Origin: Firmicutes bacterium CAG:341
GTDB lineage: Bacteria > Bacillota > Clostridia > Oscillospirales > Oscillospiraceae
Reading direction: 5' to 3'
NCBI GenBank assembly: GCA_963631875.1
Contig: CAVGSO010000001.1
Span: forward strand, 16,494 to 80,493
DNA: 64,000 bases
Numbering within the stretch: the stretch's first letter is position 1; each line of letters starts with the position of its first letter. The position numbers and the translations under genes are program-made. The notes below the pieces were generated by a model that was not told where the DNA came from, did not search any database, and was given only the letters and a program-made list of their open reading frames with translations. Below are positions 1 to 64,000 of the stretch, piece by piece.

Positions 1-52
1 ACATACACCTCTGTCGTTTGTTCGGTGGAAGACACCTGTGTATGCTATGTCG

Positions 53-91
53 TTCTAACATCGTTCTAACATTTCTAACGCGAATTCTAAC
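53..91 (+). repeat. Four direct copies of the heptamer TTCTAAC (starts at 53, 64, 73, 85)
   Basis: Read directly: cgTTCTAACa tcgTTCTAACa tTTCTAACg cgaaTTCTAACa, spaced 9-12 nt, in a lower-GC non-coding stretch. Confidence 0.85.
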
Positions 92-134
92 AAAACCGCC
101 AAAATCGGCTCATTTTTGGCGTTCACTCGAACCC

Positions 135-159
135 ATTGAAAAATCAAGCATTTTTCAAT
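135..159. repeat. Perfect 10-bp inverted repeat ATTGAAAAAT-N5-ATTTTTCAAT
   Basis: Read directly. A second hairpin, CGCCAAAA-N9-TTTTGGCG, lies about 35 nt upstream. Confidence 0.8.
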
Positions 160-257
160 GGCGGATGCCAAATTGCCTTGATTTTACTGCGTTTTTCGCG
201 GACAAATCAGCCTGAAAGCGATACGAGAAAACCTCGAAAGTAAAAATTGTCGAAAAT

Positions 258-313
258 CTCGAAATCAGTTTGCGAGCAATCGCACATGGGTTCGAATCCC
301 ATCCTCTCCGCCA
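258..313 (+). tRNA. 3' partial tRNA-Ser-like fragment: possible CUCGAAA anticodon loop, long variable arm, T-arm, 3' acceptor strand, G73 and encoded CCA. Probable att-site half
   Basis: tgcga-gcaa-tcgca variable-arm hairpin, then c-ATGGG-TTCGAAT-CCCAT-CCTCTCC-G-CCA ending at 313. No complementary GGAGAGG 5' acceptor strand occurs in the 100 nt upstream, and the 5' anticodon stem does not pair, so the gene is truncated. The 5' boundary is uncertain. Confidence 0.6.
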
Positions 314-318
314 ACGGA

Positions 319-350
319 AACCGCATAAGCCCTGTGTTTATGCGGTTTTT
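319..350 (+). terminator. Rho-independent terminator directly after the tRNA fragment
   Basis: AACCGCATAA-N9-TTATGCGGTT followed by TTTTT. Confidence 0.75.
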
Positions 351-365
351 CCATACCTATATTGC

Positions 366-397
366 AAAAGAGCAGGGATAAAAATCCCTGCTCTTTT
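366..397. terminator. Second hairpin terminator, A-tract/T-tract flanked, possibly bidirectional
   Basis: AAAAGAGCAGGGA-TAAAAA-TCCCTGCTCTTTT. Confidence 0.65.
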
Positions 398-589
398 GTT
401 ATTTCTGAGGGATGTTATCAAGAATTTTATGTTAACACTCCTCCGTTTCAGAGATCTGCGCCGGGCTTCCAAAGTGCTTTCAAAAGCCGAATTGTTGTAA
501 AATGTTATCAAATCGAGCAAAAAGATATCCTCTTGTCCAAGATGCATTGTCGTCCTACATGGGTTTTGTCTATTTCGCGCAAATATGCC

Positions 590-618
590 TTGCATTTCTC
601 GGAAAGTGTCGGTATAAT
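590..618 (+). promoter_or_regulatory. Sigma-70-type promoter for the alarmone synthetase gene
   Basis: TTGCAT (590-595), 17-nt spacer, TATAAT (613-618). Confidence 0.6.
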
Positions 619-703
619 TGCAGAGGAAGGTGCGTTTTGTTCATACGCAGGACATAGACCGATGGTATCATGACTTTACAACGACGTAAGGAGGACGCGG
701 CTT

Positions 704-1390
704 GTGATGATCGAAAAAAGCGGCAGCATCCGCTTGAAGGACCTCTCGCTCCCCCACCGTCTGACACCGCAGGAGCAGGAGCTGGCGGCGGGCATGGTGC
801 GGGTGACGCACCTCTACCGCAGTGCGCTGAAGGTGGCGGTGACGCAGATGGAGATACTGGACGAAGAATTTGCCCGACTGTATGACCACTCCCCGATCCA
901 CCACATCGAATACCGCATTAAATCGCTGGACAGCATTGTTGACAAGCTGCGCCGCCGCGGTCATGAGGTGAGCATCGACAATATCTACGCCCACATTCAG
1001 GACGTGGCCGGGATTCGCGTCATCTGCAACTATCTGGACGACATCTACTACCTGCGCTCGCTCCTGACACGCAGCGAGTCCTACACCGTGCTGCGGGAGG
1101 TGGACTACATCCGCCGTCCCAAGGAGACGGGCTACCGAAGCCTCCACCTCATCGTCAACGTGCCGTTCGTCATCTCCGAGGGGACGATGGTGCTGCCCGT
1201 GGAGATACAGCTTCGCACCATTGCGATGGATATGTGGGCGAGCTTGGAGCATGAGCTGCGCTACAAGTCCGACCGGCGCTTTACCGATGAGGACGCGGCG
1301 CGGCTGCGGCTCTGCTCCGACGCCATCAGCGAGATCGACCGCGAAATGCAGGACATTTATCAGGGAAACGAACCGCAGTACCATGCGTAG
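704..1390 (+). CDS. Small alarmone synthetase (RelA/SpoT-domain GTP pyrophosphokinase, RelQ/RelP/YjbM class)
   Basis: 228 aa. Motifs DVAGIRVICNY, GYRSLHLIV, EIQLRTIAMDMWASLEHELRYK. AAGGAGG sits 10 nt upstream of the GTG/ATG start. Confidence 0.9.
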   Translation: MMIEKSGSIRLKDLSLPHRLTPQEQELAAGMVRVTHLYRSALKVAVTQMEILDEEFARLYDHSPIHHIEYRIKSLDSIVDKLRRRGHEVSIDNIYAHIQDVAGIRVICNYLDDIYYLRSLLTRSESYTVLREVDYIRRPKETGYRSLHLIVNVPFVISEGTMVLPVEIQLRTIAMDMWASLEHELRYKSDRRFTDEDAARLRLCSDAISEIDREMQDIYQGNEPQYHA

Positions 1391-1400
1391 TCATACCGAA

Positions 1401-1432
1401 CGCCCTCTCCGACAAGCGGGGAGGGCGTTTTT
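1401..1432 (+). terminator. Terminator shared by convergent genes
   Basis: CGCCCTC...GAGGGCG stem followed by TTTTT. It overlaps the stop codon of the minus-strand GT-C gene. Confidence 0.65.
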
Positions 1433-2972
1433 ACGTCTTCTGCCGTTTCTTTTTCCTGCGCAGAGCTTGAACATACGCCATAAGCCGATTCAATTCATAC
1501 GCGGCCAGCGGGAGCATGGCGAAAACGTACATATACACGTACTGACTTTTCGTCTCCGAGAAAAAGTGAAAGATAAAGCCGCCGATGAAATACAGGTACA
1601 GAACCCTTGCGAACGGATACTCGTCTCTTCGCTTCACGGCGAAGCACAGCGCCGCCGCGAATATGATGACCACATCGGCTTTGGCGTACAAGGCTACGAG
1701 CTTCTCCAGCTTACCGCCGTTATAAAGCGACAGCAACACTCGCGTTGTTACCGACTCTGAGCCCTTTGGGCCGCTCCACGCCGACTGAAACATCGGCTCA
1801 CACCACGTGGAAAGTATCTTCCGCCAATAAAAGCTCGCCGCTTTCATCGGCTCTGCCAGACTTTCCGAGATGTTTTCCTTTATCTTCTCCTTCGCGTTCT
1901 GCGCGGCTGTCTCCGTGTCGTAATTCGCGGCAGCGTAGGCCGAAGTCGAGTATCCGTCCCACCAGCCCGGAGCTCTGACCTCATTGTTCAGGTCTGTCCC
2001 CATGGCGATATGAACCACGATGGGCGTTCCCTCCCCGATCTCGGTATGCGAGACGGCACTGTATACCGCTTTCAGCAAGCCAACCGCGCCGAAGGCGCAC
2101 ACCATCATCGCGGCCGCCGCCAAAATCGGCCTGCGGCTCTGCTTTTTCTCCTTCGTCGGCTTCAGGATAAGGATGATTGCCATGGCGATGACGCCTATTT
2201 TGAAGTTCGGCTTGATCAGCGCGGCGAGGGTCGAGAAGAGGATCAGGAGGCCTATGTCCTTTGGCCGACCGCCCTTATATACGCGGAGGCAAAAATACAG
2301 GGCGATCATCAGGCAGCAGAAGCCGGGGATAATGCCGTAGCCGAACATGATGAAAAGAAACTGCGGCAGAAATGCGAACTCAAGAAACAGGACAAGCCTG
2401 CTGACCGTCTCGTCTCCAAACAGCTCGTCCGTGAGCTTATACCCGAACCGGTTGATGAGCAGAACCTCCAGCAGATTGGCCGCGTAGAGGATTTTTGAAT
2501 TGCCGGAAAATGCACGGAGTATCAGGTCGTAGGTCGCCATACCTAACTGGAAGGGGAACTTTCCGATGTAGCCCTCCTTGCTCAAGGGAGAAAAATCACC
2601 ATGCAAAAAAGACCCCGCCGCACTCCAAACCAATGCTGCGTCCGCTCTTATGCAGGGGTTCGTGTTGAATATCCAGTACGCTCCGGCGATGAGATAGGCG
2701 ATGGAAAAGGTAATGAATATCCGCTTGGCGTCAAATTTCGCCGCTATTTTAAGGTAGAGATACGCGCACGCAAGCACCGCGGGGATGAACAGCGCGTACA
2801 AAAACGAGGCAGAATACGACACAACCTCCGATAAACTCACCCGGCTCGTTCTGATCAGATTGGCCGCAAAGACAAACGCGATCAAGCATATCGCAATGAG
2901 GTCTATGCCCGTGCGCCCGACTTTTTTGCAATCTTCAAGCCGCGTTGTCGTCATTCCCACGCTTTTCTTCAT
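1431..2972 (-). CDS. Polytopic membrane glycosyltransferase of the GT-C type, in the type-specific Gtr position (ArnT/PMT/YfhO-like)
   Basis: About 513 aa from the ATG at 2972 (GGAGAG RBS 6 nt upstream). At least 10 hydrophobic segments and a Lys/Arg-rich C-terminus. It sits immediately after gtrB-gtrA. The track start at 3029 is a TTG inside the repeated leader, so I rejected it. Confidence 0.6.
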   Translation of the reverse strand: MKKSVGMTTTRLEDCKKVGRTGIDLIAICLIAFVFAANLIRTSRVSLSEVVSYSASFLYALFIPAVLACAYLYLKIAAKFDAKRIFITFSIAYLIAGAYWIFNTNPCIRADAALVWSAAGSFLHGDFSPLSKEGYIGKFPFQLGMATYDLILRAFSGNSKILYAANLLEVLLINRFGYKLTDELFGDETVSRLVLFLEFAFLPQFLFIMFGYGIIPGFCCLMIALYFCLRVYKGGRPKDIGLLILFSTLAALIKPNFKIGVIAMAIILILKPTKEKKQSRRPILAAAAMMVCAFGAVGLLKAVYSAVSHTEIGEGTPIVVHIAMGTDLNNEVRAPGWWDGYSTSAYAAANYDTETAAQNAKEKIKENISESLAEPMKAASFYWRKILSTWCEPMFQSAWSGPKGSESVTTRVLLSLYNGGKLEKLVALYAKADVVIIFAAALCFAVKRRDEYPFARVLYLYFIGGFIFHFFSETKSQYVYMYVFAMLPLAAYELNRLMAYVQALRRKKKRQKT

Positions 2973-3021
2973 CTGTCTCTCTCCGTCTCTTGTTTTGCGC
3001 GCAAAGCAGCAAGGCAAGCGC

Positions 3022-3175
3022 CCCGACAAGCATACATATCCTTCCGGGTTCGGTAGAACCCGGAAACGCGGAGACGCAGAGCGCGCTCTGCGTCCCTATT
3101 TTGATGTCAACTGACCTTGCTTGCGCTGTCTATCTTACCCCGCTCCGTGCCTCTTGTCAACTCAAAAATCCTTCA
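3022..3175 (-). promoter_or_regulatory. Promoter-leader element, copy B, upstream of the GT-C gene
   Basis: On the minus strand: TTGACA (3155-3160), 17 nt, TAAGAT (3132-3137). Then a 22-bp perfect palindrome GACGCAGAGCGCGCTCTGCGTC (3073-3094) and a hairpin at 3042-3065. About 85% identical to 4621-4773. Confidence 0.7.
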
Positions 3176-3583
3176 CGCCCTCTTGCTTCGAAAGGCGAAA
3201 AATCGTTGTCCAAGATAATTCAGCGCGGTGTAGAGGCACATTCCGACCACCATGGCGACGTTTTCCTGAATGCGCGTGGAGGAACCCCGCAGCAGCCACA
3301 TGGCGGCGGGCTTCGCAAGGCCGTAGCCGATGAAGTAGCACACGGCCACATTCAGTGCAAACCGCCACACCTGCCGCCACGACCATTCTTTATTCTCAAA
3401 TGTGAAATACTTGTTCAGAAAGAAGCTCACGATGCCGCCGACCACGTAATTCGCCGCCGAGGACAGCCAGTACGAGCAGCTCGCCACGTTGTAGAGCAAA
3501 AACATCGTCCCGCAGCCGATAACCGTGTTGACGACACCGACCAGCAGAAACTTTGCGACCGTCTTATCCAGCAGCTTACTCAT
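3173..3583 (-). CDS. gtrA: GtrA family membrane protein (polyprenyl-phosphate-sugar flippase-like)
   Basis: 136 aa, four hydrophobic helices. Motifs KFLLVGVVNTVIG, FFLNKYFTF, LNYLGQRFFAF. Confidence 0.85.
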   Translation of the reverse strand: MSKLLDKTVAKFLLVGVVNTVIGCGTMFLLYNVASCSYWLSSAANYVVGGIVSFFLNKYFTFENKEWSWRQVWRFALNVAVCYFIGYGLAKPAAMWLLRGSSTRIQENVAMVVGMCLYTALNYLGQRFFAFRSKRA

Positions 3584-4532
3584 CGCCGTCCTCGCTTGTC
3601 TCCGCCACGATATAAATCGGGCGGTGCTTCGTTTCCAAATACGTCTTGGCGAGGTACTGGCCGAGGATGCCCATGCAGAGAAGCTGTATGCCGCCCAAGA
3701 ACAAGATCATACACGCCATGGACGGCCAACCGCCTACCGGATCACCAAAGGCCAGTGTTTTGACTACAATAACGACGATCGTCAGAAATGCAATAAAACA
3801 AAGAATCATGCCAAATACAGAGGCAAGCGCCAGCGGCGCGGTAGAAAATGCGGTAATCCCTTGCAGAGAATACTTGAAGAGCTTCCAGAAAGACCATTTC
3901 GTTTCTCCGGCAACACGTTCAATGTTCTCGTACGGCAGCCACTTTGTCCGAAATCCCACCCAGCCGAAAATGCCTTTTGAAAACCGATTGTATTCGCTCA
4001 TGGATAGAATCGCATCCACCATCTGCCGCTTCATCAGACGGAAATCCCGCGCTCCATCCACGATGTCCGCGTCGGATATGCGGTTGATGAGCTTATAGAA
4101 ACAGTGCGCGAAAAAACTGCGGACAGGCGGCTCGCCTTTTCTGTCTGCTCTCCGGGTGGCCACGGAATCATACTCGCCGCTCTGCAAGGCGTCGTACATC
4201 TCCGGCAGCAGCGCAGGCGGGTCTTGCATATCGGCGTCCATGATCGCTGCATAATCGCCCGCAGCGTTTTTCAACCCGGCGTACATCGCGGCCTCCTTAC
4301 CGAAATTGCGAGAGAAGGATATGTAGCGCACACGCTTGTCCTCCGAGGCGGCCTGACGGAGAATGTCAAGCGTGCCGTCCCCTGAGCCGTCGTTGACGAA
4401 CAAAATTTCAAATGCAGTCCCTCGGGTCGCGGACATATCATCCGCCACCCGCCGTATCTCTTCGAGGAAGTACGGCAGTGCCTCCTGCTCGTTGTAGCAG
4501 GGGACAACTATACTTAAGGTTTGGATTTTCAT
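3576..4532 (-). CDS. gtrB: GT2 polyprenyl-phosphate glycosyltransferase (GtrB/CsbB-like)
   Basis: 318 aa. Motifs SIVVPCYNEQE, FVNDGSGDGT, DADMQDPP, and two C-terminal transmembrane helices. Confidence 0.9.
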   Translation of the reverse strand: MKIQTLSIVVPCYNEQEALPYFLEEIRRVADDMSATRGTAFEILFVNDGSGDGTLDILRQAASEDKRVRYISFSRNFGKEAAMYAGLKNAAGDYAAIMDADMQDPPALLPEMYDALQSGEYDSVATRRADRKGEPPVRSFFAHCFYKLINRISDADIVDGARDFRLMKRQMVDAILSMSEYNRFSKGIFGWVGFRTKWLPYENIERVAGETKWSFWKLFKYSLQGITAFSTAPLALASVFGMILCFIAFLTIVVIVVKTLAFGDPVGGWPSMACMILFLGGIQLLCMGILGQYLAKTYLETKHRPIYIVAETSEDGDE

Positions 4533-4569
4533 TTTTGCTTCTCCTGTCTTTTCTTCTTTCTGTGCGGTG

Positions 4570-4609
4570 CTTGAACATACGCCGTGAGCCGATTCAATTC
4601 ATACGCGGC
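4570..4609 (-). pseudogene. 40-nt remnant of the 3' end of a GT-C paralogue
   Basis: 38/40 identical to 1466-1505, which encodes the C-terminal AAYELNRLMAYVQ of the intact GT-C gene. No upstream reading frame is left. Confidence 0.6.
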
Positions 4610-4620
4610 TGCGCAAACAT

Positions 4621-4773
4621 CCCGACAAGCATACATACTTCTGGGTTCGGTAGAACCCAGAAGCGCGGGGACGCAGAGCGCGCTCTGCGTCCCTATTTTG
4701 ATGTCAAATGCGCCTGTTTGTCCCGTTTATCTTACCTTATGCCGCTCCGCTTGTCAACTCAAAAAGTCCTTCA
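4621..4773 (-). promoter_or_regulatory. Promoter-leader element, copy A, upstream of gtrB
   Basis: On the minus strand: TTGACA (4752-4757), 17 nt, TAAGAT (4729-4734). A 26-bp palindrome at 4668-4693 and a hairpin at 4638-4663 that carries a compensatory C:G to T:A change relative to copy B. Confidence 0.7.
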
Positions 4774-4792
4774 GCAAACAGGCGCAGCGTTT

Positions 4793-5881
4793 TTATTCCA
4801 TCGGGATGTCCGCAAATTTGAGCGGTTTTTCCTCTCCGTTCAGGACGCGAGAGGCGCCTGCGGCGAGGGCTTCCAGCTCAAATTCTCCCGCCATGATCTC
4901 CACCGGAGCGATGAATTTAAGCTTTTTCGTGAGATAGTCGGCGACATACGCGGAGTGCGCCAGCCCGCCTGTCAGGATGATCCTGTCCACGTCGCCGTCC
5001 GCCGCGGCGGCCAGACCGCCGACGGCACGGGCGCAGCTATACAGCATCCCGTCGTAGACCAGCTTGGCGTGTTCGTCGCCCTCGGCAATGCGCTTTTCGA
5101 CCTCCTGCGCGCTGGCCGTGCCTAAATGCGCCACCAAGCCGCCCTTGCCGCGGATGAAGTGCATGATGTCGTCCTTGGTGTACTCGCCGGAGAAGCACAT
5201 GGTCACGAGCGGGCAGAGGCTCACGCCGCCCATACGCTCCGGGGCGTACATCCACTCGTCGTCACGCACGCCGTCCACCATTTTCCCGCCGATAAAAAGG
5301 CGCGCAGAGCCGCCGCCGCCGAGGTGCAGCACAATAAGGCGGCAGTCCGCAAACCCTTTGTGCAGAACGGTTTCGGCGCATCGCATGGCCATGGCGCGGC
5401 AGTTGAGCGCGTGGCCCGTCATGCGTCTTGGGAGGGCGGGATGGCCGGACATTCGGGCGATGTCGGTCATTTCGTCCACGGTGACGGGGTCGCAGATGTA
5501 GGCCGGGAGATGATAGGGGCGGGCGAGGCGGAGCGCCAGCACGCAGCCGAGGTTGGAGGCGTGCGCCGCATCGCGGACGGTATACATATAATCGACCATT
5601 TCCTGATCGATTTCATACGTTCCCGCCTTGCAGTAGGGGACTTGTCCGCCGCGGGCGCAGATCGCGTCCAGCCCAGTCATATCAACGTGCTGCGCCTTCA
5701 GCGCCTGCTCGATGGCGGCCTGTCGGAAGTCCACCTGATCCATCACCCACGCATAGGGCGCAAGGCTCTCCGCGCTATGGCGGAGGGTGGTGTCAAACTC
5801 CTTTTTGGTGCCGCAAAAGAGGGCAATTTTTGTGGAGGTAGAGCCGGGATTGAGAACCAATACACGCTTATCCATCGTCAT
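4793..5881 (-). CDS. buk: Butyrate kinase
   Basis: 362 aa. Motifs VLVLNPGSTSTK, LHLGGGGS, ILTGGLAHS, full-length acetate/butyrate kinase fold pattern. Confidence 0.9.
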   Translation of the reverse strand: MTMDKRVLVLNPGSTSTKIALFCGTKKEFDTTLRHSAESLAPYAWVMDQVDFRQAAIEQALKAQHVDMTGLDAICARGGQVPYCKAGTYEIDQEMVDYMYTVRDAAHASNLGCVLALRLARPYHLPAYICDPVTVDEMTDIARMSGHPALPRRMTGHALNCRAMAMRCAETVLHKGFADCRLIVLHLGGGGSARLFIGGKMVDGVRDDEWMYAPERMGGVSLCPLVTMCFSGEYTKDDIMHFIRGKGGLVAHLGTASAQEVEKRIAEGDEHAKLVYDGMLYSCARAVGGLAAAADGDVDRIILTGGLAHSAYVADYLTKKLKFIAPVEIMAGEFELEALAAGASRVLNGEEKPLKFADIPME

Positions 5882-5967
5882 TTTGTGCCCATTTAGGGGC
5901 GTCTCCTTTCCGTTTTTTTACCACTTTTTGACCGTTTTTGAGTGATTTATGAGCGCTCTCGTTCACC

Positions 5968-7098
5968 TCATGCGGTGCAGAGGGCCTCCGCCGTAAGGCG
6001 GAGGGTTTCCTGCGTGACATTTTCGCCGGGGAACGGGGTGAGGACGTAGGCGCGTCCGTCTCCGTCGTTCCAGAAAATCGTCAGGCTCGCCTGCGTGGTG
6101 CAGAGGACGCCCCAATAGTCGCCGACGGCGAGCTGGGTCACGCTCACGCCGCCCGATGTGCCGTAGCAGAGGGAGACAAGATCGTCCACGGTGTAGGTCT
6201 TGGTGACGAGCAGGTCATAGCGCGCCTCCTGCGAGGAGACGGTGAGGTCGGCGCAGTCGTTTTCCGACGCGCCGTACCAGCTCACGGCCTCGGCGGAGAG
6301 GACGCGGACGGTGTCGGGGAATTTCAGTGTACCGACGAGCTTCGTGACCTCGTCCATACCGGGCAGCTCCTCGGGGAAGATTTCAAACGTCCCGGCCTCG
6401 CAGGCGGTGACGGAGACGGTGAGGTCGTCCGCCACGGTGAGGGCGAAGCGGAAGCCGTAGTCCTGCGCCGTGTCGTAGAGCAGGAGGTCCGTCTCGCCGG
6501 AGGTCAGGCCGGAGAGCTTGTAGGTGCAGCCGTCCTCGCCGAGCGACAGCTCGGCGGCGAGACGCGCCGCGTCGTAGTCAAGCGCCGTCCAGCTCCAAAG
6601 TGCCGTGTCGGCGTCGAGGAAGACGGAGAGACTGCCGTCCTCGTTCGTATAGCAGAGGGCGGAGGGCTTGCCGTCCTCCCCGGCCGAAGCGGCGGGCGGG
6701 AGGTCGGTATAGCTCGTGTCTGCGACGGTGAGCTTGCCCTTGTCGGAGGTGGTGAGGATAAAGTTGATGAGGAAGGCATCGTCGTAGGGGGCAGTGTCGC
6801 GGCGGCAGGCAAGGCGCACCGCGCCGCCGACCGTGCCCTGCGCGGTGATGTCGAAGACCGCGCTGCCGTCCGCGGCCGGCTCGGCGGCCGTGACGGTCAG
6901 GCCGCCGCTCTCCGCGCCCTCGGCGACCCACGACCAGCCCGCCTCGGGGGCGTTCTCCACGGTGACGCGGAGGCTGCCGCTGCCCGTGCTTTTCCAGCTG
7001 TACGGGTGGGATGATCCGCCGGCGGCGTGGGTGCGGGTACAGGCGGTAAGCAGTAGGGTCAGGAGTACACATACAGCAATCAGAAGCTTTTTTTTCAT
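5968..7098 (-). CDS. Lipoprotein of unknown function, translationally coupled to the upstream giant gene
   Basis: 376 aa. Signal peptide with lipobox LLLTAC. Its ATG overlaps the stop of the 1455-aa gene (ATGA at 7095-7098). Confidence 0.75.
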   Translation of the reverse strand: MKKKLLIAVCVLLTLLLTACTRTHAAGGSSHPYSWKSTGSGSLRVTVENAPEAGWSWVAEGAESGGLTVTAAEPAADGSAVFDITAQGTVGGAVRLACRRDTAPYDDAFLINFILTTSDKGKLTVADTSYTDLPPAASAGEDGKPSALCYTNEDGSLSVFLDADTALWSWTALDYDAARLAAELSLGEDGCTYKLSGLTSGETDLLLYDTAQDYGFRFALTVADDLTVSVTACEAGTFEIFPEELPGMDEVTKLVGTLKFPDTVRVLSAEAVSWYGASENDCADLTVSSQEARYDLLVTKTYTVDDLVSLCYGTSGGVSVTQLAVGDYWGVLCTTQASLTIFWNDGDGRAYVLTPFPGENVTQETLRLTAEALCTA

Positions 7099-23949: not shown

Positions 23950-24269
23950 GTCTTCGTTCAGAAAGATGCGGGAAATCTGTCATTTCGTGGAGAATGACGG
24001 TGGGATAGGTGGTGGTGTTTGTTTGATTTGGGGTGATGGGGTGGGTGGGGCGGGCGGGGTGCGCCGCATCTGTCATTCCGAGTCGGTGGCCGACGTCACC
24101 GGCTTGGGAATCCGTTGTTTTTCGCGCCGTCGGCGCGGCGATTCATCTGGGTGCGGTGTACTGGGCGGATGGACACGCCCGTTCTGTCAGGTCGGGGCAG
24201 GGGTCTGCCACGTCCGCGGGAGGGGCAAAGCCCCTCCCCTACGGACGATCCAAAGAGTCGTGTGGCTTA

Positions 24270-25601
24270 TTAAAGCGGGCAGGGGAAGGCGGTGAAGACG
24301 GCGTGGCCGTTCGTGAGGGTGAACGGGTACTCATACGTCTCTGTTTCGTCGGTGAGGGTGGCCTTGCCGTTGTCGTCGAAGTCCTGACGTGTCAGGGTCT
24401 GGGTCAGCACGCCGCTCTCGCCGTCGAGCGTGACGGCATATGCGAGCTTGCCGATGGTGATGTCGCTGCCGCGCTCACCCATCGTGGCGTAGAGGACACC
24501 GTCCTTCTCGACGAATTTGCCCGTGGCGAGCCACTCGTCGGCAAGGCTTTCGCTGACATACGTACACAGGAGGTCACGCAGGTCGGCAAGCGTGGTGACA
24601 TAGCCGAGCTCCACGGGGTAGAGCTCCGTGCCGTCGTCCGTCTTGGCCGTGGAGACTTCGGAGGCCAGCGGCGGCATGGTCATATAGAACCACGACCACA
24701 TGGTCTGCGCGGCGTAGTAGTCGGAGATAACCGCGTCCTCCTGCGGAACGGTCAGCAGGAGCTGCACCTTTGCGTCGAGGGCATAGTAAAAGTCGCTGTA
24801 CGGGATGTCGAAGCTCTGCGCTCCGGCGGCGTAGGGTGCGAGGATGTAGACGTCGAAATAGACGGTCATGCCCGTCTCGGTGAAGTAGAAGCTCGCGTTT
24901 TCGGCAAGGTCATTCACCTTGTCAAGATAGTCGTCAAAGTAACCGTCGGCGAGGCTGCTGTCGTATATCTGCGAGGAAATCTTGGTGGCCAGCAGGCTCG
25001 TCAGGTTCTTGCTGAGAGGGTCTTCCTGATTGGCGAGGTTGTCGAAGGTGAGGAACTCACCCGTGAGGATGTCGAAATTCCACGTCTTGAGACCGGTGTT
25101 GGGGTGCGTGCCGCCGCCGCTGCTGTACGCGGTGCAGACGGCGCTGGCCAGCCCCTCGGTCTGGTAGCCGCTCTCGTAGGTCAGCTCCTCGGCGTAGGGC
25201 ATCCAGTTGGCCTTGCCCTCGTCGTCAAGGGCTTCATAGGCGGCCTTGGCATTTTCGAGGGACTCCTGCGCGGCGGTGTCAAGCGACTCGGCGGCCTTGA
25301 CGATCTCGGCGTTGAAGTCCGCGCAGCTCTCCGCCATGGGCGAATCGTCAAACTCGTAGAGCTGGCCGTCCTTCGTGTAGAGGGCGAGCTGCGGAAGGGT
25401 GTATTTCTCGGTCAGCAGCACCACGCCGTCGTCATTGGAGAAGCTCTCCTCCTTGGTGAGCGTCGCCTCCATGACCACGTGGGGCGCAGCGGTGTCGGTG
25501 GTGTCGGTGGTCGTGTCGTCCGTCTGTGTCTGCGTCGTGCCGCAGGCAGCGAGAGAGAGGACAAGTGCGAGGGAAAGTGCGAGGGATAAAAGCTTTTTCA
25601 T
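24270..25601 (-). CDS. Lipoprotein with DUF4163/DUF3298 (RsiV/PdaC-type) domains plus a C-terminal extension
   Basis: 443 aa. Lipobox LSLAAC. Motifs SSGGGTHPNTGLKTWNFDILTGEFLTFDNL and YILAPYAAGAQSFDIPYSDF. Confidence 0.75.
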   Translation of the reverse strand: MKKLLSLALSLALVLSLAACGTTQTQTDDTTTDTTDTAAPHVVMEATLTKEESFSNDDGVVLLTEKYTLPQLALYTKDGQLYEFDDSPMAESCADFNAEIVKAAESLDTAAQESLENAKAAYEALDDEGKANWMPYAEELTYESGYQTEGLASAVCTAYSSGGGTHPNTGLKTWNFDILTGEFLTFDNLANQEDPLSKNLTSLLATKISSQIYDSSLADGYFDDYLDKVNDLAENASFYFTETGMTVYFDVYILAPYAAGAQSFDIPYSDFYYALDAKVQLLLTVPQEDAVISDYYAAQTMWSWFYMTMPPLASEVSTAKTDDGTELYPVELGYVTTLADLRDLLCTYVSESLADEWLATGKFVEKDGVLYATMGERGSDITIGKLAYAVTLDGESGVLTQTLTRQDFDDNGKATLTDETETYEYPFTLTNGHAVFTAFPCPL

Positions 25602-25645
25602 GATAGTCTCCTTTCGGACAGGGTTCGCGTTGGTTTTTGCGTTGG

Positions 25646-27265
25646 TTATTTCTGACCGCCGAGATAGCGGATGGCCAGCATCGTGATGTCATCAAACTGC
25701 GGGGCTTCGCCGACAAAGGTGTCGATGTCCGCCTTCAGCTTCGGCAGCAGCTCAAGCGGCGTGTCGGCAAGGTGGCTGTTGAGCGAGGCGAGCATACGGT
25801 CGGTGCCGTACAGCTCGTTGTTCGCGTCCGTCGCCTCGGCCACACCGTCGGTGTAGACGAAAAGCCTGTCGCCCGGAGCGAGCTGCAGGGTGTACTCCTG
25901 ATAGCGGCTGGAGTCGAGGCAGGCCAGCACAAGGCCGTGCGGGTCCTTGACCAGCTCGTATTCGCCGTTGGCGCGGCAGAGGGCGGGGTACTCGTGACCT
26001 GCGTTGGCGCAGGTGAGCTTCCCGGTGGACAGCTCCAAGATACCGAGCCACACGGTGACGAACATATCGATGGGGTTGTTGACGCAGAGCTGACCGTTGA
26101 CCTCCTCCAAGACCTCCTTGGGGGATTTGCCGCTCTGTGCGCTGTTTTTCAGCAGCACCTTGGTGATGACCATGAAGAGCGCGGCGGGGACACCCTTGCC
26201 GGACACGTCCGCGATAACGAGGGCCAAGTGGTCGTCATCGACGAGGAAGTAGTCGTAGAAATCGCCGCCGACCTCCTTGGCCGGGGTCATGGTGGCGTAG
26301 ATGTCGAACTCCGTGCGCTCGGGGAAGGCGGGGAAGATACACGGGAGCATACTGGACTGAATTTCCGTGGCGACAGACAGCTCCGCGCCGATGCGCTCCT
26401 TCTCCGCCGTGATGGCGGTGAGGTTTTGGATATAGTCGTAGATGCTCTGCTCCATCTCGCGCACGGCCTGATAGAGCCGCCCCATCTCGTCCCCTCGATG
26501 GAGCTGCGGGACGTTGAGCATACTCTGCTCGTGCGTGACCTCCCCGGCCTTCTGCTTTTTGATGAAGTTGTCCGCGATGGCGGACAGGCGGTTGAGCGGC
26601 GCGACGAGCAGCAGCTGCGCGGAGATGGCGGACAGCACCACAAGCACGGCGGTGATGATGAGCAGTATACGGATGAGGTTCGTCAAAAATGATTGCTCCG
26701 CCGCCTCCGTCTCCTTCATGGAGAAGATGACGGCCATGTAGCCGCGGGTCGTGCCGCTATCGTCCCGGATGGGCGCAAGGGCGTAGACCGCGCCCGCGCC
26801 GCGGCTCTCCTGCCGGACGGCGGGAACGGTTTCGCCCGCCATAAGCTTATCCTGTATGGCGATGAACTCCGGGAACGTGAACGTCTGAATCTCGCCTAAT
26901 TGCAGCGCACCGGGGCGGGTGTCGGTATTATAGACGACGTAGAAGCCCTCGTCGGACGGCTTGAGGCAGCAGATGGCGACCACACCGTAGTACTGCTGGA
27001 TCTCCATCAGGCGCGACTGCACGCTGATGTAGCTCTCGTCCGTTGCGCCGCGTTCAAGGTAGCGGTCGATGGAGTCCGGCTCGACGAGTGCGGCCGTGGC
27101 CACGGCCAAGTTCTCCGCTGTCTGCGTGACCTGACTGTCGAGGTTTTCACGGTAGGCGTTGTAGCTGAACCACACCGCCGCACCGCCGATGACCACGGCG
27201 ATGAGGATGATGTTCAGGACGCTCTTCATGCCCATCGAGAAGCGGATCTTGTATTTTTTTGTCAT
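25646..27265 (-). CDS. Membrane-bound PP2C (SpoIIE/RsbU-family) serine phosphatase with an extracytoplasmic sensor domain and a HAMP-like linker
   Basis: About 539 aa from the ATG at 27265 (GGAGGA RBS). Transmembrane helix, loop of about 190 aa, second transmembrane helix. Motifs GGDFYDYF, VIADVSGKGVPAAL, FDDITMLAI. Confidence 0.85.
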   Translation of the reverse strand: MTKKYKIRFSMGMKSVLNIILIAVVIGGAAVWFSYNAYRENLDSQVTQTAENLAVATAALVEPDSIDRYLERGATDESYISVQSRLMEIQQYYGVVAICCLKPSDEGFYVVYNTDTRPGALQLGEIQTFTFPEFIAIQDKLMAGETVPAVRQESRGAGAVYALAPIRDDSGTTRGYMAVIFSMKETEAAEQSFLTNLIRILLIITAVLVVLSAISAQLLLVAPLNRLSAIADNFIKKQKAGEVTHEQSMLNVPQLHRGDEMGRLYQAVREMEQSIYDYIQNLTAITAEKERIGAELSVATEIQSSMLPCIFPAFPERTEFDIYATMTPAKEVGGDFYDYFLVDDDHLALVIADVSGKGVPAALFMVITKVLLKNSAQSGKSPKEVLEEVNGQLCVNNPIDMFVTVWLGILELSTGKLTCANAGHEYPALCRANGEYELVKDPHGLVLACLDSSRYQEYTLQLAPGDRLFVYTDGVAEATDANNELYGTDRMLASLNSHLADTPLELLPKLKADIDTFVGEAPQFDDITMLAIRYLGGQK

Positions 27266-27296
27266 ACTCGGTGTTTCCTCCTCATGCCGCACCAAA

Positions 27297-27707
27297 TCAG
27301 AGCTTTTTGCGGATGGTGAGGATATTCTTGCCGTCCTCATACGAGTATTCAACATCGTCCATGTTCTTCTTGACGAGGAAAATGCCGAGGCCGCCGATTT
27401 CGCGGGATTCGGCACTGGCGGTGACGTCTACGTCCTCGCGGTCGAGGGGATTAAAGGGCTTGCCGCGGTCGAGGAAGCGGATGGTAACCGTGGGCGGGTC
27501 GCCGCCCGCGTCCACGTCCACCTCCGCCTCACCCAGCTCGGGGTGGTAGGCGTAGTTGGCGATGTTGACGAAGATCTCCTCGACCGCCAGCTCGACCTGC
27601 ATTTGAACCTTCGGCGAGCAGCCGTACTTTTCAAGCTCCGTGCCGATGAAGTCGTTGACGGTCGTCAACTGGTTGACCTCGGCGGGGACACGCATTGTTT
27701 TCATCAT
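27297..27707 (-). CDS. RsbW/SpoIIAB-like anti-sigma-factor serine kinase (HATPase_c_2)
   Basis: 136 aa. N-box AVEEIFVNIANYAY, G-box IGGLGIFLVKK. AAGGAG RBS. Confidence 0.85.
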   Translation of the reverse strand: MMKTMRVPAEVNQLTTVNDFIGTELEKYGCSPKVQMQVELAVEEIFVNIANYAYHPELGEAEVDVDAGGDPPTVTIRFLDRGKPFNPLDREDVDVTASAESREIGGLGIFLVKKNMDDVEYSYEDGKNILTIRKKL

Positions 27708-27750
27708 ACTGTCTGACTCCTTTCCTGCTCACAAGAGCAAGGGGCGTTGT

Positions 27751-30633
27751 TTATTTCGGCTGCACCTGCTGCTGCGGCTGCTCGCCGAGCTTGACGCCGC
27801 TGCCCAGCTCTATTCCGCGCACCTTCAAGCTGCGTTCCAGATTGGTCTTGAACAGCTTGTTTTCCAGCAGGATATTTTTCGCCATTTCCAGCGGCTTCTT
27901 TCCCTCAAGCACCTTGGAAATCTTCTCGATAGAGGCGCGGTTTCCCTTCTCCGTGGCGACCTCCTTGAGCATATCTCCGAAGTCCTTCGTCATCTTCACC
28001 TCGGCTTGCAGCACCTCGCTTGCCTCCTTGTCGCGCAGCAGCCGCGACAGGCGGTTTCCGCTGCCGAGTTCCTCAAGCTGCATCATACCCAAAATGACGT
28101 AGCTGCTCAGGAGGTTGGCCGTCTTGGTCACATCGTAGTTTTCCGTCCCCTTGGCCACCTCCGCCTGCAGGTCGTTCATTTGGGGCGCGACGGTCTTCGT
28201 CGCAAAGTCATACACGCCGAGGCCCACGCTGCTGAGCTTTTTCTGCGCCTCGCTGAGCGATGTGCTCACCGCATCGCGGGCTTCAAGGTCCGTCTTGATA
28301 TCCACCGCCTCGGGCAGCTCACGCGCGAGCTGCTCGGCATCGAAGGTCGCCAGGAAGCGCGTCAGCTTCTCGTTGCCGAGTTCGCTGACGGGGCCTCCCG
28401 TGATCTCCATCACGGCCTCTTCGCCCAAATTCTTGATCTGCTCCTGCGCGGTCGCGGCGTCGGCAAAGCTGCGTTCGATGGGGCCGACGCCCGCCTTGTT
28501 CTGCGCGCTGCGCTGCGCACGCTCGGTCTTAATCATCTCCGCGGCGATCATGCCGCCCACGAAGCTGACGGCGTTCTCCTGCGAGAGGTTGGTGCTGGCG
28601 ACGTAGTGCTGCACACTCGCCGTGCTTTTGGGGTCGATGACGAGGAAGCGCATGATGCCGTTGTTGCCCTCCTGAATGGCGGCGGCCACCGCCTCGGGGT
28701 ATTCCTCGTTCCTGTACGTGCGGCCCGTGGACTCCAGCCATCTGGACAGGTTCTGACGGCGGATCGAGTTCTCCCGGTATTTATCCTCGCGAGCCACATT
28801 GGCGCGAATTTCCGCACCCTGCATCCCGCGGTATTTCTCCAAATCGTGCCGCGCTTTGTCCGCAAGCTCCATCTCGTCCAGCTTCGTCGTCAGATGCTCC
28901 CGCAGTGCGTTTGCCACGCGGATATGACCGCGCTCCAAATCGTTGTGACCCTCGCCGACGTTCTCGCGCTCCTTGCCTTCAATGTAGGTATCGCAGAGCT
29001 TCAACACCTCTCGGTACTGCTTGGCAAGCGCCTCGCGCTCATTCTTCTTGTCACTCAGGGGCTTGCCCTCGGCGGCCAGCGCCTCGAACGCCTCGCGCAT
29101 ACGCTTGAAGTTGCCGGAGCGGGTCTGATACCACTTGTCGGAGTCGGCAAACTGCTTGAGCAGCGCCGTGTTCTCGGCCTCCAAGCCGTAATTGAACAGC
29201 GCCTCCGGCTTGCTCCACGTCATCGCGGCGGACATCGGGTTCTTCAGCGTCAGCACCGCCACGCGCTCGCCCTGCCGGAACAGCAGCGGGCGGCCGCTCT
29301 TGAGCTCATTCACGCCCGCCTCATCTTTCAGGTGGCGCTTGCCGTTCGCGTCAAACTCGTCACAGAAGCACTCCACGCCGTTCTCGCCGCCAAGCGTGAA
29401 GCCGTATCCCTCCACCGTGCTTTGGAACGTATCGTCTATCTCAAGATCGCGGCTCCCGATGATGCTGGCCGCCATGTCGCCCAGCATATCACGAAGTCCG
29501 TCGGAAACACCGCGACCGCCAAGGCGCGCATACCGTAAAACCTCCGGGCACTTTCGCTCGCGCTCGGCTCTGAACGAGGTACCCCTGTCGTCATCGTAGA
29601 GGTCGTCGTCATACTTTTCCTTCAGCTTTCCGAGATCATACTGATCCGCCAGCAGCTCCGGGTCGAGGAACTCATACATCGGATTGGTGCGTATCATGAT
29701 ACGCTTGAACGCCTCATTATGCTGCCCCTGCAGATTCTTCCTCCAGTCCTCCAGCTGCTGTCTCTCCTGCTCCGTCAGGCTGAGATCGTTCCGCTGGCGG
29801 AAGTCGTTGTCGATGTCCATCAGCAGTCCGTTGGCTCTGGCGATCTTGGCGAGGTTCTCGCCCTGCACCTCCGGCGGCAGACTGCCGTCGGCCATCTCAT
29901 ACACATTTCTTGTATCGTCCAGTGCCTCCCGCATCATCCCCATCAGCATATCGGTACGCCGCCGGGAAAGCTCCGCCTGAAGCTGCTCGCGGATCTCCGC
30001 GTCGCTCACATTGGCCAGCTCCGGGTCGCTCGCCCGCCGCCGGGGAACGGCCTCTGCGAAGTACGCGTTCCAGTGATTGGGGTTCGTGTCGAACAGGAAA
30101 GCGATCTCCTCGTTCCGCAGATCAACGCGCTGCTGTTCCGCCTCCAGCTCCTCCTGCGTTGCGCCGGGATTTTCGCGGAAAAACTGGTCGGGCTGCACAT
30201 TGTAATAGAACAGCCAACCCACGCCGCGTGAAAACTGGCGCCTGTCCGCCTCCAGTCGCTGCCGCTCCTGCTCCGACAGCACGAAGTTGGTCTGCGGATT
30301 TGCCCGTCCCTGATCCTGATAGTAGATATAGCCGTTAGGTATCTCCGTGTGATTCTGCATCACGGAATAGATGGCCTGCCGCAGACGCTGGGAACACTCC
30401 CGCCGCTCACGGCGTTCCTCGCCGGTATAGCGCGGCATGGGGCGGTACGGGATGCCCGGACGGCGGTACCCGGGGTTATCCAACAGCTCGAATATCTCCC
30501 TCTCGGAGTACATGGGGGGCAGCTCCTCGGTGAAATACCGCTCCACCTCGGCGCGTACCTGCTCCTCGGTCATCTGCGGATTTCCCCTCCTTATGCCCGC
30601 TCTCAGGGCAGACAGGGTATCATATGTGCTCAT
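27751..30633 (-). CDS. Large helical protein of unknown function, paralogue B, no signal peptide
   Basis: 960 aa. GGAAGGAG RBS. Collinear with 30674-33601 along its whole length, and the C-terminal tail is near-identical. Confidence 0.8.
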   Translation of the reverse strand: MSTYDTLSALRAGIRRGNPQMTEEQVRAEVERYFTEELPPMYSEREIFELLDNPGYRRPGIPYRPMPRYTGEERRERRECSQRLRQAIYSVMQNHTEIPNGYIYYQDQGRANPQTNFVLSEQERQRLEADRRQFSRGVGWLFYYNVQPDQFFRENPGATQEELEAEQQRVDLRNEEIAFLFDTNPNHWNAYFAEAVPRRRASDPELANVSDAEIREQLQAELSRRRTDMLMGMMREALDDTRNVYEMADGSLPPEVQGENLAKIARANGLLMDIDNDFRQRNDLSLTEQERQQLEDWRKNLQGQHNEAFKRIMIRTNPMYEFLDPELLADQYDLGKLKEKYDDDLYDDDRGTSFRAERERKCPEVLRYARLGGRGVSDGLRDMLGDMAASIIGSRDLEIDDTFQSTVEGYGFTLGGENGVECFCDEFDANGKRHLKDEAGVNELKSGRPLLFRQGERVAVLTLKNPMSAAMTWSKPEALFNYGLEAENTALLKQFADSDKWYQTRSGNFKRMREAFEALAAEGKPLSDKKNEREALAKQYREVLKLCDTYIEGKERENVGEGHNDLERGHIRVANALREHLTTKLDEMELADKARHDLEKYRGMQGAEIRANVAREDKYRENSIRRQNLSRWLESTGRTYRNEEYPEAVAAAIQEGNNGIMRFLVIDPKSTASVQHYVASTNLSQENAVSFVGGMIAAEMIKTERAQRSAQNKAGVGPIERSFADAATAQEQIKNLGEEAVMEITGGPVSELGNEKLTRFLATFDAEQLARELPEAVDIKTDLEARDAVSTSLSEAQKKLSSVGLGVYDFATKTVAPQMNDLQAEVAKGTENYDVTKTANLLSSYVILGMMQLEELGSGNRLSRLLRDKEASEVLQAEVKMTKDFGDMLKEVATEKGNRASIEKISKVLEGKKPLEMAKNILLENKLFKTNLERSLKVRGIELGSGVKLGEQPQQQVQPK

Positions 30634-30673
30634 AGAAATTCTCCTTCCGCTAACTTAAATACCTGTATGTGTA

Positions 30674-39768: not shown

Positions 39769-40692
39769 ATGAAACGATGGAGCTTTGCGGCGGCACTGCT
39801 GGCGGTGCTGACGCTTTTGTTGTGCGCCTGCGGCGCGAAGGAGGATAAGGCAGCGCAGACCGGCCTCACCGGGACCATGGTGGCGGCGGAGGGCGCGACC
39901 GGGCTGGTCGTCAGCGACGGCGAGCTGACGCTGCGCTTCACGCGCAGCGGCGAGGACTGGGTATGGGTGGACGACACGGATTTCCCGCTCGACCAGACCG
40001 CCGTGGCCGAGCTGCTGGCACTGCCGACCTCGATGGCCGCCGCCGAGGCGGTGACGACGCCGGGTGAGCTGGTCGATTACGGCCTCGACGCGACGAACAA
40101 GTACGTCACCGTGACGGCAGACGGCGCGGAGAGCACCGTTTACGTCGGCACACAGACCTCGGACGGACGCTGGTACGCCCTCACGCCGGACGGCGCGGTG
40201 CATCTGGCCGACAAGGCGGACGGCGAGGCACTCAGCCGGAGCATTTACAGCATGGCAATCCTGCCGGAGCTGCCGAAGCTGACGGCGGAGAATCTGCGCT
40301 CGGTGACACTGCGCGGCGCAGGGGAAACAGAGGAAACGGAGCTTACGTTCACAACGGATGAGAGCGGCGCGCGGCGCATCGGCACGAGGGACGTGACGGA
40401 GAAGACGGCTGCGCTCGTGAGCGAGCTGGGCAAGCTGACCGTCAGCTCGTGCGTAGACTACGACCCGGCGGAGGGCGCGGCGGAGGTCTGCGGCCTGGAC
40501 GCGCCGGAGGCGGCGGTTGAGATCACCTACCTTGATAACAAGGGCAGCGAGAAGACGATGACGCTCTCCGTGGGCAGCAGCACCGGGGACGGCGGGCGGT
40601 ACGTGCTGCTCGGCGGCGACACGACCATCTACCGCATGGAGGAGAGCGACCTTGCGCAGATCCTGACACTGTCGGCACTGGGACTTTCATAA
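39769..40692 (+). CDS. Putative lipoprotein of unknown function
   Basis: 307 aa. Lipobox LLLCAC. AAAGGAG RBS. Confidence 0.7.
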   Translation: MKRWSFAAALLAVLTLLLCACGAKEDKAAQTGLTGTMVAAEGATGLVVSDGELTLRFTRSGEDWVWVDDTDFPLDQTAVAELLALPTSMAAAEAVTTPGELVDYGLDATNKYVTVTADGAESTVYVGTQTSDGRWYALTPDGAVHLADKADGEALSRSIYSMAILPELPKLTAENLRSVTLRGAGETEETELTFTTDESGARRIGTRDVTEKTAALVSELGKLTVSSCVDYDPAEGAAEVCGLDAPEAAVEITYLDNKGSEKTMTLSVGSSTGDGGRYVLLGGDTTIYRMEESDLAQILTLSALGLS

Positions 40693-40713
40693 AACGGCGA
40701 AGGGGGCTTCGGG

Positions 40714-41397
40714 ATGCGTATCCTGATCGTGGAGGATGAAAAGCGGCTGGCATCGACGCTGGCGGAGCTGCTGCACCGTCAGGGCTACACGGCGGACGTG
40801 TGCAACGACGGTATCTCCGGGCTGGACAACGCCCGCACGGGGATCTACGACCTGCTGGTGCTGGACGCAATGCTGCCGGGGATGGACGGCTTTACACTGC
40901 TGCGCGAGCTGCGCGGCGGCGGGAGCAGTCTCCCGGTGCTGATGCTGACGGCGCGGAGCGAGCTGAGCGACCGCGTGCGCGGGCTGGACTGCGGCGCGGA
41001 CTACTACCTCACCAAGCCCTTTGAGACGGAGGAGCTGCTGGCCTGTATCCGCTCACTGCTGCGCCGAAGCGGCGAGGAGATGGGCGCAGACGGCGGGGAG
41101 ACGTCGTTCGGCGATTTGAAATTGCAGCAGTCCACGTTTCTGCTGCGCTGCGGCGAGCGCGAGGTGCGCCTGAGCCGCCGGGAGTACGACTTGATGGAGC
41201 TGCTGATGAAAAACGGCAGTCAGATTGTCACGAAGGAGCAGCTCATCCTCAAGGTGTGGGGCTACGACTCCGAGGCGGAGGACAACAATGTGGAGGTATA
41301 TATCTCCTTCCTGCGGCGCAAGCTGACGCATTTGCAGTCGAAGGTGCGCATTAAGACGCTGCGCCTCGTGGGCTACTGCTTGGAGGTGGAGGGATGA
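40714..41397 (+). CDS. OmpR/PhoB-family response regulator
   Basis: 227 aa. Motifs DLLVLDAMLPGMDG, LMLTA, winged-helix VEVYISFLRRKL. Confidence 0.9.
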   Translation: MRILIVEDEKRLASTLAELLHRQGYTADVCNDGISGLDNARTGIYDLLVLDAMLPGMDGFTLLRELRGGGSSLPVLMLTARSELSDRVRGLDCGADYYLTKPFETEELLACIRSLLRRSGEEMGADGGETSFGDLKLQQSTFLLRCGEREVRLSRREYDLMELLMKNGSQIVTKEQLILKVWGYDSEAEDNNVEVYISFLRRKLTHLQSKVRIKTLRLVGYCLEVEG

Positions 41398-42617
41398 TCC
41401 GCCATCTCCGCTGGAAGGTGGTCGCCACCAATATGCTGCTCATTTCGCTGGTGCTGCTGGCGGTGTTCGCGGCGGTGGTGCTGATCTCCCGGAGCAACTA
41501 TCGGAAGAACGTGCAGCAGCAGCTCCATCAGGCGTTGGAAAGCGGCGACTTCGGCTCGCGCCGGCCAGGCGCGGAGGGCATTCCCTGCTTCGTGGCGGAG
41601 GTGTATGCCAGCGGCACGGCCCGTGTGGCGGGCAACAGCTACTACGACCTGAATGACCAGACGCAGCTTGCTTCCATCATCACGGCAGCACTTTCGCAGG
41701 AGGAGGACACCGGGCTGCTGGCGGACTTCCACCTGCGCTATCTGCGGCAGACGGGCTACACCAGCACGAGCATTGCCTTCACGGACACCACGCTGGAAAG
41801 CACGACCATGCGCTCGCTGGCGGCGGTTTGCTCACTGGCCGGGTCGGCGGCACTGCTGGTGCTGTTTTTGTGCAGCTACCTGCTCTCGGGCGTGGTGACG
41901 CGCCCGGTCGGCGCGGCGTGGGCGCAGCAGGAGCAGTTTTTGTCCGACGCAAGCCACGAGCTGAAGACACCGCTGACGGTCATTCTGTCCTCGGCGGAGC
42001 TGCTCGGCCAGTCGGCACTGCCGGAGCAGGCGGTCTATCTCGACAACATCCGCTCGGAGAGCCGCCGCATGAAGCAGCTCGTGGAGGATATGCTGACGCT
42101 CTCGCGCACACAGCGCGGCGCGGAGACGATGCTTGAGCAGACGGCCGATCTTGCCGAGGTGGCGGTGACGGCCTCGCTGCGCTTTGAACCCGTGGCGTTC
42201 GAGGCCGGGCGGCGCTTGACCTACGACATTGCCGCCTCGCTCCCGGTGCGCGGGGACGCGGCGCGGCTGGGACAATCGTTGGCGGCACTGCTCGATAACG
42301 CGGTAAAATATTCGGCCAGCGGCACGGAGATACGGCTCAGCGCGCTCAAGCAGGGGCGTTTCGCCGTTGTAACGGTGGAAAACCGCGGCGCGGACATCCC
42401 GCCGGAGAAGCTGCCGCACATCTTTGACCGCTTCTTCCGCGCCGACGAGGCGCGGACGGACGGCGACAGCTTCGGGCTGGGACTGCCCATCGCCAAGGCG
42501 ATTGTCGAGGCACACCGCGGTACGCTGCGCTGCGAGAGCGGCGGCGGTGTCACGCGGTTTATCATCTCCCTGCCGCTCACGGCGGGAAAGCAGGAAAGAG
42601 GCGCAGAGCATGGTTGA
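41394..42617 (+). CDS. Sensor histidine kinase (HisKA + HATPase_c)
   Basis: 407 aa. H-box FLSDASHELKTPLT, N-box LLDNAVKY, G-box GLGLPIAK. ATGA overlap with the regulator gene. Confidence 0.9.
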   Translation: MIRHLRWKVVATNMLLISLVLLAVFAAVVLISRSNYRKNVQQQLHQALESGDFGSRRPGAEGIPCFVAEVYASGTARVAGNSYYDLNDQTQLASIITAALSQEEDTGLLADFHLRYLRQTGYTSTSIAFTDTTLESTTMRSLAAVCSLAGSAALLVLFLCSYLLSGVVTRPVGAAWAQQEQFLSDASHELKTPLTVILSSAELLGQSALPEQAVYLDNIRSESRRMKQLVEDMLTLSRTQRGAETMLEQTADLAEVAVTASLRFEPVAFEAGRRLTYDIAASLPVRGDAARLGQSLAALLDNAVKYSASGTEIRLSALKQGRFAVVTVENRGADIPPEKLPHIFDRFFRADEARTDGDSFGLGLPIAKAIVEAHRGTLRCESGGGVTRFIISLPLTAGKQERGAEHG

Positions 42618-44193
42618 GACACTGCTTCACGGCGGCACCGTCGTGGACGGCACGGGCCGCCCCGGCTTTCGCGCCGACGTGGCCATAGAGAACGGCAAAA
42701 TTTCCGCCGTCGGTGATTTGCGGGAATGCAGGGCGCGGCAGGTCATCGACTGCGCCGGACTGACGGTGACGCCGGGCTTTATCGACATTCACCGCCACGC
42801 GGATGCGGCGGCGTTTCGCCCCGGCTTCGGCGCGGCGGAGCTGTGCCAAGGGTTGACCACCATCGTCAACGGCAACTGCGGCCTTAGCTGTGCGCCGTTC
42901 GGAGACACGCATCGGCGGGAGATCGAGGACTACCTGCGTCCCATCACCGGGACGCTGCCGCCGGCGCTTCGGAGCGAGACGCTCTCTGATTATTTCGCCT
43001 CGCTGCCGCCGCTGCCGCTGCATATGGGCATGCTGGCGGGCGCGGGCGTGCTGCGCGCAGGCGCGGCGGGGTACGAGCTGGAGCATTTGGAGGACGGCCA
43101 CTACCGCGCCCTGCACCGCGCGCTGGAGCGGGCGCTGGCGGACGGCGCCCTCGGCGTATCGCTGGGACTGGGGTACGCGCCGGAGTGCTTCTACACGACA
43201 CAGGAGCTGATCCGCGCCTTGCAGCCCATCGCCGGGCAGGACGTCCCGCTGACGGTGCATATGCGGCAGGAGGGCGGCGGCGTGTGTGACTCGATCGAGG
43301 AAATGCTCACCGTGGCGCGGTCGCTGCGCGTGCCGCTGCACATCAGCCACCTCAAGGCGATGGGGCGCGACAACTGGGGGACGAAGATCCCGCGTGCGCT
43401 GGCGCTGCTGGAAAACGCGCGGCGCGAGGGGCTGGACGTGAGCTGCGACGTGTACCCCTACACCGCCGGCTCGACCCAGCTTCTCCACATTCTGCCGCCG
43501 GAATTCTTGGAGGGCGGCATGGACGCGGTGGTCGCGCGGCTTTCAGACCCGGCGGCGCGCAAGATACTGGCGCACCGTATCGAGTGCGGGGACGGGTTTG
43601 ACGACATTGCCAAGCTGGCAGGCTGGGACGGCATTTTCCTCACCAGCCTCCACTGCCCGGAGGATCAGGCGCTGCTCGGCAAGAGCGTGGCACAGGAGGC
43701 GGAGATGGAGCATAAGTCGCCGCTCGATGCGTGCTGCGATTTGCTGATACGGGAGCATTGTCAGGTGACGATGATCGACTTCATGGCCTCGGAGGAGGAC
43801 ATTGCGGCCATTTTGCAAAGCGATTTGAGCAGCCTGATCTCCGACGCGACCTACCCCACGGAGGGGCAGGTACACCCGCGGGTGTACGGGAGCTGCACGC
43901 GGCTTTTGGAGCATTTCGTCCGCGAAAAGCACACGCTGACGCTGCCGCAGGCCATCCACAAGCTGACGGGTGCGCCCGCGAGGGCGCTGCGCCTGCGGGG
44001 CAAGGGCGTGATCGAGGTGGGCGCGGACGCGGACGTATGCGTCTTCGACCCGGAGAAGCTGCACGAGCGCGGGACGTACCAAGCGCCGCGCCAGACGGCG
44101 CAGGGCATGACGGCGGTGCTGGTCGGCGGCTGTCTCGCCGTTCAAGACGGCGTTCCCACGAACAGCACGTCCGGTCGGGTGATACGGCGATAA
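42610..44193 (+). CDS. Amidohydrolase of the N-acyl-D-amino-acid deacylase (D-aminoacylase) family
   Basis: About 527 aa from the ATG at 42610. Motifs LLHGGTVVDGTG and PGFIDIHRHAD. Confidence 0.75.
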   Translation: MVETLLHGGTVVDGTGRPGFRADVAIENGKISAVGDLRECRARQVIDCAGLTVTPGFIDIHRHADAAAFRPGFGAAELCQGLTTIVNGNCGLSCAPFGDTHRREIEDYLRPITGTLPPALRSETLSDYFASLPPLPLHMGMLAGAGVLRAGAAGYELEHLEDGHYRALHRALERALADGALGVSLGLGYAPECFYTTQELIRALQPIAGQDVPLTVHMRQEGGGVCDSIEEMLTVARSLRVPLHISHLKAMGRDNWGTKIPRALALLENARREGLDVSCDVYPYTAGSTQLLHILPPEFLEGGMDAVVARLSDPAARKILAHRIECGDGFDDIAKLAGWDGIFLTSLHCPEDQALLGKSVAQEAEMEHKSPLDACCDLLIREHCQVTMIDFMASEEDIAAILQSDLSSLISDATYPTEGQVHPRVYGSCTRLLEHFVREKHTLTLPQAIHKLTGAPARALRLRGKGVIEVGADADVCVFDPEKLHERGTYQAPRQTAQGMTAVLVGGCLAVQDGVPTNSTSGRVIRR

Positions 44194-44218
44194 AACGAGA
44201 AGAAAAAGGAGAGAAACC

Positions 44219-44416
44219 ATGCGATTTCATGTGGTATGGCGCAAGCGCCACGAGCCGGAGACGGCGTACCGGGATTTTTTCGAGACGAACGACATCTTGG
44301 AGGCGAAGGATTTTGCCATGCGCCTCGCCTTTGACGAGACGAACTGCGTGTTCGTGCGCGACGAGAAGCGCGATGAGATCGTCCGCGACTTTGACGCGGA
44401 GGCTTACCGTCAATAA
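44219..44416 (+). CDS. Small hypothetical protein (65 aa)
   Basis: AAAGGAGAG RBS, followed by a strong terminator. No recognisable motif. Confidence 0.5.
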   Translation: MRFHVVWRKRHEPETAYRDFFETNDILEAKDFAMRLAFDETNCVFVRDEKRDEIVRDFDAEAYRQ

Positions 44417-44432
44417 TGCGCCGCTCATGCGC

Positions 44433-44487
44433 AAAAACGCGCACACCCTGCCGCCTGAGGCGGCAGGGTGTGCGCGTTTTATTTTTA
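44433..44487. terminator. Bidirectional rho-independent terminator
   Basis: 18-bp stem CGCGCACACCCTGCCGCC-TGAG-GGCGGCAGGGTGTGCGCG, flanked by AAAAA and TTTTATTTTT. Confidence 0.85.
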
Positions 44488-44509
44488 TGGAGGAGTTCCG
44501 GGGATTTTT

Positions 44510-45112
44510 TTACAGTGCACTCTTGATGCACGCGAGCAGGTCGTCAAATTCCTCGCAGCAGCGGATCTGCGGATAGTCCTGCCTGATCTTCTCCGGGCCG
44601 CGGAAGAGGAAGCCCGCCTTGCTGTAAAGGAGCATATCGAGATCGTTGTAGCTGTCGCCGCTGGCGATGGTGGTGTAGCCGATGGATTGCAGCGCCTTCA
44701 CCGTGGTCAGCTTGGAATGCTCGCAGCGCATGACGTGGTGGGTGATGTAGCCCTCCGCGTCGATCTTGAGGGTGTTGCACAGGAGCGTGGGGTAGCCGAG
44801 CTTCTTCATCAGCGGCATGGCGAACTGGTCGAAGGTGTCGCTGAGGATGAGCACCTGCGTCATGCTGCGCAGCTCGTCAAGAAAGTCCTTCGCGCCGGGC
44901 AGCGGGTCGATGCGGGCGATGGTGTCCTGAATTTGCGAGAGCTTGATGCCGCGGCTGCGGAGCAGGTCGATACGCCAGCGCATGAGCTTGTCGTAGTCCG
45001 GCTCGTCGCGGGTGGTACGGCGCAGCTCGGGAATGCCGATCTCGTCGGCAAAGGCGATCCATATTTCGGGGACGAGAACGCCCTCCATGTCTAAGCATAC
45101 GATTTTCATCAC
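44510..45112 (-). CDS. thrH: ThrH-type phosphoserine phosphatase / homoserine phosphotransferase (HAD family)
   Basis: 200 aa. Collinear with my recollection of Pseudomonas ThrH: CLDMEGVLVPEIWIAFA, ILSDTF, GDSYND. Confidence 0.8.
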   Translation of the reverse strand: MMKIVCLDMEGVLVPEIWIAFADEIGIPELRRTTRDEPDYDKLMRWRIDLLRSRGIKLSQIQDTIARIDPLPGAKDFLDELRSMTQVLILSDTFDQFAMPLMKKLGYPTLLCNTLKIDAEGYITHHVMRCEHSKLTTVKALQSIGYTTIASGDSYNDLDMLLYSKAGFLFRGPEKIRQDYPQIRCCEEFDDLLACIKSAL

Positions 45113-45135
45113 AGAATAACCTCTTTTCTTCTTTC

Positions 45136-46584
45136 TTATTTCAGAACCTCCGCCATGACGTAGTCCTCCATGGCGGTCTTGTCGATGACGTCCTTGTGCA
45201 GTACGCGCCGACCCTCCAAGCCGCGCAGGTTCGCGGGGATGGGCGCGCCCGTCAGCGCGTGGAGACGCTCCATCATATCAAACTCGCTGCCGCTCACGTC
45301 CTCGCCGAGTGCGCCCAGCACGGCGGCAGGGAACTTGTAGGGCGAGGCGGTGGACAGCACGACCATCGGCGCGTCCCCGGTCTGAGACTGCGCCACCGCC
45401 CATGCCACGGCGGTGTGCGGGTCGCAGAGGTAGTGCTGCTCGTGCCAGAGGCCGCCGATGACCTTGGCCGCGCCCGCGTCGTCACAGCAGCCGCAGCCGA
45501 AGTTGGCCTGCAGCTTCGCCAGCAGCGCGTCGCTGACCTGATACCAGCCCTGCTGCGAGAGCTGCTGCATGAGCGAGGCGACATCGTCCGCGTCGCCGCT
45601 GAGGAGGTACAAAAGCCGCTCCAAGTTGCTGGAGACGAGGATGTCCATGGAGGGGGAGGTGGTCTTGTAGAACGGCCTGCGGCGGTCGTAGCGGCCGGTG
45701 CGGAGGAACTCCGTGAGGACGTCGTTGGCGTTGCTGGCGCACACGAGCCGTCCCACGGGCAGCCCCATGCACTTGGCGAACCAGCCCGCCAAAATGTCGC
45801 CGAAGTTCCCGGTGGGGACGGTGAAGTCCACCTTGTCGCCGAGCTTGATACGCCCGGCGTTCACGAGATCGCCGTAGGCGCGGAAGTAATAGACGACCTG
45901 CGGCGCGAGGCGGCCGATGTTGATGGAGTTGGCGCTGGAGAGCATCGCGCCGTGCAGGTCCTTCCCCTGACAGTCGGCGAAGATGGCCTTGACTCCGGTC
46001 TGCGCATCGTCGAAATTGCCGCGCACGGCGCAGACCTTGACGTTGCTGCCGCTCTGCGTGGTCATCTGCGCTTGCTGGACGGCGGAGACGCCGCCGTCGG
46101 GGTAGAAAACGATGATGCGTGTCCCCGGTACGTCGTGGAAGCCCTCGAGCGCGGCCTTGCCGGTGTCGCCGGAGGTGGCGGTCAGGATGATGACGTCGCC
46201 CGTCATGCCCTCGGCCTTGGCCGCCGCGCCGATGAGGTGCGGCAGCACCGAGAGCGCGACATCCTTGAAGGCGGAGGTCGGGCCGTGGTACAGCTCCAAG
46301 ACGTACTTGTCCGCCACGGCGGTCAGCGGCGTGAGGTCGGCGGTGGGGAACTTATCCTTGTAGCTCGCGCGGACGAGGGCGGGCATATCGTCAAAGTCCG
46401 GCAGGAGGGCGTGGAGAATATCCGCGGCCATATCAAGCGTGGGCTTTGCGAGGGCGGCCTGCCAGTCAAAGTGCAGCGAGGCCGGGTCGCAGATATAGAG
46501 GCCGCCGTCCGGGGCGATGCCGTGCAGCACCGCGTGGGTGGAGGAGGCGGTGAGATGTTCGTTTCGTGTGCTGTGGTAGTTCAT
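45136..46584 (-). CDS. thrC: Threonine synthase
   Basis: About 482 aa from the ATG at 46584 (GGAGG RBS). Motifs YHSTRN, PTSAFKD (PLP lysine), ATSGDTG. Confidence 0.9.
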   Translation of the reverse strand: MNYHSTRNEHLTASSTHAVLHGIAPDGGLYICDPASLHFDWQAALAKPTLDMAADILHALLPDFDDMPALVRASYKDKFPTADLTPLTAVADKYVLELYHGPTSAFKDVALSVLPHLIGAAAKAEGMTGDVIILTATSGDTGKAALEGFHDVPGTRIIVFYPDGGVSAVQQAQMTTQSGSNVKVCAVRGNFDDAQTGVKAIFADCQGKDLHGAMLSSANSINIGRLAPQVVYYFRAYGDLVNAGRIKLGDKVDFTVPTGNFGDILAGWFAKCMGLPVGRLVCASNANDVLTEFLRTGRYDRRRPFYKTTSPSMDILVSSNLERLLYLLSGDADDVASLMQQLSQQGWYQVSDALLAKLQANFGCGCCDDAGAAKVIGGLWHEQHYLCDPHTAVAWAVAQSQTGDAPMVVLSTASPYKFPAAVLGALGEDVSGSEFDMMERLHALTGAPIPANLRGLEGRRVLHKDVIDKTAMEDYVMAEVLK

Positions 46585-46609
46585 GGGAAGTACCTCCGAA
46601 AATTTACTC

Positions 46610-46638
46610 TTGCATTTCTGATGAGTATATGATACACT
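46610..46638 (+). promoter_or_regulatory. Promoter for aspartokinase, overlapping a divergent thrC promoter
   Basis: TTGCAT, 17 nt, TACACT on the plus strand. The minus strand has TTGCTT, 17 nt, TATCAT in the same 60 nt. Confidence 0.5.
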
Positions 46639-46744
46639 GTCCCCAGCAAAAAAGCAAGTGTTTTTATACGGAAGACAAAACGAAAATTTTTGTCGCCGTG
46701 ATGAAAAGCTCTCACAGAAAATCCTACCGAAAGAGGCGAAGCTC

Positions 46745-48067
46745 ATGTTAAAAGTGGTAAAATTCGGCGGCTCATCCATGGCGGATGAGACGCAGTTTGC
46801 AAAGGTACGCTCCATCGTCGAGAGTGACCCCGGTCGGCGTGTGGTGGTCGTCAGTGCCGCAGGAAAGCGCGACAAGAACGACCATAAGATCACCGACCTG
46901 CTCTATCTCTGCCACGCGCACCTGCAATACGGGGTGAGCTGCGACACCGTCTATGAGATGGTGCGCAGCCGCTATTTGGAAATTCGGGACAGCCTGCACC
47001 TGAAGACACCGCTGGAGGCGGAATTTGACGCGCTCCGCGCCAAGATGGACAAGGGCATCAGCGCGGACGAGCTGGTCTCGCGCGGTGAATACTTCGCGGC
47101 GCGGCTGATGGCGGACTACCTCGGCTTTGAGTTTCTGGACAGCTCCCTGTGGCTGAAATTCAAGCTCGACGGCACGGTGGATGAGGAGGTAAGCTACGAG
47201 AGCCTCCGCCGCGCCGCCTCCGGGCGCAAGGTCGTTATCCCCGGCTTTTACGGCGTTATGCCCGACGGAAGCATTCACACGTTCTCGCGCGGCGGCAGCG
47301 ACATCACCGGAGCGTTGGCGGCGGCGGCGCTGGACGCGGATGTGTACGAGAACTGGACGGACGTGTCGGGCTTTTTGATGGCCGACCCGAAGATTGTGAA
47401 GGACCCGCGCCCCATCGAGCGCATCACCTACGCCGAGCTGCGTGAGCTGAGCTACATCGGCGCGCAGGTGCTGCACGAGGGGACGGTCTCCCCGGTGCGG
47501 GAGAAGAACATCCCGCTGAACATCCGCAACACGAACCAGCCCGACCACCCCGGCACGATGATCCGCGAGAGCTTTGACGAGACACGCGCCGACATGGAGC
47601 GCGGCAGCATGATCACCGGGATCGCGGGGAAGAAGGGCTTCTCCGTCATCACGCTGACGAAAAACGGGATGTCCTCCGAGCTGGGCGTTGTCCGACGGAT
47701 CTTGGAGGTGCTGGAGCGGTATAAGATCAACGTGGAGTACCTGCCGTCCGGCATTGACAGCGTCTCCCTCGTGGTGGAGACGGGCAAGAGCGCGCCGTAC
47801 ATCTATCAGGCGATGGGTGAGCTGGAAAAGGAGATCAAGCCCGACAGTCTGCACCTCAACGACAATATGGCCGTGGTGGCCGCCGTCGGGCGTAAGATGG
47901 CGTTCAAGCCCGGCTCGTCCGGCAAGATCTTCGGCAAGCTGGGTGAGAACGGGATCAACATCCGCATGATCACGCAGGGGCCGGAGGAGCTGAACATCAT
48001 CGTTGGCGTGGACAGCCCGGATTTTGAAAAGGCTATCCGCGTTCTGTACGACAGCTTTGTGAAGTAA
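46745..48067 (+). CDS. Aspartate kinase
   Basis: About 440 aa. Motifs VVKFGGSS and VVVVSA, plus C-terminal ACT repeats. Confidence 0.9.
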   Translation: MLKVVKFGGSSMADETQFAKVRSIVESDPGRRVVVVSAAGKRDKNDHKITDLLYLCHAHLQYGVSCDTVYEMVRSRYLEIRDSLHLKTPLEAEFDALRAKMDKGISADELVSRGEYFAARLMADYLGFEFLDSSLWLKFKLDGTVDEEVSYESLRRAASGRKVVIPGFYGVMPDGSIHTFSRGGSDITGALAAAALDADVYENWTDVSGFLMADPKIVKDPRPIERITYAELRELSYIGAQVLHEGTVSPVREKNIPLNIRNTNQPDHPGTMIRESFDETRADMERGSMITGIAGKKGFSVITLTKNGMSSELGVVRRILEVLERYKINVEYLPSGIDSVSLVVETGKSAPYIYQAMGELEKEIKPDSLHLNDNMAVVAAVGRKMAFKPGSSGKIFGKLGENGINIRMITQGPEELNIIVGVDSPDFEKAIRVLYDSFVK

Positions 48068-48240
48068 AGCGCGTCTCTTGCGCCCATACTTCGTTGCGCC
48101 GGCTTGACGTACACAAAGTACGCCTGCGCCGCCGCGCCTCGTCCGGACGCAAGATCCATCGCTTTACGCTTCTCTCGAAAAAACATACAGGCGGGCGGTC
48201 TGTCCGTCGGAAGTATAAAATCATAAAAGGAGTCATCACC

Positions 48241-49242
48241 ATGAAAAAATATAAGGTTGCCATTCTGGGCGCTACCGGGGCGGTGGGCCGCGAGATGATG
48301 AAGGTGCTGGCGGAGCGCGATTTCCCCGTCAGTGAGCTGCACCTGCTGGCGTCGGAGCGTTCGGCGGGTCAAGTGCTGCACTGGAACGGGCAGGAGATTG
48401 CCGTAGAGCCGGCCTGTGACGAGGCATTCAAGGGCATCGACATCGTCCTCGGCGCGGCGGAGAACGACATTGCCAAGCGTTTTGCGCCCGCCATCGTCAA
48501 GGCCGGGGCGGTGTTCGTGGACAACTCGAGCGCGTTCCGCCTCGACCCGGATGTGCCGCTGGTCATCCCGGAGATCAACCCGCAGGACGCGAAGAAGCAC
48601 AAGGGCATTATCGCCAACCCCAACTGCACGACCATCGTCAGCCTTGTGGCCATCAACGCGCTGAACCACGACAGCCCGATCGAGAGCATCATCGCCTCGA
48701 GCTATCAGGCGACGTCCGGCGCGGGCGCGGGCGGCCCGAAGGAGCTGATGGAGGAGGTCGAGCTGCTGCGCGAGGGCAAGGCGGTCGAGCCGAAGGTCTT
48801 CCAGTATCAGATCGCGTACAACGTCATTCCGCAGATCGGCGGCGAGGCGTTTGAAGGCTACACCTCCGAGGAGATGAAAATGCAGAACGAGGGGCGCAAG
48901 ATCATGCACCTGCCGGAGCTGAAGGTAAGCTGCACCTGCGTCCGCGTTCCCGTGGTGCGCAGTCACAGCGTGTCCATCGTGGTGCGGACGAAGGAGAAGA
49001 TCTCCGTTCAGCGCGCGCGGGAGCTGATCGCCGCCGCGCCGGGCTGCAAGCTGGTGGACGATCTGGCGAACAAGCGTTACCCCATGCCGCTGGAGACGAG
49101 CGATCAGGATCTCGTCTTTGTCGGGCGCATTCGGGACGACTTGACGAGCGACAATGGGCTGAACATCTGGTGCTGCGGCGATCAGGTACGCAAGGGCGCG
49201 GCAACGAACGCCGTGCAGATCGCACAGCTTTTGGTGGAGTAA
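48241..49242 (+). CDS. asd: Aspartate-semialdehyde dehydrogenase
   Basis: About 333 aa. Motifs VAILGATGAVG, NPNCTT (active-site Cys), VRVPVVRSHS. Confidence 0.9.
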   Translation: MKKYKVAILGATGAVGREMMKVLAERDFPVSELHLLASERSAGQVLHWNGQEIAVEPACDEAFKGIDIVLGAAENDIAKRFAPAIVKAGAVFVDNSSAFRLDPDVPLVIPEINPQDAKKHKGIIANPNCTTIVSLVAINALNHDSPIESIIASSYQATSGAGAGGPKELMEEVELLREGKAVEPKVFQYQIAYNVIPQIGGEAFEGYTSEEMKMQNEGRKIMHLPELKVSCTCVRVPVVRSHSVSIVVRTKEKISVQRARELIAAAPGCKLVDDLANKRYPMPLETSDQDLVFVGRIRDDLTSDNGLNIWCCGDQVRKGAATNAVQIAQLLVE

Positions 49243-49263
49243 ACGGATACATAAAAACGAAAC

Positions 49264-49294
49264 CCCCGCCCTCCGGCGTTGCCGGAGGGCGGGG
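49264..49294. terminator. Hairpin terminator between convergent asd and the LtaS-like gene
   Basis: 14-bp GC stem CCCCGCCCTCCGGC-GTT-GCCGGAGGGCGGGG. The U-tract is on the minus-strand side. Confidence 0.7.
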
Positions 49295-49308
49295 CTTCAT
49301 TATTCCCA

Positions 49309-51384
49309 TTATTCCAGTCCCAGTGCCACGCGGTAGTAGTCGCGGGCGATGAGGAGCTGGGCATAGGTGTATTGGAGGGCGACCTTGCTGTTGATCTGCT
49401 CGACGTAGTCCGCGCCGACCGTCACGCCGCTGCGCGGGGTGAATGTTCGGGTGGCGGCCTCGTACACACCCGCCGCCGTGGCCCAGCTGTTGCCGGAGGA
49501 GGTGGGCAGGATTACCAGCGGGATGCTCCCCGCCGCGCTGCCCGCGTTATAGTCCCTGTCCAGCACGTCCCGTCCCGACAGCAGTCGGGAGTCGTAGTCC
49601 AGCCCGAAGAGGTTGCTCAGCGTCGGCACGATGTCCACGGCGGAGCAGGGCTCGGTGACGGTGACGGGGCTTTCCATGCCGCCGCACCAGAGGACCAGCG
49701 CGTTGCGGTAGCGCTCGGTGTCGCGCTCGGAGTCCTGAAGGCCGCGCAGCTCGTTGTAGTAGTCCGTGTCCGTCTCCGAGAGGAGGTAGGGGTAGTGGTC
49801 GGCGCTCATGCAGATGACCGTGTCGTCCGCGATCCCCGCCGCCTCGAGCTGCGCAAGGAGGTACGTCAGGGCATTCTCAAGCTCCAAGTTGGCCGCGACG
49901 TAGGACTGCACCTGTGTGGAGGCGTTGGGGTAGGCCGCCTGCGCCTTGGCGCGGTTCTTCGCCGCCATGGAGTGTCCCCAGCCGTAGCCGCCGTGGCCGC
50001 TGACGGTCATGTAGTAGACGTGGAACGGCGTACCGTCGCTGACGTAAGCGTCGATATAGGGGGTGATGGTGTTTTGCACCATCTCAAGGTCGGAGTACGG
50101 CCACGAGCCGTCCTCCGTTATTTTCAGCCCGTTGCCCACACCCTGATAGTCGTAGCCGAGGTTGGGGTGGGTCGTGTCGCGGTGGTAGTAATTGTAGATG
50201 TTGTCGTGGTACGCGCCCGTGGCGTAGCCCAATGCACGGAGCTGGTTGCCCAGCGCGAAGGGCATGGCGTCGGTCGCCGAGGCGTAGAAGCTGACGTTGC
50301 CGCCGACCCACGTGGGCAAAAGCCCGGTCATGACCGCGTATTCGCCGCCTGTGGTGGATTGTCCCCAGCCGGGCTGGTAGTAGTTCTCAAAGACGAAGCC
50401 CTCGTGCGTCAGCTTGTAGAGCGTGGGCGTCAGGTCCTCGCTGATGAACCACGGGGAGAACGCCTCCGCCGTGATGAGGACAAGGTTCTTGCCCTTGAAA
50501 AGCCCGGTGTACTCGTTTTGCTTCGAGGGCGTCAGGCTGCCAAAATACTGCGCCATGCTGCGCAGGGTACTGTCCGAGGCGGTGTCGGCGAGGGCTTGGA
50601 AGTCGATGTCCATCACGTTGTCGTCATAGTGTACCGGGTCGGTCACGGTCGGGGTGTCGGCCGGGGTGTCGGTCACGTCCGTCTCGTCGGGCAGCACCAG
50701 CTTGGGCTGGGGCGTGCCGAAGAGGGCGTATTCCGCCTCAAGGCGCACCGCCGTGTGCAGGCCGAACTGGGAGACGGCCGCGTCGGTCTGGAAGTTGTAG
50801 GTGTAGCTGTCGCCGTAGCGTCCCCAGCGGGCCAACCCCTCGCCCACAAGGAGAAAGATGACGCTCACGACCGCCACGAAGAGCAGCGACCATTTGCTCA
50901 TGCGGTGCTCCGTGACGATGCGCTTTCGAAGCACGATGCACAGCACGAGCGGCAGCAGCGCGGGGAGAATGAACGTCAGGCGATCCAGCACGATGCCGGG
51001 GATGGTACTGCCGAAGCCCGTGACCACGTTTTGGGTCATGTTGAAGATGAAGCCGAGGGAGAAGTAGGACTTGAAGTAGCTGCGGCAGCAGTATTCCACG
51101 CACAGCAGCAGTGTCCACAGTGCGGTGATGATGACCGTCAGCACCTGCGCGAGCTTTCGGCTGCGCAGGAGGTTCATCAGCAAACTCAGCAGCAGCCCCG
51201 TGGCCACGGAAAAAAGCGAAACCATGACCAGTGTGCCGCGAAAGAAGTCGTTCTGCGTGTCAAAGGCGCGCAGCAGCAGCTCGTGGTACAGCAGTGCCAG
51301 CGGGAAAAATGTCCAGTTCAGCGGCCCTCGCGGCATGGACGAGGTGTCCAGCCGGGACGGTGCTTTGTGTGTCATGTCGTTCAT
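49309..51384 (-). CDS. LTA synthase family protein (membrane-anchored sulfatase/phosphoglycerol transferase-like)
   Basis: 691 aa. Five N-terminal transmembrane helices plus an extracellular sulfatase-like domain (LVLITAEAFS). Confidence 0.75.
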   Translation of the reverse strand: MNDMTHKAPSRLDTSSMPRGPLNWTFFPLALLYHELLLRAFDTQNDFFRGTLVMVSLFSVATGLLLSLLMNLLRSRKLAQVLTVIITALWTLLLCVEYCCRSYFKSYFSLGFIFNMTQNVVTGFGSTIPGIVLDRLTFILPALLPLVLCIVLRKRIVTEHRMSKWSLLFVAVVSVIFLLVGEGLARWGRYGDSYTYNFQTDAAVSQFGLHTAVRLEAEYALFGTPQPKLVLPDETDVTDTPADTPTVTDPVHYDDNVMDIDFQALADTASDSTLRSMAQYFGSLTPSKQNEYTGLFKGKNLVLITAEAFSPWFISEDLTPTLYKLTHEGFVFENYYQPGWGQSTTGGEYAVMTGLLPTWVGGNVSFYASATDAMPFALGNQLRALGYATGAYHDNIYNYYHRDTTHPNLGYDYQGVGNGLKITEDGSWPYSDLEMVQNTITPYIDAYVSDGTPFHVYYMTVSGHGGYGWGHSMAAKNRAKAQAAYPNASTQVQSYVAANLELENALTYLLAQLEAAGIADDTVICMSADHYPYLLSETDTDYYNELRGLQDSERDTERYRNALVLWCGGMESPVTVTEPCSAVDIVPTLSNLFGLDYDSRLLSGRDVLDRDYNAGSAAGSIPLVILPTSSGNSWATAAGVYEAATRTFTPRSGVTVGADYVEQINSKVALQYTYAQLLIARDYYRVALGLE

Positions 51385-51402
51385 ATCCCTCGTAAAAGCG
51401 TG

Positions 51403-53070
51403 TTACTCGATGGCCACGATGTAATAGTAGACGGGCTGGCCGCCGGACAGCGCGGTGATCTCCGCGCCGGGGCAGCATTTTTGGAAGATGTCGGACGCCT
51501 GCTGCGTCTGTGCCTCGTCCACGCCCTCTCCGGCGTAGACGGTGATGAACTCCGCGCCCTTGTCGCAGGCGAGCTGCGCCAGCTTTTCCAGCAGCGCGTC
51601 GAGACTGCGGTCCGTGCCGAGAAGCTTGCCGTCGCACAGCGCCAGATAGTCGCCCTCGTTGATGGCGAAGCCGTCAAAATCGGAGTTGCGGGCGGCGTAG
51701 GTGATCTGCGCGGTGGTGACGTTCTCCGCCGCCGCCGTCATGGCGGCGAGGACGGACTGCGCATCGCCGTCCTCGGGATCGACCGCCATCATGGCGGAGA
51801 TGCCCTGCGGCACGGTGGTCGTGGGGACGACGATGACCTCTTTTTCTGAAAGGCCGACGCACTGCTGCGCCGCCATGATGATGTTCTTGTTGTTGGGCAG
51901 GACGAAGACGACCTCGCTGGGCGTGCGGTTGACCTCGCGCAGAATGTCGTCCGTCGAGGGGTTCATGGTCTGCCCGCCGGAGACGATGCGGTCCACGCCG
52001 AGGTCGCGGAAGACCTCCGCCAGCCCCTCACCCGCGCAGACGGCCAAAAAGCCGTAGCGCTTTTCGGGAGCGGCCACGGCGCACTCGCCGCGCTCCAGCT
52101 CGGCCTCCACGGCCTCCAGATCGTCGGTGCTCTGCGCCTTCTTGCCCGCGGCAAGGTCGGCGGCCTGTGTGCGCATATTTTCAATCTTCGCCAGCTCCAG
52201 TGTGCCGTACCTCTGCGCCTCGTTGAGCGCGTCGCCCGGCGTGTCGGTGTGGACGTGTACCTTGAAGGACTCGTCATCCTCGCCGATGACGAGGCTGTCG
52301 CCAATGCTGCCTAAGTACGTGCGCAGACCGTCGAGCGGCTTGTCGGAGGTCTTGCGGACGATGAAGACCGTGTCGAAGGCGAACGTGATGTCCTCGTCGC
52401 CGAGGGCGGCAAAATCGGCCTTTTCCTCCGCGGTGTCCTCTACCTCGGGGACGGGCTCGCCGCGCAGGGCGCGGAGCATCCCCTCCAAGATGATGAGGTA
52501 GCCCTTGCCGCCGGCGTCCACGACCCCGGCCTTTTTCAGCACCGGGTTCATCTCCACCGTCTCGGCCAGCGTGGTATAGCCCGTTTTGATGGCCTCCTCC
52601 AGCACGTAGGCGGCATCGTTCTTCTCCCCGGCGGCCTCCAGCGCGCGCTGCGCGGCCAGTCGGGAGACGGTCAGCACCGTCCCCTCGGCGGGCTTCATGA
52701 CCGCACCGTAGGCCGTGCTGACACCCTCCTGCATGGCGGCGGCGAGCTGTGCGCCGTCCGCCTCGGCAAGCCCCTTGAACGTCTTGCTCATCCCGCGAAA
52801 GAGCAGGGAAAGGATGACACCGGAGTTGCCGCGCGCACCGCGCAGCAAGCCGGAGGCCGTGACCTTTGCAGCCTCGCCCACGGTGGCAGGCTGCACCTTG
52901 CGCAGCTCGGCCACGGCGGTTTGGATGGTGAGGGACATATTCGTACCCGTGTCGCCGTCCGGCACGGGAAAGACGTTCAGGTCGTTGATGGACTGCTTGT
53001 GCTGCGTGATACAGGCGGCGCCGAAGGCGACCATCTCCTTGAAGACGCCGCCGCTGATCTTTTCTGTCAT
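51403..53070 (-). CDS. yloV: DAK2-domain fusion protein YloV
   Basis: About 555 aa. Motif NVFPVPDGDTGTNM. GGAAGGAG RBS. Confidence 0.85.
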   Translation of the reverse strand: MTEKISGGVFKEMVAFGAACITQHKQSINDLNVFPVPDGDTGTNMSLTIQTAVAELRKVQPATVGEAAKVTASGLLRGARGNSGVILSLLFRGMSKTFKGLAEADGAQLAAAMQEGVSTAYGAVMKPAEGTVLTVSRLAAQRALEAAGEKNDAAYVLEEAIKTGYTTLAETVEMNPVLKKAGVVDAGGKGYLIILEGMLRALRGEPVPEVEDTAEEKADFAALGDEDITFAFDTVFIVRKTSDKPLDGLRTYLGSIGDSLVIGEDDESFKVHVHTDTPGDALNEAQRYGTLELAKIENMRTQAADLAAGKKAQSTDDLEAVEAELERGECAVAAPEKRYGFLAVCAGEGLAEVFRDLGVDRIVSGGQTMNPSTDDILREVNRTPSEVVFVLPNNKNIIMAAQQCVGLSEKEVIVVPTTTVPQGISAMMAVDPEDGDAQSVLAAMTAAAENVTTAQITYAARNSDFDGFAINEGDYLALCDGKLLGTDRSLDALLEKLAQLACDKGAEFITVYAGEGVDEAQTQQASDIFQKCCPGAEITALSGGQPVYYYIVAIE

Positions 53071-53092
53071 GCTTTTTCTCCTTCCGGGCGCG

Positions 53093-53443
53093 TCACACCG
53101 TGACGGAATCCACGCAGACATTCACCGCCTTGACGGTGACGCCGGTGTTGAGGTTGACCACATATTTGACCTCGCCCATGATGGAGCGGCAGACTGTGGC
53201 GATATTGACGCCGTTTTCCACGACGATGTGCAGCTCGATGGACACCGTGCCGTCGTCGTTGTACGTGACCTTCACACCCTTGCTCATGGCCTCCGGGCGC
53301 AGAAGATGCACCAGCCCGTCGGTCATGCTGCGCTGCGCCATGCCCTTCACGCCGAAGCAGTTCGTGGCCGCCGCGCCCGTGATGGTGGTAAACACCGCAT
53401 CGCTGATGGTGATCTCGCCGTTTTCAGTGGGGACTTTTATCAT
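53093..53443 (-). CDS. Asp23/Gls24-family envelope stress protein
   Basis: About 116 aa. Typical pairing with yloV, motif VNVCVDSV. Confidence 0.8.
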   Translation of the reverse strand: MIKVPTENGEITISDAVFTTITGAAATNCFGVKGMAQRSMTDGLVHLLRPEAMSKGVKVTYNDDGTVSIELHIVVENGVNIATVCRSIMGEVKYVVNLNTGVTVKAVNVCVDSVTV

Positions 53444-53611
53444 ATCGGACTTCCTTTCTGCGGAAATGAGCTGAAAAACCTGCGTCTGTGCATAGTAATA
53501 TAGGGTATTATATACCATTTCCCACGGGAGTACAAGAGAAATTTCGGGGAGACGCAGAAAGCGCAGCGGGTGGGAAATTCCGCCCGCTGCGCGAGAAATT
53601 TTTTCTTCTCC

Positions 53612-54289
53612 TTACGCCTCTATGGCTTCCAATGCATCCAAGAACGCCATGGCGGTACGGTTGAGGTCCTTCATGGCGGCAGGGAAGTTGAAGAAGAAGT
53701 CGTGGTGCGCCAGCACACAGTCCGAGACGGATTTCAGTGCCATGAACGGCACGCCGTTGCGCAGGCATACCTGCGCCGCCGCGCCGCCCTCCATCTCGAT
53801 GAGCAGCGGGTGGAACGTCTCGGCAATCCACCTCGCCCGGTCGCACTCCGTGGCGAACCACTCCCCGGTGGCCACGCTGCCCACGCGGTAGGGAAGCCCG
53901 GCTCTGTCCATCGCGACCTTGGCCGTCTCCAAGTCCGCCGTGGGGAAGTCAATCCGGTTCACCGTGGACACGAGGCCGACGGGGTCGCCGATGCCCGACG
54001 TGTCCACATCATGCTGCACGAACTTCTCCGCCAGCACGAGCGTGCCGATGGGAACATCCTCGAAGCAGCCCGCCACACCCACGTTGATGATGCGCTGCGG
54101 GTGGTAGAGGTCGATGAAGAGCTGGCATGCCATCGCGGCGTTCACCTTGCCCACACCGCCGCAGCAGGCCACGACGTTCTCGCGTATGCGGTAAAACGAC
54201 ACCCCGGCCTCCGTGCGCTCCGGCACGGCCTCCGGCGGCAGCAGACTCTCGATCTCGGTCTTCATGGCGTACAGCAATCCTGTCAGCAT
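53612..54289 (-). CDS. mtnN: 5'-methylthioadenosine/S-adenosylhomocysteine nucleosidase
   Basis: About 225 aa. Motifs GVGKVNAA, IEMEGGAAAQV, SVSD. Confidence 0.85.
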   Translation of the reverse strand: MLTGLLYAMKTEIESLLPPEAVPERTEAGVSFYRIRENVVACCGGVGKVNAAMACQLFIDLYHPQRIINVGVAGCFEDVPIGTLVLAEKFVQHDVDTSGIGDPVGLVSTVNRIDFPTADLETAKVAMDRAGLPYRVGSVATGEWFATECDRARWIAETFHPLLIEMEGGAAAQVCLRNGVPFMALKSVSDCVLAHHDFFFNFPAAMKDLNRTAMAFLDALEAIEA

Positions 54290-54406
54290 GGTACATACCC
54301 TCGTTTCGTTCGTTTTCCCTATTGTAAGGAGTGCGGGGTGCAAATGTCAAGTTGCATTTCGCCGCGCGGCCATGTAAAATAGAGAAAAACGAAGGGAGGG
54401 GTCGTC

Positions 54407-55585
54407 ATGGTCGCCGGGATCATCTGTGAATTCGACCCACTGCACCTCGGCCACGCACACCTGCTGCAAGCGGCGCGGGCGTTGGGCGCGGAGGCCGTGG
54501 TCTGCGTCATGAGCGGCAGCTTCACCCAGCGCGGCAGCTTCGCCGCCGTCGGCAAGGCTGCACGCGCGGAGATGGCCGTTCGGTGCGGCGCGGATCTCGT
54601 GCTGGAGCTGCCGACGCAGTGGTCGATGGCCACGGCGGAGCGCTTCGCCGGAGGCGGGGTCGGTCTGCTCGCGCGGTGCGGCGCGGTGGACACGCTGCTC
54701 TTCGGCTCGGAGTGCGGCGATTTGAACGCGCTGCAAGCCGTCGCCGCCGCGCTGGACAGTCCCGCCTTTGGTAAGGCGCTCCGCGCTCGGCGGGAGGACG
54801 GCGCGACCTTCGCCGCCGCGCGGCAGGCGGCGTTAGCCACGCTCCCCGGTGTGGACGCGACGCTCCTATCGCAGCCGAACAACATTTTAGGGGTGGAGTA
54901 CCTCCGCGCTATCGCGCGGCAGGACGCGCCCCTCACCGCCGTGACCATCCCGCGCCTCGGCGCAGCGCATGACGGTCAGCCGGAGGCGGGGACGGCCTCC
55001 GCCTCGCACCTGCGGCTGCTGCTGCACGAGGGCGCGGTGGAGGCGGCCTGCGCGTTCATGATGCCCGCCGCCGCCGATATTCTGCGCCGCGAGGTGAACG
55101 CAGGACAGATTGCCGACGCGGCGCTCTGCGAGCGAGCGATCCTCTCGCGTCTGCGCACGATGAGTGAAGCGGACTGGCAGCGATACGACGAGGGCGGCGA
55201 GGGACTGTACCATCGGCTCTGCCGCGCGGCGCAGCGCGGCGAAACGGTAGAGGCGGTCCTGTCCGCCGCCAAGACGAAGCGCTATCCCCTTGCGCGGCTG
55301 CGGCGCATGGTGCTGTGCGCGTGGCTGTCGCTGCCGCCGGAGGCGGCGGAGGTGCCGCCCTACCTGCGCGTGCTGGCCGCAAACGCGGCGGGACGCGCAC
55401 TGCTGCGGCAGATGCGCGAGCGCGGCGCACCCGTGCTGACGAAGGCCGCCGACGCTGCGGCGCTGGGTCAAGCCGCGGCGGAGGCGGCGGCTTTGGAGAG
55501 CCGCTGCGCCGACCTCCGCGCCCTCGCCTGTCCTATGCCGCCGCCGCCCGGTACGGACATCCGCACCGGCCCGGTCATGGACTGA
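54407..55585 (+). CDS. tmcAL: tRNA(Met) cytidine acetate ligase (YlbM/UPF0348 nucleotidyltransferase)
   Basis: 392 aa. Motifs GIICEFDPLHLGH and NNILGVEYLRAI. Confidence 0.8.
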   Translation: MVAGIICEFDPLHLGHAHLLQAARALGAEAVVCVMSGSFTQRGSFAAVGKAARAEMAVRCGADLVLELPTQWSMATAERFAGGGVGLLARCGAVDTLLFGSECGDLNALQAVAAALDSPAFGKALRARREDGATFAAARQAALATLPGVDATLLSQPNNILGVEYLRAIARQDAPLTAVTIPRLGAAHDGQPEAGTASASHLRLLLHEGAVEAACAFMMPAAADILRREVNAGQIADAALCERAILSRLRTMSEADWQRYDEGGEGLYHRLCRAAQRGETVEAVLSAAKTKRYPLARLRRMVLCAWLSLPPEAAEVPPYLRVLAANAAGRALLRQMRERGAPVLTKAADAAALGQAAAEAAALESRCADLRALACPMPPPPGTDIRTGPVMD

Positions 55586-55616
55586 ATTTCCACAGAAAAT
55601 TTTCCTTTTTCCCCTC

Positions 55617-55645
55617 TTGACAATTTCACGCCGCGGGAGTATTAT
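55617..55645 (+). promoter_or_regulatory. Promoter for the MATE gene, bracketed by a 9-bp inverted repeat
   Basis: TTGACA, 17 nt, TATTAT. CAATTTCAC (55621-55629) pairs with GTGAAATTG (55659-55667). Confidence 0.55.
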
Positions 55646-55681
55646 GCGTCTCTGAAAAGTGAAATTGCACAAAAGAAAGGG

Positions 55682-57160
55682 GTGCTTTCTGTGGAAAATA
55701 CACATAAAAAGCGTGGGCTGTCCTTCGAACCGATGGACTTGACGCAGGGCGTCTGCTGGCGCACCATTCTGACCTTTTCGCTCCCCGTCATCCTCTCCTA
55801 CCTGCTCCAGCAGGTCTATTCCATCAGCGACGCGGCCATCGTCGGCCAGACGCTGACGGCACAGGAGGTGGCAGGCGTGAACGACACGAACTCGCTCGTC
55901 TTCATCTTCCTGCAATTCGCCTTCGGCGTGAGCGCGGGCTTCTGCGTCATCACCTCGTACTACGTCGGGATGCGGGACGCGCGCGGCGTGCGCCGCTCGC
56001 TGGCCACGCAGATCGTGCTTTCCGCCGCGCTGACCGTGGTGCTGACGGCGCTTGCGCTGCTGCTGCTCAACCCCATGCTGGCGTGGATCAACGTCACGCC
56101 GGACAACGAGGCCGTCTACCGCGCCGCGTATACCTACTGCTTCATCATCTTCGCCGGGATCGGCGCACAGCAGTTCTACAACTTCATCTGCTCATTCCTG
56201 CGCAGCATGGGCGACAGCGTCACGCCGCTTTTGTTTCTGCTCTTCTCCACTCTATTAAATGTAGGGCTTGACCTGCTGTTCATCCTCTCGTTCCACTGGG
56301 GTGTGGCCGGGGCGGCCATCGCCACCGTCGCCGCCCAGCTCATCAGCACCGTCGGGTGCTTCGTCTACGCCTTTTTGCGCTACCCACAGCTGCGGCTGCA
56401 CCGTGAGGACTGGCACATGACGTGGTACGACATCCGCCGCCATCTGGTGCGCGGTGTGCCGCTGGGACTGCAATTTTCCGTCCTCGCCGTGGGCATTATC
56501 GTCATGCAGGGCGGCGTGGTCGCCTTCGATATGCGCGACGGCGTGATGGTCTCGAACGCCGCGCAGAACGGCTTCGGCGCGGCCAACAGGCTCTTTAACC
56601 TGATGGCCACGCCCATGAACGCGCTGGGCGCGGCGCTGACCAGCTTCACCGCGCAGAACCTCGGCGCGGGCGATTACGAGCGCATTAAAAAGGGCAGTCT
56701 GCAAGCGCTCATCATGGGCTTTACGCTGGCGGCCGCCGCCGCGGGGATCGGGCTGCTTTTGTGCCGCGGCGGGCTTTTCTACCACGTCTTTCTCAGCGCG
56801 GACAAGATCACGCCCGAGACGATCCGCTACGGCAACTCGCTATTGTATGTGGACTTTTCGATGTACCTCTTCCTCGCGTTCATTCTCGTCATCCGCAACT
56901 GCGTGCAGGGCATCGGGCGCAGCGGCTTCGTCCTCGGTGCGGGCGCGGCGGAGCTGGTGGCGCGTATCGGCGTGTGTCTGATCCTGCCCGCCGCCGTGGC
57001 CGGAGGGGCGGTCAGCGCGGACGCGCCGGAGCTGGCGTTTTACGCCCTGTGCGCCGCCGACCCGCTGGCGTGGATCGCCGCCGACCTCGTGCTGTCCGTG
57101 CCGTTCGTGCGGAATATTCTGCGGAAGGATTATCGGTATCTGACACACGCGAAGGGATAA
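55682..57160 (+). CDS. MATE family efflux transporter
   Basis: 492 aa, 12 predicted transmembrane helices. Motif LPVILSYLLQQVYSISDAAIVGQ. The start (GTG at 55682 or ATG at 55733) is uncertain. Confidence 0.85.
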   Translation: MLSVENTHKKRGLSFEPMDLTQGVCWRTILTFSLPVILSYLLQQVYSISDAAIVGQTLTAQEVAGVNDTNSLVFIFLQFAFGVSAGFCVITSYYVGMRDARGVRRSLATQIVLSAALTVVLTALALLLLNPMLAWINVTPDNEAVYRAAYTYCFIIFAGIGAQQFYNFICSFLRSMGDSVTPLLFLLFSTLLNVGLDLLFILSFHWGVAGAAIATVAAQLISTVGCFVYAFLRYPQLRLHREDWHMTWYDIRRHLVRGVPLGLQFSVLAVGIIVMQGGVVAFDMRDGVMVSNAAQNGFGAANRLFNLMATPMNALGAALTSFTAQNLGAGDYERIKKGSLQALIMGFTLAAAAAGIGLLLCRGGLFYHVFLSADKITPETIRYGNSLLYVDFSMYLFLAFILVIRNCVQGIGRSGFVLGAGAAELVARIGVCLILPAAVAGGAVSADAPELAFYALCAADPLAWIAADLVLSVPFVRNILRKDYRYLTHAKG

Positions 57161-57178
57161 TCGGTCAAAATACGTTTC

Positions 57179-57211
57179 ACGGGAGAGGCGTTGCCTCTCC
57201 CGTTGGTTTTT
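57179..57211 (+). terminator. Rho-independent terminator after the MATE gene
   Basis: ACGGGAGAGGC-GTT-GCCTCTCCCGT followed by TGGTTTTT. Confidence 0.8.
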
Positions 57212-57269
57212 GTGAATACGTGCGGCGGGGCGTCGAGGGCGCCCGCCTACGCGCCCTTTTCGCGTTTCC

Positions 57270-59111
57270 TCATATCAGCAGGAGGGCGGAGCTGGGTGGG
57301 AGGGTGATGCGGACGCGGTGGTTTACGGCGAGGAAGTGCTGCCCGGTCAGGGCGTCCTTTGCCGTTGAGTGCGGCCACGGGAGGGTCAGCGTCAGCGCCT
57401 CGTCCCCGGCGTTCAGGGCGGCGATGGTCGTTTCGCCCTCCGTCTCGCGCTCAAAGGCCAGCCCGCCGTGCTGCGCGTAGAGGTAGTGCAGCGCGCCCGC
57501 CTGAAGCGACTGCCGCTCCGATCGCAGCTTGCCCAGTGTGCGAAAAAACGACACCAAGGCCGCGTTTTCCCGTCCCCACGGGTACGTTCCCCGGTTGAGC
57601 GGGTCTTCAAAGCCCTGCATTCCGGCTTCGTCGCCGTAGAAGAGCGTGGGCGAGCCGGGGAAGCAGTAGAGCAGCACGCCCGCCAGACGCAACCGCGCGA
57701 GGCCGCGCCGCAGCTCGTCGGGGGAGAGCGTATACGCTGCCCGCGCCGCCTTATCCTCGGGGACGCGCTCCGCGCCCAGCAGCGTCAGGATACGCGGCGT
57801 GTCGTGCGTGCCGAGGAAGTTCATGGCGCCGAAGAAGGCGGCGGGCGGGTAGTTCTCGCGCAGCGTCTCCATACACTCGCGGAAGTCCGCCGCGTCCCCG
57901 CCCGTCAGCCATTGCAGCAGGGCGGTGCGGAGGGGGTAGTTCATCAAGCCGTGCGTCTCCCGACCGAGGAGATACCGCCGCCTGCGGGAGTAGGCGATCT
58001 TGCTGCTGCCGTCCTCCCACACCTCGCCCAAGAGGTAGCCGTCCGGCTTCTCGGCCTCGACGGCGCGGCGAATGCCCTCGATGAAATCGTCCGGCAGCTC
58101 ATCTGCCACGTCCAGCCGCCAGCCGTCCGCGCCGAGGCGCAGCCAGCGGCGCACCACGCTGTCCGTGTCCTCAAAGATGAAGCGGCGGTAGGCGGGGCGG
58201 CTCTCGTTGACGGCGGGGAGCGTCTTCACCCCCCACCATGCGTCGTAGTCCGTCGGCCACGGGTGGAAGCTGTACCAGTCGTAATAGGGCGAGTCTTTGC
58301 TCTGCGCTGCGCCCAAGTCCGGATAGAAGCCGTCCGCGTTGAAGTAGCGGCTTCTCGAGCCGGTGTGATTGAAGACACCGTCCAGCATAACGCGCATCCC
58401 GCGCCTGTGCGCCTCGCGGCAGAGGACGGCGAAGTCCGCCTCGCTGCCCAGCAGCGGGTCGATGGCGCGGTAGTCGGCGGTGTCGTAGCGGTGGTTGCTG
58501 GCGGCTTCGAAGATGGGGTTCAAGTAAAGCGTCGTCACGGAGAGGCTTTTCAGGTAGTCGAGCTGCTCCGTGATGCCGCGCAGCGAGCCGCCGAAGAAGT
58601 CACGGTTCGTAATCTCGCCGTTTTCGTCAGGCAGGAAGACGGGCATCTCGTCCCAGCGCTCGTGCAGCCATCGGTGGCCGACCATGCCGGAGACGTCCGG
58701 CGGAGCGGTGCGGCGAAAGCGGTCGGGGAAGATCTGATACGTCACGCCACGGCCGAACCAGTCCGGTGTATGCGTGTTCTCGTAGACCGTGAGCTGCCAG
58801 CGCACCGCGCCGTCCCGCTCGGCGGTGAGGCCGTTTTTGCCGAGAAAGACCGTTGAGCCGTCCTCGCGGGTCAATCGGAAGACGTACCAACACAGCTCGC
58901 CCGCGCTCGGCGCGGTGTAGCTGCCGGAAAAGCCGCCCTCCGCCGGAGGCAGGGGACAGATGTCCTCCTTGGCGGCAAACTCGCGGTAGACGAGCAGTTC
59001 ACAGGCGTAAAAGGTATCATCAAAGAGCGTAAAACGCACCTCCGTGCCGCAGGGCGCAGCACCGAAGGGCGTTTTACAGCGTATATCGCGCGGGTCAAAG
59101 TAAAGCTCCAT
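57270..59111 (-). CDS. GH13 alpha-amylase-family glycosidase (neopullulanase/cyclomaltodextrinase-like)
   Basis: 613 aa. Motifs QIFPDRF, DGVFNHTG, GWRLDVADE, GEVWED, FLGTHDTPR. Confidence 0.9.
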   Translation of the reverse strand: MELYFDPRDIRCKTPFGAAPCGTEVRFTLFDDTFYACELLVYREFAAKEDICPLPPAEGGFSGSYTAPSAGELCWYVFRLTREDGSTVFLGKNGLTAERDGAVRWQLTVYENTHTPDWFGRGVTYQIFPDRFRRTAPPDVSGMVGHRWLHERWDEMPVFLPDENGEITNRDFFGGSLRGITEQLDYLKSLSVTTLYLNPIFEAASNHRYDTADYRAIDPLLGSEADFAVLCREAHRRGMRVMLDGVFNHTGSRSRYFNADGFYPDLGAAQSKDSPYYDWYSFHPWPTDYDAWWGVKTLPAVNESRPAYRRFIFEDTDSVVRRWLRLGADGWRLDVADELPDDFIEGIRRAVEAEKPDGYLLGEVWEDGSSKIAYSRRRRYLLGRETHGLMNYPLRTALLQWLTGGDAADFRECMETLRENYPPAAFFGAMNFLGTHDTPRILTLLGAERVPEDKAARAAYTLSPDELRRGLARLRLAGVLLYCFPGSPTLFYGDEAGMQGFEDPLNRGTYPWGRENAALVSFFRTLGKLRSERQSLQAGALHYLYAQHGGLAFERETEGETTIAALNAGDEALTLTLPWPHSTAKDALTGQHFLAVNHRVRITLPPSSALLLI

Positions 59112-59123
59112 AGTATGCCTCGT

Positions 59124-64000: not shown

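Follow-up and report, generated by a model that had tools for sequence, protein, structure and literature searches.

To our knowledge, nearly all described type IV secretion systems (T4SS) of monoderm bacteria are conjugation machines, and little has been published on dedicated protein-secreting versions or their cargo. The Bep effectors of the Bartonella VirB/VirD4 T4SS carry a helical domain of ~140 aa, termed BID, together with a short, basic, unstructured tail. Relaxases are also large cytoplasmic T4SS substrates. Regulation of secretion by partner switching is found in Bordetella, where type III secretion is controlled by the btr genes, which encode the ECF sigma factor BtrS and the partner-switchers BtrU, BtrV, and BtrW. 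In the bacteria-killing T4SS of Xanthomonas and Stenotrophomonas, the XVIPCD of X-Tfe proteins binds VirD4 (PMC6536674). Relaxase-less chromosomal T4SS of the MPF-FATA type in Patescibacteria are taken to have a non-conjugative role, in a study that names no cargo (PMC12102498).

Two tandem paralogues lead an operon beside a T4SS locus without a recognizable relaxase

We analyzed a 64,000-nt stretch of DNA (the window) that contains two large tandem genes, A and B:

27751..30633, minus strand: gene A, an ORF of 960 aa, the downstream paralogue
30674..33601, minus strand: gene B, an ORF of 975 aa, the upstream paralogue and first gene of the operon
33689..33717, minus strand: promoter-like site upstream of B (TGGACA, 17-nt spacer, TG-extended TAAAAT), a consensus match only

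The longest ORF of gene B spans 30674-33634. Its probable start is the ATG at 33601, which is preceded by a ribosome-binding site (GAAGGGAG), and the resulting product of exactly 975 aa is the annotated form in a public collection. The ribosome-binding site of gene A is GGAAGGAG. BLASTP aligns the two products collinearly over their full length with 38% identity and 54% positives, confirming their description in the initial annotation as collinear paralogues; all of the sequence blocks that it quoted as common to A and B were found. Signal peptides and transmembrane segments are lacking from both proteins (Kyte-Doolittle averages over 19 residues peak at ~1.0), which bears out the reported absence of export signals. 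Both are acidic (pI ~5.2), with a GRAVY of -0.78. Their position at the head of an operon with a kinase, a phosphatase, and a lipoprotein also holds. The machinery genes form an operon of their own, headed by a sigma factor; the remaining genes of the B-A operon are listed first:

27297..27707, minus strand: RsbW/SpoIIAB-like serine kinase (HATPase_c_2; Pfam E = 6e-26), 43 nt downstream of A
25646..27415, minus strand: membrane SpoIIE/PP2C phosphatase (Pfam E = 1e-50)
24270..25601, minus strand: DUF3298/PdaC lipoprotein, last gene of the B-A operon
23949-23922: promoter-like site for the ECF sigma operon (TTGACG, 16-nt spacer, TATAAT)
23299..23781, minus strand: ECF sigma factor (NCBIfam E = 1.5e-23), heading the machinery operon
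22868..23266, minus strand: VirB2-like T4SS pilin (PF18895, E = 8e-14)
18802..20826, minus strand: VirD4-type coupling protein, candidate receptor for A and B (PF02534, E = 2e-55; 91% identical to relatives)
15668..17809, minus strand: VirB6-like polytopic membrane protein with transmembrane segments and a Pro-rich C-terminal extension (NCBIfam MMCAP2_0566/Mbov_0396)
11792..15622, minus strand: VirB4 ATPase of 1276 aa with an N-terminal membrane segment (family matches)
11496..11795, minus strand: STAS-domain protein, a partner-switching antagonist (PF01740, E = 4e-13)

The SpoIIE phosphatase probably starts downstream of 27415; its ORF resembles relatives only from residues 27-34 onward. The locus also holds lipoproteins. 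The presence of VirB4, VirD4, the VirB6-like protein, and the pilin makes the machine MPF-FATA-like. No relaxase was found among the window ORFs scanned, which extend to ~53.6 kb; integrase and excisionase genes are lacking from the locus, and its flanks are housekeeping genes. For these reasons, the machine probably does not serve conjugation. The relatives L005-L008 preserve without change the gene order B, A, kinase, SpoIIE, lipoprotein, pilin, p489, VirD4, VirB6-like. Of the large proteins encoded here, only A and B lack both a signal peptide and a transmembrane segment, making them candidate cargo by elimination.

Among described systems, the relaxase-less T4SS of Patescibacteria shares the combination of VirB4, a coupling protein, and a PF18895/VirB2-like pilin with no relaxase, but it belongs to a different phylum, and the locus studied here adds an ECF sigma factor and a partner-switching trio. 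Bordetella btr is likewise a secretion locus with an ECF sigma factor, a PP2C phosphatase, a STAS protein, and an RsbW-like kinase; the secretion type and the phylum differ, however, and the likeness is regulatory only, by analogy. The best NCBIfam matches of VirB4 (527 bits, Mbov_0397; below the family cut-off of 590) and of the VirB6-like protein (152 bits, Mbov_0396/MMCAP2_0566) are to the Mycoplasma ICE module. In contrast to that module, A and B match no NCBIfam model, and the window has no DDE transposase or ICE maintenance gene.

Gene conversion homogenizes a discrete C-terminal domain

The last ~55 residues of A and B had been described as near-identical. The likeness is indeed strong, but it amounts to 79% identity over A residues 897-949, exact identity is confined to ~30 residues, and the two proteins diverge over their last 17-24 residues. 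Raised similarity also begins further upstream, at A residue ~830 in the window and ~800 in relatives. The conserved element is thus not a simple 55-aa tail but the end of what is predicted to be a folded C-terminal domain (CTD):

27805..28236, minus strand: CTD of A, ~residues 800-943 (conversion boundaries in relatives, identity matrices, synonymous divergence, isolated folding)
30749..31180, minus strand: CTD of B, ~residues 808-951 (BLASTP register A 799 = B 807, identity matrices, synonymous divergence)
27835..27936, minus strand: latest conversion tract in A (partner in B, 30779-30880), 102 nt with 4 mismatches and an exact core of 63 nt
27754..27804, minus strand: extreme C-terminus of A, residues 944-960, disordered and Gln/Pro/Lys-rich; this A-type ending is kept among orthologues
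30677..30748, minus strand: extreme C-terminus of B, residues 952-975, with the B-type ending ...KPPVNGQSNPSVMGQH

When A residues 790-960 were modelled alone, a pTM of 0.82 was obtained and the last ~20 residues were disordered; residues 944-960, the last 17, have pLDDT values <50. The model describes the CTD as a separately folding helical domain of ~145 aa.

The 75-nt stretch that had been reported to differ at a single base (27856-27930 versus 30800-30874) does so exactly, with the mismatch at 27919. Third-codon-position identity between A and B is 0.97 in the tract versus 0.3-0.6 elsewhere, and the similarity of the tract is far beyond chance. Synonymous divergence (pS) between A and B is 0.53-0.59 in the body; in the CTD it is 0.20 in L001, 0.11 in L005, and 0.31 in the window, against 0.55 for the body there. 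In L005-L008, nucleotide identity reaches 0.87-1.00 over ~160 codons versus 0.53-0.55 upstream, and in the comparison of relatives the longest exact A/B runs extend up to 155 nt. The initial annotation had left gene conversion and purifying selection as alternatives. The sequence comparison settles this choice: gene conversion homogenizes the CTD between A and B, because synonymous sites are homogenized too.

Identity of the CTD tracks the genome and not the paralogue type, with values of 0.62-0.89 within a genome and 0.35-0.57 between lineages whatever the type; identity of the body tracks paralogue type. Judging from these identities, concerted evolution of the CTD has occurred in at least three lineages. 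The upstream conversion boundary falls at residues 799-805 in L001 and L005-L008, and the downstream boundary lies 10-25 codons ahead of the stop. The CTD unit is present in triplicate in P0033 and P0038. By its conversion boundaries, isolated folding, and triplication, the CTD is a discrete unit.

Could the near-identical tail be a neutral by-product of tandem-repeat recombination, seeded in the region that was already most conserved? The tandem direct orientation of the genes and their spacing of 2944 nt favor conversion, and homogenized synonymous sites are expected from conversion without selection. Between lineages, divergence of the CTD equals that of the B body, and the CTD is faster only relative to the A body. 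This equality points to B-to-A conversion, as if B overwrites A, and neutral B-to-A conversion explains it without selection. However, the boundaries match the folding-unit edges independently in two lineages (L001 and L005-L008), and the equally conserved blocks 440-510 and 560-575 (amino acid identity ~0.6) are not homogenized. We consider a neutral origin of the tail somewhat unlikely. Such an origin concerns the tail only and is compatible with any view of protein function.

A and B belong to a rare family of helical proteins

A and B gave no significant match to Pfam, NCBIfam, PADLOC, or PHROGs; the best hits were sub-threshold noise, for example Rv0078B (E = 0.0012, 19 bits against a cut-off of 27). 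A PDB sequence-profile search with A/B returned nothing. The AlphaFold2 model of A (pLDDT 86.9, pTM 0.68) is almost wholly alpha-helical, with a small beta unit at residues 421-463. Foldseek on this model, the comparison suggested in the initial annotation alongside HMM searches, found no match, and neither approach assigned a housekeeping role: best E values were 0.04-0.9, with TM ≤0.4, both for the full A model (PDB and BFVD) and for the CTD model (PDB), and the weak matches were generic helical repeats and tape-measure proteins.

Relatives are scarce. A tblastn search with A found no match in 72,556 plasmids and 50,697 phage records, the JGI metagenome collection contained no relative when scanned with the giant subfamily and with the P0020 subfamily, and a second word-indexed search, with a 39-sequence alignment, recovered the same 17 proteins as before and no new ones. 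We found no description in the literature of the A/B family or of a Clostridial T4SS with this regulation. Its members are large acidic proteins, soluble and all-helical, and the family is rare, unnamed, and undescribed.

We detected no resemblance of the CTD to known T4SS signal domains. For BID, A and B have no Pfam match, and a PDB search with the CTD model reached no better than E = 0.54 and TM <0.4, with no BID entry among the 50 matches listed. For XVIPCD, there is neither a family nor a fold match in A/B, and no toxin domain is recognizable in either protein. A and B contain no relaxase domain (HUH, Rep_trans, or other), and the all-alpha model is unlike the HUH fold. An N-terminal LXG/WXG100 domain has no Pfam match in A/B, and the ATPases of the locus are VirB4 and VirD4, not EssC-type. 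If A and B are cargo, they would be a new effector-like family outside the BID, XVIPCD, relaxase, and LXG classes.

A two-part C-terminal signal may direct A and B to the machine

From their sequences, it is plausible that A and B are T4SS cargo with a two-part C-terminal signal, and we put the probability of this at about 45%. We propose that they could at least be docking clients of the adjacent relaxase-less chromosomal T4SS. Expression of the first operon would yield cytoplasmic A and B together with the kinase, the phosphatase, and the lipoprotein. The divergent body of ~800 aa, which defines the paralogue type, would carry the function, and the helical CTD of ~145 aa and the short, disordered, net-basic terminus would be the parts that dock A/B on VirD4 or an adaptor. 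The docked proteins would then be exported via the VirB4/VirB6/pilin apparatus. Since both paralogues would have to fit the same receptor, conversion of the CTD between the tandem copies would be tolerated or favored, and conversion into the body would not, which would produce sharp, recurrent tract boundaries. We infer docking, export, and selection as the cause of these boundaries; CTD conversion between A and B fits, without proving, a role as secreted cargo.

The suggestion that the C-termini carry a charged signal is upheld in part. A net-positive, disordered C-terminus is found superfamily-wide, as judged from composition, but the extreme C-terminus, the expected place of a classical charged signal, is not common to A and B. 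The net charge of the last 65 residues is +7 in A and +4 in B. Of 104 superfamily members, 93% carry a net positive charge over their last 30 residues (mean +3.0, versus -0.8 per 30 aa in the body), and K/Q/P/N/S/G/E make up 61% of these residues versus 34% in control proteins from the window. By composition only, A and B thus resemble T4SS substrates in having an unstructured, net-positive C-terminus without a Sec signal. Only B-type proteins and the third paralogue of L006 and L008 end in PPVMG, which therefore does not serve as a general signal. Between the window and L005, conservation of VirD4, whose last 25 residues are variable, is 91% and identity of the CTD only ~55%, so that no tight co-evolution with the bulk of VirD4 is evident.

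This architecture is closest to that of the Bartonella Bep proteins. Both groups consist of tandem duplicated paralogues beside virB/virD4 with divergent N-terminal functional parts and no Sec signal, and the CTD resembles BID in combining a folded helical domain of ~140 aa with a short, basic, unstructured tail. However, the CTD has no sequence or fold similarity to BID, the A/B bodies are homologous over their full length and contain no FIC or other known module, the host of A and B is monoderm and Clostridia-like, and translocation of A/B is proposed from sequence. X-Tfe proteins and A/B share the presence of a conserved C-terminal domain of ~120-150 aa in co-resident proteins; A and B differ in lacking XVIPCD similarity and a recognizable toxin domain, and their machine is MPF-FATA-like and monoderm.

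The CTD would have another purpose if A and B remained in the cytoplasm and partnered the machine, or else the partner-switching module, in an accessory, scaffold, or regulatory capacity, with the CTD as a homotypic oligomerization domain kept assembly-competent by conversion. Phospho-signalling genes are recurrent neighbors of the family: the kinase and SpoIIE genes lie directly downstream of A/B in the window and in L005-L008, SpoIIE lies directly upstream of the family gene in L001, and a STAS-APH kinase fusion is found upstream of the family gene in L010. Homotypic packing would be favored by a helical CTD whose sequence is identical in the two proteins, and A and B have no export signal. 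Such a role is nevertheless unlikely. The L014-L016 subfamily keeps its T4SS linkage without kinase and phosphatase genes; a copy number of 1-5, lengths of up to 3725 aa, and dN/dS values 4-8 times those of VirD4 would be odd for stoichiometric parts; and the superfamily-wide basic, disordered C-terminus is left unexplained.

Returning to A and B as cargo, we suggest more tentatively that they may have founded a cargo family, the first for a relaxase-less T4SS that secretes proteins in Clostridia-like gut bacteria. The CTD and the basic terminus would form a new two-part signal, conversion would keep this signal uniform within each strain, and the superfamily would represent the machine's effector repertoire. 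The locus joins a relaxase-less chromosomal machine, an unannotated superfamily without a fold match in PDB or BFVD, and a sharply bounded CTD made uniform by recombination. If the CTD is a docking signal, cargo of such machines could be recognized from sequence alone in gut Clostridia, and the locus would illustrate unusually cleanly how concerted evolution maintains a secretion signal in nature. Should secretion not be borne out, A and B still present a new, confidently modelled helical architecture with domain-limited gene conversion.

Linkage to the machine and rates of evolution across the superfamily

The expected association with a T4SS extends to relatives down to ~25% identity, which are linked to a VirD4/VirB4 machine, but adjacency is not universal. 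Genetic linkage to a T4SS with a coupling protein is present in the window, in L005-L008, and in L014-L016, where a ~25% identical subfamily adjoins the ECF sigma, pilin, VirD4, and VirB6-like genes. The exception is the L018/L019 lineage, in which an island of five superfamily paralogues has no T4SS gene within 10 kb. This island, together with the single copy in L004/L011 that has no neighboring T4SS gene in the available DNA, would be expected if the A/B family were unrelated to the T4SS and co-located through a shared regulon or island history. We regard such a coincidence as highly unlikely: adjacency is kept across ~25% identity and different chromosomal flanks, and the contigs without T4SS genes are short or end at the family gene.

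The idea that A and B stand in for the relaxase, as new DNA-processing or pilot proteins, in a cryptic conjugation or chromosome-transfer system can draw on the Mycoplasma ICE conjugation components that are the closest matches of VirB4 and the VirB6-like protein, on the lack of a recognizable relaxase in the locus, and on Tyr Y550 and several Arg/Lys residues that are invariant across the superfamily, but it is very improbable given that Pfam, NCBIfam, PDB profile, and Foldseek searches revealed no HUH, Rep_trans, Tyr-recombinase, primase, or nucleic-acid signature, that A and B are acidic (pI 5.2), that islands of 2-5 divergent paralogues are atypical of relaxases, and that the locus has housekeeping flanks and neither integrase nor excisionase.

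Superfamily members range from ~600 aa to 3725 aa, occur as type-1, type-2, and giant forms, and number 1 to 5 per locus. The tail-helix motif is internal in the giant relatives (~residues 950-1000 of 1500-3725 aa), showing that the CTD is not always terminal. The C-terminal extensions of these proteins are without any Pfam domain, which leaves a polymorphic-toxin reading unsupported.

Values of dN/dS are <1 throughout, at 0.32-0.58 for A and B, 0.06-0.08 for VirD4, and 0.11-0.16 for SpoIIE. By these estimates, A and B evolve faster than the machinery, in an effector-like manner. A dN/dS of 2.4 for B between L006 and L007 proved to be an alignment artefact; the recomputed value is 0.46.

Concerted evolution of the C-terminal domain

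Genes A and B are tandem paralogues, with B lying upstream.

27751-30633, minus strand: gene A, ORF of 960 aa
ORF to 33634, likely start ATG 33601, minus strand: gene B, 975 aa

The start of B is placed at ATG 33601 because this codon has a ribosome-binding site, GAAGGGAG, and public annotation uses the 975-aa form. End-to-end BLASTP alignment (38% identity) bears out the collinearity claimed in the initial annotation. The motif blocks quoted there are all present, and the 75-nt stretch said to differ at one base (27856-27930 versus 30800-30874) has its single mismatch at 27919. Sequence analysis agrees that both proteins lack a signal peptide and membrane segment; they are acidic (pI ~5.2) and hydrophilic (GRAVY -0.78).

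The near-identical tail had been put at ~55 residues and ascribed to gene conversion or purifying selection. A codon-level comparison of A and B yields a third-position identity of 0.97 at A residues 904-934 versus 0.3-0.6 across most of the gene. Homogenised synonymous sites show this to be gene conversion, not merely purifying selection. The homogenised unit is longer than first described, however, and the last 17-24 residues differ between A and B; the A-type (...QQPVQQVPNK) and B-type (...KPPV.GQ.NPPVMGQH) endings are each kept among orthologues. In related loci L005-L008 and L001, A and B of one genome share 0.87-1.00 of nucleotides across ~160 codons and 0.53-0.55 upstream. Their tract begins at A residue 799-805 and stops 10-25 codons before the stop codon, and the longest exact runs reach 155 nt. 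The window tract is older and partly decayed, except for a recent patch of ~100 nt.

Identity and divergence of the body and the C-terminal domain (CTD)
Body (residues 1-790), amino-acid identity: A versus B in the same genome, 0.34-0.39; between lineages, tracks paralogue type, with orthologues at 0.49-0.93
CTD (residues 800-943), amino-acid identity: A versus B, 0.62 (window), 0.78 (L001), 0.86-0.89 (L005-L007); between lineages, 0.35-0.57 regardless of paralogue type
Body, synonymous divergence, A versus B in the same genome: 0.53-0.59
CTD, synonymous divergence, A versus B in the same genome: 0.31 (window), 0.20 (L001), 0.11 (L005)

The differences between CTD and body in identity and synonymous divergence indicate that the C-terminal region undergoes concerted evolution in at least three lineages. 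Compared across lineages, the A CTD has diverged as much as the B body, pointing to overwriting of A by B. The homogenised stretch is a predicted structural unit; residues 790-960 modelled alone (pLDDT 84, pTM 0.82) form nine helices with a disordered end. Superfamily members P0033 and P0038 carry three copies of it.

Neutral conversion could explain much of the CTD pattern. Whether the tail identity is itself functionally neutral is a separate question from export; the equal divergence of A CTD and B body favours neutrality, which we nevertheless consider rather doubtful. The main argument that function constrains conversion is that both tract boundaries recur at the edges of the modelled folding unit; in addition, other A/B blocks that are equally conserved are not homogenised.

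A helical family absent from the libraries searched

Among 5.8 billion cluster representatives, just 17 close relatives turned up, all unnamed; a profile run against 1.84 billion representatives yielded 112 proteins (E < 0.001), in a dozen or more subfamilies.

Forms of the superfamily
Type 1: ~950-1250 aa
Type 2, distant: ~600-860 aa
Giants: 1500-3725 aa, with the module as the N-terminal ~940 residues

Giants P0048, P0051, P0056, P0060, P0062, P0065 and P0066 (1781-3725 aa) have the module at the N-terminus. In the three of these that were scanned, no Pfam domain was found in the 1000-2800 residues that follow. These giants have a conserved C-terminal block of their own (…GMYNFI…EYR.LA…) ahead of a basic tail.

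No library searched (Pfam, NCBIfam, PADLOC, PHROGs, PDB sequence profiles) recognises the A/B family. AlphaFold2 models A with confidence (pLDDT 86.9, pTM 0.68) as near-entirely helical apart from a small beta unit at 421-463, and Foldseek against PDB and BFVD returned nothing significant. The motif around EKISKVLEGKKPLEMAKNIL is an old helix pair of the form L..K.PQ..A..I, found superfamily-wide. As far as the libraries and literature searched show, the family and its domain-limited concerted evolution are undescribed; that cargo of a type IV secretion system (T4SS) can carry a signal domain at the C-terminus is a known concept.

The adjacent secretion machine and its putative regulators

The operon reads B, A, kinase, phosphatase, lipoprotein, with a promoter-like site upstream of B. 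A 490-nt gap separates it from a second unit and holds a near-consensus promoter before the sigma gene (TTGACG, 16-nt spacer, TATAAT; 23949-23922).

27297-27707, minus strand: RsbW-like kinase
25646-27415, minus strand: SpoIIE-type/PP2C phosphatase, membrane
24270-25601, minus strand: DUF3298/PdaC lipoprotein
23299-23781, minus strand: ECF sigma factor
11496-11795, minus strand: STAS protein

The second unit encodes, in order, the ECF sigma factor, a VirB2-like pilin, a 152-aa ORF, a secreted 489-aa protein, VirD4, an anchored 314-aa protein, a VirB6-like protein, VirB4, the STAS protein, a secreted 1461-aa PLAT-domain protein and a lipoprotein. Housekeeping genes flank the locus (butyrate kinase, glycosyltransferase and RelA/SpoT on one side, holB and PSP1 on the other).

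The machine (~5968-23781, minus strand) looks chromosomal and relaxase-less among scanned ORFs; neither relaxase, integrase nor transposase was found among these (window up to ~53.6 kb). The best NCBIfam matches of VirB4 and the VirB6-like protein are Mycoplasma ICE families: VirB4 (1276 aa, N-terminal membrane segment) scores 527 bits, below the family cut-off of 590, and the VirB6-like protein matches MMCAP2_0566/Mbov_0396. Among published machines, the relaxase-less MPF-FATA-type system of Patescibacteria (PMC12102498) comes closest.

The locus has its own ECF sigma factor and a full partner-switching set (RsbW-like kinase, SpoIIE/PP2C phosphatase, STAS protein). By analogy, this layout recalls the btr control of Bordetella, which regulates type III secretion; no description of it on a T4SS was found in the literature searched. 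At related locus L010, a single-copy family member is immediately preceded by a STAS-APH-type kinase fusion (1847-3028, 393 aa), a second, different link to phospho-signalling.

A and B as candidate T4SS cargo

T4SS linkage, expected for cargo, recurs beyond the window. L005-L008 keep the window's gene order, with machinery 75-91%, A 61-70% and B 55-57% identical. The P0156/P0030 subfamily, only ~25% identical, again adjoins T4SS genes (neighbours: a type-2 helical protein, ECF sigma factor, pilin, VirD4, VirB6-like gene), with housekeeping flanks unlike those of the window. L001 lies at a contig end, where a SpoIIE gene precedes the pair. The association thus appears strong, yet adjacency is not universal, because in one lineage (L018/L019) five superfamily paralogues form an island with a lipoprotein and no T4SS gene within 10 kb.

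L018 3321-18949: paralogues of 799, 733, 957, 762 and 1045 aa, and a 225-aa lipoprotein gene

Polyphosphate kinases, a tRNA-binding protein and CstA border this island. Its 733-aa paralogue is apparently disrupted in L018, where just a 157-aa remnant is called. The near-syntenic loci L005-L013 (53-59% GC) come from metagenome-assembled genomes whose labels (Bacteroidaceae, Lachnospiraceae, Absicoccus, Bulleidia and Paludibacteraceae) are incompatible with one another; contig mis-binning or mislabelling is likely.

We put the probability that A and B are T4SS cargo at roughly 45%. No other large protein of the locus lacks both export and membrane signals, the dN/dS of A and B is 0.32-0.58 versus 0.06-0.08 for VirD4, copy number and size vary widely in the superfamily, and of 104 members 93% carry net positive charge in the disordered C-terminus. 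Bartonella Beps with their BID-plus-tail signal and Xanthomonas effectors with the XVIPCD offer parallels to a CTD common to co-resident proteins. Against cargo, the CTD model resembles no known signal domain in the PDB; caution also comes from VirD4, conserved far more than the CTD, from the giants, in which the CTD is internal, and from neutral conversion as an account of much of the CTD pattern. That A and B instead act unsecreted, in an accessory or regulatory role, seems improbable to us; a pilot or relaxase-like function and one unrelated to the T4SS rank lower still.

Other features of the locus

The 489-aa secreted protein (20879-22348, minus strand) has no family match and the 1461-aa one (7095-11480, minus strand) a weak PLAT/LH2 match alone (E = 7e-5); both may be surface or contact components. 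In its C-terminal third, the VirB6-like protein (15668-17809, minus strand) runs out into a long low-complexity extension that is rich in Pro, Thr and Gly and contains near-repeats (…PAEPTKVTNPTQPQPAEPTKITNPTQPQ…). Between the pilin and 489-aa genes, the 152-aa ORF (22345-22803, minus strand) has atypical codon-position GC (GC1 0.78, GC3 0.72 versus ~0.6 and ~0.85 in neighbouring genes). In L005-L008 the corresponding gap (~140-210 nt) is too short for it; L014 and L016 have a 147-149-aa gene there. Either the ORF is a miscall or it is a real gene, perhaps for an anti-sigma factor. GC is 52-53.5% at window 1-4000 versus ~62% elsewhere, and the adjoining stretch, to ~4532, encodes a GT2 glycosyltransferase, a GtrA-like protein and a PMT_2-type glycosyltransferase; window 1-4600 may be a horizontally acquired surface-glycosylation cassette.
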